A stretch of DNA of 60,692 nucleotides from Bacteroidota bacterium (GCA_034659855.1 JAYEIA010000199.1:1-60692), one strand, 5' to 3'; positions 1 through 60,692 are shown, counted from the stretch's first letter. Numbers and translations: made by a program. Notes: generated by a model not told the origin, from the sequence alone.

Positions 1-27
1 AGAGTGTATTTGTTGAATAGCAAGGTA

Positions 28-135
28 TTGTATCATTATACCATTATACCGTTGTATCATTATACCATTGTATCATTATATCATTATACCATTATATCAT
101 TGTATCATTATACCATTGTATCATTATATCATTTA
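28..135. repeat. Tandem repeat, about 4.5 copies of a 24-nt unit (TTGTATCATTATACCATTGTATCA, 12-nt sub-period), directly downstream of the malQ stop
   Basis: Units start at 28, 52, 76, 100 and 124 (the last is degenerate). This explains the repetitive LYHYTI.. ORF 4..213, which is therefore not coding. It shares the strings CATTATACCATT and GTATCATTA with the dispersed repeat at 1821 and 52984. Confidence 0.85.
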
Positions 136-148
136 ATAATTAAACCAT

Positions 149-1627
149 TTAAAGTATATTACGCCCGTATATTTCAGACAGCCTCAACAGAAAATCCTTA
201 TGTGCTTGAGTAAAACTGCCCTCAGCCATACGCCATTCCCAATTACCCGAAATTATTCCCGGGGTATTCATCCGGTGTTTTGTACTCAGCCCCAATAAAT
301 CTTGCATTTGAATAATCGCAGTATTCGCTGCAGAGGCATAGGCTGTTTTAATAAAACTTTGACTGATACTGTCAAGTTTGGCTCCGGTGTAGTTTTTGAA
401 ATAATTTTGTTCTTTGGCCATTGCTTCAGTAAACCAGCCGATATTTGTGTCGTTATCATGAGTACCGGTATATACTATGCAATTTTTGTCATAATTGTGT
501 GGTAAAAATTGATTTGAGGCGTCACTGTCAAAAGCAAATTGCAGAATTTTCATGCCGGGAAGTCGGTATTTATCTCTGAGCCTGATAACATCATCGGTAA
601 GTACACCCAAATCTTCGGCAATGATTTCGGCATGGGGTACCTCAGAGTAAATTTTATTCAATAAGCGGTCACCGGGGCCGGATAGCCATTCTCCCTCTTC
701 GGCCGTCTTGTTGCCTTCCGGTACTGCCCAAAACTCAGAAAACCCTCTGAAATGGTCTATTCTCAGGATATCAAAAAGTTTGAAATTCATTTTTACACGC
801 TCTGTCCACCACCAAAACCCGGATTTTTCAATAGCTTCCCAGTCATACACAGGGTTTCCCCAGAGTTGACCGGTTTGGCTGAAGTAATCCGGAGGGACAC
901 CCGCCACTCGGGTCGGTTTACGATTGTTATCCAGCATGAACTGCTCCGGAAAGGCCCAAACATCTACACTGTCTTCTGCTACATAAAGCGGAATATCTCC
1001 TACTATTCGCAGCCCTTTAGAATTAGCATAAGTTTTCAATTCATTCCATTGTTCAAAAAAGAAATATTGAGTGGCTTTGCAAATTTCTATCTCTTCTTGC
1101 AACTCCGTGCCGTACTCCCTCAGAGCAGACTCTTCTCTCAGCCTGATGTCATCGGGGAAGGTATTGAAGGCTTCAAAGTCAAATTTTTCTTTTAATGCAT
1201 GAAAGAGTGCATAGTCATTGAGCCAGAATCGATTATTAAATTTAAAATCCAAGTAGTTTTTATTGTTAAATTCATTGCTGATAAATGCTTTGGCATATTT
1301 TTTTAAGTAAGGGACTTTTATTTTTTTTAATTCTTCATAATCAATACTATCCTTGTTTAAACCTTTAAACTTCGGGGAGTTATAAACGTTTTTGTCAAAG
1401 CAGCTGAGGTCAATAAATAACGGATTGCCGGCAAAAGCCGACCATGAGGCATAAGGCGAATTGGCAAAGCCTGTAGGGCCAAGAGGCAAAATCTGCCAAA
1501 GCCTTTGTCCGGCTTCTGTTAACTGATCGACCCAATGCCGAGCCGTTTTTCCCATGGTTCCGATTCCGTCCGGCCCGGGTAGTGAGCTGAGGTGCATTAA
1601 AATGCCGCCGGTTCTTTCTGTGAGCAT
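149..1627 (-). CDS. malQ: 4-alpha-glucanotransferase (amylomaltase, GH77)
   Basis: 492-aa ORF. The N-terminus GILMHLSSLPGP.GIG, the string NSPYASWSAFAGNPLFID and the RIDHFRGF catalytic-region motif are typical of MalQ. Confidence 0.92.
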   Translation of the reverse strand: MLTERTGGILMHLSSLPGPDGIGTMGKTARHWVDQLTEAGQRLWQILPLGPTGFANSPYASWSAFAGNPLFIDLSCFDKNVYNSPKFKGLNKDSIDYEELKKIKVPYLKKYAKAFISNEFNNKNYLDFKFNNRFWLNDYALFHALKEKFDFEAFNTFPDDIRLREESALREYGTELQEEIEICKATQYFFFEQWNELKTYANSKGLRIVGDIPLYVAEDSVDVWAFPEQFMLDNNRKPTRVAGVPPDYFSQTGQLWGNPVYDWEAIEKSGFWWWTERVKMNFKLFDILRIDHFRGFSEFWAVPEGNKTAEEGEWLSGPGDRLLNKIYSEVPHAEIIAEDLGVLTDDVIRLRDKYRLPGMKILQFAFDSDASNQFLPHNYDKNCIVYTGTHDNDTNIGWFTEAMAKEQNYFKNYTGAKLDSISQSFIKTAYASAANTAIIQMQDLLGLSTKHRMNTPGIISGNWEWRMAEGSFTQAHKDFLLRLSEIYGRNIL

Positions 1628-1643
1628 GTGTGTTGTTTTTTTA

Positions 1644-1651
1644 CAAAGATA
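1644..1651 (-). promoter_or_regulatory. Bacteroidota-type -7 promoter box (TATCTTTG) for malQ
   Basis: The minus strand reads TATCTTTG, matching the TAnnTTTG consensus, 17 nt upstream of the malQ ATG. Confidence 0.45.
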
Positions 1652-1820
1652 ATAAAAGTTGCAAAAGACAGAAGTGAAAACTGACGTGAAACATGTTTGG
1701 CTTGTTTTTGCAGATATATTTTTATTTAAGAAATAAAATAAGTATTTTGGAATCTGTATTTATGATAATTTTAGTTACAAAACGTTATTTTTTAAAAAGA
1801 TTGAAGCAACTATTTGATAT

Positions 1821-1926
1821 ATAAGTAGTAATGCATAAATTTTTCTGTATTTTAATATTGTTATATTGCTGATAATCAGTTGAATTATTGCACCATTATA
1901 CCATTAAATAATTGTATGATTACTTA
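1821..1926 (+). repeat. 106-bp dispersed intergenic repeat, copy A (partner at 52984..53089)
   Basis: My manual alignment to 52984..53089 gives 9 mismatches and no indels. Both copies are in the same orientation and lie in divergent promoter regions. Confidence 0.85.
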
Positions 1927-2010
1927 GAGTGGATTTTATGAAACCCGGAAAGAAATACTATTCTATCATGACAAGCGTTGAATACCTATAAACCTAAACG
2001 TATTATTCGG

Positions 2011-4443
2011 ATGAAAAGCAAACCGACATACAATGAACTGCTAAAAGAAAATGAGAGCCTCAGGATGCGAATGATTCAGGCGGAAACGGAGGATAAGTTT
2101 AATTCATTTTTTGAGAGCAATAAGGCGATCATGCTGCAAATTCACACCAAAACCAAACAAATCCTCAAAGTCAATCAAGCGGCTCTGAATTTTTACGGTT
2201 ATACCGAAAATGAGATATTACAGCTAAAAATAAGTGAAATAAACACACTTTCGCCTCAGGAGATTGAGGAGAAAATGAGAAAAGCGGTTAAAAATAAATC
2301 TTCGCTTTTGGAGTTCAAACAAAGATTAAAAAACGGTTCAATTAAGAACGTTAAAGTTTATTCTGTCAGTATGACTTTGGGAAACGACTCATTAATGGTT
2401 ATAACGGTTTTTGATAATACAGAACACAAGAAAATTGAAAAAGATTTAAAAACTAAAGAGAATTACTTAACTGCTCTAAATTTAGCATCAGATACACTGT
2501 CAGTGGATGAAAAAAGCTTTCCTGTTCAGAGATTTACCAAAATTTTGGGTGAAGTTGCCGAAGCATCTCGAACTTACGTCTTTAAAAATCATAAGTCGGA
2601 ATACGGAGAATTGTTGATGAGTCAGATTGCAGAATATACGTCCCCGCATATTAAACCGGAAATTGATAATCCGGGGCTTCAAAATTTGTCATACAGCGAG
2701 TGGCTACCCCGTTGGCATGAATTACTGAGCAACGGAGAAATTATAAACGGAAGAATTGCAGATTTTCCGGCTTCGGAGAGACGTATTCTTGACCCTCAGG
2801 GAATAAAAGCAGTATTGATTATACCGATTAGGATTGGAAAGGAATTTTGGGGTTTTATAGGTTTTGATAATTGTGCTAATGAAGATAATTGGCAAAATAC
2901 GGAAATAGAATACTTAAAAGCCGGAGCCGAAAAAATTTCAATAAAAATAAAAAGCGACAGAAAGCAGAAAGGGCTTGAAAATGAAAATAAACGATTTCAA
3001 TTAACTATGGATAGTATGGATTCCTCCATTTATGTTGCCGATATGCAGAATTATGAGTTGCTGTTTATGAATAAATATCTGAAAAACTTGGTAGGTGATA
3101 ATGTGGGAAAGAAATGTTATCAGATTTTACAAGGAGAAGATAAACCTTGCTCGTTTTGCTCAAGCCATTTATTAATTGATGAAAACGGAGTGCCGAAAGA
3201 CACCTATTCCTGGGAATTTCAAAATTCAATTACCAAGCGCTGGTATTTGTTAAGAGACAAAGCCATTGTCTGGGATGACAATATACAGGCTCGATTGGAA
3301 ATTGCTACAGATATAACCGAACGTAAAGAAGCTGAGGAGGCCCTCATACAAAGTGAAGAAAATTTTAAGTTGCTTTTTGAGAAATCCCCCTTAGGGATTT
3401 TCACTGCAACAACAGAAGGTCAAATTCTGCAAATAAATCAAAAGGCCTTGGATATGTTGGATTCTCCTTCAGTAGAACACACCAAAAAAATAAATTTGTT
3501 GCAATTTTCTCCATTGGTTCAAAATGGCTATTCAAAAAAATTTAAAGAATGTATAAAAACAAAGGAGGTTGTTGAATTGTCCATGATGTATAAATCAAAG
3601 GGGGGAAAAGAACTATTCTTGAGTCTGTTTCTGGTTCCGCTTTTGCTTGACAACGGAGAAGTTGGAAAGGTATATTCCATAATTCTGGATATTTCAGTGC
3701 AAAAGCAAGTAGAACAAGACTTAATAGAAAGTAATGCAACCAAAGATAAATTCTTTTCAATTATTGCTCATGATTTAAGAAGTCCTTTTAATTCGATGTT
3801 GGGCTTTTCAAAATTGCTAAATGAAAATTTTAACAAATACAGCAATGATGAAAAAAAGAAGTATATTCAATATATTCATAACGGCCAGACCAATGCTTAT
3901 AAATTGCTTCAAAATTTACTTTTATGGTCTCGGACTCAAAGAGATACCATTACGTTTAAGCCGGAATCACTGAATTTATTGCTTTTAATAGAGAATATTA
4001 ATAATTTGTTCTTGCAAACTGCTGAAAATAAGCAAATACAGTTAAAGAATAATGTCTCAGATAATATTTATGTTTATTCAGATTTAGATATGGTTTCAAC
4101 CATTATCCGAAATTTAATATCAAATGCCGTAAAATTTACCCCCAAAGGAGGAAATATTTCTGTTACCGCAGATATAATTAATGAGAAAGGTCAAGTTAAA
4201 GTATGTATCACCGATACCGGTGTCGGGATTTCAAGAAACATTCAGAACAAACTGTTTGACATCAGTGAAAATACCTGTTCTGTGGGTACCGACGGAGAGT
4301 CCGGAAGCGGATTGGGTTTAATTTTGTGCAAAGAATTTGTCGAAAAAAACGGCGGAAAAATTTGGGTTAAAAGTGAAGTTAATAAGGGGACAGCATTTTG
4401 TTTTACAATGCTTTTAGTTGTTGATAGTGATGTTGAACGGTAA
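2011..4443 (+). CDS. Multi-sensor PAS-GAF-PAS-PAS histidine kinase
   Basis: H-box FFSIIAHDLRSPF, N-box ISNAVKFT, G1 DTGVGI and G2 GSGLGL are present, with several PAS-like segments and a GAF-like segment upstream. The ORF track starts at TTG 1978. The first ATG (MKSKPTYNELL) is at 2011. Confidence 0.85.
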   Translation: MKSKPTYNELLKENESLRMRMIQAETEDKFNSFFESNKAIMLQIHTKTKQILKVNQAALNFYGYTENEILQLKISEINTLSPQEIEEKMRKAVKNKSSLLEFKQRLKNGSIKNVKVYSVSMTLGNDSLMVITVFDNTEHKKIEKDLKTKENYLTALNLASDTLSVDEKSFPVQRFTKILGEVAEASRTYVFKNHKSEYGELLMSQIAEYTSPHIKPEIDNPGLQNLSYSEWLPRWHELLSNGEIINGRIADFPASERRILDPQGIKAVLIIPIRIGKEFWGFIGFDNCANEDNWQNTEIEYLKAGAEKISIKIKSDRKQKGLENENKRFQLTMDSMDSSIYVADMQNYELLFMNKYLKNLVGDNVGKKCYQILQGEDKPCSFCSSHLLIDENGVPKDTYSWEFQNSITKRWYLLRDKAIVWDDNIQARLEIATDITERKEAEEALIQSEENFKLLFEKSPLGIFTATTEGQILQINQKALDMLDSPSVEHTKKINLLQFSPLVQNGYSKKFKECIKTKEVVELSMMYKSKGGKELFLSLFLVPLLLDNGEVGKVYSIILDISVQKQVEQDLIESNATKDKFFSIIAHDLRSPFNSMLGFSKLLNENFNKYSNDEKKKYIQYIHNGQTNAYKLLQNLLLWSRTQRDTITFKPESLNLLLLIENINNLFLQTAENKQIQLKNNVSDNIYVYSDLDMVSTIIRNLISNAVKFTPKGGNISVTADIINEKGQVKVCITDTGVGISRNIQNKLFDISENTCSVGTDGESGSGLGLILCKEFVEKNGGKIWVKSEVNKGTAFCFTMLLVVDSDVER

Positions 4444-4589
4444 TTGAAACGGCAACTTTTACCTTTTTTTCCGGATTAAATCTCCACTCATAAAATTTGT
4501 ATACGCTTCAGATAAATCAGGTTACAAAAAACCGTCCGGATTCAGTATAGTTTGGAAAAGTTGTTACCTTAGCCTAAAAATAGACTGCC

Positions 4590-6578
4590 ATGAGCTTCAA
4601 AATACCACTAACTCAGAATGATTCTTATTTAAAGCCGTTTGAAGAAGCGATTAGTAAGCGAATAGAGCGTGTTTCTGCCGTTGAAAAATCATTGACAGGG
4701 CCAATGAGTTTATCAGAATTTGCCACAGGCTATTTGCATTTTGGATTGCATTACAAGGGCGAGGTTTTAGTATATAATGATTGGTTGCCGGCTTCAGATG
4801 AAGTCTGGCTTGTTGGAGACTTCTCCGGCTGGGAAAGACAACCGGAATATAAACTCAAGCCGACTCAAAACGGTGAATTTTCATTACGATTGCCCAAAAA
4901 CAGCCTTAAGCACAAAGACTTGTATCGTCTTGTCATCAGAAAGGACGACAATTACTATGATCGAATCCCGGCCTATGCTCGCAGAGTAGTAAGAGATAAT
5001 CAAACCGGTATATTTAATGCCCAAGTTTGGCTGCCGGAATCACCTTATATATTTAGGCATGAATTACCGAAAAATTCAGAAGCTCCTTTCATTTATGAGG
5101 CACATATAGGAATGGCTTCCGAAGAAGGAAAAGTGAGCAATTTTACAGAATTTAAAGACAATGTCCTGCCTCGTATTTCACATGCAGGCTACAATACAAT
5201 ACAACTAATGGCCGTTCAGGAACACCCGTATTACGGCTCATTCGGGTATCATGTTTCAAGCTATTTTGCAGTCACTCATCTATTCGGAACCCCCGAAGAG
5301 TTGAAGGCCTTAATTGATGAAGCTCACAAGCTTGGTATCCGAGTAATCATGGATATTGTGCATTCTCATTCTGTAAAAAATGAGGTGGAAGGCCTCAGCA
5401 AGTACGACGGAACCGAATATCAGTATTTTCATAAAGGGGAACGCGGAATGCACCCGGCTTGGGATTCTCGTTGTTTCGACTACGGAAAACATGACGTATT
5501 ACACTTTTTATTGTCCAATTGCAAGTTTTGGCTCGAAGAGTATAATTTCGACGGTTTTCGCTTCGACGGAGTTACCAGTATGCTCTACCTCGATCATGGA
5601 TTGGGAACCGACTTTATGGGGTATGAACAATACTATGATAATAACAGAGACGAAGACGCCATTGTATATTTGAATTTGGCCAATAAATTGATTCATGAAC
5701 TAAAACCGCAAGCCATCAGTATAGCCGAAGAAATGAGCGGAATGCCCGGGTTGGCAAGCCCGTTGGCCGACGGAGGATATGGTTTCGACTACCGCTTGGC
5801 TATGGGAATACCTGATTTTTGGGTTAAAGTAATAAAAGAACAAAAAGACGAAGACTGGCATGTGGGTAATATGTTTCACCGCTTAACCGACAAACGCAAC
5901 GACGAGCAGGTTATAAGCTATGCCGAATCGCATGATCAGGCTTTAGTAGGCGATAAAACCATCATTTTTAGGTTGGCCGATGCCGATATGTACGAGCACA
6001 TGCATATAAACAAATTAAACCTCAATATTGAACGGTCCCTGGCGCTCCATATGATTATACGTCTCTTTACAGCTTCATTGGCCGAAGGGGGATACCTAAA
6101 TTTTATGGGCAATGAATTTGGACATCCCGAATGGATAGATTTTCCGAGAGATGGAAATAATTGGTCGTATCATTATGCACGCAGGCAATGGAGTTTGGCC
6201 GATAATCAAGACTTGGTTTATCGCTTTTTATCTGATTTTGATAAGCGAATGGTTGATTTTTTGAGAAGCCGGAATATTCTTCAAGCCAAAACAGCAACAG
6301 CTCTTGTTCAAGATAATTATAAGCAGGTTTTGGCCTATGAGCGGAACCAATTTATTTTTATAATAAACTTCAACCCCTTTGAGAGTTTTACTGATTATGA
6401 AATTCCTGCCTCCAAAGGCAAATATCGAATAATATTAAACACCGACAGTGCTGAGTTCATGGGGCACAATCGTATTGATGACAGTATGCTGTACGAATCT
6501 GCGGAAGCCGGAGGGCATCCATTCCTCAAACTGTATTTGCCTACCAGAACCGCTGTTATTATAGAAAAAGACGATTGA
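4590..6578 (+). CDS. glgB: 1,4-alpha-glucan branching enzyme (GH13, eukaryote-like subtype)
   Basis: GH13 regions GFRFDGVTSM, IAEEMSG and YAESHDQ are present. NFMGNEFGHPEWIDFPR is typical of the GBE1-like branching enzymes common in Bacteroidota. Confidence 0.9.
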   Translation: MSFKIPLTQNDSYLKPFEEAISKRIERVSAVEKSLTGPMSLSEFATGYLHFGLHYKGEVLVYNDWLPASDEVWLVGDFSGWERQPEYKLKPTQNGEFSLRLPKNSLKHKDLYRLVIRKDDNYYDRIPAYARRVVRDNQTGIFNAQVWLPESPYIFRHELPKNSEAPFIYEAHIGMASEEGKVSNFTEFKDNVLPRISHAGYNTIQLMAVQEHPYYGSFGYHVSSYFAVTHLFGTPEELKALIDEAHKLGIRVIMDIVHSHSVKNEVEGLSKYDGTEYQYFHKGERGMHPAWDSRCFDYGKHDVLHFLLSNCKFWLEEYNFDGFRFDGVTSMLYLDHGLGTDFMGYEQYYDNNRDEDAIVYLNLANKLIHELKPQAISIAEEMSGMPGLASPLADGGYGFDYRLAMGIPDFWVKVIKEQKDEDWHVGNMFHRLTDKRNDEQVISYAESHDQALVGDKTIIFRLADADMYEHMHINKLNLNIERSLALHMIIRLFTASLAEGGYLNFMGNEFGHPEWIDFPRDGNNWSYHYARRQWSLADNQDLVYRFLSDFDKRMVDFLRSRNILQAKTATALVQDNYKQVLAYERNQFIFIINFNPFESFTDYEIPASKGKYRIILNTDSAEFMGHNRIDDSMLYESAEAGGHPFLKLYLPTRTAVIIEKDD

Positions 6579-6616
6579 AACTACTGAAAACAAAAAACTT
6601 GGACTTAATTCTAATC

Positions 6617-6839
6617 TCAGACTTCGTCTGTTTTAATATAAAAAAATGGACATTGTGTATAATTGTAAGTGCCTGAATGCCTGATAAAACAAATTCACAG
6701 CTATTGCTATCTATTTTACTATCAGGCGTTTGGGTTCTCTCCAAATAATGCCTGTGCCTAATTATATCGCAAAATCATATAGCAACCTTTATATTAAAGG
6801 AGTTCAGCTATTTAAAATATTAAAACAGACGAAGTCTGA
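6617..6839. repeat. MITE-like element bounded by perfect 23-nt terminal inverted repeats (TCAGACTTCGTCTGTTTTAATAT)
   Basis: The left arm 6617..6639 is the exact reverse complement of the right arm 6817..6839. ATC flanks both ends. There is an internal hairpin GCCTGATAAAA...TTTTACTATCAGGC. The same end sequence recurs at 59456 and 59749. Confidence 0.6.
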
Positions 6840-6876
6840 ATCTGATAAAAATCTTTCAAGATTGCCTATTTTTTGC

Positions 6877-6884
6877 TAATTTTG
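6877..6884 (+). promoter_or_regulatory. -7 promoter box (TAATTTTG) for the nitroreductase gene
   Basis: Matches TAnnTTTG, 22 nt upstream of ATG 6906. Confidence 0.45.
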
Positions 6885-6905
6885 TAAAAGATAATAGAAT
6901 TGCTT

Positions 6906-7493
6906 ATGGAATTTTCTAAATTGGTTGAAAGGCGTCAATCCGACAGAGCATATTACAAGAAGCCTGTTGAAGAAAACAAAATTATTCAATGTATAGAAGC
7001 GGTTCGTCTTGCCCCTTCGGCCTGTAATTCACAACCGTGGACATTTATTGTGGTGGATGACGAGGAACTGAAAAATAAAATTGCTGATTCCATGTCGAAC
7101 AGGGTGTTGCCTCTGAACCATTTTACAAAACAAGCCCCTGTACATGTGGTGGTTGTTAATGAAGGCTCTAACTTGACGGCTTCCCTCGGAAACAAAGTCA
7201 AGGACAAAGATTACAGTAAAATAGATGTGGGAATTGCCGCAGAGCACTTCTGTTTGCAAGCTGCCGATTTAGGCCTCGGAACATGTATGATAGGGTGGTT
7301 TAATGAACAAAAAATAAAAAACCTGTTGCATGTTCCCGCCAAAAAACGAATAGAGTTAGTTATAACCATAGGCTATTCCGACGATGAACTAAGAGCAAAG
7401 AAGCGAAAAAGCATAGAGCGAATTACAGCAAGAAACTCATATGGAAATAAGATTTCATATTTAAACGAATTGTATAAAAAAATCAAGATATGA
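6906..7493 (+). CDS. Nitroreductase family protein
   Basis: RRQSDRAY and APSACNSQPWTFIVV are typical nitroreductase N-terminal motifs. The first ATG is at 6906 (the ORF track uses TTG 6900). Confidence 0.8.
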   Translation: MEFSKLVERRQSDRAYYKKPVEENKIIQCIEAVRLAPSACNSQPWTFIVVDDEELKNKIADSMSNRVLPLNHFTKQAPVHVVVVNEGSNLTASLGNKVKDKDYSKIDVGIAAEHFCLQAADLGLGTCMIGWFNEQKIKNLLHVPAKKRIELVITIGYSDDELRAKKRKSIERITARNSYGNKISYLNELYKKIKI

Positions 7494-9997
7494 TAGCAGC
7501 ACCTGATTTTTCAACAAAGGAAGGAAAAATAAACGATAAATTTAAGTTTTTTGATAAAACAGAAAAGTTCAATTTGGCAGAGCTGTTTTTGAAAAGTGGC
7601 CATGTACTTCCAAAACCGAAGAACTTTAATTTGGCAAATTTTGTTGAAAAACTAAAAGTGGAGATTGATGCAGAAGGTCGTTTTGAATCAAAAATACATA
7701 CACACGAAAACGATTTGGTAGGGGTTGATTTTAGACCCGTGAAAGGTGGCTGGCTGAGTATTAAGCCACTTAAGTTCAGTAGTTTTTATATTGCTGTGGT
7801 GGATGAATTTTTAGTTTATACCATTCATCTTTGCGGACGCCGGGGGATTTTTTCCATGCGAAAAAGAAAACAGGAATCTATTGTACTTAAAAAATTTGAA
7901 ACCACTATCAGGCGTGATTTAAATGTAAGTGAGAGCAAAGATAATCAACTGAAAAGTAATGTATTTATTAATTCAGATACCGACAGCAGAGAAGAGTTGG
8001 CTATTGGAGCGGTGAAAGAGTCCGGAGAAAAAGTTTTGGCGATTCTTCCGGTAAAAAAAATAAAAAAGAATAAAAAAGCAAAACCCCTTACTGCCCAATC
8101 TATTTACTTTGTACTTACGGATAAAGACGCAAAATTATTCGGTTTTGATAAAAAGTACAGAGTAAAGTTCACAGAAGAAATTGGAACAGAAAAACTCAAA
8201 CATAAAGGGTTTTGGTTATGGCATTCGATACATGCCAAAGATTTCAAATTTGGAATTAATCGGAAAGTATTTAAACTGTTCAAGTTACTGTTGCCGTTGA
8301 ATATCCAAACTTCGGAGATACGCATGAAAGAAATTGCTCATTTCAATTACTTAAAAAAATCACCGCTGGCAGGCAACCAATTGATGATGAACTTGGCAGA
8401 AAAAACAGGAGATGAGTTTTATGAGTTGCTCAGATTATTTTTGGCATTTTATATTACAGATATTTCTTTTCAAACACAGGAAGAGAAGGAAGCGTTGGTT
8501 AAAAAGCTAACCAACCAATTAAACACCGGTTTTGAAATTAAAAAATATAAAGATGCCCTCCATAAGTTTAATATCGGTTACCGGGGGCGACTTGTATTTT
8601 TGGAGTTAATAAGCCAAGTTTCTCAAACTATTGAGCAGTATCAGAGCAGCTTGGAATTGGCTGAATTTATTGTTTCAGATTTTAACAAGAGTTGTAAGAA
8701 TGAAAAGAAAAAGGCTTATGCAGATATTTTGTATGCTGAGCTTTTACTTAGGGCAAATGAGTTTAAAAAAGCTGAAAATGTTTTGAAAAAAACCGAAGCA
8801 AAACTGCCCGATGAGGATTTCAATTTGTTGCTTCCCGATGAAAAGTCTAATTTTTTTCACCCCACGTCAGGAAAGTTTATTCAGGCCGAATTGTACGAAT
8901 TGCTGAGCACTGCCAAAGGTCAGGAAAATGAAAAGTACGCCGGAAAATTGGCAGAAATCCAACCCTTGTCAAAGCCCAACATCAGTTCATTGGCCAATTA
9001 TGATTCAAAATTCGGAAAACGGGGAAAAGACATTTTATCCTTGTTAGATCCTGAGCAAACCCCCGGAACGGTAACAGATGTACTTCCGTCTAAATTCGGA
9101 ACATTGAAGCAAAAACATAAGAATAAAGTGTTAAAACACCGGCTGATCAGACCGGACAATGATGTTTTGGAAATAAATAAGTGGATTTCAACACTTGAAA
9201 AACCAAAATATACTGTCGTTAAGTCGTTTGCCAAGCCGCTAAACAGCGATAATTATCCTGAATTGAGTAAAATGATAAGAGCCGTTGCACAGTCGTTCTC
9301 AATTGATGATTTAGAAATATATTCAGCCAAAGGAAAGATGACCGACAGGGTGGTAGGTTATGAAGCAAAACCTCCATTCATAGTTTTCGGAGAAGATATG
9401 ATCTCAAAATCTATAAATGAACTCATCTTTGCCGTAGCTCGCGAATTGGCTTATATCAGTCATAAGCAAACTCGATTGACGGCTTCTGAAGCCTGGCTGC
9501 AAATAACGTCAAAGGCCTATTCGGTTACCGATCTTTTTAGAGAGAAAGTATCAGTCGATCGATTATCCGAAAAAGTTTTCGAAGAATTAGTAATGATGCG
9601 AGAAATGGCCAAAACCATAGAGGCTGCTAATGCCGGAAGAGATCTCTCACAAATGATTAATGCTGCCCAAACGACAAAGGATTTTGTTTTTCTGTCAGCA
9701 AAAATAGATGTTAAATCTCAAGAGCATCATAAGGTACTGGTAGCTAAGAGACTGATTCAAGTTTCGGCCGACAGAGCCGGCCTGATTTATGCAGGAAACC
9801 TGAAAAGGGCAGTCAATGCATTAATTGCATCCTATAAAATGGAAACAGGGGATATGTTACTAACTGTAAGTGATATACTAAATATGAAAAACAATGACGG
9901 AACCAATAAGTATCCCGAATTGGCCGTTCGAATTTTTAATATGCTGTCATTTTATCTGTCTGAGGATTACGATAAATTAAATTCAGCTGTAAACTAA
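7490..9997 (+). CDS. Large hypothetical protein with a C-terminal M48-zincin-like region whose metal ligands are substituted
   Basis: 835-aa ORF. Its ATG overlaps the nitroreductase stop (ATGA), suggesting translational coupling. ELIFAVARELAYISHKQ aligns to the M48 pattern xxxHELGHxxxxH, and QVSADRAGLIYAGNLKRAVNAL aligns to the ExxADxxg..G.....AL pattern. Confidence 0.55.
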   Translation: MIAAPDFSTKEGKINDKFKFFDKTEKFNLAELFLKSGHVLPKPKNFNLANFVEKLKVEIDAEGRFESKIHTHENDLVGVDFRPVKGGWLSIKPLKFSSFYIAVVDEFLVYTIHLCGRRGIFSMRKRKQESIVLKKFETTIRRDLNVSESKDNQLKSNVFINSDTDSREELAIGAVKESGEKVLAILPVKKIKKNKKAKPLTAQSIYFVLTDKDAKLFGFDKKYRVKFTEEIGTEKLKHKGFWLWHSIHAKDFKFGINRKVFKLFKLLLPLNIQTSEIRMKEIAHFNYLKKSPLAGNQLMMNLAEKTGDEFYELLRLFLAFYITDISFQTQEEKEALVKKLTNQLNTGFEIKKYKDALHKFNIGYRGRLVFLELISQVSQTIEQYQSSLELAEFIVSDFNKSCKNEKKKAYADILYAELLLRANEFKKAENVLKKTEAKLPDEDFNLLLPDEKSNFFHPTSGKFIQAELYELLSTAKGQENEKYAGKLAEIQPLSKPNISSLANYDSKFGKRGKDILSLLDPEQTPGTVTDVLPSKFGTLKQKHKNKVLKHRLIRPDNDVLEINKWISTLEKPKYTVVKSFAKPLNSDNYPELSKMIRAVAQSFSIDDLEIYSAKGKMTDRVVGYEAKPPFIVFGEDMISKSINELIFAVARELAYISHKQTRLTASEAWLQITSKAYSVTDLFREKVSVDRLSEKVFEELVMMREMAKTIEAANAGRDLSQMINAAQTTKDFVFLSAKIDVKSQEHHKVLVAKRLIQVSADRAGLIYAGNLKRAVNALIASYKMETGDMLLTVSDILNMKNNDGTNKYPELAVRIFNMLSFYLSEDYDKLNSAVN

Positions 9998-10356
9998 AGG
10001 AATATTTGTATCTCGTATTCTAAGGAATCAGATGAGATTGTAGGTTATTCTTTTGCAAAAATTCTTCAAACTGAGGACTTGGTATGCTTATTGTCACAGA
10101 AACTTATACCTAAATTGGGCAATTATGAATAAAGAGAAGTGCCAATATTTTGAGAACAAAAGCTTTAAAAAAAAAATGAGTGCACCAAATAGGTGCATAA
10201 TGTTTTTTTGTAATGTCTTTTGGCTCAAAAGATTGGTGCTTATCGAAGTTCATAATCACTCATTTTAGCTTAGAATAAAGTCGTGAATAATATTGAATTG
10301 ATATACAAAAATCAAGAAAACATTACATATTGCTTAATATTCAAAAAAAAAAACAT

Positions 10357-10364
10357 TATTTTTG
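10357..10364 (+). promoter_or_regulatory. -7 promoter box (TATTTTTG)
   Basis: Matches TAnnTTTG, 32 nt upstream of ATG 10396. Confidence 0.45.
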
Positions 10365-10395
10365 ACCATCAAACAAAAGCATTCAATAAAATATA

Positions 10396-13038
10396 ATGTT
10401 TAAAGGAAAACCAACGACATATATCATAATAGTTCTGTTCGGACTTATTATTGCGGTGAGTACCCTCTTGTTTGTTACTTATAGTAGCTTGGAGAAATCG
10501 AAAAATAAAACAGCCGAGCAAAAGCAAATCATTTTAAGGAATAACTATATTCTAAAAGATGTTTTGTATAATATTGAACGCTTAGAAGAACACGAAAAGG
10601 AAGCCAAAAACAATATAAAACAGTACGCCCTCCTATACAGATTGTCTTACAATGTCTTTAAAAACGGAGGAATTATACCGGAATATACCAAAGGTATTAT
10701 ACTCCCTGAAGCACCAAAAGTTTATTGGCAGAAAATAAAGCAAGGGAAAGAATTTATGGAAGGTTTTGTTGCAATTACAGAACTCATTCCCGAAGAGCCG
10801 GTTTTTTTGTATGATGTTATATATGTTCCTCAAAAAGTAAACGGAGGTATAACAGAAGTTAAAACAATAAAAAAAGTAAAGAACTCACAACTCCAAAAGA
10901 AAATAAAAGAACTAAAGATTATTATAAAAGAACTCAAGGAGTTAAATCATTCGTTTATTGAAATTTCCGATAAGCGTTTTCAACGGTTTTTAAATTTTCA
11001 AATTACAGCTTTTGTCATAGCTTTGCTTTTGATATTCGGGGCAACCGCCGGTTTACTTGTAATTCTCAATAAAAAAGTAGTTCAAGAGCTTAATGAGTTC
11101 AATGAGAATACCTTAGATATTAAAAAAATATTTCTCGATGAAACACAAAAGAAAGAAAAAAACTACTATCTATCCCCACTGTTTAACAGAGTCTCAGAAT
11201 TCAGGACATTCTTGGTTACTCTGAATTCATTTGTAGTAAATTTATATAATAAAAATTTTGAGACAGAACCTGACAGTTCTATTGAACAAACGCCCTTATA
11301 CAATACGCTCAATGACTTAAGAAAGAAATTGAAGCAAAATGAAGCTCACGAAGCACAAAGAAGAGCCAATGAAAAGCTGAGACAATGGGCTGTTGAGGGT
11401 AGAAACAAGATAGGATCTATTTTGCAATCGGCAGGAACAATCTCCGAACTCTCTGAAACTGTAATTGTAGGTATTGTAAAGTATTTGAATGCGGCACAAG
11501 GCGGTATATTTTTATTGAAAGATAAAGAAACCGATCAGTCCTACCTCGAAATGGCCTCAGCCTTTGCGTATGACCGAAAGAAGTTTTTGAAGAAAACCAT
11601 ACCCGTAGGAGACGGGTTATTGGGAATGGCCGCTCTTGAGCAAACAACCTACTGGTTGAAGAAAATACCTGAAGACTATATTGAAATTGAATCCGGTTTG
11701 GGAGATGCCGTTCCGAAGAGTTTAATTATTGTCCCTTTAAAAGCGGAGAATGAAATGAGCGGAGTGATGGAAATTGCAGCCTTTGAGCAATTTGAACAAC
11801 ATGAAGTGGATTTTATTGAAGAAATTGCACAAAATATCGGCTCTTCATTGCGCTCAGTTCAAATTGCAGAACAGACGGCGAAATTATTGGAAGAATCCAG
11901 AAAAAAATCAGAAGAACTTGCCAGCCAAGATACACAAATGCGTGATCGATTTAAAGAATTGCGGGAAGCTCAGAAAAAAGCCAGAGAAAATGAATTGGAA
12001 ATGTCTGCCATTGTTTCGGTGATAGACAAAAGTTTACTCAAGTGTGAAGTTGATAATAAAGGAATCATCAAAACTGCCAATCGGCGTTTTTTAACACTTG
12101 TAGATTATCATGCTGCAGAAATCAAGGAAAAAGATTTTCGAATATTGCTTGAAAAAGAGCAACAAAAGGATTTTGAAGAAAAACTAAATATAGTTTTTGA
12201 ACAAGAACATATCTTACAGTTTAGTGCAAGACTAAAAACAAAATTTGACAACCATAAATGGGTTCTGATGCAATTGGCTCCTGTCAAAAATGATTCCGGA
12301 GAGGTTGTTGAAGCAATATTAGTCGGTAATGATGTTTCTCATCAAAAAGAAATTGAGAAAAAAAATGAACAATTACTGGAGGAAACGATAGAAAAAGCGG
12401 ATCGCTTGAGCGAACAAGAGAAAGAAATGCAAACCAATATAAAGGTATTGCTGAAAACCCAAGAGGAGTTGATGAAAAAGGAGTTTGAACTAAAAGCAAT
12501 ATTATCGGCAATGGATTTGAACAATATCATCGTTGAATTTTTGCCGGATAAAAGTATTCTTAATTCAAATGAACAATTTAAAAGAGTATTTAAGGCACAA
12601 AACTTTGAACTTCAGGGAGTGGGTATTAAAAGTATTTTGAAATCGAAAAAAAATATTGTTCAAATTTGGGATGATGTATTGGAGGATGAAAATTATTCCG
12701 GAGTTGATGAATTTAATAATTTTCAAGGAAATTCGGTATGGCTGATGTACTCTTTGAGCTCTGTCGAAGACCAAAACGGCAAAGTGGAGAAGGTGGTTAT
12801 GATTGCCGTAGATATCAGTGAACAAAAAATTGCTGAGAAGAAAATTTCTGAGCAAGCCATGAAATTAGAAGCTCAAGAGCACGATATGGAGATGAATATG
12901 TCGGAAATGATGGAAATTAATTCCGAGATAGAAAAAGAGCTTGAAGCATATAAACAACAGGAGAAAAAAGAAATAGAAGAAAAAGCAAACGAAGCCGAAA
13001 AAAAATATTTTGATTGGATAGATGATTTAATCGGATAA
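10396..13038 (+). CDS. Membrane-anchored GAF + PAS-repeat coiled-coil sensor protein with no recognisable output domain
   Basis: Two hydrophobic segments (residues about 8-30 and about 205-228) are followed by a GAF-like block (GGIFLLKDKE...GLLGMAALE...LIIVPLKAENEMSGVMEIAAF), PAS-like blocks and long E/K-rich coiled coils. The GAF block is paralogous to that of the next gene. Confidence 0.7.
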   Translation: MFKGKPTTYIIIVLFGLIIAVSTLLFVTYSSLEKSKNKTAEQKQIILRNNYILKDVLYNIERLEEHEKEAKNNIKQYALLYRLSYNVFKNGGIIPEYTKGIILPEAPKVYWQKIKQGKEFMEGFVAITELIPEEPVFLYDVIYVPQKVNGGITEVKTIKKVKNSQLQKKIKELKIIIKELKELNHSFIEISDKRFQRFLNFQITAFVIALLLIFGATAGLLVILNKKVVQELNEFNENTLDIKKIFLDETQKKEKNYYLSPLFNRVSEFRTFLVTLNSFVVNLYNKNFETEPDSSIEQTPLYNTLNDLRKKLKQNEAHEAQRRANEKLRQWAVEGRNKIGSILQSAGTISELSETVIVGIVKYLNAAQGGIFLLKDKETDQSYLEMASAFAYDRKKFLKKTIPVGDGLLGMAALEQTTYWLKKIPEDYIEIESGLGDAVPKSLIIVPLKAENEMSGVMEIAAFEQFEQHEVDFIEEIAQNIGSSLRSVQIAEQTAKLLEESRKKSEELASQDTQMRDRFKELREAQKKARENELEMSAIVSVIDKSLLKCEVDNKGIIKTANRRFLTLVDYHAAEIKEKDFRILLEKEQQKDFEEKLNIVFEQEHILQFSARLKTKFDNHKWVLMQLAPVKNDSGEVVEAILVGNDVSHQKEIEKKNEQLLEETIEKADRLSEQEKEMQTNIKVLLKTQEELMKKEFELKAILSAMDLNNIIVEFLPDKSILNSNEQFKRVFKAQNFELQGVGIKSILKSKKNIVQIWDDVLEDENYSGVDEFNNFQGNSVWLMYSLSSVEDQNGKVEKVVMIAVDISEQKIAEKKISEQAMKLEAQEHDMEMNMSEMMEINSEIEKELEAYKQQEKKEIEEKANEAEKKYFDWIDDLIG

Positions 13039-13045
13039 CAAATTG

Positions 13046-13053
13046 TATTTTTG
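13046..13053 (+). promoter_or_regulatory. -7 promoter box (TATTTTTG)
   Basis: Matches TAnnTTTG, 21 nt upstream of ATG 13074. Confidence 0.4.
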
Positions 13054-13073
13054 TTCCCGGCAGTAATAAATTT

Positions 13074-15695
13074 ATGAATAACAGACAAGAAAAAATACCG
13101 GCAAGAAACACCGTTGAGTTGAAAATCTCATCGGCAATGACTTATGCAGTATTTGCCGGTCTTTTCGGTATCGCATTTCCTGTTCTGGGATATATTATTT
13201 TGTTTTTGACCGGAGAATATAGTTTTTCGCTCACCGGGTTTATACAGATGAATCGAGAGCTTCCTGTTATGATTATTATTGATACCGCTCCTTTTGTATT
13301 GTTTTTCAGTGCTTATTTTTTAGGAAGCAAAATTGGTAAAGACCGACAATTCCTAATGGCTGAAATTACCGAATTGGAGTCTGTCGTTGAACAAAACCTT
13401 GGTTTCGCTCACAAAATTGGTAACGGTGATTTTTCTACAACCAGAGAAAGTATTCCTTTTCACGATAAGTTGGGAAACTCCCTGTATGAAATGCAGAAGA
13501 ACCTTGTCAATACTTCTCAAAAAGAAAATGAGCAAAATTGGATAGGGAGAGGGAAAGAAATTATTGCTGATATACTGCGTAAACACAACAACATTGAAGA
13601 ACTGGCAGATGAAGCCCTTATAAGTCTGGTAACTTTTACCGACTCCATTCAAGGTGCATTTTATATCTATGACGAAGAAAAGGAAATACTGTCAAATGTT
13701 GCGACCTATGCCTATAATCGAAAAAAATACATCAGTCAAGAATACAATATTGGACAAGGACTTGTAGGACAGGCCGCTTTTGAAAAAAAATATATATACA
13801 GAAAAGAAATTCCGGAAGATTATTTTACAATACAATCCGGAATCTTGGGAGAAGCCAAACCCCAAACCCTATTGATATCACCCTTTTTTGGTGATGAAAA
13901 ATTACAGGGAGTTGTCGAAATTTCTTCACTTAAAGAAGAGATGCCCAATCAAATGATAATTTTGATGCAAGAATTAAGTGAGGTTATCGGACAAACCTTG
14001 TTTAATTTACAAGTAAATTCTCGTACAGAAAAACTTCTGAAAGAATCTCAAAGTTTAACCAAGCGTCTGCGAAAAAATGAGGACGAGCTCAAAGAGAATG
14101 CTCAGCAAATGGAATTATCGCAGGTGGAAATTAAAAAGTCCAACGAAGAATTAGCCGCAAAGATTTCGGAGGTAGAGCAAGGACAAAAAAGATTACATGC
14201 CTTGTTAGAAAATGCTTCCGAAGCCATTACGATTTACGATGAAAACGGAATTGTAAAATATGTAAGCCCTTCCGTGAAAAATATTTTAGGATTTCATCCC
14301 GAAGAAATGATTGGTACAAACCGGTTCAAACGTGGTGAAGCCATTCTTCAAGAAGCTTTTAACGCATTGATTGATAGTCCTAAAGAAAGTCAAACCTTTG
14401 AATATCGGTACGAAAATAAAGACAAACAAATGTTATGGTTGGAGACTATTGGGCGTAACCTGTCCACAAACCCGGCCATTAACGGAATCTTGTTTAATAC
14501 CCGAGATATTACGGTACGTAAAGTTGCCGAAAAAGCCCAACGGCTCAGTGGTGAAATGCAAGCCTTGTCTGAGAACAGTCCTGATATGATTATGCGCCTG
14601 GGACCCGACTATAAAATATACTATGCAAACCCCATGGTTTCAAAATATCTTGGAGTCAGTTCTGCCGAAGCCACCGACAACTACCTTGAGAATTTGAATA
14701 TAAGCGAAAAAATAAAAGAGAAATTTGAGTCCTATCTTAAAAAAGTAATTGAAACCGGAGAGGTTCTTGAAGAAGAAACGACTATTTCAATGACTAAGAA
14801 ATCAAAAAATATTTTCCAGTTTAATGCCATTCCGGAGTTTAATAATGACAATGAATTGGAGACCATATTGTTTGTTGCTCACGATATTACCGAGCGAAAA
14901 CAAATTGAGATTGAGATTGAACGGAAAAATAAAAGTATTACTGAAAGTATAAATTATGCCAAAAGAATTCAAACGGCAATAATTCCTGATAAGAACTATC
15001 TCAATCAGTTTATTCCCGAATCATTTATTTTTTATCGCCCGCGAGATGTTGTTAGTGGCGACTTTCCCTGGATGTTTGATAAAGGAGAAGATGTATATAT
15101 AGCAGCAGTAGATTGTACCGGGCATGGTGTACCCGGAGCCCTGTTGTCGTTTATCGGTTATTTTATACTAAATAATATTGTAAGTGAACAAGAGGGCATG
15201 TCAGTTGGTGAGATTCTTAACATGCTGCATGCACAAGTAAGAAAAACCTTAAAACAAGATTCTCCGGATGCAAAAGCACGAGATGGCATGGATCTTGCCT
15301 TATGTAAAATAAATTCAAAATCCGGAAAACTGTACTTTTCCGGTGCACACAGACCATTATACAGAGTGAGAGACGGAGAGGTAGAGGTTTTTAAAGGCGA
15401 CCCGAAAGCTATTGGCGGCAGACCGTTAAGAGCAAAAAAAGAAAAATCATTTACATCTCATGAATTAGATTTGCAAACTAAAGATCAAATTTATATTTTT
15501 TCCGACGGATTGCAAGATCAAATCGGAGGAGACAAGGGAAGAAAATATCAGGCAAGACGAATTAGAAATACAATTGCAAAATACTCTGAAAGTTCAATGG
15601 CTGAAATGCACGATGTTTTTGATAAAGAATATATAACTTGGCGAAAAAATTATAAACAAATAGACGATATACTCCTGATTGGAATGGAGTTTTAA
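13074..15695 (+). CDS. Membrane GAF-PAS-PAS sensor fused to a PP2C/SpoIIE-type Ser/Thr phosphatase (SiaA/RsbU-like)
   Basis: The N-terminus is hydrophobic and is followed by a GAF block and two PAS blocks. The C-terminal PP2C motifs are VSGDFPW, VDCTGHGVPGALLS and FSDGLQDQ. Confidence 0.8.
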   Translation: MNNRQEKIPARNTVELKISSAMTYAVFAGLFGIAFPVLGYIILFLTGEYSFSLTGFIQMNRELPVMIIIDTAPFVLFFSAYFLGSKIGKDRQFLMAEITELESVVEQNLGFAHKIGNGDFSTTRESIPFHDKLGNSLYEMQKNLVNTSQKENEQNWIGRGKEIIADILRKHNNIEELADEALISLVTFTDSIQGAFYIYDEEKEILSNVATYAYNRKKYISQEYNIGQGLVGQAAFEKKYIYRKEIPEDYFTIQSGILGEAKPQTLLISPFFGDEKLQGVVEISSLKEEMPNQMIILMQELSEVIGQTLFNLQVNSRTEKLLKESQSLTKRLRKNEDELKENAQQMELSQVEIKKSNEELAAKISEVEQGQKRLHALLENASEAITIYDENGIVKYVSPSVKNILGFHPEEMIGTNRFKRGEAILQEAFNALIDSPKESQTFEYRYENKDKQMLWLETIGRNLSTNPAINGILFNTRDITVRKVAEKAQRLSGEMQALSENSPDMIMRLGPDYKIYYANPMVSKYLGVSSAEATDNYLENLNISEKIKEKFESYLKKVIETGEVLEEETTISMTKKSKNIFQFNAIPEFNNDNELETILFVAHDITERKQIEIEIERKNKSITESINYAKRIQTAIIPDKNYLNQFIPESFIFYRPRDVVSGDFPWMFDKGEDVYIAAVDCTGHGVPGALLSFIGYFILNNIVSEQEGMSVGEILNMLHAQVRKTLKQDSPDAKARDGMDLALCKINSKSGKLYFSGAHRPLYRVRDGEVEVFKGDPKAIGGRPLRAKKEKSFTSHELDLQTKDQIYIFSDGLQDQIGGDKGRKYQARRIRNTIAKYSESSMAEMHDVFDKEYITWRKNYKQIDDILLIGMEF

Positions 15696-15706
15696 AGCTC
15701 ATAATT

Positions 15707-16291
15707 ATGGCTGAAAAATTTGATAAACAAAACTCACTGGACTTTGTCTACGATTTTTATCTTCGGATGAAAAAGAACAAAGTGCACTTAGCTTATGAAG
15801 GTGAAATTACCCACCAAATTACTAAGGCATTTACTTCTTTAACCGAAAATAATATGTCTTTGGAGAATGATACAAACTCTGTACAAAAAAAGGTGTTTCA
15901 TGTTATGGTAGAATGCTTGCAGAATATTAGCAAACATTCCGAAAACAGACACAATATTATTTCATCCAAAGACGGAAGAGGAATATTCCTGGTTAGTAAA
16001 AATGAAGATGAATATAATATAACTACCGGAAATAGCATAAACAACGACAAAGTTGACGGACTCAAGAAAATGCTTGAAAATATTAATAGTTTAGATAAAG
16101 ACGGGCTAAAACAACTTTATAAACAACAAATGAGAGAGGGTCGTTTATCTCCGAAAGGAGGAGCCGGTCTGGGCTTTATCGATATTGCCCGAAAAACAGG
16201 AGAAAAACTAATTTATTCTTTTCTCGAAATTGACGATTCAAATTCATTTTTCGTATTAACATCAACAGTATTAAGACAAAAATTAAAATAA
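15707..16291 (+). CDS. SiaB-like (GHKL/anti-sigma-type) Ser/Thr protein kinase
   Basis: 194 aa. The G-rich ATP lid GGAGLGFIDIARKTG lies near the C-terminus, and size and position (between a PP2C gene and a DUF1987 gene) fit. The gap to the upstream gene is 11 nt. Confidence 0.6.
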   Translation: MAEKFDKQNSLDFVYDFYLRMKKNKVHLAYEGEITHQITKAFTSLTENNMSLENDTNSVQKKVFHVMVECLQNISKHSENRHNIISSKDGRGIFLVSKNEDEYNITTGNSINNDKVDGLKKMLENINSLDKDGLKQLYKQQMREGRLSPKGGAGLGFIDIARKTGEKLIYSFLEIDDSNSFFVLTSTVLRQKLK

Positions 16292-16297
16292 ATAGAG

Positions 16298-16684
16298 ATG
16301 GACGTAATTAAAATTCAAGGTACCGATGATACTCCAAAAGTAATTCTGGATGCAGGAAGTGAGCCATATATGGAAATATCAGGGCGATCTTTGCCCGAAG
16401 ATGTGGTGGCTTTTTATGACCCAATTTTAGACTGGTTGGATGAATATACCGAGAGTTCTCCCGATAAAACAGTATTTAATTTTAAGTTGGAGTATTTCAA
16501 TACTGCCTCTTCAAAACTTTTACTCGATATTCTTTTGAAATTGGAGCAACTTCACGAAGATGACCATGATGTATTGGTCAGATGGCATTTCCCCGATGAT
16601 GATGAGGACATGGAAGAGGCCGGAGAGGAATATGCTGATATTGTTGAGGTTCCTTTTGAGCAAGTCGGTTATACTTTAGATTAA
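16298..16684 (+). CDS. DUF1987 (SiaC-like) partner-switch phosphoprotein
   Basis: 128 aa. ISGRSLPEDVVAFYDPILDWLDEY and FKLEYFNTASSKLLLDIL match my recollection of the DUF1987 pattern. The tail is acidic. The gene starts 6 nt after the kinase gene. Confidence 0.6.
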   Translation: MDVIKIQGTDDTPKVILDAGSEPYMEISGRSLPEDVVAFYDPILDWLDEYTESSPDKTVFNFKLEYFNTASSKLLLDILLKLEQLHEDDHDVLVRWHFPDDDEDMEEAGEEYADIVEVPFEQVGYTLD

Positions 16685-16781
16685 TTATAGACAAAGCCCT
16701 GCTACCGGCAGGTCAATTCAACATAAATACAGCTTCTGTAATTCCTGAAAATATGGAATTTATAAAATTTAACCTTAAAAA

Positions 16782-19700
16782 ATGAGTGAAGAGATATTAA
16801 AAGCATTAATGCAACTCTTTGCAATTATTGCAAAGCAGGATGAGGGTGCTGTCTCTAAGGAGGTAAAGTATATCGAAACTTTTTTGAGATCACAGCTCAG
16901 TGAGTCTCAGGTCAAAGTGTACTTGGATTTATTTGTTAAGAAAGCTCAGGTTGAAGAACGCAAACAAAAGCGTAAAGCTAAGAAAGAAGCTCTGAAAAAG
17001 GAAAAGACCGGCAACAATAAAGGCAGCGGTCTGACCAAAGTCGGCGACTCTGTTCGTGTGCTTGGTATTTGTCGTAAGATTAACAGAACGCTTACACAGC
17101 GACAAAAATTTATTGTTCTGGTTCGTTTGTTCGAAATGCTTACGGGCGAAAAGAAATTTACGGATCAGAGAATGGCCATTATCGTTACCGTGGCCGACGT
17201 TTTTAATATCGAAAAAGACATTTACAAGCAAATAGAGAGCTTCGTTTTGTCTGAAGAATATGCCGATTTTGATACAGAATCGGTCCTTATTGTTAATGAT
17301 AAGCCCTCCAAAAGTACATTAACCAAGAAAATAAATGCAGAGTTATCGCACGGGAGTGTTTTTGTATTACAAATTAGCTCTGTTGATTTATATTTTCTGA
17401 AGTACACCGGCAAAGCCGATGTGTTTTTAAACAGCACCGGAGTAAGGAAAAACAGAATTTATGTTTTTGCACCCGGCAGTACATTAAAACTTCCCAAAGG
17501 CAAACCAATATATTATAGTGATATCGCGGCAAAATTCATGACGGGGCTTAAAATTTCAAAACTGTCATTTTCTGTTAACAACCTGCGCTATCAGTTTAAA
17601 AACGGGTATATCGGGTTGCGTGATATTTCATTTGAAGTAAACCACGGGAAACTTGTCGGAATTATGGGAGCCAGCGGATCCGGTAAAACCACACTCGTCA
17701 ACGCCTTGTCGGGAATAACAACTCCCACCGGAGGCCGGGTGGATATCAACGGGCTTGATCTGCATGATCTCAAAAACAAAGATAAATTAGACGGGGTTAT
17801 CGGGTACATTCCGCAAGATGACCTTTTAATTGAAGAATTGACCGTTTTTCAAAATCTTTATTATAACGCAAAGCTTTGTTTTAAAGAAAAAACGGATGAG
17901 GATATCGAAAGCTTGGTACACAAAACTCTTAAAGATCTCGGGCTGCTTGAGAAGAGAAGTCTTAAAGTCGGTAATCCGATGAATAAGACCATAAGCGGGG
18001 GGCAAAGAAAGCGACTGAATATAGCATTGGAACTCATAAGAGAACCCTCCGTTCTTTTTGTCGATGAACCCACATCAGGACTTTCGTCAAGAGACTCGGA
18101 AAATGTAATGGAGCTGTTGAGTGAGTTGACACAAAAAGGAAAATTAATTTTTGTAGTCATACACCAGCCGTCATCCGAAATATATAAGATGTTTGATCGG
18201 ATGCTGATCTTGGATCAGGGCGGATATATGATTTATTACGGCAATCCGGTTCAAGCGGTAGTTTATTTTAAAACCATTGATAACCAGCTGAATAGTGAAG
18301 TGGGGGAATGTCCGGTTTGCGGCGATGTGAAACCGGAATTAATTTTTGATATTGTAGAAGCCGAAGTCGTTGATGAATTTGGACAATACATCGACATCAG
18401 AAAAATATCGCCGGAAGGATGGAACAAGCACTTCGAACAATGGAGAGATTCTGAGCATGTAGAAACCGAAGAAGAAGATCCGCCGGCAACACTGAACATT
18501 CCGAATTGGTTTAAGCAATTGGCTATTTTTACCACTCGCGACGTACTTTCAAAAGTAAGCAATTTACAATACATTGTACTCAATTTGTTGGAAGCCCCCT
18601 TATTAGCTTTCATATTATCATTCTTGATTCACTATATTGCCGACCCCAAATCATCCGTTTATATATTCTACGATAATGAAAATTTACCACCCTATATTTT
18701 TATGAGTATAATTGTGGCATTATTCTTAGGACTGACGGTGAGTGCCGAAGAAATATTCAGAGATCGGAAAATATTAGTCAGAGAGAAATTTTTAACCCTA
18801 AGTCGTTCAGCCTATCTGGTCTCAAAAATTTCTATACTTGTTGTAATCTCAGCCATACAGGCTATATTATTTGTGCTTATTGGAAATTCAATATTGGAAA
18901 TTTACAATATGACCTTTGAGTTCTGGATAGCACTTTTCTCTGTATTTGTTTTTGCCAATATGGTGGGGCTCAATATATCTCAGTCATTTAATTCAGCCGT
19001 TACAATATATATTCTTATTCCGTTGATAATGATTCCGTTGATGGCACTCGGAGGAGCCATGTTTAGTTTTGATAAATTGAACAGGAAAATAGGAAGTGTA
19101 GATAAAGTGCCTATGGTTGCCGAATTTATGGCCACCAGATGGGCCTACGAAGCCCTGATGGTGGAGCAATTTAAAACCAATAAATTTGAAGTCTCTTATT
19201 TTGATGTAGATCAACTTAAAAGTACAGCGGGTTACAAAAGAACACACCATATACCGGCATTTCAAGAGAGTTTGGATGCTTTGGAGATTATAGAAACAGA
19301 ACGTAACGAGCCCGGGATAGATACAGATTCTCTTGATGACGTCAAGTTGGAGCACCTGCTGTTACTTAAGAATGAAACACAAAAAGAGAACAGAGAATTA
19401 CGGATATTGAGAGCAAAATTAGCTCGCGACGGCGTGGATATTCACATTGACGATGAGAACACGTTTTATGTATCGGATGATTTATTGGCCGGTCTCGCTA
19501 TGGAAAAATACAATACAGAAGAAATAGGCGGTGAACTGGAGGAAAACTATACGGCTTGGGATCAATTTTACCAACAGTTATATACCTATGCCGATAAAAG
19601 AAAAGAAGAAATTATTTATTATCAGAACACGCAATCAAAGGGCTATTATAACCGAATGAGAAAGAAATATCACAACGAGCATTTGGATGATATCGTGAGG

Positions 19701-20021
19701 AATGTGTATGAAAGAAATAAAATATTGCACTACAAAGATAAGTTGATACGCCAAGAAGAACCCATATTTTTGATTCCTGATAATTCCGGTTTTATTGGTT
19801 TCAGAACACATTTTTATGCGCCGGTAAAGTATTTTTTCGGACGGTATTACGAAACGTTCAATTTTAATATTACGGTCATCTTTTTAATGTCATTATTGCT
19901 CTATCCGCCGTTGTATTATGAGCATTTAAAGAAAAGTTTGACATTCTTGGGAAATCGAAAATGGACCATGGATTTGAGTTTTTTAAAGCGTCTGTTTTCA
20001 AAAAAAACTAAAAAGAAATAA
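16782..20021 (+). CDS. Fused ABC transporter (NBD followed by ABC-2/ABCG-type membrane domain) with an N-terminal TerB-like domain, a beta-rich linker and a long C-terminal extension
   Basis: Walker A GASGSGKTT, signature ISGGQRKR and Walker B LFVDEPTSGL are followed by about 6 hydrophobic helices. The N-terminus ALMQLFAIIAKQDEGAVSKEVKYIETFL is TerB/DjlA-N-like. Confidence 0.75.
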   Translation: MSEEILKALMQLFAIIAKQDEGAVSKEVKYIETFLRSQLSESQVKVYLDLFVKKAQVEERKQKRKAKKEALKKEKTGNNKGSGLTKVGDSVRVLGICRKINRTLTQRQKFIVLVRLFEMLTGEKKFTDQRMAIIVTVADVFNIEKDIYKQIESFVLSEEYADFDTESVLIVNDKPSKSTLTKKINAELSHGSVFVLQISSVDLYFLKYTGKADVFLNSTGVRKNRIYVFAPGSTLKLPKGKPIYYSDIAAKFMTGLKISKLSFSVNNLRYQFKNGYIGLRDISFEVNHGKLVGIMGASGSGKTTLVNALSGITTPTGGRVDINGLDLHDLKNKDKLDGVIGYIPQDDLLIEELTVFQNLYYNAKLCFKEKTDEDIESLVHKTLKDLGLLEKRSLKVGNPMNKTISGGQRKRLNIALELIREPSVLFVDEPTSGLSSRDSENVMELLSELTQKGKLIFVVIHQPSSEIYKMFDRMLILDQGGYMIYYGNPVQAVVYFKTIDNQLNSEVGECPVCGDVKPELIFDIVEAEVVDEFGQYIDIRKISPEGWNKHFEQWRDSEHVETEEEDPPATLNIPNWFKQLAIFTTRDVLSKVSNLQYIVLNLLEAPLLAFILSFLIHYIADPKSSVYIFYDNENLPPYIFMSIIVALFLGLTVSAEEIFRDRKILVREKFLTLSRSAYLVSKISILVVISAIQAILFVLIGNSILEIYNMTFEFWIALFSVFVFANMVGLNISQSFNSAVTIYILIPLIMIPLMALGGAMFSFDKLNRKIGSVDKVPMVAEFMATRWAYEALMVEQFKTNKFEVSYFDVDQLKSTAGYKRTHHIPAFQESLDALEIIETERNEPGIDTDSLDDVKLEHLLLLKNETQKENRELRILRAKLARDGVDIHIDDENTFYVSDDLLAGLAMEKYNTEEIGGELEENYTAWDQFYQQLYTYADKRKEEIIYYQNTQSKGYYNRMRKKYHNEHLDDIVRNVYERNKILHYKDKLIRQEEPIFLIPDNSGFIGFRTHFYAPVKYFFGRYYETFNFNITVIFLMSLLLYPPLYYEHLKKSLTFLGNRKWTMDLSFLKRLFSKKTKKK

Positions 20022-20392
20022 TTTAGCATTGATTAATTTTTGTAAAGTATAGGTTCTACCACGAATTTAATGATAACTTGAAATTTGTTTATATGTAGTT
20101 AATATGTTGGATTTAATAAGTTGGAAATATTTCGAAAAAGGCAAAAAACCCGACTGTAATAATGAGCAACTATATTGCATCAATCAAAAAAAGCAATATT
20201 TAAACAATATTTCAACCACATTTATAACTATATTTAAATAGTGTTTTGTATAATATAAATATTTAACCACTAAAATAAGGGTAGTACCAAAGTATATATA
20301 TAACAAACCAACTGTTTTAACGTTATTACAAAAAGCAAGCTTTTGGATCGAAGGATAATTGGCAAAGTTTTTTTTAGCGTATGATTTTTTAT

Positions 20393-20400
20393 TATCTTTG
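20393..20400 (+). promoter_or_regulatory. -7 promoter box (TATCTTTG)
   Basis: Matches TAnnTTTG, 26 nt upstream of ATG 20426. Confidence 0.45.
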
Positions 20401-20425
20401 ATCTGAAAACTAATTTTTTAAGTAA

Positions 20426-21325
20426 ATGAATATGTTTAAAAAGGCATTATATCTAATTTTTGCAGCGTTTTTTGTTGTCTCCTGTGGCGATGGTGATGAT
20501 GAGGTTATACAAGGCCCCGAAAATGCCGGTGAAACTAATGAAGCACAGTTAGACCCTGCAGCAATTAACCGAATAATTGAAAGTTTACCGCCCCCCATTG
20601 AAACGGCTGCAACTATTGAGGATATGGATGTTCCGTACTCAAAAAATTATTTGGTCCCCTCTGAAAAGGCTGACGGTTTTGATACCAATTTTAAAAAAGC
20701 TGTCGGACTTGGGTTCTATAGTGCCGACTTAGGGTATTTGAATGTTTATAACAGAACAAACTCAATTGTTGAATACCTTACTGTAATAAAAAGAATTTCT
20801 GATGATTTGGACGTCGATCAATTTTTTGATTTTCAGACGTTGAAACGCTTAGCCACAAACAGTGAAGACCTTACCGAGTTAATGTTTTTGTCGGTAAACA
20901 GTTATCATAAAATGGACGATCATTTAAGAAGCACCAAGCGAAGTGACTTAAGTGCATTAATGGTTACCGGTGTTTGGTTGGAGGGCATGTACCTTTCGGC
21001 AAAAGTAAGCAAGCTTAAGAAAAATGATAAGATTAAAGATCGGGTAGGCGAACAGAAAGAAATTTTGGGAGATATGCTTTATGTTCTCAATTTTTTCGAA
21101 AAGAAACCCTATTTTCCCGATTTAATAAAAGATTTTGAAACACTCAAAGAGGCCTATCAAGACGTTGTTATTACAACTGAGCAGGTGGAGTCAAAAGAAG
21201 AAGTTATTGACGGTATTGTTGTGATTACACCCAATGAATTAACTTCAATTCACATGACTGATGAGCAGTTTAAAGAAATTAGCGATTTAATAATTAAAAT
21301 TCGAAATAAACTAATCTCCGCATAG
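20426..21325 (+). CDS. Hypothetical lipoprotein
   Basis: Signal peptide with lipobox-like FFVVSC. There is no recognisable catalytic motif. An alternative ATG is at 20432. Confidence 0.6.
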   Translation: MNMFKKALYLIFAAFFVVSCGDGDDEVIQGPENAGETNEAQLDPAAINRIIESLPPPIETAATIEDMDVPYSKNYLVPSEKADGFDTNFKKAVGLGFYSADLGYLNVYNRTNSIVEYLTVIKRISDDLDVDQFFDFQTLKRLATNSEDLTELMFLSVNSYHKMDDHLRSTKRSDLSALMVTGVWLEGMYLSAKVSKLKKNDKIKDRVGEQKEILGDMLYVLNFFEKKPYFPDLIKDFETLKEAYQDVVITTEQVESKEEVIDGIVVITPNELTSIHMTDEQFKEISDLIIKIRNKLISA

Positions 21326-21326
21326 C

Positions 21327-21788
21327 ATGAAGAAGACAACATTAATTTTATTTTTGTCCGCATTTTTTTTCCTTTTCATAGGAAACAATGAAGCAAAAGC
21401 TCAATGTAAGCAGCAAATGGTTTACCGTTGTGCCACCAAAGGGCGAAATGCAATATATTTAAGAGATTTTAATACCAAGCTGAGAAAAGTTCGAGGCGGA
21501 GAGGAATCCGGAACCAAATGGACCGTGGTTCTCAACAGAGGGACACGTTACCGGTTTATTTTATGTACACCGCCTGAATTTGAAAGTAAAGTAGAACTGA
21601 CACTTTTTGACAGCCAACACCCGGAACGAACCAAACCTTGGGGAAGAACCGAAAGTAATCGACCCATATTTGATTATGTTTGCGGCCGATCCGGCATGTA
21701 TTATGTCTCTATTCGCTACAAAGAAGGCTACGGCAAAAAGAAAACCTGTGCCGTGGGTATTATGTCTTTCGTGGGCAAAAATCAATAA
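21327..21788 (+). CDS. Hypothetical small secreted protein
   Basis: Signal peptide ending NNEAKAQ, followed by several Cys. It starts 1 nt after the previous stop, so an operon is likely. Confidence 0.55.
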   Translation: MKKTTLILFLSAFFFLFIGNNEAKAQCKQQMVYRCATKGRNAIYLRDFNTKLRKVRGGEESGTKWTVVLNRGTRYRFILCTPPEFESKVELTLFDSQHPERTKPWGRTESNRPIFDYVCGRSGMYYVSIRYKEGYGKKKTCAVGIMSFVGKNQ

Positions 21789-21816
21789 TAAAAAATCGAC
21801 ACATTTTATTAATTTC

Positions 21817-21850
21817 AAAAGGATAAATCCCGGATTTATCCTTTTGTCTT
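21817..21850 (+). terminator. Rho-independent terminator, potentially bidirectional
   Basis: AAAAGGATAAATC-CCG-GATTTATCCTTTT forms a 9-bp core stem extended by A/T pairs, followed by GTCTTTT, 29 nt after the stop at 21788. Confidence 0.7.
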
Positions 21851-21885
21851 TTGGTCTGTTGAAACAGCATCTACCATTAGAAAAT

Positions 21886-22008
21886 CCCTGCGGTATTACA
21901 AACCAATTCCCAAAATTGCCGTAGGTAAAACCTATTGGTAGCCCCGTATGTAGCCGTAGGCGGAAAGTGGGGTTAATATGACAAATTCCGTTTTAATCCC
22001 GTAGGGAT
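21886..22008. repeat. Cluster of short GC-rich mini-hairpins sharing a CCGTAGG core
   Basis: CCGTAGG occurs at 21919 and 21954. ATCCCGTAGGGAT is at 21996..22008. Variants are CCCTGCGG at 21886 and CCGTATG at 21944. All lie in otherwise AT-rich intergenic DNA. Confidence 0.6.
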
Positions 22009-22358
22009 GATATATTTTTGATAAAAAATACATTTATTTTTGAAAAAAAACCACAAAAAATAAAGATAGCCAATTGTTTGCATTTATATTTGAGTTCAGT
22101 TTTAAAACCTTATGAAATTGAAATCCCACAAAAGTAAAATGCAGAATACCGGTACGTTATTGTATTTGAGTGATTTTATTAAAGTTTTGATATTGAGCTG
22201 TTTTCACGTTTAACTTAAAAACTTTATACATTACAGACTGCACTCATTCATTATTTAGTTTTTTCAAAAAACACCAACTATTGTCAAACTAATGACCGAT
22301 AGTATCCATGGGAAAAATGTCTTTTCGGGGATAGTATTCCGGATGAAAATATAGCGTA

Positions 22359-23684
22359 TTATTCTTCGCCCTGCACTAAATTTCCGGTAATTTTCAAAAG
22401 GTCGGTACTCACGGCTATCAGGCTGTACTCGGCCTGTAAATTGGAGTAGGCGGCGTTGATGTAATTAATTTGAACATCACGGTAGTTGAACGAATTTATG
22501 GCTCCTCGATTGAATTTATCTTTTGAAATTTCCAGGTTGAGTTTTGCAGCTTCTAAGTTTTCCTTGGATACCCGAAGGATTTGTTTTCGCACCTCATACA
22601 TATCATATAGTGCATACAGACTGCTTTTGAGGGTTAATTGCAAGTCTTGGGTTTGGAGCTCGGATTGCCGTTTCTCAATTCGGGCATTGGTGATTTGTCG
22701 TGTTCTGTTGCCTCCGTTAAATATGGTATAGGACAGGCTTAAATTGGCGTAAAAATCATAGGAATACGAATCGGTGTAATCCCTGTCGTTGTATTTTACC
22801 CAAGATTTGGTATAGTCGGTGCCGCCGTTTAGTGATAAAGACGGATACAAAGAGCTTTGCGCAATTTTCAAACTGTTTTCACTCAACTCATTGCTCAGGC
22901 GACTCAGTTGCAGGCTTGTATTTTTTTGGAGCAGTTGATTATTCAGTTCGGAAAATTCAAAGCTTTGTTCCGTGGCCTGAAGACTGTCCGTTAGTGTGAA
23001 ATCAGTAAAAGAGGTGTCGCCCAATGCAATGCTTAGTCTTCGTTTTGAGGTTTTGTAAGCCGATTTTTGCGAAAGATAATTTGAGCTGTCTTGCAAAAAA
23101 GCATTTTTTACTTGCAGTACGTCATAGGTTACTGCCGTCCCTATTTCTTTTCGTGCCAATACGTATTGGTAGCGGTCTTTTGAAAGTTGCGTTAATTCTT
23201 TCATGACTTCCAGTTTCTCGTACTCTAATTGAACCCCGTAATAGGCATTGATAATTTCCGACAGGGTGTTTTCAAAGGTCAGACGCATGCTGAGTTCGGC
23301 AGATTTTTCCGACAGGGCTAAATTCTTTTTAACCGTTCGAATGCGAAATCCGTTGAATAAAATCATCTGTACATTAGCATTAGGCCGCAACGAATTGGAC
23401 AAGACGTCGTCTCTTTCGCCGGCAGTTACTTGGCTTTCTGTATTGTCGAATCGGTTGCCCTGATACACGCCGGCAGTCACGGTAGGCAACATGCCGGCAT
23501 TGCCGGCGGTGTTGTTGTTCTCGGCAATTTGAACATCAGCTTCAGAAATCTGTATTTGATAATTATTCTTCAATCCCGTACTAATAGCGTCGTCCAAGCT
23601 GAGAACAGCTGTCGTATCTTCTTGTGCGAAAAGTAAGTGGCCTGCAAACAGAGTAATTACGAATAATATTATATGTAATTTCAT
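22359..23684 (-). CDS. TolC-family outer membrane efflux protein
   Basis: 441 aa with a signal peptide. The two-repeat alpha/beta OEP-like sequence and the position downstream of the RND pump both fit. Confidence 0.8.
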   Translation of the reverse strand: MKLHIILFVITLFAGHLLFAQEDTTAVLSLDDAISTGLKNNYQIQISEADVQIAENNNTAGNAGMLPTVTAGVYQGNRFDNTESQVTAGERDDVLSNSLRPNANVQMILFNGFRIRTVKKNLALSEKSAELSMRLTFENTLSEIINAYYGVQLEYEKLEVMKELTQLSKDRYQYVLARKEIGTAVTYDVLQVKNAFLQDSSNYLSQKSAYKTSKRRLSIALGDTSFTDFTLTDSLQATEQSFEFSELNNQLLQKNTSLQLSRLSNELSENSLKIAQSSLYPSLSLNGGTDYTKSWVKYNDRDYTDSYSYDFYANLSLSYTIFNGGNRTRQITNARIEKRQSELQTQDLQLTLKSSLYALYDMYEVRKQILRVSKENLEAAKLNLEISKDKFNRGAINSFNYRDVQINYINAAYSNLQAEYSLIAVSTDLLKITGNLVQGEE

Positions 23685-23721
23685 GTATGGTAAATTTGAA
23701 AAAAATCAATGCGTGTTATGA

Positions 23722-26700
23722 TTATTTTATTTTTCGTTTACTGTGAATAACTGCAACCTCAACCTCTTCTCGTGTGGGATTATCGCCCTTGAAAAATCTT
23801 CGTAAAACCAATTTGCTGTCGTTTAAGACTAAGATTATTGCCGGGAACAGTATCAGAATAAATCCGGTGCCCACAAAGACTCCGTAGGCCAATGAAATGG
23901 CCATCGGAATAAGGAATTGAGCTTGAAAACTTTGTTCCAGTATCAGCGGATAAAGCCCGACACTGGTGGTTATAGTGGTCAGGACAATGGGTCTGAAGCG
24001 CGAAATAGCCGCTTGAGTAACCGCTTCTTTTACTTTTTTGCCTTCGACCAGCAAACGGTTATATTTTGACAAAAACACAACGGCATCATTGATGATAACG
24101 CCGGATAAGGCGACCATTCCCCAAGCACTCAGCATGGAGACAATTTTGCCTTCAATACCGTGGCCCCAAAGTGCCCCAACCCATGCCAGCGGTATCATTG
24201 ATAAAATGATGAGGGCTTGCCAAACCGAGCGAAAATGAATCATCAGAATTAGAAGAATGATAATGATGGCAACGGAAAAATATAAAGCTATTTCTTGGCT
24301 GGTTTCTTTGCTCCGCTTAGCCTGGCCTTGTTGTTCTACAGTTATTCCCGGGAATTTTTTATAAAGATCGGGCAATATTTTCAATTTTATTTCATCAAGA
24401 ATGGGCGGAACAGGAATATCCGGAGAAACTATACCGGCAGAAACGGTGATTTGTCTTCTGCTGTTGTATCGCTTAATATTAATTGGACCGCGCTTCATTT
24501 CGTAGTCAGCCAATTCGGACAGGGGGAAGTTACCGGCAGGGGTTTTAATTTTCATTCGTTCAAGCTGCCCAATAGTCATTCGGTTGTCTTTGGGATATCT
24601 TACCCATACTCGTAGTTCGTCTTTTCCGTGTTGTATGCGTTGAGCTTGGGTGCCGTAAAAACCCGCACGTACTTGGTGGCTTATGTAATTATAATCTAAT
24701 CCGAGCAAGTACGCTTTCGGTTTTAATTTTAGTTTCAGTTCGTTTTTTCCGGGAGCATTATCGTCAGAAATATTTTGAATGTTCTCAATACTTCTCATCC
24801 TGTTTTGAAGATAGGTTTTGGCTTGCAGCAATTCTTCGGTATTGTTGGAAAGCAGTGATAAGGAAATAGGAGCACCAAAACGGTTTCCTCGGGCATCTAT
24901 GCGAAGGCGAGCCAGTTCGGGTCTTTTTCCTATTTTTTCTTTTACCCGGTTTCTTATATCATAGGGGGTAATATCAGTCCCTTCCAAGTTTCTGAGACCG
25001 ACCATAATGGAACCGGCATGCGACCCGGTTTCTACGCCTTCAAAAGCTGAGCCAAGTATTTTAAATCGAAATTTTACAAAGTCCGTCGTATCTTGGTGCT
25101 CTTTCATAAGCTCTTGATTTACTGAACTGACAATGCTGTCAAATTCAGTCAAGTAGGCTTTGGTTTGTTTCTCACCCTCTCCGGGTTTAAAGGCAAAGTC
25201 CACCATAAAATTATCAAAAGACATCGCCGGAAAAAAGGTTGATTTAATAACTTCTCCGTTGAATAAACCTACGGTAAATAATACGATAAATATGGGTACG
25301 GATACAAAAATCCAACGCCATTTGATAATAATTTGTAAAAATTTGCCGTAAATACGGACTCGCATAAAGAAAATCCATTGATTGAGTTTTTTGCGAATGA
25401 TATTTGTTTTTTTTCCGTTTCTTCTCAGGACTTTCGGACTGCCGAGATGTGCCGGAAGAACAAAAAATGCTTCGACCAACGAAAACAGTAAACTAAATAT
25501 AACTACAAAGGCCATTTCGAACATAAATTCCATACCGCCTTGCTTAATCAGCAATAGAGGAGAAAAGGCAATGACGGTCGTTAATATTGAAGTCGTAACG
25601 GCCGGTATAACTTCCATGGTTCCGTCAACGGCTGCTTTCATCGGGCTTTTTCCGGTTTCAAAATGCGAAAAAATATTTTCTCCGATTACAATGCCGTCAT
25701 CCACTAAAATTCCGATAACCAATATCATACCAAAGAGAGAAATCATATTTATGGTGATGCCGTACATTACCCCAAGGATAAACATGGCCAGAAATGCAGA
25801 CGGAATACCCCAAGCCACCCATCCTGAAAGTCTTAAGTTTAAAAATAAAGCCAAGGTTACCAATACCAAAAACAAGCCCATTCCACCGTTGGTATACAAG
25901 AGGTTGAGTCGGCTTTTAAGAAGTGTCAAAAAATCAAAATTGACATGAATTTTGACGTCTTCATGTTCTGCATTGAATTGTTCGGCGTAGGAATTGGTAT
26001 ATACTGAAATTTCTTCCAAATCTTCCTCCGGCAGTTTGCTAATCATGAGTTGAACGGCTTGTTTGCCGTCGAGCTGAATAGAATTTGACACATCGGCAAA
26101 TTTTTGCTTTACCACAGCAATATCTCGGAGTCTTATAAAGCTTCCGTCAGCTTGGCCTCTGATAATAATTTCTTTCAACTCATTGGGGTCAACCGTTCGG
26201 TTTCTTGAGCGTATAATAAATTCTTTATCGGGTGATTTAATTTGTCCGGCCGACAAATCAATATTGTTTGATGCGACGGCTTGTCTAAGGTCTTCAAATG
26301 TAAGGTTATGCCTTAATAAATTTTCCTCAGAGACTTCAATGGATAACTCCAAGGGCGGAAATCCCTGTATTCCGATTTGAGAAATTTTGCCCGACGCCAA
26401 AAAATCATCTTCAATTTCATAGGCATAGTCTTTTAGTGTTTCAAGACTTGTATTTCCGTACAGGCTCATATACATCGCCATACTCATGGAGCGTTGCTTG
26501 GAAACGATGGGGCGTTCGGCGGCAGTGGGGAATGAACTGATGCCGTCAACGGCATTTTTTACTTCTGCTAAGGTTTCGTCAATGTCGTATTCGCCGGTTG
26601 TTTCTATGCGTACGGTACAAAAGTTTTCTGAGGATGTAGAATTGATTTCTTTGATGCCCACCAATCCTCTGACGGCTTGTTCTATGCGGGTAGTAATTCC

Positions 26701-26886
26701 TTCGTCCATCTCTTTTGGCGATGCACCGGGGTAGGCCACACTTACGGTGATGTTTCGGGAGGCTGTTTCCGGAAAAAAAGATTTTTTCATATTCAGAAAT
26801 GCAGCCACACCACCAATTAATAATATGGCAATAATAATATTTGCATAAAAAGGATATTTAACGAAAGTTTGTACAATTTTTCTCAT
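23722..26886 (-). CDS. RND efflux pump inner-membrane permease (AcrB/CzcA superfamily)
   Basis: 1054 aa. It has a 12-TM-like hydrophobicity layout with two large loops, and the N-terminus FVKYPFYANIIIAILLIGG is typical. Confidence 0.88.
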   Translation of the reverse strand: MRKIVQTFVKYPFYANIIIAILLIGGVAAFLNMKKSFFPETASRNITVSVAYPGASPKEMDEGITTRIEQAVRGLVGIKEINSTSSENFCTVRIETTGEYDIDETLAEVKNAVDGISSFPTAAERPIVSKQRSMSMAMYMSLYGNTSLETLKDYAYEIEDDFLASGKISQIGIQGFPPLELSIEVSEENLLRHNLTFEDLRQAVASNNIDLSAGQIKSPDKEFIIRSRNRTVDPNELKEIIIRGQADGSFIRLRDIAVVKQKFADVSNSIQLDGKQAVQLMISKLPEEDLEEISVYTNSYAEQFNAEHEDVKIHVNFDFLTLLKSRLNLLYTNGGMGLFLVLVTLALFLNLRLSGWVAWGIPSAFLAMFILGVMYGITINMISLFGMILVIGILVDDGIVIGENIFSHFETGKSPMKAAVDGTMEVIPAVTTSILTTVIAFSPLLLIKQGGMEFMFEMAFVVIFSLLFSLVEAFFVLPAHLGSPKVLRRNGKKTNIIRKKLNQWIFFMRVRIYGKFLQIIIKWRWIFVSVPIFIVLFTVGLFNGEVIKSTFFPAMSFDNFMVDFAFKPGEGEKQTKAYLTEFDSIVSSVNQELMKEHQDTTDFVKFRFKILGSAFEGVETGSHAGSIMVGLRNLEGTDITPYDIRNRVKEKIGKRPELARLRIDARGNRFGAPISLSLLSNNTEELLQAKTYLQNRMRSIENIQNISDDNAPGKNELKLKLKPKAYLLGLDYNYISHQVRAGFYGTQAQRIQHGKDELRVWVRYPKDNRMTIGQLERMKIKTPAGNFPLSELADYEMKRGPINIKRYNSRRQITVSAGIVSPDIPVPPILDEIKLKILPDLYKKFPGITVEQQGQAKRSKETSQEIALYFSVAIIIILLILMIHFRSVWQALIILSMIPLAWVGALWGHGIEGKIVSMLSAWGMVALSGVIINDAVVFLSKYNRLLVEGKKVKEAVTQAAISRFRPIVLTTITTSVGLYPLILEQSFQAQFLIPMAISLAYGVFVGTGFILILFPAIILVLNDSKLVLRRFFKGDNPTREEVEVAVIHSKRKIK

Positions 26887-26977
26887 TAGATGGGTTGTTT
26901 ACTTCAATATTTTTTTGAAATCTCTTTGATTGCTTATTCCCGGTAGTTAAAGCAATAATCCTTTTAAAAAGCCTGTT

Positions 26978-28156
26978 TTATTCATTCAGAATACTAACTT
27001 CGGTGTTTTCTTTGGGGTCAACCAGTGCCTCCGAAACCAGTTTTGTATCTTCCGGAAGCCCGTTAAAGAGTAAGGTTTTTTCATTGGTTTTCAGAATATT
27101 TATTTTTTGTTTTAGAAGTCTGCCCTTTTCTACAATAAATACCTCGTTGTGGTTTATTACCGCATCTCTGTCCAAAAGCATGGCATTTTTTACTTCGATG
27201 TTTGAGAATGTGGCTTGCATGTATTCTCCTTGGTATATTTTTTCACCTTTGGGTGAAGTAAGGCTGATAAAAATCGTGACGGATTGTGTTTGAGGGTCTA
27301 CAAAATCGGAGACTCTGTTTACTGTTCCCTTGTACTCTTTTTTTCCGTGGTCGGTAGTAACTTTTACGTGGTTTCCTTTGCGAATGAATCGAGCATCTGA
27401 GGTTTTAACGGAGGCTTCGAGTTCCAAACGGTTGGTTCGAATGAGTTTGGCGATTTTTCCGCCGGGGTTTGCAATGCCGCCAACTTCGATATATACATCT
27501 GAAAATGAACCGGAGAACGGAGCATAAATAAAGTATTTTTGCATACGAACCTGCTCACTTTTTATGGAATAGTAATCGCTGAGGATGTTTCTTCCGGTTA
27601 AGTATATTTTTTCCTGACTGGATTTAATTTCCGGCAAGTCGGGTATATTTTTGTCGATATCTGTTTTATCAAAAAATGTTAACCAATTTTGGTAGCTCTC
27701 CGGATAGTCAATTTTAAAATCCGGCAACAGATTAGCCACGGAGTTAAGAAATCTACTTTTTCTTGCTTTGAGTGCGTAGGCGGCTTCGGTATTGAAAATA
27801 CGTACAAGCAGTTGGCCTTTTCTGAACGATTGCCCTTTTTTCAGCGGAACATTTCCGGGAAGTATTTTTCCTTGCACTTCGGCACTTAAATTAATGAAAT
27901 GGCGTGTTGATATTCTTCCGGTTGCCACGGTTTCTGATTTCTGATTTTTGTATTTTACCGGGGTTACTTTTACATGCGTTTTGTGTTTCTTATTTTCAAC
28001 CGTCTTGGGTTCCGGTTTCATGATGCTCAAGCCTTTCATGGAGATTACTCCGAGTATAATTACCAGTACAACTCCGGCTATTGCAATATAATGTTTTTTC
28101 TTCATGGTATTCGTTCTTTTGCTGAATTCAAAATAGTTTTCGTAAAATTCGGACAT
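26978..28156 (-). CDS. RND efflux periplasmic adaptor (membrane fusion protein, HlyD family)
   Basis: Single N-terminal TM (HYIAIAGVVLVIILGV) followed by lipoyl/beta-barrel-like repeats. The start is ambiguous among ATG 28156 (28 nt after a -7 box), ATG 28105 (MKKKH) and the ORF-track start 28186. Confidence 0.78.
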   Translation of the reverse strand: MSEFYENYFEFSKRTNTMKKKHYIAIAGVVLVIILGVISMKGLSIMKPEPKTVENKKHKTHVKVTPVKYKNQKSETVATGRISTRHFINLSAEVQGKILPGNVPLKKGQSFRKGQLLVRIFNTEAAYALKARKSRFLNSVANLLPDFKIDYPESYQNWLTFFDKTDIDKNIPDLPEIKSSQEKIYLTGRNILSDYYSIKSEQVRMQKYFIYAPFSGSFSDVYIEVGGIANPGGKIAKLIRTNRLELEASVKTSDARFIRKGNHVKVTTDHGKKEYKGTVNRVSDFVDPQTQSVTIFISLTSPKGEKIYQGEYMQATFSNIEVKNAMLLDRDAVINHNEVFIVEKGRLLKQKINILKTNEKTLLFNGLPEDTKLVSEALVDPKENTEVSILNE

Positions 28157-28183
28157 GAATTTTCCCTCAAATAAGCAATGATA

Positions 28184-28191
28184 CAAAAATA
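28184..28191 (-). promoter_or_regulatory. -7 promoter box (TATTTTTG) for the RND operon
   Basis: The minus strand reads TATTTTTG, upstream of the adaptor gene. Confidence 0.4.
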
Positions 28192-28445
28192 GTAATATTT
28201 TTTGTGTTAGATTAATATTTTGAGAATTTTTATAGGTTGTTTAGTGTTGTTTAACAATGAGTATATGTGTTTTGTGTATATACTGTCTGAACGGAAATAC
28301 ACAAAATTAGAAATGTTTTTTTTTGCGATATTTCTATTTTTTAAAATTCGTTGATACAGTGGCATCTCCAAATTAAAAAAAATAAAAATCTCATCAAAAA
28401 AAACTCATTTCGTAAAATTCGTCTGTTTTCGCTCAGAAACTATAT

Positions 28446-28581
28446 AAAAATCAGGATGTTAGGACACAATAGTATAAAAACAACAATAAAATACACAAAA
28501 GTTGCACGAACAGCAGTTAGAAAAATTAAAAATCCATTAGACAACATATCACAAAATATAGAAAAAGACAAACCACCATAA
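28446..28581 (+). pseudogene. C-terminal remnant of a tyrosine recombinase/integrase
   Basis: MLGHNSIKTTIKYTKVARTAVRKIKNPLDNI matches the LGHssikTTeiYthv....i.sPld C-terminus, including the catalytic Tyr. The upstream part of ORF 28351..28581 is low-complexity K/I-rich, with no remaining integrase body. Confidence 0.6.
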
Positions 28582-28687
28582 AGTTATAATTTCTTGATTG
28601 ATTTTGAGATAATTTAATATCACCAACACAAAAAACGCAACTTTTTAATTAACTCATTATCAATTTATTAGTAATATTAATGCCTAA

Positions 28688-28718
28688 AGTTTAGAATAGA
28701 GGTGTTTTTTTTTGAATA
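28688..28718. repeat. About 30-nt sequence shared with 59585..59613 (AGTTTAGAATAGAGGTG-Tn-GAATA)
   Basis: Direct comparison shows an identical 17-mer plus a T-run (9 T here, 7 T at 59602) plus GAATA. TAATATT..GC similarity lies upstream. Confidence 0.7.
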
Positions 28719-28921
28719 TGAAGATTATAAGACTTTTACAAGATAATATTCAACCTCCGGAAAAACAACGTCATTTTAAACCATAGCCATATTAATTGCA
28801 AATATAATAAGGCCGCTTGGTGCAATGCGCCAAGCCGGACGTTGTGGGTAGTTTGACATAACAACGCCAATAAAATCAGTAGAGAAAATTTTAAAAAAAT
28901 AAAGACAAAGAATAATTTAAT

Positions 28922-28929
28922 TATCTTTG
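28922..28929 (+). promoter_or_regulatory. -7 promoter box (TATCTTTG) upstream of the R-M gene
   Basis: Matches TAnnTTTG, 18 nt upstream of ATG 28947. Confidence 0.45.
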
Positions 28930-29197
28930 AAAATAAAAAAATATAAATGTCAATATTTCAAAATTCAGTACTTAATAAATATTTGAAAACGCAAGATGAA
29001 AAGAAGATTGATGACATGTATTTTCAATTTACTTCATATTTTCATAATGCCGAAATACAAGAAAATATCCGAAACTCTAAGGAAGAACAATTTCAGGAAG
29101 GATTTTTAAGAGAATTGTTTGTCAAGATTTTGGGATATACTTTAAATCCTAAACCGAATTTCAATCTAACGACTGAACTTAAAAACGAAAAAGGAGC

Positions 29198-29204
29198 AAA
29201 AAAA
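29198..29204 (+). repeat. A7 homopolymer at the frameshift site (A_AAA_AAA in the upstream frame)
   Basis: GGA GCA AAA AAA CAG. One extra A (A8) would give GAKKTDGAILKNGK... and fuse ORF A to ORF B. The overlap window of the two frames is 29183..29219. Confidence 0.75.
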
Positions 29205-30659
29205 CAGACGGTGCAATCCTGAAAAACGGAAAAGCACTATCCGTAATTGAACTTAAAGGAACGGACACCAAAGATTTAGACAAAATAAACGAACAGGCTT
29301 TCAATTACAAAAATAATCATACTGACTGTGTTTATGTGATTACTTCAAATTTTGAGAAACTGCGTTTTTTTATTCATAATGCAGTTGCTCATATTGAATT
29401 TAACCTGTTTACACTTACAAAAGAAGAATTTAAAATATTTTGGCTTTGTCTGAATGCCGATAATTTATTGGGCGGAGTTCCCGAAAAGGTAAAACAAGAA
29501 AGTACGATAGTAGAAGAAAATGTAACCAAACAACTTTACAAAGATTATTCGGCTTTTAAACATGAGCTTTGGCAAAATATCTGTAAAAACCGACCCGATT
29601 TAGATAAACTTCTGTTGTTTAAGAAAACGCAAAAGCTATTGGATCGATTTCTGTTTATATTTTTTGCCGAAGACAGCGGATTACTGCCGCCAAACTCAAT
29701 TTCGAGAATGGTAGAACGCTTTGAGCAACTTATTGAATTAGACGCAGAAAAACCACTTTACGAAATTTTTAAACAATATTTTGGTTATATAAACAAAGGC
29801 AGGAAAGGCAAAACAACACAAGATGATATTTTTGCATACAACGGCGGTTTATTTCAGCCCGATGAATTGTTGGACAGCCTGATAATTGATGATAAAATAT
29901 TAAAACCTCACGTAGAAACAATGACAGCTTACGATTTTAAGAGCGATGTTGATGTAAATATTTTGGGGCATATTTTTGAAAACTCGCTCAATGAAATTGA
30001 AAACGTAACCGCACAACTCGAAGGACAGGAATTAGACAAAAGCAAAACCAAACGAAAAAAAGACGGCGTTTTTTACACACCCAAATACATTACAAAATAC
30101 ATTGCAGAAAATACCGTAGGCAAACTTTGCGAAGAGAAAAAAGCTGAATTAAATATTACAGATGAGCGATTTACCGAAGCCGGGAAACGTTCTAAGAAAG
30201 GAATTGCAGATTTAGAAGCATACAGAAACCGGTTGCTTGAACTAACTATTTGCGACCCTGCATGTGGTTCAGGAGCTTTCCTAAACCAAGCACTTGAGTT
30301 TTTAATAAGTGAACACAGATATATTGACGAACTTTTAGCGGCTTATCATAAAGTACCTATAGTGTTGAGTAATATAGAAAACCACATTCTGGAAAAAAAT
30401 ATTTACGGTGTGGATATTAACGACGAAAGTGTAGAAATTGCAAAACTTTCGCTTTGGCTGCGAACCGCACAGCGCGGCAGAAAACTAACATCGTTAAATA
30501 ACAACATAAAATGCGGAAACTCACTGATTGACGACCCTGAAGTAGCAGGAGAAAAGGCATTTAATTGGCAAAAGGAATTTCCGCAGGTTTTTGAAAAAAA
30601 GGATAAAAAGGCTTGGCATATTATCTTTGCAATATATAATTCACGTTATTCGACGGATG

Positions 30660-30679
30660 CCGACGGGTTAACCCGTCGG
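30660..30679. repeat. Perfect 20-nt palindrome CCGACGGGTT/AACCCGTCGG (hairpin 1)
   Basis: Read directly from the sequence. It encodes DGLTRR within the Y1 module. Confidence 0.9.
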
Positions 30680-30915
30680 TTTGCCGGTGATACAGCAAAT
30701 AAACCCGGTTTTATTGCCCGAACTTATCCGGAACTGCTCCCGGAGCAAGAAATTATTATTGCCGAAGAATTAGCAAAAGCAGCCGAAGAATACAGCTTAA
30801 ACATTACGGCATGTAATATTTGCAAAGACCACGTACATGCCATTATAGTATGCGAAGAAGATGAGTTATCGTATCTTACCGGAAAATGGAAAGGCCGAAG
30901 TGCATTTACATACAA

Positions 30916-30935
30916 CCAACGGGTAAACCCGTTGG
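30916..30935. repeat. Palindrome CCAACGGG-TAAA-CCCGTTGG (hairpin 2, compensatory variant)
   Basis: Read directly from the sequence. The G>A change in the left arm is matched by C>T in the right arm relative to hairpins 1 and 3. Confidence 0.9.
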
Positions 30936-31094
30936 CTGTATCAAAAAAGCAAAAAGCCCAATACGCCGACGGAACCAAAGAAAAATTTTGGGCCAAAAGT
31001 TTCAAACCCGTATTAATAAAAGACAAAGAACAATACCAAGCAACCGTAAACTACATAAAAAACAACCGAACAAAACACAAACTGCCACCCCAAA

Positions 31095-31114
31095 CCGACG
31101 GGTTTACCCGTCGG
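31095..31114. repeat. Palindrome CCGACGGG-TTTA-CCCGTCGG (hairpin 3)
   Basis: Read directly from the sequence. The arms are identical to those of hairpin 1. It encodes DGFTRR just after the Y1 Tyr motif. Confidence 0.9.
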
Positions 31115-32702
31115 CTCAACCAAATGATATGCACTCATAGACACGCATTCCGTCCGGAACACAAAGGCGGTTTTGATGTGATTATTGGTAATCCGCCGTA
31201 TGTGAGAAGTCGAGAATTAATGCAAGAAAATGAAAAAACATATCTTGTAAATTATTATAAAACTGCATCGTATCAGTTAGATTTATACAAATTATTTATT
31301 GAAAAATCTTTGAACCTAATTAATAACAAGGGCAAATTATCCTTTATAACACCCTCGGTGTTCTTATCAAATGATTATGACAAACCACTTCGTAAATTTA
31401 TCTTAGAAAATTATAATTTAGTTCAAATATCAACAAGTGATAAAGACATTTTTACAGATGCAAGCGTAAAAACTGTCGTTTTTACAATCGACAAAAATAT
31501 TGCAAATCAGGAAATTAAGTTTTTTAAAATTGTGAAAGGTGATTTTTTACAAACAAAATTAATTTCAAAGAATGTATTTATAAATCAAGACTATACAATA
31601 AATGAAAACATAAATTTAAGTTCTTTAACAATTTTAAATAAGTTACAAAATTGCTCAAAACTTGATGAGTTTTTTGTTGTCAAAAATGGAATTAAAGTAA
31701 GAAAAGACTTATTATATTCTTCCCAAATAGATACAAATTATAAATCATTTCTTTTAGGTAAAAATATCAATATTTTCTCAATATAATCTAACAATATTTA
31801 TATCCATTACCTGCCAGAAAATGAAAAATTATATACAAATCAGGCTTTTAGAACAAAAGATATTTTTGAACAAGAAAAATTGATTGTAAGACAAATTTTA
31901 GGTAAAAGAATTATTACAACATTTGATAATGAAAATTATTACACAGACCAAACAACCTATGTAATAAACAAAAAAGATAATAATTTTAATTTATTGTTCT
32001 TGCTGTCTGTTATGAACTCAAAATTAATGTATTACTACTTTAAAAATACTTTTTCTGACAATAAAGTTACTTTTCCAAAAGTAAAACGTTCTCAAATTTT
32101 AAAGTTTCCAATAAAAAAAACTGAAAACCAACAACCATTCATAGAAAAAGCAGACAAAATGCTTTCACTAAACAAAAAATTACAAACCGAAAAAGACAAC
32201 TTTTCAAAAACCCTGCAAGAAGAAAAAGGCATTGAAAAATTAAGCAAAAAATTACAAAACTTTCAAAATTTAGAATACGAAGAATTTAAAAAAGAGTTAC
32301 GAAAAAAGAAAATAAAAATCAGTCTCGGCAACGAAAACAACGAGTGGAGAGAATATTTTAATACAGCTAAACAAAAGATAAACGGTTTGCAAAACCAAAT
32401 AAATCAAACCGATACAGAGATTGACAAAATGGTTTATGAATTATACGAACTTACGGCAGAAGAAATTGAGATTGTGGAAAATTCGGTGAAATAAAATGGA
32501 TTTATAAAGCAGAAATCCCAATACGTAAAGAAATTAACGACCGGGCAAAAAGTGAAAAAATTGATATTAATAAATTAGTTTCCGAATTAGTTGAAAATTT
32601 CTATAAAACAGTAAAAAATATAAATAAAAACGCAGCATTATAAAGATTAAGGACGTGGAATTAGCATAAACGCTACACAAACGACTTTACTTTAAACTCG
32701 GC

Positions 32703-32735
32703 AAAAAAAAATAAGCCCGATAAAGGCTTATTTTT
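32703..32735. terminator. Bidirectional rho-independent terminator between convergent genes
   Basis: AAAAAAAA-ATAAGCC-CGATAAA-GGCTTAT-TTTT. The 7-bp stem is flanked by an A-run and a T-run. It lies 31 nt downstream of the minus-strand gene that ends at 32766. Confidence 0.65.
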
Positions 32736-32765
32736 AGAGTTTTATATCACTGTAGGACAAGCGAA

Positions 32766-33449
32766 TTATTCAAATCTGATTAACTCAGAAGATCCCATGA
32801 GTTTATCTTTTGAATTGTAGGTTTCTGATTTTACAACTCCTACACCTTCGGTAATCCAGGAAATAGTTTTTAAGGTAATGGTTACAAAACCGGCCTTTGA
32901 TTTTATATCCTGTGATATTTTAAGGCAACTGAAGGTTCCGGCATCGGTTGTAACTTTCTCTTTGGCCAAAACTTCTCGGTTTTCAATGGTTGTAACAAAA
33001 TCTAAGGTCATCATTCCGGTGTTTATTGACACGGTTACCGAACCGTCATCTAAAGTCGTGCCGACACCCATATTTTTGGGGTAGCTGATGTTTTCAAAAT
33101 CGAATGATATTTGGGTTTCTTCGTAGTTTTCATATTGTTCTTGGTTCAAGTATTGGCTCATATCTACATTAAAGACTCCGTTTTCGCAGTAAAAATTCAG
33201 GGTATCTCTGTTTTCTTCTTTCCCTTTTTTGTCTTTGTAAATTTGCTCAATTTTGTACCGGGTTTGTCCGTCTTTTACGGTTTTATCCAGTAATTTTTGA
33301 CTGTGGTAAGATTCTGTTTTGCCTTTTTTGTTTTTATTAACGTATTCCGCAACTTTGTTTCCGTTGTTTATAATGTAAGCTGTACAATCTTGTGCTTGTA
33401 CTGAGAACAAAGCGATAACTCCAATTAGACTAAGAATGATTTGTTTCAT
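32766..33449 (-). CDS. Hypothetical secreted protein
   Basis: The start is chosen at MKQIILSLIGVIALFSVQAQ (signal peptide, ATG at 33449) rather than the ORF-track start 33566. The protein is beta-rich and has no recognised motif. Confidence 0.55.
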   Translation of the reverse strand: MKQIILSLIGVIALFSVQAQDCTAYIINNGNKVAEYVNKNKKGKTESYHSQKLLDKTVKDGQTRYKIEQIYKDKKGKEENRDTLNFYCENGVFNVDMSQYLNQEQYENYEETQISFDFENISYPKNMGVGTTLDDGSVTVSINTGMMTLDFVTTIENREVLAKEKVTTDAGTFSCLKISQDIKSKAGFVTITLKTISWITEGVGVVKSETYNSKDKLMGSSELIRFE

Positions 33450-33763
33450 AATTTTATATTTGATTTTAATATTTGCGAAAGTTAGCTCTTTTTTTAAAAA
33501 CGAAGTTAATTTTTTGATGAATGATTCCGACATCAATTTAAAACCTGACAAAAAGCATATAACCAAAAGCCTGTATCATGTCCGAAGACAATCTACAGGC
33601 AGAAATGGCACGAATTGTTGAATTTTTAACCCTCTGTATCAACAATAAGTGAACTGTAAAATTATTGAAATTTTTATTTTGCAGCGTGTTGTTAATTTTG
33701 GACAACCGGATAAAACATTCTGTTGAACCGGAAACGACACACCGTTTTTATACTATTCTCAGA

Positions 33764-35251
33764 TTAGTCCGGTTTTTCATGAAGATATTGATTATTTTTT
33801 CGCATCACCGGCCCGTTGTCGTCCTTAGATACTGTGTACCTTGAATACTCTTCGGAACTATAGTCGTTTTTTATTTCCAAATCTATATTGTTTCTCAAAT
33901 AGGCCGGCGTTTTTTCTAAATCATGCAAATTTTCTGAATAATTCATAGACCTGCTGTTTTTTGTTTGCGGCTCAAGAATTGAAATATTCGTTTGCTTTTC
34001 TTCTTCTTCTTCTTGAGATTGAGACGAGCTTGGTGTTTGCTTTTTATCAAATATTTCGTCGTTTAAACTGAAAGGATCTTTTGATAGATTGTCCTCTTCA
34101 AAGTCTAAGTCATCCGTGTCTGTTACGTCATCTATTTCTAAGACAATTTTGTCAGATGTGTCCTGTTCTTCAATCGTATTTTTCTCGATTTTGCTTTCAT
34201 CATCATCCAGATTATATTTGATTTTTTTAGGTTCAATATCAGCTCTGGGTGTCGACGAGTAGAGTGCCGGAATATCGTGTTCTCCAAAACCTGTAGCAAT
34301 AATTGTTACAGCAATATTATCATCCAAAGACTCCTCCAGTGAACTTCCGGAGATTAAATCGGCTTCATTTCCTGCGGCATCCTGAACCATTTCATTGATG
34401 TCGGAAATTTCATCCATCGTCGCTTTTTTGGTTGATGAATAGGAAATGTTTATGAGTAGATTTTTAGCACCGTCAATGTCATTATTGTCCAATAATGGAG
34501 AGGATAAGGCATCATTTACTGCATTAACGGCACGATCTTCACCGTTTGCTTTTCCGGCACCCATAAGAGCGATACCGCTGTTTTTCATAACTGTCTGAAC
34601 ATCAGCAAAGTCAACGTTTACATAACCTTCTTTAGTTATAATTTCAGCAATACCTTTTGCGGCAGTAGTCAAAACGTCGTCGGCCTTTTTGTAGGCGTCA
34701 TCAATATCCAACTCTCCGTAGATTTCGCGAAGTTTTTCATTGTTGACAACAAGCAGGGCATCAACAAAGTTGTTCATTTCACGAATACCCTCAATGGCTT
34801 GTCTGATGCGTTGTTTGCCTTCATACCCGAATGGAATGGTAACAATACCCACGGTGAGTTTGTCGAGTTCATGCGCTGCCTCGGCTATAATAGGGGCGGC
34901 TCCCGTTCCCGTGCCTCCTCCCATACCTGCTGTAATAAACACCATCTTAGTATTGTCATCGAGTTCGGCCTTAACCTCCTCAATGCTTTCAACGGCTGCC
35001 TCTCTTCCTTTGGCCGGGACGCTTCCTGCTCCCAGACCTTCAGTGAGCGTAGGGCCCAGTTGAATTTTATTTTCTACAATGCTGCTGTCAAGAGCCTGTT
35101 TGTCGGTATTGCATATAATAAAATCAACACCACTTATTCCTTGAATGTGCATGTTCTTTACGGCATTACTTCCGCCGCCTCCTATTCCTATAACCTTAAT
35201 TATGGATGAGGGCTTCTTTTTCATATCGAATGGTAATAATTCTTCTGTCAT
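33764..35251 (-). CDS. ftsZ: Cell division GTPase FtsZ
   Basis: IGIGGGGSNAV and the tubulin signature GGGTGTGAAP are present. The C-terminal linker is long and acidic. It is the last gene of the dcw cluster. Confidence 0.95.
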   Translation of the reverse strand: MTEELLPFDMKKKPSSIIKVIGIGGGGSNAVKNMHIQGISGVDFIICNTDKQALDSSIVENKIQLGPTLTEGLGAGSVPAKGREAAVESIEEVKAELDDNTKMVFITAGMGGGTGTGAAPIIAEAAHELDKLTVGIVTIPFGYEGKQRIRQAIEGIREMNNFVDALLVVNNEKLREIYGELDIDDAYKKADDVLTTAAKGIAEIITKEGYVNVDFADVQTVMKNSGIALMGAGKANGEDRAVNAVNDALSSPLLDNNDIDGAKNLLINISYSSTKKATMDEISDINEMVQDAAGNEADLISGSSLEESLDDNIAVTIIATGFGEHDIPALYSSTPRADIEPKKIKYNLDDDESKIEKNTIEEQDTSDKIVLEIDDVTDTDDLDFEEDNLSKDPFSLNDEIFDKKQTPSSSQSQEEEEEKQTNISILEPQTKNSRSMNYSENLHDLEKTPAYLRNNIDLEIKNDYSSEEYSRYTVSKDDNGPVMRKNNQYLHEKPD

Positions 35252-35262
35252 GGTAAATAAAT

Positions 35263-36687
35263 TTAGGATTCGTTAATATCAGAGTCGTTTTCTGAAAGCA
35301 AAAACTCGAGTGAATGCTTTATGCGTTTGAGGTATCCGCCCACACCTCGTTCCATGTCACCGGATTTCCGTTTAATAACTTCTTTGGTTTCTTCGGTGAT
35401 TTCTTCTTGCGTGTTTTCTTCTTGCTTTTCAGCGGATGGCGTGCGTTGTTCCCGGTAAATTTTATCGGTGTATTGTTCTCGGAGTCCAAGCATAAGCAAG
35501 CCTACCGCTGTAGAATACTTGGGGCTGCTGATGTTGCTGTGAACAGTATTCAGGTTTTGACCCGGTTGGGCCAATTTTACATCCTGCCCGGTTTTGTATG
35601 TTATGAGTTGTTTGAGTTGTGACAACAGTGAGCCGCCTCCTGTAATTACGATACCTGCTCCCAGACTATCTTTTACCCCGGAGTTCAGTATCTCATAATT
35701 GACAAAGTTAACAATTTCTTCAACTCTGGCTTGAATAATTTTTGACAATACTTTGACAGAAATTTCTTTCTTTTCTCTTCCGTTGATTCCGGGTATAGAA
35801 ATAACCTTATTGTCCGGTGTGGTATCGCTTATTGCCGAGCCGAATTTCACTTTCACTTTTTCGGCATATTTGTTTAAAATTTTGGTTCCTTTTTGAATGT
35901 CGGAAGTAATAATATCTCCGCCAAAAGGAATTACCGCTGTGTGGCGCAGTATGCCGTCGTAATAAATGGCAACATCAGTAGTACCGCCGCCGATATCAAC
36001 CATAGCCACGCCGGCTTCTTTCTCTTCAGCAGTAAGTACAGCCGCTGCAGAAGCCAATGGTTCAAGAAACAGGTCTTTTACTTCAATATTTATTTTAATG
36101 ATACATTTCATGATGTTCTTCACCGATTCTGTTTCTCCTTCAATGACATTGAAGTTTCCCACAATCTTGTTTCCGTACATGCCGTAGGGGTCAATTACTC
36201 CGGTTTCTTTATCAATAATGTAGTGCTGAGGAATAATATGAATTATTTCATGACCGGGAGCCAAGGACAAGTTCTCCAAATCACTTTTAAGTTCTTCGAT
36301 TAACTCTCGGGTGATAACTTTGTCCGGAGAATTCACCATTTTGTGGTGACTCTCCTTTCTGCTGTTGATATGTTGGCCGGCTATACCTACATAGGAAGAG
36401 GTAAATTTAATTCCGGCTTGCTGTTCGGCTTGCGTTACCGCTTCTTTAATCATCGCTGAAGCCTGTTTTATGTTAAGAACAACTCCTCTTTTGACTGTGT
36501 TCATAGGGGTTTTGCAAGTTCCTTTTCCGAGAATTTGTACCTTTCCTTCGTGATTTCTTTTTCCTACAAGTGCAACTATTTTGGTTGTGCCGACATCAAT
36601 TGCTGTAACATAATTTTGTTGGTTTTTGTCCGAGGGCTTGCCTGCAGGTCGGTCTGCGGGAGCCGTTAAATTTGAGTTTTCATTCAT
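35263..36687 (-). CDS. ftsA: Cell division protein FtsA
   Basis: Actin-fold motifs AIDVGTTKIV and DIGGGTTDVA are present, and the gene lies between ftsQ and ftsZ. Confidence 0.92.
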   Translation of the reverse strand: MNENSNLTAPADRPAGKPSDKNQQNYVTAIDVGTTKIVALVGKRNHEGKVQILGKGTCKTPMNTVKRGVVLNIKQASAMIKEAVTQAEQQAGIKFTSSYVGIAGQHINSRKESHHKMVNSPDKVITRELIEELKSDLENLSLAPGHEIIHIIPQHYIIDKETGVIDPYGMYGNKIVGNFNVIEGETESVKNIMKCIIKINIEVKDLFLEPLASAAAVLTAEEKEAGVAMVDIGGGTTDVAIYYDGILRHTAVIPFGGDIITSDIQKGTKILNKYAEKVKVKFGSAISDTTPDNKVISIPGINGREKKEISVKVLSKIIQARVEEIVNFVNYEILNSGVKDSLGAGIVITGGGSLLSQLKQLITYKTGQDVKLAQPGQNLNTVHSNISSPKYSTAVGLLMLGLREQYTDKIYREQRTPSAEKQEENTQEEITEETKEVIKRKSGDMERGVGGYLKRIKHSLEFLLSENDSDINES

Positions 36688-36720
36688 GATAATTCTGGTT
36701 TAGAGGGTTATATAATAATT

Positions 36721-37488
36721 TTATTTTCGTGCAACTATTTGATTATCAATGCTTAAATCGAGTTCTTGATAGGTATTCCATCCTTTCTTTCCGATAATAT
36801 TCATGTAAAAATATTGCAACCGGTTTAGCTTTGCTTTGTAATTTTCAGTACTTCCTAATATAATTTGATGATTCCCAATTCTCGGAATCAACAGAAAATT
36901 TGAATTTTCCGTAATATATATTTGCTGAAACTGTGCATTCATAAATTCATCTTTGTTGATAAAATTTACCAAATCAAAAATTTCTCGCAAAAACAAGGTG
37001 GAGTCTATGGTTTGGTTATTTTCATTCAGTGTATCGGGCAGGCTGATATGTCCGCCGGTTACAATAACTCTTGCCGGAGTTTTCTTTGATATCGGTATCA
37101 AAAATCCGTCAGTATCTACATACATACTTTTTCCGTTATTGCTCATAACTCTGAATAGTGGTGTGCGTTCATTGACTTCTATAAAAATAACTCCTTGTGC
37201 ATTTTTGTACACTTCAGATTTTTTGACCAACGGCAATTTATTTATCACTTCTTCAATTTCTCCGATATTGATTTCGTTAATTTTTCTTCCGATTAAACTG
37301 CCGTATTCGTCACGAATAATCTTCATGAGAATAGTACTGTCAATGAATTTTCCGTCTTGTGTATCAGAAAATGTCAACTCCACTTTTTTGCATACAGAAT
37401 TTCGCCCTGTGATATACACCGTGGTTATGGCTATGCCCAAAAGAACAATAACTATAAATAATATTTTGACGTTTTTCTTCAGTTTCAC
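36721..37488 (-). CDS. ftsQ: Cell division protein FtsQ
   Basis: 255 aa with a single N-terminal TM and a POTRA-like region. The position between murC and ftsA fits. Confidence 0.75.
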   Translation of the reverse strand: MKLKKNVKILFIVIVLLGIAITTVYITGRNSVCKKVELTFSDTQDGKFIDSTILMKIIRDEYGSLIGRKINEINIGEIEEVINKLPLVKKSEVYKNAQGVIFIEVNERTPLFRVMSNNGKSMYVDTDGFLIPISKKTPARVIVTGGHISLPDTLNENNQTIDSTLFLREIFDLVNFINKDEFMNAQFQQIYITENSNFLLIPRIGNHQIILGSTENYKAKLNRLQYFYMNIIGKKGWNTYQELDLSIDNQIVARK

Positions 37489-37500
37489 AATGTCGTTGAC

Positions 37501-38895
37501 TTATTTTTGATTCAATAAAAATTGTTTAATCACTTCTTTTTCTTGGGCAATATCTCCGGCTCCCATCAGGAGTACAATCTCGTTGTTATACCTTTCGAGA
37601 GCTTCTGTTATCTTATCTTTGCTGCATAAAGTTTTTTTGTTGCTTGAGATTTTGTCCAATATCATTTTAGAATCAACCCCTTCAATCGGCTGTTCCCTTG
37701 CCGGATATATCGGTACAAGGATTGCATAATCCGGCACAGACAGTTCATGAGCAAATTCTTCCGCAAAATCGCGCGTGCGTGAATAAAGGTGCGGCTGAAA
37801 AATTCCTGTGATTCGTTTATTCGGGTACAATTCTTTGACTGAATTTATAAATGCTTTCAACTCTTCGGGATGATGGGCATAGTCATCAATAAATGTTATT
37901 TGATCTGTATTTATGACATAATCAAACCGTCGTTCAGTTCCTCGCCAATTATTCAGGGCTTGTTTAATTTCAATTTCGGGTACCCGGTGTATAATTCCGA
38001 TAGCCGATGCAGCAACCGCATTTTCGATATTTATACTTCCGGGTATATTAATTCGGATATCTTTAATGGTTCCGCCGGGATGTTGCAAGTCAAATGTGTT
38101 ATGCGTTGGCTCTGTCCTGATGTTTTCGGCGTAAAAATCTGCCGTTGTTTTAAGGGCATAACTATATACTTTTTCCGGGAAGTTTTTGGTCGGCAGATCA
38201 ATTCCTTTTTTCATAATGAGCGTACCATCGGAGATAATTTTTCCGACAAACTCGGAGAAGGTTTCTTTCAAGTTGTCATAGTCTCCGTAGATATCCAGAT
38301 GATCCGGATCCAGTGAGGTTATCAGTGCTGTTTTGGGGCTTAATTGTAAAAATGAACGGTCGTATTCATCGGCCTCGGTTATGGTGAGTTTCGTTTTCTT
38401 ATCAGAATCGGAAATCATTACATTTGAATTTAAATTTTTTGAAATTCCGCCGAGGAATGCATCTGTAGGCGTTTTCCCCTGTTTAAAAATGCAGGCTGTG
38501 AGTACCGAAACCGATGTTTTAGCGTGTGTTCCGGCAATGGCAATTGTGTCGGAGCTTTGAGAAATAATTCCGAGAACTTCTGAACGTTTATATACTTGGA
38601 AATTTGCAGTTCTGAAATAGCTGAGAATCTCATTGCTCTCCGGGATTGCCGGTGTATAAATAATGAGTAAAGTGTGCTTGTGTCCGGTGGTATAAAGCGA
38701 GGGAATGTCTTCTTTATCATCAACATAGCTGATATGAACGTGCTCATTTTGGAGTTTCTCGGTAAGCGGAGTTTTCGTTTTGTCGTAGCCGGCAACAAAG
38801 ATACTTTTTTGTAAAAAGTAACGCGCCAGCGAGCTCATGCCGATACCTCCAATTCCGACAAAATATACAGCCTTTATGTTATTTATGTTTTGCAT
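37501..38895 (-). CDS. murC: UDP-N-acetylmuramate--L-alanine ligase
   Basis: VYFVGIGGIGMSSLA and IAGTHAKTS (P-loop) are present. The start is set at MQNINNIKAVYF (ATG 38895), because the ORF-track start 39072 would overlap the upstream gene by 164 nt. Confidence 0.9.
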   Translation of the reverse strand: MQNINNIKAVYFVGIGGIGMSSLARYFLQKSIFVAGYDKTKTPLTEKLQNEHVHISYVDDKEDIPSLYTTGHKHTLLIIYTPAIPESNEILSYFRTANFQVYKRSEVLGIISQSSDTIAIAGTHAKTSVSVLTACIFKQGKTPTDAFLGGISKNLNSNVMISDSDKKTKLTITEADEYDRSFLQLSPKTALITSLDPDHLDIYGDYDNLKETFSEFVGKIISDGTLIMKKGIDLPTKNFPEKVYSYALKTTADFYAENIRTEPTHNTFDLQHPGGTIKDIRINIPGSINIENAVAASAIGIIHRVPEIEIKQALNNWRGTERRFDYVINTDQITFIDDYAHHPEELKAFINSVKELYPNKRITGIFQPHLYSRTRDFAEEFAHELSVPDYAILVPIYPAREQPIEGVDSKMILDKISSNKKTLCSKDKITEALERYNNEIVLLMGAGDIAQEKEVIKQFLLNQK

Positions 38896-38908
38896 CCTCC
38901 GGTTAAAT

Positions 38909-39763
38909 TTATTTGTGTTTATTTGTTGCTTCTTTTTTAATACTTGAAATTTGCTTGGCCAATTCTTTTTTAGATATTCCTTTTTTATTGAGATTTGAAT
39001 AAATGTGATTGATGCCGTTGATAAGCGTTTTTGTTTTTTCGGCATGTTCCGTTTTGACATTGATAAAATCATATAATTCCTTATCGACTTTTAATTTATA
39101 CAAATTCACCAAAACTTTTTTGTCGCTGTAGGGCTCGTCAATTTGTTGTACAATTTTCACGGAATCAAATTGTTGTACGGGAATTTGTTTCAAGCCTGCT
39201 GAGTACTTTTTGTAAAATCCTTTGAGGTAATCATTTCGCCGGTCAATGTTTTCAGGAATAACGCTTGACATCAAGGCAATCAGTTTTTGCATAACTTCCT
39301 GCGGATTCATTTGATAGGCATTAATTTGTTCTTCCGTAAGCTCAGATATATTTTTTGGGTTGTATGTTTTTGTAAGTTCCAGGCAGTTAAGGGCATTTGC
39401 CGTAAACTCCTTGGTTTTGTTTTCGTCTTCGTCTTTTGCTTCTATCGTTTTGAGATAGCTCTGAAACAATTGTTTATATGCCGAAACGTATTCTTGTGTT
39501 TCTTGAATTCTCTTTTGTTCTTGGGCAAATGATTTTTGAGTAAATCCCGAGTTACCGACCATTATATTCATTTGCTCCGATTTGTAATTAAAGTTATGAA
39601 CTGTTTCCCGGTAATTTTCATATAATCTGTGGGTGTTTTCCATTATCTGAATCCCGGTTTGTGCTGCTTCCTTTTTGAGGTTGCCCGGTTTTTTCGGGAC
39701 ACCGCATGAAGTCACTATCAGAGAAATCAAAATAATCGTGAGTATTTTTATTGCCGTATTCAT
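38909..39763 (-). CDS. Hypothetical helical lipoprotein inserted between murG and murC
   Basis: Lipobox LIVTSC at the N-terminus. It starts 6 nt after the murG stop and ends 13 nt before the murC ATG, on the same strand. Confidence 0.65.
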   Translation of the reverse strand: MNTAIKILTIILISLIVTSCGVPKKPGNLKKEAAQTGIQIMENTHRLYENYRETVHNFNYKSEQMNIMVGNSGFTQKSFAQEQKRIQETQEYVSAYKQLFQSYLKTIEAKDEDENKTKEFTANALNCLELTKTYNPKNISELTEEQINAYQMNPQEVMQKLIALMSSVIPENIDRRNDYLKGFYKKYSAGLKQIPVQQFDSVKIVQQIDEPYSDKKVLVNLYKLKVDKELYDFINVKTEHAEKTKTLINGINHIYSNLNKKGISKKELAKQISSIKKEATNKHK

Positions 39764-39768
39764 AAAAC

Positions 39769-40866
39769 TTAGTTTAAAATTTCGTTTGCAATATTTTCTG
39801 CCGAATTATGTACGGCATGTTTGTATATATTTTCACTTAAAGAATTTAAGCGTTCATCGTTTTGTATGGTCTCTAAAGTTGTGCTTACAAGCAATTTTTT
39901 ACATTCATTATCCTTAACCGGTACTGCAGCCTTTGTCTCAACAAGGGCTTGTGCATTTTTGCTTTGGTGGTCTTCGGCCACATGGGGTGAAGGCACTAAA
40001 ATACAGGCTTTTTTAAGTAAACAAAGTTCAGAGATTGTTCCGGCACCGGCTCTCGAAATTACAAGGTCTGCCGCTTTGTAGGCTAAGTCCATTCTGTTGA
40101 TGAAAGCTGTTGCTTTTATTTGAGTGTTACTGTATTGTACTGCTTTTTTGCTAAAATCTTCAAAATAATATGCCCCGGTTTGCCACAGCAATTGAGTGCC
40201 TGAGTCAACAATATTCTGAATATTTTCGGCAATACCTTCATTTATACTTTTGGCTCCGCCGCTTCCTCCCAAGCTCAAAATTAATTTCTTATCCGGATCA
40301 AATCCAAAGAATGCCTTGGCTTTCTCTTGGCTTAAATCTACGTTGAGCAGGTCACTCCTTACCGGGTTTCCGGTTTTAATAATTTTTTCTTTCGGGAAAA
40401 AGCGATCCGTATTATCGTAAGCGACACAAATTTTTTCGGCATATTTTGCCAGAAGCTTATTGGTAACTCCGGGAAAAGAATTTTGCTCCTGCAAAATAAT
40501 CTTAGCCCCTTTCCGGGCAGCTGAATACACCATTGGCCCGCTGGCATATCCTCCGACACCCACGGCAATGTCGGGTTTAAATTGTCTTACAATTTTTCGG
40601 GCCATCCAAAGGCTCCGAAGCAGCTTAAAGAAAAAGGTAATATTTTTGAAGCTCAACTTCCGAGAAAAGCCAATTACGGGTAGCAGTTTGATGTCATAGC
40701 CGGCCTCCGGAACCTTTTGGGATTCGATTTTTCCCTTGGCACCAACAAAAAGTATGGATAGGTTTTTATCCGCTTTTTTTAAATTGTCGGCAATAGCAAG
40801 TGCAGGGAACAAATGTCCTCCTGTTCCGCCGCCGCTGATTATTATATGTCTGCCGGTTTTGCTCAT
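39769..40866 (-). CDS. murG: Undecaprenyldiphospho-muramoylpentapeptide beta-N-acetylglucosaminyltransferase
   Basis: GGGTGGHLFPALA N-terminal motif and dcw synteny. Confidence 0.93.
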   Translation of the reverse strand: MSKTGRHIIISGGGTGGHLFPALAIADNLKKADKNLSILFVGAKGKIESQKVPEAGYDIKLLPVIGFSRKLSFKNITFFFKLLRSLWMARKIVRQFKPDIAVGVGGYASGPMVYSAARKGAKIILQEQNSFPGVTNKLLAKYAEKICVAYDNTDRFFPKEKIIKTGNPVRSDLLNVDLSQEKAKAFFGFDPDKKLILSLGGSGGAKSINEGIAENIQNIVDSGTQLLWQTGAYYFEDFSKKAVQYSNTQIKATAFINRMDLAYKAADLVISRAGAGTISELCLLKKACILVPSPHVAEDHQSKNAQALVETKAAVPVKDNECKKLLVSTTLETIQNDERLNSLSENIYKHAVHNSAENIANEILN

Positions 40867-42014
40867 TTTGCTTTCTGATTTGACATGCTGTGTGTACTAA
40901 TTTGTATTATTATTCCTATGGCCATGGAAGTGGCCAACATCGATGACCCGCCCACACTTATTAAAGGCAAGGGCTGCCCCGTTACCGGTAAAAGCCCAAT
41001 AGATACACCAATATTTAAGAACGCTTGCATTGTAATCATCAATGTGAGTCCCAGTGCCAAAAACATAGGAAATGTTTTATCCATTGCTTTGGCCACCTGA
41101 ATGCCTCTGTAAAAGATTATCAGGTAAAAAATTAAAATAATAAGTCCCGTAATAATTCCCATCTCATTAATGATATGGGCGTAAATAAAATCTGAACTTG
41201 CCTCGGGAAGAACATAACGAAGCGGGCTGTCTCCAATTCCTCTTCCGAATAATCCGCCGTCGGCTATGGCACTTTTGGCGATACAAGCTTGGTTGTTGAT
41301 CGCATTCGCTTGGTTGCACGAGAAGCCATGCCACCATGTACTTATTCTGTTACCCCAGGTAGATGTTCTGAAAGGGAGTTTAAAAATTTCTGCTATAATC
41401 ATATATCCGGCAGCCGCACCGACAAATTGCCCCAATCGCTTCAGTATATATTTTCTGTTTACTCTAATTAGGACCAACATTGTAAAAACAGATCCTACAA
41501 TAATAATCGTTGTCGATAATCCGAACGGAAGTGTGAGAAAAACAACTATTGCCGTAGCAATTAGCGCTTTGTCAGCATTTTTTCTTCTTTTTACTTCATC
41601 GTTATATTCATTTGATAACAATGATGATACAAACATTATGACAGCGACTTTGGCAAAGGCAGAAGTTTGAAACGAAATATTCAAAAACGGCAACGACAAA
41701 CTTCTTTTTGCTTCATTGGCCTCGTTGCCGGCCAAGGCTGTAATAGCTAATAACAGGATGGTAATAATATAAAAAAATGCTGAATACTTGTTTAGGGTTT
41801 TGTATGAAACGTACTGCATGGTTATAATAATGCCGATAGACATTATTGTAAATACAATTCGTTTCATCAGCGGAGATACGTAATCGGGCGAAATTCCGGT
41901 AAATACAGTTTTGCCCATAGCGCTGTATGTGAGCGGTATGGAGCCAAGAAGCATCAGGATAACAATTATCCATAATGTTCGGTCGCCTTTTAAGTATTTT
42001 CCGAGTTGTATCAT
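40863..42014 (-). CDS. ftsW: Lipid II flippase/peptidoglycan polymerase FtsW (SEDS family)
   Basis: Multi-TM protein with SSDFIYA and GLLPVTGQPLPLISVGGSS motifs. It overlaps murG by 4 nt. Confidence 0.9.
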   Translation of the reverse strand: MIQLGKYLKGDRTLWIIVILMLLGSIPLTYSAMGKTVFTGISPDYVSPLMKRIVFTIMSIGIIITMQYVSYKTLNKYSAFFYIITILLLAITALAGNEANEAKRSLSLPFLNISFQTSAFAKVAVIMFVSSLLSNEYNDEVKRRKNADKALIATAIVVFLTLPFGLSTTIIIVGSVFTMLVLIRVNRKYILKRLGQFVGAAAGYMIIAEIFKLPFRTSTWGNRISTWWHGFSCNQANAINNQACIAKSAIADGGLFGRGIGDSPLRYVLPEASSDFIYAHIINEMGIITGLIILIFYLIIFYRGIQVAKAMDKTFPMFLALGLTLMITMQAFLNIGVSIGLLPVTGQPLPLISVGGSSMLATSMAIGIIIQISTHSMSNQKAK

Positions 42015-42075
42015 TTAACTTATTTTTTCGAGAACTAAATTTCTCTGTAAACAAAATTGTTTAATTCTCAATTTT

Positions 42076-43410
42076 TTATAGTGCTCTGACAGCAAGCTTA
42101 TACTGATCGCCTCTGTCTTCGTAATTTTTAAATCTGTCAAAACTTGCGCAGGCCGGTGATAACAGTACGGTGTCGCCTTCATCAGCCAATTCATGGGCTT
42201 TTTTTACGGCATCATACATATCGGTACTTTCGTAAAGCTCTGAAGTTCCTACAAAAGCATCAAAAATTGCTTTGTTGTCTTCTCCTAAGCAAACCAGAGC
42301 TTTGACTTTTTCTTTTACCAAGTCTTTGATTACATTGTAGTCGTTTCCTTTGTCGGTTCCGCCTATAATAAGAACCACATCAGTCGTCATGGATTGCAAG
42401 GCATACCATGTTGAGTTAATATTGGTGGCTTTGGAATCGTTGATAAACTTGATACCGCCTACACTAATAAATTTTTCCATTCTGTGGGCTGCATTTTCAA
42501 AGTTGCTCATTGCTTTTCTCAGCGTCTTGCTCCTTACTTCATTTAAACGTGCCACAATACCTGCAGCCATAGAATTGTACACGTTGTGGTCTCCTGTAAT
42601 AGAGAGAGAATTAAGGTCTGTTTCAAAATTGTTGTTATCCATATGTATGATTAATTTTTCGAGTTTTTTATAGGCTCCCTTTGCGACTTCTTTTTTAATG
42701 GAGAAAGGCAACATGGCAGCTTTTAGATTTCTTTTTTTAAGTTCTTTTTCAAGTACCGGATCGTCGGCACAGTATATTAAATTGTTGTTAGGGTTTAAAT
42801 TTTCAGTAATTCTGAATTTTGAATTAATATAGTTTTGCATTTTGTTTTCGTACCGGTCCAGATGATCGGCAGTAATGTTCAAGAGGACGGCGGTATCCGG
42901 TTTGAATGTAATAATGCCGTCGAGCTGAAAACTGCTTATTTCCAGCACATAATAATCAAAATTGTACAGTGCGACTTGCAGAGCAAATGATTTTCCGACA
43001 TTTCCGGCCAAGCCAACATTAAAACCCGCATTTTTAAGAATGTGGTGAGTAAGTAGTGTGGTTGTGGTTTTGCCGTTGCTTCCGGTTATGGCAATGATTT
43101 TTGCATTGGTGTACTCGGAGGCAAATTCAATTTCGGAAATAACCGGGATTTTCTTTTTTACGGCTTTTTGTATTATTGGTGCATTATCCGGTATTCCCGG
43201 GCTTTTTACGATTTTTTCAGCTTCAAGAATTTTCTCTGTACTGTGTTTATTTTCTTCAAATTCAATCTTGTATTTTTGAAGTAACCTTTTGTATCCCGCC
43301 GATATGCTTCCAAAATCGGATACGAATACCTCAAAGCCCTGCTTTATTGCTAAAACAGCAGCACCGGTTCCACTTTCTCCGGCTCCGAGTATGACGAGCT
43401 TTGTCTTCAT
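42076..43410 (-). CDS. murD: UDP-N-acetylmuramoylalanine--D-glutamate ligase
   Basis: ILGAGESGTGAA and ITGSNGKTTT are present, with dcw synteny. Confidence 0.93.
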   Translation of the reverse strand: MKTKLVILGAGESGTGAAVLAIKQGFEVFVSDFGSISAGYKRLLQKYKIEFEENKHSTEKILEAEKIVKSPGIPDNAPIIQKAVKKKIPVISEIEFASEYTNAKIIAITGSNGKTTTTLLTHHILKNAGFNVGLAGNVGKSFALQVALYNFDYYVLEISSFQLDGIITFKPDTAVLLNITADHLDRYENKMQNYINSKFRITENLNPNNNLIYCADDPVLEKELKKRNLKAAMLPFSIKKEVAKGAYKKLEKLIIHMDNNNFETDLNSLSITGDHNVYNSMAAGIVARLNEVRSKTLRKAMSNFENAAHRMEKFISVGGIKFINDSKATNINSTWYALQSMTTDVVLIIGGTDKGNDYNVIKDLVKEKVKALVCLGEDNKAIFDAFVGTSELYESTDMYDAVKKAHELADEGDTVLLSPACASFDRFKNYEDRGDQYKLAVRAL

Positions 43411-44633
43411 TATCTGATTTTTAATGTTATAACTGACAAAATGGCCAAGAGTACACCTATAATCCAGAATCGAGTAACAATTTTTGATTCCGGAATTCCT
43501 TTCTTTTGATAGTGATGATGTAAGGGAGCCATTAGTATGATTCGTTTTCCTGTTCCCGTGAGTTTTTTTGTAATTTTAAAATATAGCACTTGGACTATGA
43601 CCGACAGGCTTTCTGCCAAAAATATTCCTGCTAAAATTGGTATTAAAAGTTCTTTTCTTACAATAATTGCAAATACTGCAATAATACCGCCGATTGTCAG
43701 GCTTCCGGTATCGCCCATGAATACTTGCGCAGGGTATGAATTATACCATAAGAACCCGACGGTGGCGCCAATAAATGCACTGGCAAAAATGACCAATTCA
43801 CCAATGTTTGGGATGTACATTATATTCAGATAATCGGCAAAAATGAGGTTACCGGATAAATAGGCAAATATTCCCAGCGTTGTGCCAATTATAGCTGAAC
43901 TTCCTGTAGCCAAGCCATCGAGTCCGTCGGTGAGGTTTGCTCCGTTTGATACCGCCGTGATAATGATTACAACCGCAATAATAAATATTATCCAAGTCCA
44001 TTTTTCTTTTGATTCATCGGCAAACCATGCTAAATTTGAATAGTCAAATTCATTATCTTTAAAAAACGGAATGGTTGTTTTTACCGGTTTTTCGGCTTTT
44101 GTTTTAAAATTTTCGGGTTGTACATTGGTTTCACAAATTGTGGATGCTTGCGGGTTTTCTCTTATTTGGATGTCGTCGTTTAAATAAAATGTTAGGCCAA
44201 CGGCAATCCCTAATATAATCTGCCCGTATATTTTTACTCTGCCCGAAAGTCCGTCTTTGTTCTTTTTGAATGTTTTGATGTAATCATCGGCAAACCCAAC
44301 GGCTCCTAACCATATGGTAGTCAATATCATTAAGAGGATGTAAACGTTTCCCAGTTTGGCAATCAACAGAACCGGAATAAGTATGGCACCAATTATTATG
44401 ATACCTCCCATGGTGGGTGTACCTGATTTTTCTTTTTGTCCTTCCAGACCCAGGTCGCGTACCGTTTCGCCAATTTGTTTTTTATGCAGATAGTTGATTA
44501 TCTTTTTTCCCCACCACATAGAAACCAAAAGCGAAATAATAGCCGCCAAGGCTGCTCTGAACGAGATGTACTCGAACAGTCCCGCTCCGGGAAAGTCAAA
44601 CTGGTTAAGATAATGAAAAAGATAATACAGCAT
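43410..44633 (-). CDS. mraY: Phospho-N-acetylmuramoyl-pentapeptide transferase
   Basis: [25 protein letters not shown] and APLHHHY motifs are present. Confidence 0.95.
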
Positions 44634-44641
44634 AAAATTAT

Positions 44642-46099
44642 TTATTGTGTCTGTTTAATATTTAAAAATTCGGTTACAATTTCTTTGTCATCAAATTGGC
44701 TTCGTATGCCTTTGATTTCTTGATATGTTTCGTGTCCTTTGCCGGCGATTAGGATGATGTCATCTTTTGAAGCCAACAGGACAGCCGTCTTTATGGCCTC
44801 CTTCCGATCGCTTATATTTAATGTGCTTGCCTCTTCTTCTTTTGTCAAGCCTTCAAGCATATCATTGATGATGTCTGTCGGTTTTTCATTTCGAGGGTTA
44901 TCAGAGGTCAGGATAAGTTTGTCGCTGTTGGTATGTGCAATTGATGCCATCTTCGGGCGTTTCGTACGATCTCTGTTTCCGCCCGTTCCTATGACTGTAA
45001 TCAGTATTTGATTGGGTGTTTTAACAGCATTAATGGTGTGCAATACATTTTTAAGGGCATCGGGAGTATGAGCGTAGTCAATTATGGCCGTAATACCCGA
45101 TAAATTAATGGTTTCCAATCGCCCCCTTACCGGAGTAAACGCACTTATTTTGGTATAAATATCTCGTTTTCGTAAACCTAAAAGTACAGCTGTCCCGAAA
45201 ACGGCAGTAATATTGTAAGCATTAAAATCTCCGGCCATCAGCGTCCAAACTTCCGTATCGTTCATTTCCAATTTCATGCCTTCAAAACTGCTTTCAAGCA
45301 GGCTGGTTTTAAAATCAGCTAATGTTCTCATAGCGTATTTATAGGGCTTTGCTTTGCAATTTTGCAACATAACATCCGCATTTTTATCATCCGCATTTAT
45401 CAATGCGAAACTGTCTTTGGGCAAAGCGTCAAAAAGTTTCTTTTTTGCATAGATGTAACTTTTGAAATCTTTGTGATAATCTAAATGGTCATGTGTAATA
45501 TTGGTAAATACAGCCCCTTTGAAATGCAAACCGTGAACTCTTTTTTGTTCTAAGGCATGAGAGCTAATCTCCGCAAAGCAATATTTACATCCCTTATCAA
45601 CCATTTGGCGTAACAGCCTGTTTAGGGTAATGGGGTCGGGGGTTGTGAACTTTGTGCTGTACTCCTTTTTGTTAATATAATTGGCCACCGTGGAAATAAG
45701 TCCGGTTTTGTATCCCATGTCAAGGAAAAGTTTATAAAGCAAGCTTGCTGTCGTGGTTTTTCCGTTTGTTCCGGTGATGCCCACAAGCTGCAGGTCTTTG
45801 GAGGGATTGCCGTAATAATTTCCGGCAACACACCCCATAGCTACTGCGGTGTCTTTCACTTGTATCGTTGTTGTATCCTTGTACGTTTGATTATTACTTA
45901 CAACAACTGCAACAGCACCTGAGTCTGCAGCTTGTTGAGCAAATTTGTGTCCGTCGGTATTTTCGCCGATAACAGCAAAGAAAATGGCACCTTTAGTAAC
46001 TCTTCTTGAATCAAAAGTAAGTGCATAGACCGACTTATTGACTGAGCCGTCAATTTTTTCTGTACTTACATTTTTTAATAAATCGCTGATTTGTATCAT
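44642..46099 (-). CDS. murE: UDP-N-acetylmuramoyl-L-alanyl-D-glutamate--2,6-diaminopimelate ligase
   Basis: [12 protein letters not shown]-loop and a DNPR-like DNPRNE motif, with dcw synteny. Confidence 0.92.
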
Positions 46100-46109
46100 A
46101 TTAAAGCGT

Positions 46110-48236
46110 TTATCTGAGTTCTAATTTTACGGTCATTCCTTTTTCAACTTTTGTATTTGGAGTAATGGACTGATAGCGCACCGTACCGGCTCCTGAAATT
46201 TCAACATTGAGTCCGCAATACTCCATAAGAAATACGGCATCCTTTGCACCTAAATCTAATACTGAGGGTACTGTTCCTCTCGAAAATTGTTTTTGCTTAT
46301 AGTTTATTTTGTATTTATCTTTTTCTGTTGTAATCCAGTTGCCGGTATGGCTGTTATTTACTTCATAAGGAATTTGCAAAGCGGTCAGTATTTTATCGGC
46401 ATCCGATTTGTTTCCGCTTTTTGAAAATGGCGCATCAACCGGTCCGGTTGAGACTATTTGTTTTGGCCGATTTAATTCTCCGTCTCTTTGCCATATCCAT
46501 TCGGCTACTTTTTTAAAAACCGGAGCTGCTCTTTTGCCGCCGTCATATTTGTCTCCATTGGTTCCGTAGAGTACAACAATCATGGAATACTTTGGCTTAT
46601 CAGCCGGAAAGTATCCGACAAATGATGCTCTGTATTCATTGATAAACTGTTGTGTTTTGCTGTCATATTTTTTTGCTGTCCCGGTTTTTCCGGCAATTTT
46701 GAATGCGTTGCTTTTAATTCCGTGTGCAGTTCCTCTTGGTTCCGAAACTACCCCTTCGAGAGCCTCTTGAACTGTTTTAAGTGTTTTTTTCGAACAAATT
46801 AAGTCTGCATCTTGTTTAGAATTAAACGTTTTAACGATTTTCCCGTTTTCTTCAAATGCTTTAACAAGTCGGGGAGTTACTCTATATCCCTTATTGGCAA
46901 TGGCATTATAAAATGTAAGTAAACCCAAGGGAGTTATTCTTAATCCGTAACCAAAGGATAAGGAAACAAAGGTGTAGTCGTTTGTGGTTGCATTATCGAA
47001 TGTAGGACTGCGTTCTCCAAACACATCAATACCGGATTTTTTATTGAGTCCCATATCATAAAATCTACGAATGAGACGATCTTTATTTCCGGTATAATAT
47101 TTATCAATTATCATCGACATGCCTACATTGGAAGAATAGGAGAGTACCTGTTTGACAGTAATTTTTCCCAATGCTCTGTGATCCGTGATGTCTTCCCCGT
47201 GCATGTGAACGTATCCCTTCCCTGTGTTAATTATTTGATTTCCTTTGATGTAGCCGTCTTCAAGGGCAGCGATGAGTACCGGGAGTTTAAATGTTGAACC
47301 GGGTGCCAAGCTGTACCCTGCCGCATAATTTTCCGGTTTGCCGAGCGTGGAATCGCCGTTATTTTTTATATTTACCATAGACTTTATGTAGCCGGTTTCC
47401 GTTTCCATTACTACCAGCGTCGCATGCTTTGCGTTTGCATCAAACATTTCATCTCTGAGTACATTATGAGCATAATGTTGGAGGTTAATATCAATAGCTG
47501 TCAGCAAATCATAGCCTTTTTCTGCTAAGAGTTCACTGTTTTCTGAAACAGGCTTGCTTTTTCCGGCAACATTTTGAACAACAATTTCTTGCGGAGCTCC
47601 GGAAAGTGTAGAATGATAATAGCCTTCAAGTCCGCTGTTTCCGAATTGCCCCTTTATTCCGGGTTCTTCAGTGATGTCCCCAATCGTCCTTTCCAAAAGG
47701 TTTCCGAAGGGCAGTTTTCTCTCATAATGTGCTTCGGAAACAAAGCCTGATTTCAAGCTGCTCTTTTCTCTGAATATGGGGAACGTTTTGAGGTAACTTT
47801 TTTCTTTCGGAGAAATATCTTTGGCCGCAATGATTATGCGTTGGTTGGGATCTGCTTTAACAGACCTTATCAGTTTAATGTATTCTTGTGGTGTATGCGT
47901 TTTATTAAATGCTGAGAGCCGAATAGTCAAGGAGTCGATATCTGCATTAAATAAGCTGTCGGTCAAAAGAGGTGTTCCTACATCAAAATACACATTGTAT
48001 CGAACCACTGTTGTAGCCAAAAGATTACCATTACTGTCTTTTATGTCCCCTCGTATAGGCAAGCGGGTTTCATTCTTAAATGCCGATACTTCTTTTATTC
48101 TTTCGAAACGATCACTGTTTACAAAATTGAGGCGAATCATCATAAAGGCTGCTATTACGGTAAACAGCAAGGCAGTACCATAGAGCCAACCGACTCTGGC
48201 AAAAACCAATCCTTTATTTGAATTTCGTTTACTCAT
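46110..48236 (-). CDS. ftsI: Penicillin-binding protein (class B transpeptidase, FtsI/PBP3-like)
   Basis: SxxK (STFK), SxN (SSN) and KTG (KTGTA) motifs are present, with an N-terminal TM anchor. Confidence 0.9.
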   Translation of the reverse strand: MSKRNSNKGLVFARVGWLYGTALLFTVIAAFMMIRLNFVNSDRFERIKEVSAFKNETRLPIRGDIKDSNGNLLATTVVRYNVYFDVGTPLLTDSLFNADIDSLTIRLSAFNKTHTPQEYIKLIRSVKADPNQRIIIAAKDISPKEKSYLKTFPIFREKSSLKSGFVSEAHYERKLPFGNLLERTIGDITEEPGIKGQFGNSGLEGYYHSTLSGAPQEIVVQNVAGKSKPVSENSELLAEKGYDLLTAIDINLQHYAHNVLRDEMFDANAKHATLVVMETETGYIKSMVNIKNNGDSTLGKPENYAAGYSLAPGSTFKLPVLIAALEDGYIKGNQIINTGKGYVHMHGEDITDHRALGKITVKQVLSYSSNVGMSMIIDKYYTGNKDRLIRRFYDMGLNKKSGIDVFGERSPTFDNATTNDYTFVSLSFGYGLRITPLGLLTFYNAIANKGYRVTPRLVKAFEENGKIVKTFNSKQDADLICSKKTLKTVQEALEGVVSEPRGTAHGIKSNAFKIAGKTGTAKKYDSKTQQFINEYRASFVGYFPADKPKYSMIVVLYGTNGDKYDGGKRAAPVFKKVAEWIWQRDGELNRPKQIVSTGPVDAPFSKSGNKSDADKILTALQIPYEVNNSHTGNWITTEKDKYKINYKQKQFSRGTVPSVLDLGAKDAVFLMEYCGLNVEISGAGTVRYQSITPNTKVEKGMTVKLELR

Positions 48237-48570
48237 TATTCTTGTTTTGCTTACTAATATTTACAGACTGCACCGGTTTTACAGGAATATGCAGGTTTAT
48301 ATCCTTTGCTTTCAGACTATTCAGTACTGTTGATTCCAATGTTTTATTCATTACAGCCACACTGGTGAAAACATATTCTGTTCGAACTATTCTGAGTTCC
48401 TTCTTTAGTTCAGTAGCTTTGAAATACAGAGCTTCAACTCGGTATTGCTGGTACAGATAAAAAACAAATACCCCCACGGTAATAAAAAACAGGCGGGAGT
48501 GTTGTGTAAACCACTTCTTTTGAAGCCATTCACCGTTTAGTAATTGTTTGATGTATGATTCTTGAGCCAT
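48229..48570 (-). CDS. ftsL: FtsL-like small bitopic cell division protein
   Basis: Single TM (LFFITVGVFVFYLY) and a position between rsmH and ftsI. The start is at ATG 48570 (MAQES), with 48588 as an alternative. Confidence 0.6.
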   Translation of the reverse strand: MAQESYIKQLLNGEWLQKKWFTQHSRLFFITVGVFVFYLYQQYRVEALYFKATELKKELRIVRTEYVFTSVAVMNKTLESTVLNSLKAKDINLHIPVKPVQSVNISKQNKNNE

Positions 48571-48571
48571 A

Positions 48572-49495
48572 TTACAATTTTTCGGCAATTCTTAATTTAG
48601 CACTCGCTGCCCTGCTGTTTTGTTCAATTTCGTTTGCTGACGGAAGTCTGAATTTGGGCTTCAAAAACTTAAATTCAGTTTCCTTGTTTCCGTATATATC
48701 TGATTTAACAATACCGTCAATATTCCCGCTTTTAATAAAATTTTTCACCATTCGATCCTCTAAAGAATGATAGGTGAGTACAACCAATCGTCCGCCTTTT
48801 TGTATAATCTCGGGTAAGGCTGTGAGCATTTTTTCAAGCCCGCCCATTTCATCATTAGTCTCTATTCTCAACGCTTGATACAGTTGAGCCAATACCTTGT
48901 ACTCATTGTATTTTGGCAGAGCTTTTTGCACTGCCTCGTTCAAATCATCGGTAGTTATCAGCTTCTTTTCTACACGATATTCTGAAATTAGCTTTGCAAA
49001 ATATCCCGCTTTTTTAAGTTCTCCGTAAAGTTTAAATATTCGTTTCAGTTCTTCATAAGTGTATTCGTTAACAATTGTTGCCGCCGTTTTCTCCGATTTT
49101 CTGTTCATTCTCATGTCTAAGTCGGCCGATTTTTTAAATGAAAATCCGCGCTCGGCCTCGTTAAATTGATGAGAAGATACGCCCAGATCGGCAATCACCC
49201 CGTTTAGTTTACCTTCCTCCGAATAGTCAATAAAGTTTTTTACATACCTGTAATCCGATTTAAAGAAATATAAACGCTCTTTGTATTCAGTGGTATCCTG
49301 CAGTGCCTCAGCATTGAGTTCAGCTTCGGAGTCCTTATCAAAAGCAAACAACTTGATGGTTTTGTTCGTGTCAAGAATTGCTTTTGAGTGACCTCCTCCG
49401 CCAAAGGTAAGGTCGGCGTACAGTCCGTTATTTTTTATGTTTAATCCGGCAATAGATTCTTCCAACATCACCGGGACATGATATGTTCTGTCCAT
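48572..49495 (-). CDS. rsmH: 16S rRNA (cytosine1402-N4)-methyltransferase
   Basis: HVPVMLEE, TFGGGGHS and DLGVSSHQ motifs are present. Confidence 0.94.
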   Translation of the reverse strand: MDRTYHVPVMLEESIAGLNIKNNGLYADLTFGGGGHSKAILDTNKTIKLFAFDKDSEAELNAEALQDTTEYKERLYFFKSDYRYVKNFIDYSEEGKLNGVIADLGVSSHQFNEAERGFSFKKSADLDMRMNRKSEKTAATIVNEYTYEELKRIFKLYGELKKAGYFAKLISEYRVEKKLITTDDLNEAVQKALPKYNEYKVLAQLYQALRIETNDEMGGLEKMLTALPEIIQKGGRLVVLTYHSLEDRMVKNFIKSGNIDGIVKSDIYGNKETEFKFLKPKFRLPSANEIEQNSRAASAKLRIAEKL

Positions 49496-49498
49496 GAC

Positions 49499-49960
49499 TT
49501 ATAATTCCGGTTGTTCGCCTCCCATAATGTCTTCGGCAAGTTGTGCAAAGTCCTCAGGACTTTCTTCGGCAGCGAGGTAGTTGTCTTTTGACCAAATTTC
49601 TATTTTTCTGTCTTGACCGGAGAAATATACGTCCTTCTCTATATCGGCATAATTTATTAAGTCTGCCGGCATCAATATCCTGTTGTTTCCGTCTAATTGA
49701 ACCTCAGAGGTATTTCTGTAAAATTCTCGTAAGAATACCTTATGTTTTTTATTGTAGGGGTTAATTTTTGAACGAATAATTTCGTTTTGTCGCTTCCATT
49801 CGTCAGCGGTGTATAAAATCAAGCATTTTTCAAAAATATCACGCTTTATGACAAAAGAATCAATCCCCTTGGACAGTAATTGCTTTTTTAAAGGCGCAGG
49901 AAGAATCACACGCCCTTTAGCGTCAACTCTGCCTGTAAAATCGCCAATAAAACTTGTCAT
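49499..49960 (-). CDS. mraZ: Transcriptional regulator MraZ
   Basis: Two SpoVT/AbrB-like repeats with DAKGRVILPAPLKK and DGNNRILMPADL. It is the first gene of the dcw cluster. Confidence 0.93.
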   Translation of the reverse strand: MTSFIGDFTGRVDAKGRVILPAPLKKQLLSKGIDSFVIKRDIFEKCLILYTADEWKRQNEIIRSKINPYNKKHKVFLREFYRNTSEVQLDGNNRILMPADLINYADIEKDVYFSGQDRKIEIWSKDNYLAAEESPEDFAQLAEDIMGGEQPEL

Positions 49961-49990
49961 AACTTAATCCTCTGATATTTAAATTATTGA

Positions 49991-49998
49991 CAAATATA
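49991..49998 (-). promoter_or_regulatory. -7 promoter box (TATATTTG) of the dcw/mraZ promoter
   Basis: The minus strand reads TATATTTG, 30 nt upstream of the mraZ ATG (49960). Confidence 0.5.
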
Positions 49999-50008
49999 TG
50001 ACAATTTT

Positions 50009-50043
50009 CCCACTTTTACACACTTTGTCCCACTTTTCCCCAC
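50009..50043 (-). promoter_or_regulatory. Putative MraZ operator: four direct GTG(G/T)G boxes with exact 10-nt spacing
   Basis: The minus strand reads GTGGGgaaaaGTGGGacaaaGTGTGtaaaaGTGGG. On the plus strand this is CCCAC at 50009, 50029 and 50039 and CACAC at 50019. It lies immediately upstream of the -7 box. Confidence 0.65.
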
Positions 50044-50223
50044 TATTTATCAATAATTTTATTAACAATGCAGTAAAGCTTTATTCTGTATGCTTTCCGG
50101 GAAGTTTTTGTTGAGTTGAGTTTTAGTAATATTGTTTTTGTTCCTTAATTCTACTTTACGAAGTTAAAACAAATTGATAATTAGCCTGAAAGTCTATATT
50201 AATTCAGTATGAGTTTTCCGTGG

Positions 50224-50397
50224 CGGGCTGAAAGCCCGGTTTATTTCAACCCAAGGCAACGCCTTGGGGCTATTGTCATTTTTAGTCTCGCCTTGTAAAG
50301 GTAACTTATTAATAAACTGCCCTTGCAGGGCGAACAAGCTCGTTTATTACGGACCCGGTGCGTTGCACCGGGCTGAATTAAATTGCTCTTTCAGAGC
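50224..50397. repeat. Array of six different short GC-rich hairpins at 26-41-nt spacing
   Basis: The hairpins are CGGGC-TGAAA-GCCCG (50224..50238), CCCAAGGC-AAC-GCCTTGGG (50250..50268), CCTT-GTA-AAGG (50291..50301, weak), GCCCT-TGC-AGGGC (50319..50331), CCCGGTGC-GTT-GCACCGGG (50354..50372) and GCTCT-TTC-AGAGC (50385..50397). Confidence 0.7.
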
Positions 50398-50458
50398 GTT
50401 TCCAAACATCGTAAAGTTAGAAATCCTGACCTTTCGCAAACTAAATTGACGTAAATTG

Positions 50459-50640
50459 AAAATAAGGTAATAAGCTTGTTCGTGTTTTTTTTTATTTCTA
50501 CTAAGGTTTAAAAAAACGATAAGGTTTATTACTTAGCTTAAGAACCTTAGTTCGACAAATGCTCAGTACAAGTATTCTTACGGTTTTAACCTTAGTAGAA
50601 TTTTGGATTAACAGGATTTCAAACCTTATTACCTTATTTT
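50459..50640. repeat. Nested long inverted repeat (16-bp outer and 12-bp inner perfect arms) rich in TAAGGTT motifs
   Basis: AAAATAAGGTAATAAG (50459..50474) pairs with CTTATTACCTTATTTT (50625..50640). TCTACTAAGGTT (50497..50508) pairs with AACCTTAGTAGA (50588..50599). Confidence 0.7.
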
Positions 50641-50787
50641 TTTTATTAAAAATTTCAATGAAATACGACAATTTTATTTTACGAACAAATTATTACAAAC
50701 ACCTGATAATCAAACCATGGGTCAGGATTTTTAAAAGTAGGATTAACTACTATTTTCCCATAGCAAAAACAGACTAACAATTTGATA

Positions 50788-50815
50788 ATGAAAAAGCGAA
50801 GTTAAAAACTTCGCT
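50788..50815 (-). terminator. Possible minus-strand rho-independent terminator in the non-coding gap
   Basis: The minus strand reads AGCGAAGTT-TTT-AACTTCGCT followed by TTTTC. The stem is 9 bp. No annotated gene lies directly upstream of it. Confidence 0.4.
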
Positions 50816-51265
50816 TAGCATCTTTGTTTTTTTCATTTTACATAGTCAGCTTAGCGAGGATACTTTTGTTTCTTTGGGTTGCTTCTTAAAGCCGGTACTT
50901 CCATTTTTTATGACTGCTTGCACCATTCGCAAAGTTGGTGAACTGCCGCCTTATTTTGACGACTGAGTGCTTCTGTTGAACTTCCGCACAATAGTTCTAA
51001 AACAATTTCCGGTTTTTTATTATTGCTTATTCGTGGTTTTTATTATTATTGTTCATATTTGTAGTTCTTTGTCGCTTGCAAAACTAATGTAATTTAAATC
51101 CCCAAAAATTCCGCATTAATTCGGGGCTAATATAGATAGCTTTTACCGGGTAAAATAATTGATTTTCCATCCGTTAATAAGAGTTTGGGTAATTAAGCGG
51201 ATAAGCATAAAAAGTTATAAAGTTGAAAGTTTATAATAAAGGCCATAAGTTTTTGCTGTTTATAC

Positions 51266-51294
51266 CCGTCTGACCGCTTTGAGCGGTCTGACGG
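51266..51294. repeat. Isolated GC-rich hairpin (12 bp with one mismatch)
   Basis: CCGTCTGACCGCT-TTG-AGCGGTCTGACGG, read directly from the sequence. Confidence 0.7.
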
Positions 51295-51648
51295 ATTTAA
51301 GATTACAGCATTTACATAAGACGTTTATTATATAAAGTTAAAGTGCTAAAAATAAGAGTTTTAAGTTAATTGTAAAGGGATTTGTAAAGTTCTAATAATC
51401 AATCATATAGCTTGTTTTACTAAAACAGAACATACTTTTTAGACCAGAGTCATAAGGTTATATTGCCTCTTGAGGTTATATTGCCTTTTGCACAATGCAG
51501 ATATACAATAATTTTGTATTACGCAGAAGGCAAAGGCTATTTTTTTCACCGGTTAGGTTTGCAAACAAAACACAAATTTGAAAACTCACAGAATTTGGCA
51601 AGCAGAAACCTGTCAGAGTCCGGTTTCGCAAAGTTCTCATAGGAATTT

Positions 51649-52842
51649 TTAATACAAAAACCCAAACATCCATACCGGGATAGTATTTTTGTGGGGGTAT
51701 TCAATATTATCGGCAGCTATGTATGCATTTTTAATACCGGCAATTTGTTTTCGAGTTTTATTTTTTCCGCCTATTTCAAAAATATATGTATTGTCAATAA
51801 GGAAATCACTTCTATCTGTATAGTTTATTTTATGGTTCACATGCAACTGATTATAAAAAAAAGTTTCGCGTAAAGTTCCAACATTTACTTTGCTTTCGGT
51901 TAGTGCATATATCAAGTTTGGATTGTTAAGATATACTTTGTCTGGCTTATTAAGTTTGCTTATTCCAAATTTATTGGTTGTAAGCAAGAGTAATAATTCG
52001 GCTCGATGTAACCAATAAAGGTATTTTACTAATGTTTCTCTATTAATTCCTATTTTAAGACTAAGTTTAGATATATTTGGTTTGAAAGGAACTATTTCAG
52101 CAATTATTGTAAGTAATTTTCTTAAATTATGTATAGCTGTATAATCAATATTTTCAATACTATGCAAGTCATTCTCAATAATTTGAGTTACAGTTTGCTC
52201 TATTCGTTCATAATAACCTTCTTCATCTTCTGTAAAAAAAGGATAATAACCCGTTTTTAAATATTCACCGAAATATTTTATAGGCTTAATACTATTATTT
52301 ATTGTTTCTGCAATTTCGTTTGCATTTTGGAGTATTTCAGATAAGCTGTAAACAGGAAAATTAATATTGTATTTAAACAAAATAAATTCTCTAAATGAGA
52401 GACCGTTCATTTTGTATATAATTATTCGGCGACTTAAATCGCCTTTTCCTTTATGAATATCCAATGCCGAAGAGCCTGTAATAACAATAGAAAGTTCGGG
52501 GTATGTGTCGTAAATATTTTTTATTTCAACCGACCAATCAGGGTATTTGTGAACTTCATCAATAAATAAATATTTACCGCCTTGTTTTACAAACTCGTCG
52601 GTAAAGTCGCTTAGTGTCGTTTTGCTAAAATATAAATTATCCAAACTCACATATAAAACGTCATCTAAATTTTTATGATTTTGCTTTATATGTTGCAAAA
52701 GCAAAGTAGTTTTTCCCACACCTCTTGCACCCACAATTGCCGACAAACGATTTTTCCAATTTATTTGCTCCCACAAATATCTTTTAAAACTTAAATCAAC
52801 TGAGTTTAAGCGTGTACGAAATTGTTGTATTAGTTTTTCCAT
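51649..52842 (-). CDS. AAA+ ATPase with C-terminal DUF4143-like region
   Basis: Walker A GARGVGKTTLL and Walker B LFIDEVH are present. The start is at MEKLIQQF (ATG 52842). The upstream 24 codons of the ORF-track model are the translation of a direct repeat. Confidence 0.75.
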   Translation of the reverse strand: MEKLIQQFRTRLNSVDLSFKRYLWEQINWKNRLSAIVGARGVGKTTLLLQHIKQNHKNLDDVLYVSLDNLYFSKTTLSDFTDEFVKQGGKYLFIDEVHKYPDWSVEIKNIYDTYPELSIVITGSSALDIHKGKGDLSRRIIIYKMNGLSFREFILFKYNINFPVYSLSEILQNANEIAETINNSIKPIKYFGEYLKTGYYPFFTEDEEGYYERIEQTVTQIIENDLHSIENIDYTAIHNLRKLLTIIAEIVPFKPNISKLSLKIGINRETLVKYLYWLHRAELLLLLTTNKFGISKLNKPDKVYLNNPNLIYALTESKVNVGTLRETFFYNQLHVNHKINYTDRSDFLIDNTYIFEIGGKNKTRKQIAGIKNAYIAADNIEYPHKNTIPVWMFGFLY

Positions 52843-52851
52843 ATTTTTAAT

Positions 52852-52901
52852 ATTACAATCGACAAAATTAACAATATTTTGCAGATTGCAATCGACAAAA
52901 T
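52852..52901. repeat. Two 17-nt direct repeats (ATT[A/G]CAATCGACAAAAT) spaced 33 nt apart, upstream of the ATPase gene
   Basis: Repeats at 52852..52868 and 52885..52901 are 16/17 identical. On the minus strand the proximal copy contains TAATTTTG (52863..52870), a TAnnTTTG -7 box. Confidence 0.6.
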
Positions 52902-52983
52902 GTATTAATTGCAAATTTTCTAAAATTCATGTTGCAAGAACTACACAATTTTTTCAAAGCACAAATATTCTGCTTACCCAATG

Positions 52984-53089
52984 ATAAGTAGTAACACATA
53001 AATTTTCCCGTATTTTAATATTGTTATACTACTGATAATCCGTTGAGTTATTGCACCATTATACCATTAAATAATTGTATCATTACTTA
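52984..53089 (+). repeat. 106-bp dispersed intergenic repeat, copy B (partner at 1821..1926)
   Basis: See copy A. My manual alignment gives 9 mismatches and no indels. Confidence 0.85.
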
Positions 53090-53319
53090 TTTCGTATCCG
53101 TTCCTAAATACTTTGTTGCATTTCTCATTTTTAAATTTGAGTAGTTTAGACTGAAACTAAATTACTTTGCAAGTGTGTTATAATCAGTACTGCATGATTA
53201 AGAATATTGTTAAAGTATATGTTATAAATCATTGCAATTGTAATTTCAGGCGAAAACCTCTAAATTGGTGGCTTGAAATAACAATGAGATAAATCATACT
53301 CTTTAAAAACCAAAAAATA

Positions 53320-53838
53320 ATGCGAATTCAACGTATATCAAAACAGCCGAATTCTGATTCAACAGACGGAATTGATATTTCTTTGATGAATCCCCTCATA
53401 GAGAAATATAAAAACAAGAAAGGCAATATGATTCCATTACTTCAGGGCATACAAGACCTTTATCGGTTTTTGCCGGAAGAGGCTTTTCATAAAATTAATA
53501 AAGAAGTAGGATTGGAGTTGAGTGATATGTACGGCGTAGCAACATTTTACTCTCAGTTTAGGTTAACTCCGGTGGGTAAGCATATTGTAAAAGTTTGTCA
53601 CGGAACGGCTTGTCATGTGCAAAATGCCGGAGCTATTACCGATGCTCTTCAGGATACTTTAAAGATAAAAGACGGAGAAACAACTGAAGACGGTATGTTT
53701 ACTCTGGAATCAGTTGCTTGTTTGGGCTGCTGTTCACTTGCTCCTGCTATGATGGTAGATGAAGAGACCTACGGTAAACTAAATAGAAAAGCCGCACAAA
53801 AAGTAATAAAAGAAATTAAGATAAAAGAAAAGGAGTAA
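53320..53838 (+). CDS. NuoE/HydC-type thioredoxin-like [2Fe-2S] subunit
   Basis: Cys ligands occur as VCHGTACH and ACLGCCSLAP. Size and position upstream of a NuoF-like gene both fit. Confidence 0.85.
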   Translation: MRIQRISKQPNSDSTDGIDISLMNPLIEKYKNKKGNMIPLLQGIQDLYRFLPEEAFHKINKEVGLELSDMYGVATFYSQFRLTPVGKHIVKVCHGTACHVQNAGAITDALQDTLKIKDGETTEDGMFTLESVACLGCCSLAPAMMVDEETYGKLNRKAAQKVIKEIKIKEKE

Positions 53839-53902
53839 GCATTCTAAAAAATATTGAATGTGTTTTTTATAAGACTTATACAACTTTAATAATTAAAGTA
53901 TC

Positions 53903-55681
53903 ATGGGAAAAAAGAAAATAACTGTTGGTCTTGCGAGTTGCGGAATAGCTGCGGGAGCTAATAAAATATATGATAAAATTGAAAAAATTATAAAGGCCGA
54001 AGACCTTGATTTTGAATTAACAAAAACAGGTTGTATAGGCATGTGTTACCGTGAACCCTTGGTAGAAGTTGTGGATGATACAGGATCATATTTGTATGGA
54101 GATGTCGATGAAAAAAGGATTTTTGAAATTATGGAGGAGCATCTCAATAATGATAATCCGATTAAAGATTATGTTGTATATACTGATCAATTTGAGGCAG
54201 AAGAGAAAGATTACTACGAAGGGCAAGTGAGAATTGCTACGCGAAATTGTGGTTTGATTGATCCGGATAAAATTGAAGAATATGAAGCAAAAGGAGGCTA
54301 CAAAGCTCTGAGAGAGATTGCTGAAAAAAATATTTCTTCCGAAAAAATTATTGAAGTGATTACCGAGTCCGGAATACGCGGAAGAGGCGGGGGAGGATTC
54401 CCGACAGGTATAAAATGGAAATTTGCAAACAACAGCAAGGCCGACCAGAAGTTCATTATCTGTAATGCCGATGAAGGAGATCCCGGAGCATTTATGGATA
54501 GATCCTTACTTGAAGGTGATCCACATGCCATAATCGAGGGGATGATTATCGGAGCAAAAGCCATAGGAGCTACCGGTGGAATAATCTATTGCCGTGCCGA
54601 ATACCCCTTGGCTATTAAACGCTTGAATACAGCGATTAAACAAGCCGGAGACAAAGGGTACTTGGGAAAAAATGCTATGGGGTTCGACGGATTTGATTTT
54701 GATATCTATGTAAAAGAAGGAGCCGGAGCGTTTGTTTGTGGAGAAGAAACGGCTTTGATGGCTTCTATTGAAGGAGAACGAGGAATGCCGAGAAAACGAC
54801 CGCCGTTCCCTGCCGAAAAAGGCCTTTGGCAAAAACCTTCAAATATCAACAATGTGGAAACCTTTGCCAATATACCTTATATAATAGCAAATGGTGCCGA
54901 ATCTTACAATAAGTATGGTACCGAAAAAAGTAAAGGAACCAAGGTATTTGCCCTTACCGGGAAAATAAAAAAAGGCGGTTCGGTTGAAGTCCCTATGGGT
55001 ATGACTATTCGAGATATTATTTTTGGATTAGGCGGAGGCATACAAGATGATAAAAAATTTAAAGCAGTGCAGCTTGGCGGCCCATCCGGAGGATGTATTC
55101 CCGAACATTTAATCGATACCGAAGTTGATTACGATCAAGTGAATGCTACCGGAGCCATTATGGGATCCGGAGGAATGGTAGTGATGGATGAAACTACCTG
55201 CATGGTAGACATTGCTCGTTTCTTTCTTGATTTTACAGCAAAGGAATCTTGTGGAAAATGTACATTTTGCCGACTGGGAACAAAGCGAATGCTCGAAATT
55301 TTAACACGAATTACCGAGGGAGAAGGCAAAGAAGGAGATATTGAAAGATTGGAAGAATTGGCCGTGCAAATAAAAAATAATTCACTTTGCGGGCTGGGTC
55401 AAACAGCACCAAACCCGGTGCTTACCACCATAAAATATTTTCGTAATGAGTATGAAGCACATATAAGAGACAAGAAATGCCCGGCGCTGAGCTGTAAAAA
55501 GTTATTAACCTATGAGGTTATCCCCGAAGCCTGTACCGGTTGTACGGTTTGCGCAGTAAAATGCCCGGTTGATGCTATTGACGGAGAAAGAAAAGGAGTT
55601 CATTTTATTAGACAAGATGATTGTATTCAATGCGGTGAGTGTTTCAACGCTTGTCGGTTTGATGCCATAAAACTGTCTTAG
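53903..55681 (+). CDS. NuoF/HydB-type NAD(H)- and FMN-binding subunit with an extra N-terminal 2Fe-2S-like domain and C-terminal 2x[4Fe-4S] ferredoxin
   Basis: GRGGGGFPTGIKW (FMN), NADEGDPGAFMDR and ESCGKCTFCR (N3 cluster) are present. The C-terminus has CTGCTVCAVKCP and CIQCGECFNAC. Confidence 0.88.
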   Translation: MGKKKITVGLASCGIAAGANKIYDKIEKIIKAEDLDFELTKTGCIGMCYREPLVEVVDDTGSYLYGDVDEKRIFEIMEEHLNNDNPIKDYVVYTDQFEAEEKDYYEGQVRIATRNCGLIDPDKIEEYEAKGGYKALREIAEKNISSEKIIEVITESGIRGRGGGGFPTGIKWKFANNSKADQKFIICNADEGDPGAFMDRSLLEGDPHAIIEGMIIGAKAIGATGGIIYCRAEYPLAIKRLNTAIKQAGDKGYLGKNAMGFDGFDFDIYVKEGAGAFVCGEETALMASIEGERGMPRKRPPFPAEKGLWQKPSNINNVETFANIPYIIANGAESYNKYGTEKSKGTKVFALTGKIKKGGSVEVPMGMTIRDIIFGLGGGIQDDKKFKAVQLGGPSGGCIPEHLIDTEVDYDQVNATGAIMGSGGMVVMDETTCMVDIARFFLDFTAKESCGKCTFCRLGTKRMLEILTRITEGEGKEGDIERLEELAVQIKNNSLCGLGQTAPNPVLTTIKYFRNEYEAHIRDKKCPALSCKKLLTYEVIPEACTGCTVCAVKCPVDAIDGERKGVHFIRQDDCIQCGECFNACRFDAIKLS

Positions 55682-55745
55682 AAAATAAAACCCGATACCA
55701 TTCAGTAATTAATACAGTAATACCCGAACATCGAAAATAAAAACA

Positions 55746-58700
55746 ATGAGTGATAAAATAAACGTAATATTAAACGGGAAAACAGTTAAGGGAAATAAAG
55801 GCGACTTTATTCTTGACCTTGCCCGAGAGAATAACATTGAAGTGCCGACTTTGTGCAACGACCCCAGATTGGATCCTTTTTCTTCTTGCTTCCTTTGTGT
55901 GGTAGAAGTTGAAGGAATGAAAGGGCATCAGCCGTCATGTTCTACAAAACTATCCGAAGGCATGGTTATTAATACAGATACTCCGGAAGTCCATAAATCA
56001 AGAAAAACAGCTTTGGACCTCATCCTCAGTAATCATTATGCCGACTGTGTTGCTCCTTGTAAAGAAACTTGTCCGGCAGGAGTAGATGTTCAAGGATATA
56101 TTTCCTTGATAAACAAAGGTTTATATTCGGAAGCTGTTGCCTTAATAAAAGAAACTAATCCTTTGCCCGCAATATGCGGTAGAGTGTGCGTAAGGCCTTG
56201 TGAACTTGCATGCCGAAGAAATTTGTTAGACGAAGATGAAGCAGTAGGCATTGATTATTTGAAGCGGTATGCTTCTGATTATGATTTAGCTTCGGAGCAT
56301 AAATATGTTCCCGAAGTGAAACCGGCAACAGGAAAGAAAATTGCTATAATTGGTGCAGGGCCGGGAGGACTGTCAGCTGCATATTTTCTTCAACAGGAAG
56401 GGCATCAGTGCGATATTTATGAAGCAAATCCAAATCCGGGAGGATGGCTCAGATATGGAATTCCCGAATACCGATTGCCTAACGATTTATTGCAGAAAGA
56501 GATAGATACTATAACTGAAATCGGAGCTAATATCTATTGTAATAAGAAACTGGGCGACAATCTCGTGTACAAAGAGTTGAAAGATGAATATGACGCAGTG
56601 ATTTTAACCATAGGCTCACAGAGAGGAACGCTTTTGCGTGCTAAAGGTGAAGATGCCGAAGGTGTATTTTCCGGAATTGATTTTTTGAGAAATATGGAAA
56701 TGACCGGTCAGCATTATGATTTTTCCGGCAAAACAGTTTTAGTAGTCGGTGGCGGTAATACGGCCATGGATTGCTGCAGAACTGCTGTTCGATGTGGCAG
56801 TACTGATGTTCAGATAATATACAGAAGAACGGAAAAAGAAATGCCTGCTAACCCAATCGAAATTCACGAATCGAAAATTGAAGGTGTAGAATATAAATTG
56901 TTGCACAATCCCGTAGAAGTTAATAAAGACGAAAACGGGAAATTGAAATCTGTAACTTTGATAAAAATGGAACTTGGTGAGCCCGATGCTTCGGGAAGAA
57001 GAAGACCAATACCTATTGAGGGGTCTGAATTTGACCTTGAAGCTGACTATATATTAGCAGCTATCGGACAGAAAACAGATATTAATTTTTTGGATGATAT
57101 TAATGACACAATTGAAGACGGTGAACTCAAAGCAAATAAATGGGGCGACATAGATGCTGACCCCCTAACTTTGCAAACCGGAGTAGAAAATGTTTTTGCA
57201 GCAGGCGACGGAGTTTCCGGACCTGCAACAATTATTGAAGCTATAGCTCAGGCAAAAGTAGCATCACGCTCTTGTCATCAATATCTTACAGGGCAAAAGA
57301 TTGAACCGGAGAAGAAAGAATTTATCAGTAGAAAATCAAATTTCAAGGAGCAAGTTTCTGATGATTATGTTGATCGTTACCAAAAGCAACAGAGAGAAGA
57401 AATGCCTACTTTACCGGGAAAAGACCGACTTAATTTTAAAGAAGTTGAGCTGGGCTATGCCGGAAAAGACGTGGTGAAGCATGAGTCCAACAGATGTATG
57501 GAGTGCGGTTGTACAGAATATTTTACCTGCGACTTGAAAGAACATGCCACAACTTACGGAGCCGAGCAGGATAGATTTGCAGGGGAGTTTAATGAGCATC
57601 GTGTTGATTTTTCTCATCCGTTTATTGAAATTGACAATAATAAGTGTATCTTATGTTCACGATGTGTCAGAATATGTAAGGATGTAGTGGGAGCCGACGC
57701 CTTAGGCTTGGTTGACCGGGGTTTTGGAACTTATGTTGCACCCTCAATGGGAGGTTCTCTTACCGACACTACTTGTGAGTCGTGCGGACTGTGTATTTCG
57801 ACCTGTCCAACGGGAGCGATTACAGAGAATGTTCCGTTTAAACCGGGACCGTTAAAAATGGATAGTTTTGAAACGATAGACCCCTTTGGATCTGAGGGAT
57901 TTACGATAGAATTGCATCACAAATCAAATTTTTATATGAAAGCCACCGGGATACCCTCAAGTGTAAACCCCGATGGAAATATCGGGCGTGAAGCCAAGTT
58001 TGGTTATAATGTATTTAATGATTCCGGCAGACTGAAGAAACCACTGTTAAAAAAGAACGGCGAGTTTGTTGAAATCGAATTCGACGAAGCTTTTGATATT
58101 ATTGAACAAAAAATAAAAGCCGTTGAACCCGATGACAACTTATTTATGGCCGGGTCGGGACTTTCAAACGAAGAGTTATATTTGATACGGAAATTTTCCG
58201 GGGCTGCCGTAAAAACAAATAATATAAACAGCTATCAATACCTCAGAAGAGGCGATGGCTATATGCGGAGTTCCGAGAACAATGTCCCTTTGGAAGATTT
58301 GAAAAAAGCCGGAACAATTTATATTATAAATTCTGATATTCAATCATCAAATTCGGTGGTGAATTTTAAGGTTTTTGATGCTCGAAATCGTTATGGAGCA
58401 AAGGTGGAGTTTCTGTCGGTAAAACCGGTTCCGGAGCTTGAACATAAGTCAGACAAAGTTACACGAATTAATACTCTGCATGCATTTGTACGAGCAGTAA
58501 ATTACTATTTGTTGGAAAACAACCGACAAAATGAGATGTTTATCAAGGACAGAGCAACAGGTTTTGAAAAATATAAAGCCGAACTTTTAAATGAAGATTT
58601 TGAAGAATTAGCTCATGAAGCCGGCGACGAAAACGGCGAAGCACTCATTAAGACATTTGCCGAAAATTATAATAATGAAATGAATGCCGTGCTGGTATTT

Positions 58701-59447
58701 TCCGAAAAGAATGTGTCGAGTAATACGGCAACCGAACTTCGAAATTTGGCCGTAATTACCGGAAAACTCGGCAAAACAGCCTCCGGAATTATTGCTTTGA
58801 AAGAAGGTATGAATTCTCAGGGAATTATTGATATGGGAATTCATCCGGAAAGCGGTATCGGTTTGCAGCCAACAAACGACAAGGCCTATCAAGAGAAACT
58901 GAGAGAGGTTTGGGGTGTATCGGATATTCCGACAGACGGGATGTGTTTATGTGCTGATGTGAAAGCCGGGAATTTCAAAAATATGTTTATTTTCAGAGAA
59001 GACCCGATAGGTTGTGCCATTGATAAATCAGAAATTAAAGAATGGCTAACCGCCCCCGACTTTGTTGTAGTGCAAGATCTATTTAAAACAGAAACAGCCG
59101 AAATGGCCGACCTGATACTTCCGGCCACTGCCGGTTTTGAGTCCGACGGAAGTTATACCAATACGCAGAAAGTGGTGCAAGAATTTGAGAAGCAGGCAGA
59201 GTCAAAGGTTTCCAAGACTAACATTGAGCAGTATTTGGACTTAATGGCTCGTTTCGGAATTAACGGTAATCCGTCTTTTGTCGATATTCAATCGGAAATT
59301 TTTGCCCTGTTACCCAAAACAAGCCAAGACAAAACGTTCAATTTGTCTGTTGCCGATTTTGATAACAACAGGAGAAAATATAAGCATGGCGGCGATATCT
59401 TGTCTAAGAAGTTTAATGATTTTTTTGAGCAATCTTTTAACAAATAA
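55746..59447 (+). CDS. Fusion protein: [2Fe-2S] ferredoxin, GltD-like FAD/NAD(P)H oxidoreductase, NuoG-type Fe-S clusters and a degenerate molybdopterin-oxidoreductase-like domain
   Basis: The N-terminus carries CNDPRL..CFLCVVEV. GltD motifs are PCKETCPAG, NPLPAICGRVCVRPCE and IIGAGPGGLSAAY plus a second Rossmann motif VVGGGNTAMD. 4Fe-4S motifs follow (CILCSRCVRIC, CESCGLCISTCP). The C-terminal MopB-like region lacks the usual Cys motif. Confidence 0.75.
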   Translation: MSDKINVILNGKTVKGNKGDFILDLARENNIEVPTLCNDPRLDPFSSCFLCVVEVEGMKGHQPSCSTKLSEGMVINTDTPEVHKSRKTALDLILSNHYADCVAPCKETCPAGVDVQGYISLINKGLYSEAVALIKETNPLPAICGRVCVRPCELACRRNLLDEDEAVGIDYLKRYASDYDLASEHKYVPEVKPATGKKIAIIGAGPGGLSAAYFLQQEGHQCDIYEANPNPGGWLRYGIPEYRLPNDLLQKEIDTITEIGANIYCNKKLGDNLVYKELKDEYDAVILTIGSQRGTLLRAKGEDAEGVFSGIDFLRNMEMTGQHYDFSGKTVLVVGGGNTAMDCCRTAVRCGSTDVQIIYRRTEKEMPANPIEIHESKIEGVEYKLLHNPVEVNKDENGKLKSVTLIKMELGEPDASGRRRPIPIEGSEFDLEADYILAAIGQKTDINFLDDINDTIEDGELKANKWGDIDADPLTLQTGVENVFAAGDGVSGPATIIEAIAQAKVASRSCHQYLTGQKIEPEKKEFISRKSNFKEQVSDDYVDRYQKQQREEMPTLPGKDRLNFKEVELGYAGKDVVKHESNRCMECGCTEYFTCDLKEHATTYGAEQDRFAGEFNEHRVDFSHPFIEIDNNKCILCSRCVRICKDVVGADALGLVDRGFGTYVAPSMGGSLTDTTCESCGLCISTCPTGAITENVPFKPGPLKMDSFETIDPFGSEGFTIELHHKSNFYMKATGIPSSVNPDGNIGREAKFGYNVFNDSGRLKKPLLKKNGEFVEIEFDEAFDIIEQKIKAVEPDDNLFMAGSGLSNEELYLIRKFSGAAVKTNNINSYQYLRRGDGYMRSSENNVPLEDLKKAGTIYIINSDIQSSNSVVNFKVFDARNRYGAKVEFLSVKPVPELEHKSDKVTRINTLHAFVRAVNYYLLENNRQNEMFIKDRATGFEKYKAELLNEDFEELAHEAGDENGEALIKTFAENYNNEMNAVLVFSEKNVSSNTATELRNLAVITGKLGKTASGIIALKEGMNSQGIIDMGIHPESGIGLQPTNDKAYQEKLREVWGVSDIPTDGMCLCADVKAGNFKNMFIFREDPIGCAIDKSEIKEWLTAPDFVVVQDLFKTETAEMADLILPATAGFESDGSYTNTQKVVQEFEKQAESKVSKTNIEQYLDLMARFGINGNPSFVDIQSEIFALLPKTSQDKTFNLSVADFDNNRRKYKHGGDILSKKFNDFFEQSFNK

Positions 59448-59455
59448 TTGTAATT

Positions 59456-59749
59456 TCAGACTTTGTCTGTTTTATTATTTTTTATTATCTATATAGTTAT
59501 GAGTTCAGTATAAAAAGTATAAAGTTTTAAAGTTAAAAGTGTTATTTGTCTAATATTCAGGCAGTTATTGTAGTATGTGGCTGTAGTTTAGAATAGAGGT
59601 GTTTTTTTGAATAGGTTAACTTCTTGTAATTTACTGAATATCACACAATTAACTTTACAGGTTTTCAACTTTTAACCTTTTTAAACTATACTTATTGATA
59701 ATCTGTTTAAAATTGGTCAAAAATAAATATCAGAACAGACGAAGTCTGA
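59456..59749. repeat. MITE-like element with TCAGACTT(T/C)GTCTGTT terminal inverted repeats (same family as 6617..6839)
   Basis: Left arm 59456..59471 against the reverse complement of right arm 59734..59749 gives 15/16 matches. ATT flanks both ends. The interior contains the 30-nt segment shared with 28688. Confidence 0.55.
59585..59613. repeat. About 30-nt sequence shared with 28688..28718
   Basis: AGTTTAGAATAGAGGTGTTTTTTTGAATA. See the partner entry at 28688. Confidence 0.7.
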
Positions 59750-59777
59750 ATTTTAGTGAAACAAAAAAATAATTACG

Positions 59778-60233
59778 ATGGAAAAATTTAATACAATAGA
59801 CGAAATTCTTGATTTTGCAATAGACAATGAGCAAAAAGCCGTGGACTTTTACACCGAATTGGCTCAAAATGCCCGTACGGATCATATGGGAGAAACCTTT
59901 GCGGAATTTGCTAAAGAAGAGGTCTCGCATAAAGCGCGGCTTACCAAAATAAAAAATGAACAAAGCTTTGATTTGCCGGTGGAATCTGTACAAACATTGA
60001 ACATAGCAGACTATGTCGTGAAGAGTGAACCCACGAAAAATATGAGCTACGAAGACGCCTTGGTACTTGCCATGAAGAGAGAAAAAGCGGCTTTTAAATT
60101 GTACAGTGTCCTGTCTGAAAAGGCTCCTACCGAAAAATTGAAGTCTGTATTCAAAGCTTTGGCCATGGAAGAGTCCAAACATAAACTACGATTTGAATTG
60201 GAATATGATGAAAATATTTTGCGAGAGAACTAA
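59778..60233 (+). CDS. Rubrerythrin/ferritin-like diiron four-helix-bundle protein
   Basis: Two ExxH-containing helices (FAKEEVSH and AMEESKH), each with a preceding E-containing helix. 151 aa, with no rubredoxin Cys motifs. Confidence 0.7.
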   Translation: MEKFNTIDEILDFAIDNEQKAVDFYTELAQNARTDHMGETFAEFAKEEVSHKARLTKIKNEQSFDLPVESVQTLNIADYVVKSEPTKNMSYEDALVLAMKREKAAFKLYSVLSEKAPTEKLKSVFKALAMEESKHKLRFELEYDENILREN

Positions 60234-60269
60234 GCTGAATTATTCATGCGTTTTTTCTTTTTCATGAAT

Positions 60270-60400
60270 GAGTACAGTCTAAAAAATCTTTAACACGAGA
60301 TTTTCAGCAACTTTTTACCCCAATGCTAAAGGGTGAAGTCTCTGAAAATCAGTACTCCCTACAGGAATTGGGGGTGAATACTGATTTTCAGATTGTACTC
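60270..60400. other. 131-nt highly self-complementary element with mutually exclusive pairings
   Basis: The outer stem is GAGTACAGTCT (60270..60280) with AGATTGTACTC (60390..60400). CTGAAAATCAGTA (60342..60354) can pair with GATTTTCAG (60299..60307) or with TACTGATTTTCAG (60379..60391). ACCCCAAT (60317) pairs with ATTGGGG (60367). Confidence 0.55.
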
Positions 60401-60410
60401 TAAGACCTTT

Positions 60411-60692
60411 TTAGACCGGACTCAAATATTCTTTGTTCACCGCCCGGAAATTTATGGACTTTTTGAGGATGCCGAAGGAAATTTAACACGAGGTCCGGTC
60501 GAACTTATTATTGCACAAAACAGTAGTGGTAAACTGGGTGAAATACAGCTAAAATTAAATAAAATTTCATCGCCATTAAGTGAGGTTTCATCGCCATTAA
60601 CTGAGTTTAATTCGCATGTGATTGCTAATAACCCTTTTGATAACAAGCAGAATGAAGCCCCGTTTGGTTTTGACGATGCTTCAAGAGTCGAG
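60411..60692 (+). pseudogene. Orphan 3' fragment of a DnaB-family replicative helicase gene, open to the window edge
   Basis: The frame is open from 60378 with no start codon. FLDRTQIFFVHRPEIYG....GPVELIIAQNSSGKLGEIQLKLN parallels the DnaB C-terminus (EQDADLIMFIYRDEVY...GIAEIIIGKQRNGPIGTVRLTFN). No upstream DnaB sequence appears in any frame. Confidence 0.4.

What the first reader, a model, noticed from the sequence alone, without database searches (positions are those of the whole stretch)
30596..31165. Y1 (HUH) IS200/RAYT-like transposase module embedded in frame inside the methyltransferase core of a Type IIG R-M gene
FNWQKEFPQVFEK and GGFDVIIGNPPYV (motif IV) are normally adjacent in Eco57I/TaqI-like gamma-class enzymes. 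Here they are separated by about 570 nt (about 190 codons).

The translation of this segment has the full motif order of Y1 transposases:
- beta1 AWHIIFAIYNSR
- HUH DHVHAIIV (30830..30838)
- WKGRSAF
- FWAKSF
- catalytic Tyr in VNYIKNN (31052..31054)

The segment has no start codon and no stop codon, and it keeps the host reading frame. It could therefore only be made as an internal domain of the R-M polypeptide. Two readings are possible. A selfish element may have inserted in frame and been tolerated. Alternatively this is a genuine nuclease-MTase-HUH architecture. I do not know of a described R-M enzyme with this layout.
Basis: partly seen in the sequence, partly recalled or inferred. Interest (0 to 1): 0.8.

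Follow-up and report, generated by a model that had tools for sequence, protein, structure and literature searches.

The report
Transposase domain nested in restriction enzyme
A complete IS200/RAYT-type (Y1, HUH) transposase domain, with three copies of a short DNA palindrome, is translated in frame inside the methyltransferase core of a Type IIG restriction-modification gene; the same nested layout occurs in well over a hundred mostly Bacteroidota-group genomes and I found no paper that describes it.

Summary
Window 30596-31165 is an in-frame, stop-free 190-codon block between FNWQKEFPQVFEK and GGFDVIIGNPPY of an MmeI/Eco57I-type Type IIG gene (28947-32494). That gene is broken elsewhere by one frameshift and one TAA.

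The block is a full Y1 domain: Pfam Y1_Tnp 36.6 bits (cut-off 23), and the top 30 Foldseek hits are all Y1 transposases.

It is not a one-off:
- 87 of the 120 best homologues, and at least 87 genome loci, carry it at exactly this site.
- HUH and Tyr are kept in at least 99% of copies, and dN/dS is 0.1-0.3.
- Other homologues join the two motifs directly.

Related inserts almost all hold 1-3 perfect ~22-nt palindromes, read in different frames. Their density is 2.2/kb in inserts, 0.33/kb in the host ORF and 0.08/kb outside. None were found in insert-free alleles. Their type tracks the Y1 subfamily. Free-standing relatives are flanked by such palindromes.

Best reading: a RAYT-like nuclease nested with its REP-like substrates, forming an optional cassette in a mosaic R-M gene. 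Whether it is selfish, mobile as a unit, or useful to the enzyme is unresolved.

The parts
28947..32494 (+). Host gene: MmeI/Eco57I-family Type IIG restriction-modification enzyme (nuclease, helical spacer, gamma-class MTase, TaqI_C-like TRD). In this window it is split into three ORFs.
   Evidence: Pfam MmeI_hel, MmeI_Mtase, Eco57I, N6_Mtase, TaqI_C. PADLOC REase_MTase_IIG PDLC03609, 639 bits, with the match broken at the insert. tblastn of P0010/P0001 covers 28947-32491 in two frames. Foldseek of the 816-aa model hits BrxX/PglX, CamA and MmeI 5HR4.
29198..29206 (+). Frameshift lesion: 1-nt deletion right after an A7 run. GCA AAA AAA (G)CA GAC GGT should read ...KKADGAIL, the PD motif of the nuclease.
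   Evidence: homologue consensus KKADGAIL...VIELK.
30254..30283 (+). MTase motif I (DPACGSGAFL), upstream of the insert.
   Evidence: Invariant in alignment A2.
30596..31165 (+). In-frame Y1 (HUH) transposase-like insert, 190 codons, with no start or stop of its own. It equals a whole free-standing Y1 protein minus its Met, plus short linkers of about 5 aa (KDKKA...) and about 4 aa (...PEHK).
   Evidence: Free-standing relatives P0152/P0154 span the same motifs from xHITWVTHxSR to ..AF...
30611..30646 (+). Beta-1 strand AWHIIFAIYNSR (family consensus AWHITTATHNSR).
   Evidence: Strand 6-13 in the model; H and R invariant.
30660..30679 (.). Palindrome 1, CCGACGGGTTAACCCGTCGG (read as DGLTRR). 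It lies in a loop that the model predicts as disordered.
   Evidence: ssDNA hairpin -10 kcal/mol, z -3.5. pLDDT below 50 for residues 17-33.
30830..30838 (+). HUH motif, His-Val-His within KDHVHAIIV.
   Evidence: Kept in 87/88 proteins and 87/87 loci.
30887..30907 (+). WKGRSAF (family K.KG.SAR helix motif).
30916..30935 (.). Palindrome 2, CCAACGGGTAAACCCGTTGG. It is read in a different frame (QRVNPLA) and has one stem pair changed on both sides relative to palindrome 1.
   Evidence: Hairpin -11.1 kcal/mol, z -6.1. Sits in the variable loop between the KG..AR helix and the W-strand.
30986..31003 (+). FWAKSF (beta-4 W motif).
   Evidence: W invariant.
31052..31054 (+). Putative catalytic Tyr (VNYIKNNRTKH).
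   Evidence: Y invariant. Motif present in 88/88 and 87/87.
31095..31114 (.). Palindrome 3, CCGACGGGTTTACCCGTCGG (read as TDGFTRR). With its flanks it forms a 25-nt inverted repeat with palindrome 1 (30659-30683 / 31091-31115, 96%).
   Evidence: Hairpin -10.1 kcal/mol, z -4.4.
31166..31201 (+). Host resumes: GGFDVIIGNPPY (MTase motif IV, NPPY at 31190-31201).
31784..31786 (+). In-frame TAA interrupting the TRD part of the host gene.

Best explanation
The segment is a complete Y1 (HUH) single-strand DNA endonuclease/transposase domain of the IS200/RAYT superfamily. It is nested as a separately folding domain in the surface loop just before motif IV (NPPY) of an MmeI/Eco57I-type Type IIG R-M enzyme. 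It is made only by read-through translation of the host ORF.

It travels with its own REP-like substrates. These are perfect 20-24-nt palindromes that form ssDNA hairpins and are tolerated in frame in disordered loops.

The proposed mechanism, by analogy with RAYT/REP and IS200/IS605 TnpA, has four steps:
1. The Y1 domain binds the hairpin on single-stranded DNA.
2. It cleaves and rejoins the DNA through HUH-bound metal and the Tyr.
3. This copies or maintains the palindromes preferentially in cis, in its own gene.
4. It does so more rarely elsewhere in the chromosome.

The cassette as a whole is optional. It is gained, lost and swapped as one of at least three modules (N-terminal block, Y1 cassette, C-terminal MTase/TRD block) of a highly mosaic, horizontally moving R-M gene family. 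In this window the host gene has recently been inactivated, while the Y1 block is still intact.

**Shown:** domain identity and fold; the conserved site; conserved catalytic residues; purifying selection; palindrome enrichment and its link to the insert; modular mosaicism; the existence of free-standing palindrome-flanked relatives.

**Inferred:** catalytic activity; that the palindromes are its substrates; cis action; the reason the fusion persists.
For: **Identity and fold**
- Pfam Y1_Tnp is above its gathering cut-off.
- A PDB profile search hits IS200/IS608/ISDra2 TnpA at E about 1e-5.
- The Foldseek top 30 are all Y1 transposases, led by RAYT 4ER8.
- In the 816-aa model the insert (residues 421-610) has the same secondary-structure elements as when modelled alone. 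The palindrome-coded stretch is disordered.

**Recurrence at one site**
- 87/120 homologues and 87 genome loci carry it at one site. Insert lengths are 495-1083 nt, all multiples of 3.
- All 10 longer proteins checked among the insert's other relatives are Eco57I/MmeI-type MTases.

**Constraint**
- HUH is kept in 87/88 and 87/87; the Tyr motif in 88/88 and 87/87.
- dN/dS is 0.10-0.29 with dS saturated.
- Host motifs I and IV and the D...ELK nuclease motif stay invariant in insert-bearing proteins.

**Palindromes**
- The window has 3, against 0.04 expected, and all lie inside the insert.
- Across 87 loci the density is 2.21/kb in the insert, 0.33/kb in the rest of the ORF and 0.08/kb outside.
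- In host parts they sit in loop hot spots.
- Palindrome-derived peptides occur 29 times in host parts of insert-bearing proteins and 0 times in 33 insert-free proteins.
- The same DNA is read in different frames, for example TRGHAPLS and NKGACPLV.
- Hairpin DNA is conserved where synonymous sites are saturated, and there are compensated stem changes.
- 31% of palindrome cores are identical within a gene, against 4% between genes.
- Y1 subfamily correlates with palindrome type. This holds also within one MAG.

**Free-standing relatives**
- The P0154 gene is flanked on both sides by an identical 24-nt perfect palindrome, with a 93%-identical copy inside the ORF.
- P0152 has two palindromes downstream.

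**Dispersal**
- Of 126 metagenome copies of one 22-mer, only 20 lie in MmeI-like genes. The rest have unrelated flanks, half of them in other ORFs.

**Modularity**
- The insert's presence changes at least 19 times on the N-part tree.
- N-part and C-part identities are uncorrelated.
- Similarity breaks exactly at the insert boundary.
- A clean filled/empty pair exists, P0005/P0086.

**Precedent**
- In-frame REPs inside tnpAREP genes of subclass 2.4 (PMC6006769).
- Intragenic REPs (PMC3733652).
Against: - No biochemical evidence exists. That the Y1 domain acts on these palindromes is inferred from co-occurrence.
- The correlation of Y1 subfamily with palindrome type could partly reflect shared taxonomy. 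Only one same-genome contrast was found, and it comes from a MAG.
- The domain fails the curated NCBIfam cut-offs for both RAYT and IS200. Its Tyr motif (YIxNNRxKH) is not the RAYT YIxxNP.
- The palindromes are perfect and carry no tag, unlike canonical REPs.
- In this window no palindrome copy lies outside the insert, so dispersal in this genome is not shown.
- Most copies of the surveyed 22-mer lie far from any R-M::Y1 gene. They could be mobilised by free-standing Y1 genes instead.
- The NJ trees used for patchiness are crude, and recombination confounds them.
Confidence: 0.6

Rival explanations
1. Autonomous in-frame mobile cassette. On this reading the Y1 block itself is a mobile element specialised for the conserved ...VFxK|GGFDVVIGNPPY... 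site of Eco57I-type MTase genes. It would insert and excise scarlessly (IS200/IS605-like peel-and-paste, or homing by repair from a filled allele). It would depend on host read-through for expression and persist because it does not kill the host gene. That would make it a DNA-level analogue of an intein.
For: - Precise empty sites are found in 29 of the 33 insert-free homologues.
- Filled/empty pairs exist with both flanks about 82-85% identical: P0005/P0086 at the nucleotide level and P0011/P0119 at the protein level.
- Insert-free alleles are nested within insert-bearing clades.
- Different Y1 lineages (55-61% identical) sit in hosts whose N parts are 91-94% identical.
- The same site is occupied in several host subfamilies, including NPPW/HSDR_N types.
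- Embedded and free Y1s are interleaved on the Y1 tree, with 25 state changes.
- The DNA flanking the site is strongly conserved, including at synonymous positions.
Against: - The insert is ORF-only. It lacks the non-coding ends with subterminal hairpins that IS200/IS605 elements need, and palindrome positions inside inserts are not consistently terminal.
- No pair of nearly identical inserts was seen in clearly divergent hosts. The best case is insert 94% against N part 82%.
- Gain or loss usually coincides with a swap of the whole downstream block, as expected from ordinary recombination between mosaic alleles.
- There is no second copy in the window.
Confidence: 0.2
2. Functionally integrated defence domain. 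On this reading the Y1 nuclease has been recruited by the R-M enzyme. It might nick or covalently capture single-stranded or hairpin/cruciform DNA of invaders, or catalyse recombination at the palindromes that shuffles the gene's own modules and so diversifies specificity.
For: - The domain has been retained long-term under purifying selection, with intact catalytic residues, alongside intact host motifs.
- It sits next to the catalytic NPPY loop.
- The genes are extremely mosaic, with breakpoints at the cassette boundaries. In relatives, palindromes lie at inter-domain loops.
Against: - Closely related insert-free alleles are common and look intact, so the domain is dispensable for R-M function.
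- The palindromes are essentially absent from 2.9 million viral contigs, with 1 and 0 hits. They are therefore not phage targets.
- Mosaicism (N part versus C part) is also seen among insert-free alleles.
Confidence: 0.15
3. Decayed relic or artefact. On this reading the block is a dead transposase remnant in a pseudogene, or an assembly chimera, with no present activity.
For: - The host gene in this window carries a frameshift and a nonsense codon.
- A 93%-identical relative from another sample (P0125) is rearranged and lacks the Tyr helix.
Against: - The 190 codons are open, with HUH and Tyr intact.
- The identical architecture is intact in dozens of independent assemblies.
- dN/dS is far below 1.
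Confidence: 0.04

Closest known systems
RAYT / TnpA-REP with REP sequences (REPtron), especially TnpAY1 subclass 2.4 (Quentin et al. 2018, PMC6006769; structure 4ER8)
   Same: - Y1 HUH fold; 4ER8 is the best Foldseek hit.
- No second copy in the 60-kb window.
- The nuclease is associated with short palindromes that cluster at and inside its own coding region without breaking the frame.
- Two palindromes in inverted orientation bracket the catalytic core.
- Palindrome type co-varies with enzyme subfamily.
   Different: - It is not a free gene. It has no start or stop and is nested in another enzyme.
- It scores below the NCBIfam RAYT cut-off.
- The Tyr motif is YIxNNRxKH, not YIxxNP, and the HUH is DHxH. 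In the table read these look closer to class 1 (subclass 1.2, YIKNQKEHH). That is my comparison by eye, not a test.
- The palindromes are perfect, loop-less and without a GTAG tag.
- No dispersed copies occur in this window.
IS200/IS605 TnpA (IS608, ISDra2) peel-and-paste insertion sequences
   Same: - Sequence and fold relatives.
- HUH + Tyr chemistry on ssDNA hairpins.
- Scarless empty sites are what such elements leave behind.
   Different: - No own ORF signals and no LE/RE non-coding ends.
- No multicopy near-identical elements.
- Below the NCBIfam IS200 cut-off.
Inteins and homing-endonuclease insertions in conserved motifs of essential or selfish genes
   Same: - An in-frame nuclease-coding block sits next to a catalytic motif of a host enzyme.
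- It is optional among close alleles, with precise empty sites.
- It is expressed only through the host ORF.
   Different: - No Hint/splicing residues. The block starts with K, ends with K, and the next residue is G.
- No intein Pfam hit.
- The domain presumably stays in the mature protein.
Intragenic palindromic repeats: Rickettsia palindromic elements and intragenic GTAG/CGTC REPs (Di Nocera et al. 2013, PMC3733652)
   Same: Short palindromic repeats are inserted in frame in protein-coding genes and tolerated in loops. The window's palindromes end in CGTC.
   Different: - Here they are concentrated in the gene that encodes a candidate cognate nuclease.
- They are perfect 20-24-nt palindromes with no conserved tail.
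MmeI-family Type IIL/IIG enzymes and BREX PglX (5HR4, 8C45, 9EWZ)
   Same: The host has the same domain order (nuclease, helical spacer, gamma-class MTase, TRD) and motifs.
   Different: The described members join motif III and motif IV directly. None of those I could find carries a nuclease domain in this loop.

Membership tests
Y1 HUH transposase superfamily (Pfam PF01797, TnpA-Y1) | Profile score above the curated gathering threshold | tested here: met
   36.6 bits against GA 23, E 5.6e-9. PDB profile hits to IS200/IS608/ISDra2 TnpA at E 3.5e-5 to 1e-4.
Y1 HUH transposase superfamily (Pfam PF01797, TnpA-Y1) | HUH motif followed by a single catalytic Tyr on a C-terminal helix, in that order | tested here: met
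   DHVH at 30827-30838 and Tyr at 31052-31054. Conserved in at least 99% of 175 related inserts.
Y1 HUH transposase superfamily (Pfam PF01797, TnpA-Y1) | Y1 fold (beta-sheet with HUH strand, helix carrying Tyr) | tested here: met
   AF2 pLDDT 80. The Foldseek top 30 are all Y1 transposases, TM (target) 0.52-0.67.
Y1 HUH transposase superfamily (Pfam PF01797, TnpA-Y1) | Sequence-specific ssDNA cleavage and strand transfer | not testable with these tools
   Needs biochemistry.
RAYT (REP-associated tyrosine transposase, NCBIfam NF047646) | Score above the curated equivalog cut-off | tested here: not met
   53.5 bits against a cut-off of 80.
RAYT (REP-associated tyrosine transposase, NCBIfam NF047646) | Class-2 Tyr signature YIxxNP (table in PMC6006769) | tested here: not met
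   The window has YIKNNRTKH and the family consensus is YIxNNRxKH.
RAYT (REP-associated tyrosine transposase, NCBIfam NF047646) | Gene flanked by cognate palindromes in inverted orientation | tested here: inconclusive
   A 25-nt inverted pair 30659-30683 / 31091-31115 brackets the catalytic core, but it lies inside the ORF. Free-standing relative P0154 is flanked classically.
RAYT (REP-associated tyrosine transposase, NCBIfam NF047646) | Cognate REPs dispersed through the same genome | tested here: inconclusive
   No copies in the other 60 kb of the window. A sister palindrome type is widely dispersed in metagenome contigs. The whole genome was not available.
IS200/IS605 insertion sequence | Autonomous element: own tnpA ORF with start and stop, subterminal LE/RE hairpins in non-coding ends | tested here: not met
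   No start or stop. Palindromes are coding and not consistently terminal. NF033573 scores 31.4 bits against a cut-off of 55.
IS200/IS605 insertion sequence | Multiple near-identical copies at different sites | tested here: not met
   No second copy in the window. No near-identical inserts in divergent hosts among 88 loci.
MmeI/Eco57I-type Type IIG (IIL) R-M enzyme (host) | Single polypeptide with an N-terminal PD-(D/E)XK nuclease, helical spacer, gamma-class N6A MTase (motif I, NPPY) and C-terminal TRD | tested here: met
   Pfam domains. PADLOC REase_MTase_IIG 639 bits. Motifs DGAIL...IELK, DPACGSGAF and NPPY. Fold hits BrxX, CamA and MmeI.
MmeI/Eco57I-type Type IIG (IIL) R-M enzyme (host) | Intact, expressible gene | tested here: not met
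   Frameshift at 29204/29205 and TAA at 31784-31786 in this window. Homologues are intact.
Intein | Hint domain with N-terminal Cys/Ser and C-terminal His-Asn followed by Cys/Ser/Thr | tested here: not met
   The boundaries read K...HK|G. No Hint/intein Pfam hit.

The most novel reading that the evidence does not exclude
The Y1 block plus its palindromes may be a previously unrecognised kind of selfish element that lives in frame inside a conserved catalytic-loop site of Type IIG R-M genes. It would have no expression signals and be translated as part of the host. It would be gained and lost scarlessly and ride on a gene that is itself selfish and horizontally mobile, making it a DNA-level counterpart of an intein. 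It may also actively drive the cassette shuffling that diversifies these enzymes. The tiny 22-nt perfect palindromes it mobilises would then be the smallest known in-frame-tolerated transposable units.
Probability: 0.2. Interest if true: 0.9.

Novelty: new variant of a known kind. Interest (0 to 1): 0.72.

Why it matters
**An open question.** The biological role of RAYT-type domesticated Y1 transposases and of REP palindromes is still unsettled. Here a catalytically intact-looking Y1 domain is physically built into a DNA-modifying defence enzyme in at least 109 representative (one-per-species) genomes. Its candidate substrates are written into the same ORF. One polypeptide could therefore be used to test Y1-hairpin recognition, cis preference and any coupling to restriction or methylation. 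Cultured carriers exist, for example Confluentibacter flavum and Flavobacterium restrictum.

**Other points of interest**
- A roughly 190-residue nuclease domain is tolerated immediately before the NPPY catalytic loop. That is useful to know for engineering MTase or HUH-tag fusions.
- R-M gene mosaicism has a breakpoint exactly at this cassette.
- 22-nt perfect palindromes can be carried in frame in many proteins.

**Annotation.** These genes are variously called 'transposase', 'N-6 DNA methylase' or 'RayT/type I methylase subunit'. Surveys of Y1 proteins have filtered them out as fusions.

Tried and rejected
- **Word-indexed search with the insert alone** found nothing. This was a method limit: the exhaustive HMMER search found 243 clusters.
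I replaced it with a degenerate junction pattern.
- **Intein reading:** rejected (boundary residues; no Hint hit).
- **Ordinary IS200/IS605 insertion in a pseudogene:** rejected. There are no ORF signals or IS ends, the insert is conserved in frame in at least 87 loci, and there are no near-identical copies.
- **Palindromes as a by-product of protein repeats:** rejected. The same DNA is read in two or three frames, and stem changes are compensated.
- **Palindromes as a general feature of these genomic neighbourhoods:** rejected by the density gradient and their absence from insert-free alleles.
- **Palindromes confined to R-M genes:** also rejected. 84% of metagenome copies of one type lie elsewhere.
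- **Phage-borne hairpins as the Y1 target:** not supported.
- **Organism name:** the attempt to name the organism failed.
- **Upstream ORF 28351-28581,** which looks like a recombinase C-terminus by eye, has no Pfam support.
- **The alternative 64-76-aa insert** at the same site in P0032/P0047/P0075 has no Pfam match and no Y1 or palindrome signature.


Full report
**1. What is in the window**

ORF listing and translation show one long gene on the + strand, 28947-32494, split into three ORFs: 28947-29222, 29336-31786 and 31880-32494. tblastn with full-length homologues runs through the whole span in two frames.
- The frame change is a single-base deletion after an A7 run at 29198-29204. It falls inside the nuclease motif KKADGAIL.
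- The second break is a TAA at 31784-31786.

Pfam finds MmeI_hel, MmeI_Mtase, Eco57I, N6_Mtase and TaqI_C. PADLOC calls the protein REase_MTase_IIG at 639 bits, with the match split at residue 421. A model of the 816-aa ORF matches BrxX/PglX, CamA and MmeI. The host is therefore a Type IIG (MmeI-like) R-M gene carrying two inactivating lesions in this genome, unless those are sequencing errors.

**2. The insert**

Between ...FNWQKEFPQVFEK and GGFDVIIGNPPYV lie 190 codons (30596-31165) with no stop and no start of their own.
- Pfam Y1_Tnp scores 36.6 bits (cut-off 23).
- NCBIfam REP_Tyr_transpos scores 53.5 bits and IS200 31.4 bits. Both are significant but below the curated cut-offs.
- An AlphaFold model built from 24 related inserts has pLDDT 80. 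Its 30 best PDB matches are all Y1 transposases: E. coli RAYT 4ER8 first, then ISDra2, IS608 and Sulfolobus IS200. A sequence profile also reaches these proteins.
- In the 816-aa model the insert (residues 421-610) shows the same strands and helices as when modelled alone, with MTase strands on either side.

**3. It is a family-wide architecture**

Among the 120 best homologues of the ORF, 87 carry a Y1 insert at exactly this position.
- 29 of the other 33 read ...VF-x-K|GGFD...GNPPY directly.
- P0032, P0047 and P0075 hold an unrelated 64-76-aa helical segment there. P0067 has 8 extra residues.

A degenerate DNA pattern for the right junction (AFRxEYK-GGFDV) hit 109 stretches in the one-genome-per-species collection. 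Most are Bacteroidota, with some Ignavibacteria, Chlorobiota, Cloacimonadota and a few others. In 87 of these the whole insert is one open frame of 495-1083 nt, always a multiple of 3.

Conservation is strong:
- HUH is present in 87/88 and 87/87, and the Tyr motif in 88/88 and 87/87.
- Host motifs I and IV and the nuclease D...ELK remain invariant.
- Within the window's subfamily dN/dS is 0.10-0.29, with synonymous sites saturated.

An exhaustive search with the insert found 243 clusters. By my classification, about half of the best 149 are embedded and about half are free-standing genes of 140-250 aa. All 10 long proteins I checked among them are Eco57I/MmeI-type MTases, including subfamilies with other N-termini. 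I saw no other host family.

Free-standing relatives run from M-x-x-(F/Y)HITWVTHNSR to ...AF-x-x. The insert therefore equals a complete Y1 protein minus its Met, with linkers of about 5 and about 4 residues.

**4.

The insert holds three 20-nt palindromes: 30660-30679, 30916-30935 and 31095-31114.
- Three matches are found where 0.04 are expected, and there are none elsewhere in the 60.7-kb window.
- Each forms a stable ssDNA hairpin of -10 to -11 kcal/mol, z -3.5 to -6.
- Copies 1 and 3, with their flanks, form a 25-nt inverted pair around the catalytic core.
- Copy 2 is read in another frame and has one stem pair changed on both sides.
- Copy 1, and the stretch just after copy 2, fall in low-confidence loops of the model.

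In the 87 related loci almost every insert carries 1-3 perfect palindromes. They belong to the ACAAGGGG-N6-CCCCTTGT family or to the window's GACGGGTTAACCCGTC family. The same DNA is translated as TRGHAPLS, NKGACPLV or QQGSMLPC depending on frame.

The enrichment is clear:
- Density is 2.21/kb in inserts, 0.33/kb in the rest of the same ORF and 0.08/kb outside.
- In the host part they sit in a few loop hot spots: the PD...ExK loop, before GVFYTP, and the C-terminal tail.
- Palindrome-derived peptide motifs occur 29 times in host parts of 87 insert-bearing proteins and never in 33 insert-free ones. About 11 would be expected there.
- The insert-free gene of P0086, which I scanned for palindromes, has none.

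Several observations point to active maintenance and cognate pairing:
- Palindrome DNA stays conserved where synonymous sites are saturated.
- Copies within a gene are identical far more often than copies between genes, 31% against 4%.
- Palindrome centre type follows Y1 subfamily: GCATGC with HITTATHNSRYS, CTGCAG/TTGCAA with HVTWVTHDTRTS, GTTAAC with the window type.
- In one MAG, two genes of different Y1 class each carry their own palindrome type.

**5. Relatives and dispersal**

Free-standing P0154 is flanked on both sides by the same 24-nt perfect palindrome and has a 93%-identical copy inside its ORF. P0152 has two palindromes downstream. This is the classical REPtron layout.

One 22-mer palindrome scanned in metagenome contigs gave at least 126 copies.
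- Only 20 lie in MmeI-like genes.
- The rest have unrelated flanks. About half lie inside other long ORFs and half are intergenic.

The palindromes are therefore a dispersed REP-like population that is strongly concentrated in Y1-carrying genes. They are virtually absent from 2.9 million viral contigs.

**6. Modularity**

On an NJ tree of the N-terminal part, the insert's presence changes at least 19 times among 117 sequences. Shuffled labels give a mean of 28.

For the window:
- The N part is 82-88% identical to insert-free proteins. Several of these are named from Beggiatoa-like Gammaproteobacteria.
- The insert is closest (65%) to P0010 and P0044, whose N parts are the most distant (57%).
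- The C part is closest (77%) to P0032.
- At the DNA level, similarity to P0047 (84%) stops exactly at the insert start. The P0092/P0034 pair (91%) behaves the same way.

Across all pairs, N-part and C-part identities are uncorrelated. Hosts 91-94% identical in the N part can carry inserts only 56-61% identical.

Clean filled/empty pairs also exist. P0005 and P0086 are collinear at 82-84% nucleotide identity on both sides, with 570 nt against 6 nt at the site. P0011/P0119 look alike at the protein level.

I found no near-identical insert in clearly divergent hosts. The cassette behaves as one of at least three independently assorting modules. Whether ordinary recombination in the conserved flanks or a Y1-dependent process moves it cannot be decided here.

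**7. Interpretation**

- **Best supported (about 0.6).** A RAYT-like Y1 nuclease is nested in a permissive loop of the MTase, together with its REP-like substrates. It is optional and shuffled among mosaic R-M alleles. Activity and substrate choice are inferred.
- **Rival: autonomous in-frame cassette** (peel-and-paste or homing), about 0.2. Precise empty sites and site fidelity favour it. The ORF-only boundaries and the lack of recent jumps weaken it.
- **Rival: functionally recruited domain** (ssDNA/hairpin processing or self-diversification), about 0.15. Long-term constraint favours it. Dispensability and the absence of the palindromes from viral contigs weaken it.
- **Rival: relic or artefact,** below 0.05. 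This applies at most to this one copy.

**8. Comparison with what is known**

The closest systems are:
- RAYT/REP, notably subclass 2.4, where REPs sit in frame inside tnpAREP (PMC6006769).
- IS200/IS605 TnpA.
- Intragenic REPs and Rickettsia palindromic elements (PMC3733652).
- By analogy only, inteins.

The domain is a member of the Y1 superfamily: profile, motifs and fold were all tested and met. It fails the curated RAYT and IS200 equivalog thresholds and lacks the RAYT YIxxNP signature, so I do not file it as a RAYT or as an IS.

Six full-text searches found no description of a Y1 domain inside an MmeI/Eco57I MTase. Quentin et al. state that unexpectedly long fusion proteins were discarded. 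Database pipelines already label some of these proteins 'RayT / methylase', so the sequences are public but, as far as I can tell, uninterpreted.

**9. Verdict**

The finding is real and its main interpretation is supported. It is a new variant (architecture) built from known kinds of parts, with an unresolved and testable question about selfishness against function. Interest 0.72.

Noticed in passing
window 29198-29206 and 31784-31786: The host R-M gene is inactivated here by a 1-nt deletion after an A7 run (inside the nuclease PD motif) and by a TAA in the TRD part. The Y1 block itself is still fully open. This suggests recent decay, or sequencing errors at a homopolymer.
   Followed up: partly
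P0125 (89-aa protein from another sample): It is 93% identical to the window's insert but rearranged. The Tyr helix is deleted right next to palindrome 3, and the stretch TRRLN.MICT..HAF is duplicated. It is a decayed sibling of this very lineage.
   Followed up: no
P0032, P0047 (L113 3001-6357), P0075: An unrelated 64-76-aa helical segment with no Pfam match occupies exactly the same MTase loop in some insert-free relatives. The loop is therefore a general permissive insertion point.
   Followed up: partly
L113 (P0047) vs window 28953-30595; L111 (P0092) vs L112 (P0034): The 1.65-kb N-terminal block is 84-91% identical at the nucleotide level between genes whose downstream parts are unrelated. 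The last 260-370 nt are again about 80% identical. This gives a conserved-variable-conserved layout typical of cassette exchange. Some close N-part relatives are named from Beggiatoa-like Gammaproteobacteria, which implies inter-phylum transfer.
   Followed up: partly
L114 1235-1258 and 1925-1948 (gene 1377-1904); L116 4537-4560 and 4734-4755: Free-standing Y1 relatives sit in ordinary chromosomal neighbourhoods. They are flanked by perfect 22-24-nt palindromes (AACAGGGGGGTTAACCCCCCTGTT on both sides of P0154, plus a 93%-identical copy inside its ORF).
   Followed up: partly
L193, L159, L168, L188, L210, L166 (metagenome contigs): The 22-nt palindrome ACAAGGGGGCATGCCCCCTTGT is read in frame inside long unrelated ORFs. 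In two different sensor/phosphatase-like ORFs it sits at the same spot (...GDFYWTTQ-TRGHAPL-...DCTGHG). It also occurs in a MetH-like ORF. These gene identities were judged by eye only.
   Followed up: no
L021 2626-3096; L020 insert: There are local arrays. L021 has six or seven palindromes within about 450 nt of a broken R-M::Y1 gene. L020 has tandem half-palindrome repeats, (S/T)TDGVPY repeated, expanding the C-terminal loop of the Y1 domain.
   Followed up: no
L171 (metagenome contig, 1211-aa ORF): A more distant Type IIG subfamily (motif IV NPPW, different N-terminal nuclease) carries a Y1 insert at the equivalent site, with a run of TRGH(A/T)P repeats. The association therefore extends beyond the MmeI-like clade.
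   Followed up: no
window 28351-28581 (+): A short ORF upstream of the R-M gene ends in ...LGHNSIKTTIKYTKV..., which by eye resembles the C-terminus of a tyrosine recombinase. No Pfam support was found. The R-M gene lies between an HlyD-type efflux gene (26978-28186, -) and a DUF3108 gene and ftsZ (32766-35251, -).
   Followed up: partly
L110/L111 2800-8309; L238 3776-4222: Neighbours of related R-M genes look like defence-island content. An HTH gene and an AAA_13 ATPase flank insert-free P0092. A weak TIR_2-domain ORF follows insert-bearing P0005.
   Followed up: no

What the first reader, a model, noticed from the sequence alone, without database searches (positions are those of the whole stretch)
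30660..31114. Three related palindromes with a compensatory arm change lie inside the coding frame of the Y1 module
The palindromes are CCGACGGG..CCCGTCGG at 30660..30679 and 31095..31114, and CCAACGGG..CCCGTTGG at 30916..30935.

The middle copy differs by G>A in one arm and by the matching C>T in the other. This conserves the hairpin rather than the peptide. The middle copy is also read in a different codon phase (QRVNPLA, versus DGLTRR and DGFTRR).

Copies 1 and 3 have identical arms. Their starts are 435 nt apart, and together they bracket the HUH and Tyr motifs. This resembles the subterminal hairpins and REP sequences recognised by IS200/IS605 TnpA and RAYT proteins. Palindromes carried in frame within an ORF also recall the Rickettsia palindromic elements.
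Basis: seen in the sequence. Interest (0 to 1): 0.65.

Follow-up and report, generated by a model that had tools for sequence, protein, structure and literature searches.

The report
REP-like hairpins inside a restriction gene
The three palindromes are real DNA-level, REP-like mobile hairpins sitting in frame inside a RAYT-like transposase domain that is itself nested in a (here broken) restriction-modification gene. Dozens of related genes from other bacteria show the same arrangement, which I could not find described in the papers I could search.

Summary
Three 8-bp-stem palindromes lie at the stated coordinates, where none is expected by chance, and there are no others in the 60-kb window.

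They lie in a 189-codon Y1/HUH cassette (30599-31165). The cassette is inserted in frame between the EFPxxFxK linker and the GGFD-NPPY motif of an Eco57I/MmeI-type single-chain restriction-modification gene. That gene is dead here: it has a -1 frameshift in an A7 run and a Gln>TAA change.

All 87 related loci fetched carry the same cassette at the same site.
- 57 of 61 full-length genes carry perfect GC-rich palindromes in frame.
- The palindromes occupy seven discrete loops of the protein and cluster within 800 nt of the gene ends.
- One palindrome is read in two phases (TDGLTRR and NRRVNPS), and changes in one arm are matched in the other.
- Synonymous sites are more conserved inside the palindromes than outside.
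- 73% of the 4-nt loops are self-complementary.
- The window's palindrome type also occurs at 120 or more mostly intergenic places in metagenomes.
- Close RM homologues without Y1 lack the palindromes.
- One stand-alone Y1 relative is flanked by them.

Best reading: these are REP-like elements cognate to a RAYT-like domain, and they survive inside the gene only in stop-free phases. In-frame REPs inside RAYT genes are published (Quentin 2018). The nesting in a restriction gene appears undescribed. The IS200-like "bracketing" idea is not supported.

The parts
28947..32494 (+). Single-chain type IIG (Eco57I/MmeI-like) restriction-modification gene. It is a pseudogene here, split into three ORFs (28947-29222, 29336-31786, 31880-32494).
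   Evidence: Pfam gives MmeI_hel, MmeI_Mtase, Eco57I, N6_Mtase and TaqI_C. Three-frame translation shows the pieces are collinear with intact 1,170-1,270-aa homologues.
29196..29202 (+). A7 run where the frame slips by -1, inside the PD-(D/E)xK nuclease part (..EKGAKK|TDGAIL..VIELKG). An eighth A would restore the frame. This is either a real lesion, phase variation or a homopolymer sequencing error.
   Evidence: Sequence read and frames. Homologues read SKKADGAIL...VIELKG.
31784..31786 (+). In-frame TAA that replaces a Gln codon, upstream of the TaqI_C specificity domain.
   Evidence: The window reads FSI*SNNIYIHYLPENEK. The near-identical specificity domain of P0275 reads FSIQFNNTYIHYLPENEK.
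30599..31165 (+). 189-codon Y1/HUH (RAYT-like) cassette. It is inserted in frame between the 10-residue linker QKEFPQVFEK and GGFDVIIGNPPY (methyltransferase motif IV).
   Evidence: Pfam Y1_Tnp scores 36.7 bits against a cut-off of 23. NCBIfam REP_Tyr_transpos scores 53.5 bits, below its cut-off of 80. The AF2 model has pLDDT 86.6. The top 30 Foldseek hits are all Y1 transposases. 74 Y1-less alleles in the set have exactly 10 residues between AF[DNE]W and GGFD.
30660..30679 (.). Palindrome copy 1 (slot 1), CCGACGGGTTAACCCGTCGG, read as A-DGLTRR. It lies in the loop after beta-strand 1 of the Y1 domain.
   Evidence: The region has low pLDDT (55-59) in the model.
30916..30935 (.). Palindrome copy 2 (slot 2), CCAACGGGTAAACCCGTTGG, read as NQRVNPLA in another phase. 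It lies between the HUH and Tyr motifs. An outer imperfect stem extends it to 30910-30941.
   Evidence: The same slot is occupied in 43 of 61 full-length homologues.
31095..31114 (.). Palindrome copy 3 (slot 3), CCGACGGGTTTACCCGTCGG, read as TDGFTRR. It lies just after the Tyr helix.
   Evidence: The slot is occupied in 22 of 61 homologues.
30830..30838 (+). HUH motif (His-Val-His).
   Evidence: Both His residues are invariant in the 68-sequence alignment A2.
31052..31078 (+). Catalytic Tyr motif YIKNNRTKH.
   Evidence: Tyr, Asn (Y+4) and His (Y+8) are invariant in A2.
31190..31201 (+). Methyltransferase motif IV (NPPY), directly downstream of the cassette.
   Evidence: Invariant GGFD..GNPPY in alignment A1; sequence read.

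Best explanation
The three palindromes are copies of a short (20-24 nt) perfect-dyad, REP-like DNA element. The cassette that carries them is a RAYT-like Y1/HUH single-strand-DNA nuclease/transferase domain, and the palindromes are most likely its cognate hairpin substrates.

Shown here:
- The cassette is a conserved module, always inserted at one codon junction of a type IIG restriction-modification gene family.
- Lineage-specific versions of the palindrome sit in and immediately around those genes, at a few discrete loops.
- They are read in whichever phases lack stop codons.
- They evolve by paired changes in both arms.
- They are nearly absent from Y1-less alleles of the same gene.

Inferred:
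- The Y1 domain binds and cuts or joins these hairpins on single-stranded DNA, as E. coli TnpA_REP does with REPs, and copies them preferentially nearby (in cis).
- Selection on the restriction enzyme then keeps only insertions that are in frame, stop-free and in surface loops. This explains why they appear 'carried in the coding frame'.

In this window the host gene carries a frameshift and a nonsense codon, and two of the three loops have drifted from GTTAAC. This copy is therefore most likely an inactive relic.
For: Anatomy:
- Pfam and NCBIfam hits.
- Y1 fold with invariant HUH and Tyr.

Family:
- At least 120 full-length proteins have Y1 inside Eco57I/N6_Mtase.
- All 80 genome loci and the 7 close-clade loci carry the cassette.
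- 61 have full-length ORFs.

Palindrome density (per kb):
- 1.65 in the cassette region, 0.33 in the rest of the gene and 0.064 outside.
- Gradient: 0.017 far upstream, 0.19 near upstream, 0.56 in the gene, 0.48 near downstream, 0.038 far downstream.

Slots and phases:
- Seven discrete slots; 57 of 61 genes hold at least one palindrome.
- One element is read in two phases: TDGLTRR/NRRVNPS and NKGINPL/TRGLIPL.

DNA-level conservation:
- A compensatory variant was predicted, then found.
- Covariation: no shuffle reached the observed covariation score (0 of 500).
- Synonymous-site conservation is 0.75 inside against 0.51 outside.
- 102 of 140 loops are self-complementary, against 6% expected.

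Insertions:
- They appear as +5 to +40 aa insertions into otherwise fixed 25-aa and 21-aa loops.
- They are present in a Y1+ allele but absent from its about 95%-identical Y1-less counterpart.

Link to Y1:
- Three Y1-less genes have no palindromes.
- The peptide proxy gives 0.486 against 0.058 hits per 1000 aa.
- The one confirmed stand-alone Y1 relative is flanked on both sides by AACAAGGGGTAGNTACCCCTTGTT.

Dispersal:
- The window's own palindrome type is a dispersed, mostly intergenic repeat in metagenomes. It occurs at 120 or more loci, and 85 of 122 occurrences lie outside any long ORF.

Precedent:
- In-frame REPs inside tnpA_REP genes of subclass 2.4 (PMC6006769).
Against: - No binding or cleavage was tested, so the enzyme-substrate link is inferred from association.
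- The module scores below NCBIfam's RAYT cut-off (53.5 against 80). By sequence it matches IS200/IS605 TnpA structures better than 4ER8.
- In this window there are no copies outside the cassette in 60 kb, and none flanks the gene.
- The dispersed metagenomic copies cannot be assigned to genomes that carry the RM-Y1 gene. Only 4 of 122 lie in or next to one.
- Perfect dyad symmetry, including the loop, is not required for a hairpin substrate. It may point to a mechanism I have not identified.
- In L082 the slot-1 peptide DGLTQR persists after the DNA palindrome has decayed, so some peptide-level tolerance or constraint exists.
Confidence: 0.75

Rival explanations
1. The cassette is an autonomous, ORF-preserving IS200/IS605-like element, and copies 1 and 3 are its left- and right-end hairpins. 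The Y1 domain would excise or insert the segment between them, toggling the methyltransferase in frame.
For: - Copies 1 and 3 have identical arms, share one phase and lie 145 codons apart.
- Presence or absence of Y1 needs at least 20 changes on a tree of the upstream 520 aa.
- Some Y1+ and Y1-less alleles are 94-96% identical upstream.
- The cassette always sits at one codon junction.
Against: - Slot 1 is occupied in only 7 of 61 genes.
- Beta-strand 1 and the C-terminal 50 aa of the domain lie outside the bracket.
- DNA homology with a Y1-less allele breaks at AFDW and GGFD, not at the hairpins.
- No slot-1-to-slot-3 deletion product appears among 152 proteins.
- In the near-identical allele pairs the whole central block, including the specificity domain, differs (39% identity). 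Allele recombination therefore explains the patchy distribution.
- The hairpins are identical perfect dyads, not distinct imperfect left and right ends.
Confidence: 0.07
2. The palindromes are selected as mRNA structures. They might pause translation so that the nested domain folds, or control mRNA stability. On this reading they are not DNA elements tied to the Y1 activity.
For: - They are transcribed as part of the ORF.
- They form stable stems.
- They sit at domain or loop boundaries.
- REPs elsewhere are known to act as RNA elements (PMC3733652).
Against: - G-U pairs are almost unused (6 of 290 cells).
- The loops are self-complementary, which an RNA hairpin does not need.
- The same elements occur in intergenic flanks and at 120 or more intergenic metagenomic sites.
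- They appear as tandem arrays and as recent insertions in many different loops.
- They are missing from Y1-less alleles that have the same domain boundaries.
Confidence: 0.06
3. The palindromes are kept because the gene uses them. They could be cis sites through which the RM-Y1 enzyme regulates or rearranges its own gene, or through which the flanking copies mobilise the whole restriction gene.
For: - Slot 2 has been occupied across deep divergence (43 of 61 genes).
- Identical 26-nt palindromes occur at slot 3 of proteins that are only about 60% identical.
- Copies lie on both sides of several genes.
- Every locus has a different genomic neighbourhood.
Against: - Many genes lack flanking copies. 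Only 5 of 61 have them upstream and 10 of 61 downstream.
- No empty-site comparison was possible.
- No deletion or inversion products were seen.
- Occupancy of most slots is sporadic, as expected for tolerated insertions.
Confidence: 0.08
4. Conservation is at the protein level only. On this reading DGLTRR, DGFTRR and RVNP are functional peptide motifs, and the palindromic DNA is incidental.
For: - The peptides xDG[LF]TR[RQ] recur at slots 1 and 3 in the close clade.
- In L082 the slot-1 peptide survives without the palindrome.
Against: - One DNA element gives unrelated peptides in two phases.
- Compensatory changes alter the peptide (D>E with R>P).
- There is codon-level conservation, and there are intergenic copies.
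Confidence: 0.02

Closest known systems
RAYT (TnpA_REP) genes with REPs inserted in frame inside the gene: subclass 2.4 of Quentin et al. 2018 (BMC Genomics 19:475, PMC6006769), which is Bertels group 4
   Same: - A Y1/HUH domain whose cognate palindromes flank the gene and also sit inside it.
- The internal copies do not break the frame and lie mainly between the HuH and Tyr motifs.
- The gene is low in copy number.
- It occurs in Bacteroidota.
   Different: - Here the Y1 is not a gene of its own. It is a cassette nested in a restriction-modification enzyme.
- The motifs differ: DH[VIL]H and YIxNNRxKH, against NH[IFV]H and YIxNNP.
- The palindromes are short perfect dyads without a GT[AG]G foot.
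- They also colonise six or more loops outside the Y1 part, including the loop between the catalytic D and ExK of the nuclease.
E. coli REP/BIME with TnpA_REP (PDB 4ER8; Ton-Hoang 2012, PMC3333891; Messing 2012, PMC3479197)
   Same: - The predicted fold matches 4ER8 best by superposition (TM 0.51, rmsd 3.7 A).
- The hairpin repeats are associated with the gene.
   Different: - E. coli REPs are imperfect, carry a 5' GTAG tag, are extragenic and number in the hundreds.
- Here the elements are perfect dyads concentrated in and next to the gene.
- Activity was not tested here.
IS200/IS605 insertion sequences (IS608, ISDra2 TnpA)
   Same: - The same Y1 fold and catalytic motifs.
- These are the best sequence matches among solved structures (2EC2, 2XM3).
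- The substrates are hairpins.
   Different: - There are no distinct subterminal left and right ends outside a tnpA gene.
- There are no multiple identical element copies.
- Y+4 is Asn rather than Gln.
- The cassette boundary is not at the hairpins.
Rickettsia palindromic elements (RPEs) and other intragenic REPs (Di Nocera et al. 2013, PMC3733652)
   Same: Palindromic repeats inserted in frame in ORFs that stay functional, presumably in permissive loops.
   Different: - RPEs are about 100-150 bp and spread over many unrelated genes. No dedicated transposase is known for them.
- Here the elements are 20-26 nt and concentrated in the gene that encodes their likely enzyme.
- The CGTC-tagged families of that paper have unpaired tags and A/T stem bases that these elements lack.
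MmeI/Eco57I-type single-chain (type IIG/IIL) restriction-modification enzymes
   Same: - The host gene has the N-terminal PD-(D/E)xK nuclease, the helical spacer, the gamma-class N6-adenine methyltransferase (DPACGSGAF ... NPPY) and a TaqI_C-type specificity domain.
- Specificity domains are shuffled between alleles.
   Different: - Described members have about 10 residues where this family carries a 189-aa Y1 domain.
- A third allele class carries a 73-80-aa insert, probably helical, at the same point.

Membership tests
Y1 HUH transposase superfamily (Pfam PF01797) | Profile match above the curated threshold | tested here: met
   36.7 bits for the module and 35.6 bits for the ORF, against a cut-off of 23.
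Y1 HUH transposase superfamily (Pfam PF01797) | HUH metal-binding motif, one catalytic Tyr on the C-terminal helix and a polar residue at Y+4 | tested here: met
   HVH, Y and N(Y+4) are present in the window and invariant in 68 aligned sequences.
Y1 HUH transposase superfamily (Pfam PF01797) | The fold | tested here: met
   The AF2 model has pLDDT 86.6 and pTM 0.83. The 30 best Foldseek PDB hits are all IS200/IS605 or REP Y1 transposases.
RAYT / TnpA_REP | Match to the curated RAYT model (NCBIfam NF047646) | tested here: not met
   It is the best NCBIfam hit, but at 53.5 bits it is below the cut-off of 80. The Y motif is YIxNNRxKH rather than YIxxNP.
RAYT / TnpA_REP | Gene flanked by its cognate palindromes | tested here: inconclusive
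   Met in relatives: L211 on both sides, and L001, L018, L023, L034, L061 and L087 on one or both sides. Not met in this window, where there are no copies outside the cassette.
RAYT / TnpA_REP | Binds and cleaves REP hairpin ssDNA | not testable with these tools
   This needs biochemistry.
REP (repetitive extragenic palindromes) | Short palindromic unit of 20-40 nt that forms a stable hairpin | tested here: met
   8-bp stems with 4-nt loops, at -10 to -11.6 kcal/mol.
REP (repetitive extragenic palindromes) | Many dispersed, mainly extragenic copies within a genome | tested here: inconclusive
This window has no extragenic copy.
IS200/IS605 insertion sequence | Distinct subterminal hairpins at both ends of an element that exists in several copies, with tnpA inside | tested here: not met
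   The hairpins lie inside the domain. The cassette boundary lies elsewhere. Slot 1 is absent in most relatives.
Type IIG (Eco57I/MmeI-like) restriction-modification enzyme | One polypeptide with a PD-(D/E)xK nuclease, a gamma-class N6A methyltransferase (motifs I and IV) and a C-terminal specificity domain | tested here: met
   Pfam domains. The motifs DGAIL..VIELKG, DPACGSGAF, NPPY and TaqI_C are present. The window copy is interrupted twice, so it is a pseudogene member.
Rickettsia palindromic elements | Repeat families of about 100-150 bp inserted in frame in many unrelated genes | tested here: not met
   The elements are 20-26 nt. Within the fetched loci they are confined to one gene family and its flanks.

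The most novel reading that the evidence does not exclude
A restriction enzyme with a built-in REP transposase. On this reading the Y1 cassette is not a passenger but makes the single-ORF restriction-modification gene a self-contained selfish unit. It would seed the host chromosome with its own palindromes (the dispersed AAC[CT]GACGGGTTAACCCGTC[AG]GTT family would be its progeny). It would use palindromes at the gene's borders and inside it to move or rearrange the gene, or its specificity block, between alleles and genomes. The perfect dyad symmetry, loops included, would reflect a cut-and-rejoin reaction at the dyad centre rather than simple hairpin recognition.
Probability: 0.12. Interest if true: 0.85.

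Novelty: new variant of a known kind. Interest (0 to 1): 0.6.

Why it matters
REPs and their RAYT enzymes are among the most common repeats in bacteria that remain unexplained. How REPs spread, and what the host gains, are still open questions.

This gene family places the presumed enzyme, its substrates and a selectable host function (a restriction-modification enzyme) in a single ORF. It also provides natural controls: alleles without the Y1 cassette lack the palindromes.

That makes several things directly testable in cultured Flavobacteriia that carry intact copies:
- cis-preferential spread of the hairpins;
- which protein loops tolerate a 7-13-codon hairpin insert;
- whether the HUH domain changes restriction or methylation behaviour.

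The family also shows that short mobile palindromes can be a steady source of loop insertions in a large enzyme, even between the catalytic residues of its nuclease.

For this window alone the element is a decaying relic and has no likely current function.

Tried and rejected
A metagenome pattern scan and locus flanks were used instead.
- The word-indexed protein search with the 180-aa module alone found nothing, because of its length window. The exhaustive search and the full-length query did find relatives.
- Rfam gave no credible RNA family in 28000-33000.
- The Y1 module has no match in plasmids or phages.
- I considered the CGTC-tagged REP superfamily (PMC3733652), because the arms contain CGTC. 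I rejected it: those REPs have unpaired tags, A/T at the stem base and CCA tails, and most lineages here use CAAGGGG arms.
- I considered excision between the same-phase copies 1 and 3. No such product was found.
- I considered a clean 'cassette-only' indel between near-identical alleles. In the pairs examined the whole central block, including the specificity domain, differs. Recombination therefore suffices, and independent cassette mobility is unproven.
- The Y1 gene next to a Y1-less allele (L208) belongs to another RAYT subclass (NHLH, YIHQNP) and carries no family palindromes, so I treat it as coincidence.
- The 'stand-alone' P0142 turned out to sit in a degraded RM gene. Only P0172 (L211) is a confirmed free-standing relative.
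- Other hairpins in the window (21886-22008 and about 28816-28840) are not members of this family.

Full report
**Observation.** A degenerate search allowing two mismatches finds only these three in 60,692 nt and none in 100 shuffles. The arms are otherwise rare in the window. Copy 2 carries the paired G>A and C>T change. Copies 1 and 3 are 435 nt apart in one phase, and copy 2 is in another. As ssDNA the three copies fold at -10 to -11.6 kcal/mol, with z-scores of -3.5 to -5.3. Comparison with relatives shows that each is an eroded copy of a 24-nt perfect palindrome, AACCGACGGGTTAACCCGTCGGTT.

**Context in the window.** The palindromes lie in ORF 29336-31786.
- Pfam finds MmeI_hel, MmeI_Mtase, Eco57I and N6_Mtase in this ORF, with a Y1_Tnp domain in the middle. 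The next ORF holds TaqI_C.
- NCBIfam ranks REP_Tyr_transpos first for the module, but below its cut-off.
- The gene is a broken single-chain type IIG restriction-modification gene. The nuclease part (from 28947) is cut off by a -1 slip in an A7 run at 29196-29202. A TAA at 31784-31786 replaces a Gln that the near-identical specificity domain of P0275 retains.
- The Y1 part is a 189-codon cassette (30599-31165). It sits between the linker QKEFPQVFEK and GGFDVIIGNPPY.

**The cassette is a family feature, not a local accident.**
- A full-length search returned at least 120 proteins of about 1,200 aa, all with PF01797 inside the Eco57I/N6_Mtase region.
- All 80 best species-representative loci carry it. 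They come mostly from Bacteroidota, but also from Chlorobiota, Balneolaceae, Spirochaetota, Gastranaerophilales, Gracilibacteria and a Thiohalospira MAG.
- 61 of 88 genes are full-length ORFs.
- HUH, Tyr, Asn(Y+4) and His(Y+8) are invariant.
- The AF2 model has pLDDT 86.6 and pTM 0.83, and its 30 best PDB matches are all Y1 transposases. 4ER8 (TnpA_REP bound to a REP hairpin) superposes best.
- By sequence the closest solved relatives are IS200/IS605 TnpAs.

**The palindromes are a DNA-level element.** Perfect GC-rich hairpins (stem of 8 or more, loop of 4) occur at these densities:

| Region | Hairpins per kb |
|---|---|
| Cassette region | 1.65 |
| Rest of the gene | 0.33 |
| Outside the gene | 0.064 |
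| More than 800 nt upstream | 0.017 |
| Within 800 nt upstream | 0.19 |
| Within the gene | 0.56 |
| Within 800 nt downstream | 0.48 |
| More than 800 nt downstream | 0.038 |

- In the 61 full-length genes, 140 hairpins (stem of 7 or more) fall at seven discrete positions.
- One sequence is read in two phases, giving unrelated peptides. CCGACGGGTTAACCCGTCGG gives TDGLTRR or NRRVNPS. ACAAGGGGATTAATCCCCTTGT gives NKGINPL or TRGLIPL. For TTAA-centred elements the third phase contains a stop.
- From the protein P0006 alone I predicted that its slot-1 peptide TEGLTPQ must be ACTGAGGGGTTAACCCCTCAGT. The DNA (L081) shows exactly that.
- I built a 30-sequence alignment anchored on the protein, not on the hairpins. 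In it 83% of cells pair, 7 of 10 pairs change on both sides, and no shuffle reaches the observed covariation score (0 of 500). Slid controls are far lower.
- Given identical amino acids, codons are identical in 75% of comparisons inside the hairpins against 51% outside.
- 102 of 140 loops are self-complementary (TTAA, CATG, TGCA), so the whole element is a perfect dyad.

**They behave as insertions linked to the Y1 domain.**
- At the nuclease loop (SKKADGAIL...VIELKG, 25 aa in most genes) and at a 21-aa loop before the methyltransferase, hairpin-bearing genes carry 5 to 40 or more extra residues. Some of these are tandem 33-nt units.
- Many Y1-less alleles of the same restriction gene exist, with up to 75% identity across the junction and up to 96% identity upstream.
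- Three of them examined as DNA have no family palindromes.
- Palindrome-type peptides outside the cassette are eight-fold rarer in 101 Y1-less proteins than in 106 Y1+ proteins.
- In two Y1+/Y1-less pairs the C-terminal tails are about 95% identical. Only the Y1+ allele has TMGLNPLP-type inserts there.
- The free-standing relative P0172 is flanked on both sides by AACAAGGGGTAGNTACCCCTTGTT, and its stop codon lies in the loop of the downstream copy.

**Dispersal.** Of 122 occurrences, 85 are not covered by any ORF of 80 codons. Only 4 are in or beside an RM-Y1 gene, and only one locus holds any Y1 gene, which is of a different subclass. So this is also a dispersed REP-like repeat. Which genomes hold these copies, and whether those genomes carry the RM-Y1 gene, could not be established.

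**What is not supported.** The IS200-like 'two ends' reading fails for these reasons:
- slot 1 is not a family feature;
- beta-strand 1 lies outside the bracket;
- homology with a Y1-less allele ends at AFDW and GGFD rather than at the hairpins;
- no slot-1-to-slot-3 deletion product exists among 152 proteins.

The cassette's patchy distribution needs at least 20 changes on the upstream tree, against about 50-57 for shuffled labels. This could suggest mobility. However, in the near-identical pairs the whole central block, including the specificity domain, differs, so allele recombination is enough to explain it.

**Comparison with the literature.**
- Quentin et al. 2018 report REPs inserted in frame within tnpA_REP genes of subclass 2.4, between the HuH and Tyr motifs. 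This is the closest precedent.
- Di Nocera et al. 2013 list intragenic REPs and RPEs.
- Five full-text searches found no description of a Y1 domain nested in a type IIG enzyme.
- Earlier notes from this scan report the same family in other genomes. I treat these as leads and have re-derived the points I use.

**Verdict.** The finding is real, and its main reading is right. The three palindromes are REP-like DNA elements tied to a RAYT-like domain, and the reading frame tolerates them because of where and in which phase they sit. The copy in this window is a relic in a dead gene. At family level the arrangement is a new variant of the known REP/RAYT kind. The enzyme-substrate link and the mode of spread remain inferred.

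Noticed in passing
P0275, P0283, P0291, P0303, P0307, P0322, P0344 (proteins); locus L210: A third allele class of the same restriction gene carries a 73-80-aa insert, probably helical (..NPxIKEKNYQKAPExKPDY..EISKQVYEYAEK..), at exactly the codon junction where the Y1 cassette sits. This loop is therefore a general insertion hotspot. P0275's specificity domain is nearly identical to the window's.
   Followed up: partly
L157:880-1850: A different small Y1 gene (NHVH ... YITGQEEHH, like subclass 1.2 of Quentin 2018) is flanked by CCCCGGAC-GCCA-GTCCGGGG. Two copies lie upstream and three downstream, in the opposite loop orientation. That paper describes subclass 1.2 as lacking REPs.
   Followed up: no
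L003:~560-720 (slot N1) and L068:6660-7140: Tandem arrays of the palindrome lie inside coding sequence. L003 has four 33-nt units (TMGLIPLPQQI) between the catalytic D and ExK of the nuclease. L068 has seven alternating palindromes at 62-70-nt spacing, in a gene whose frame is broken there.
   Followed up: no
L086:7749-7810: The right arm of the slot-1 palindrome and its 3' flank are duplicated (STRQFSPG twice). This suggests slippage or repair events that start at the hairpin.
   Followed up: no
L060 (Candidatus Gracilibacteria MAG): A copy of the RM-Y1 gene in a Gracilibacteria genome reads as broken under table 11, presumably because that lineage reads TGA as Gly. It still carries two AACAAGGGGGT..ACCCCCTTGTT palindromes at slots 2 and 3.
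   Followed up: no
window:21886-22008: A cluster of CCGTAGG-core hairpins, flagged by another first-stage note. On inspection they do not share the arms or the dyad structure of the palindromes studied here. L008's family palindrome does have a CCGTAGGG arm.
   Followed up: partly
window:28351-28581 and 28816-28842: A tyrosine-recombinase C-terminal fragment and an imperfect GC hairpin (CTTGGTGC-AAT-GCGCCAAG) lie just upstream of the restriction gene. Together they suggest a small decayed accessory island.
   Followed up: no
L208:4833-5402: A RAYT of another subclass (NHLH, YIHQNP) lies 1.5 kb downstream of a Y1-less allele of the same restriction gene. No family palindromes are present there.
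   Followed up: partly
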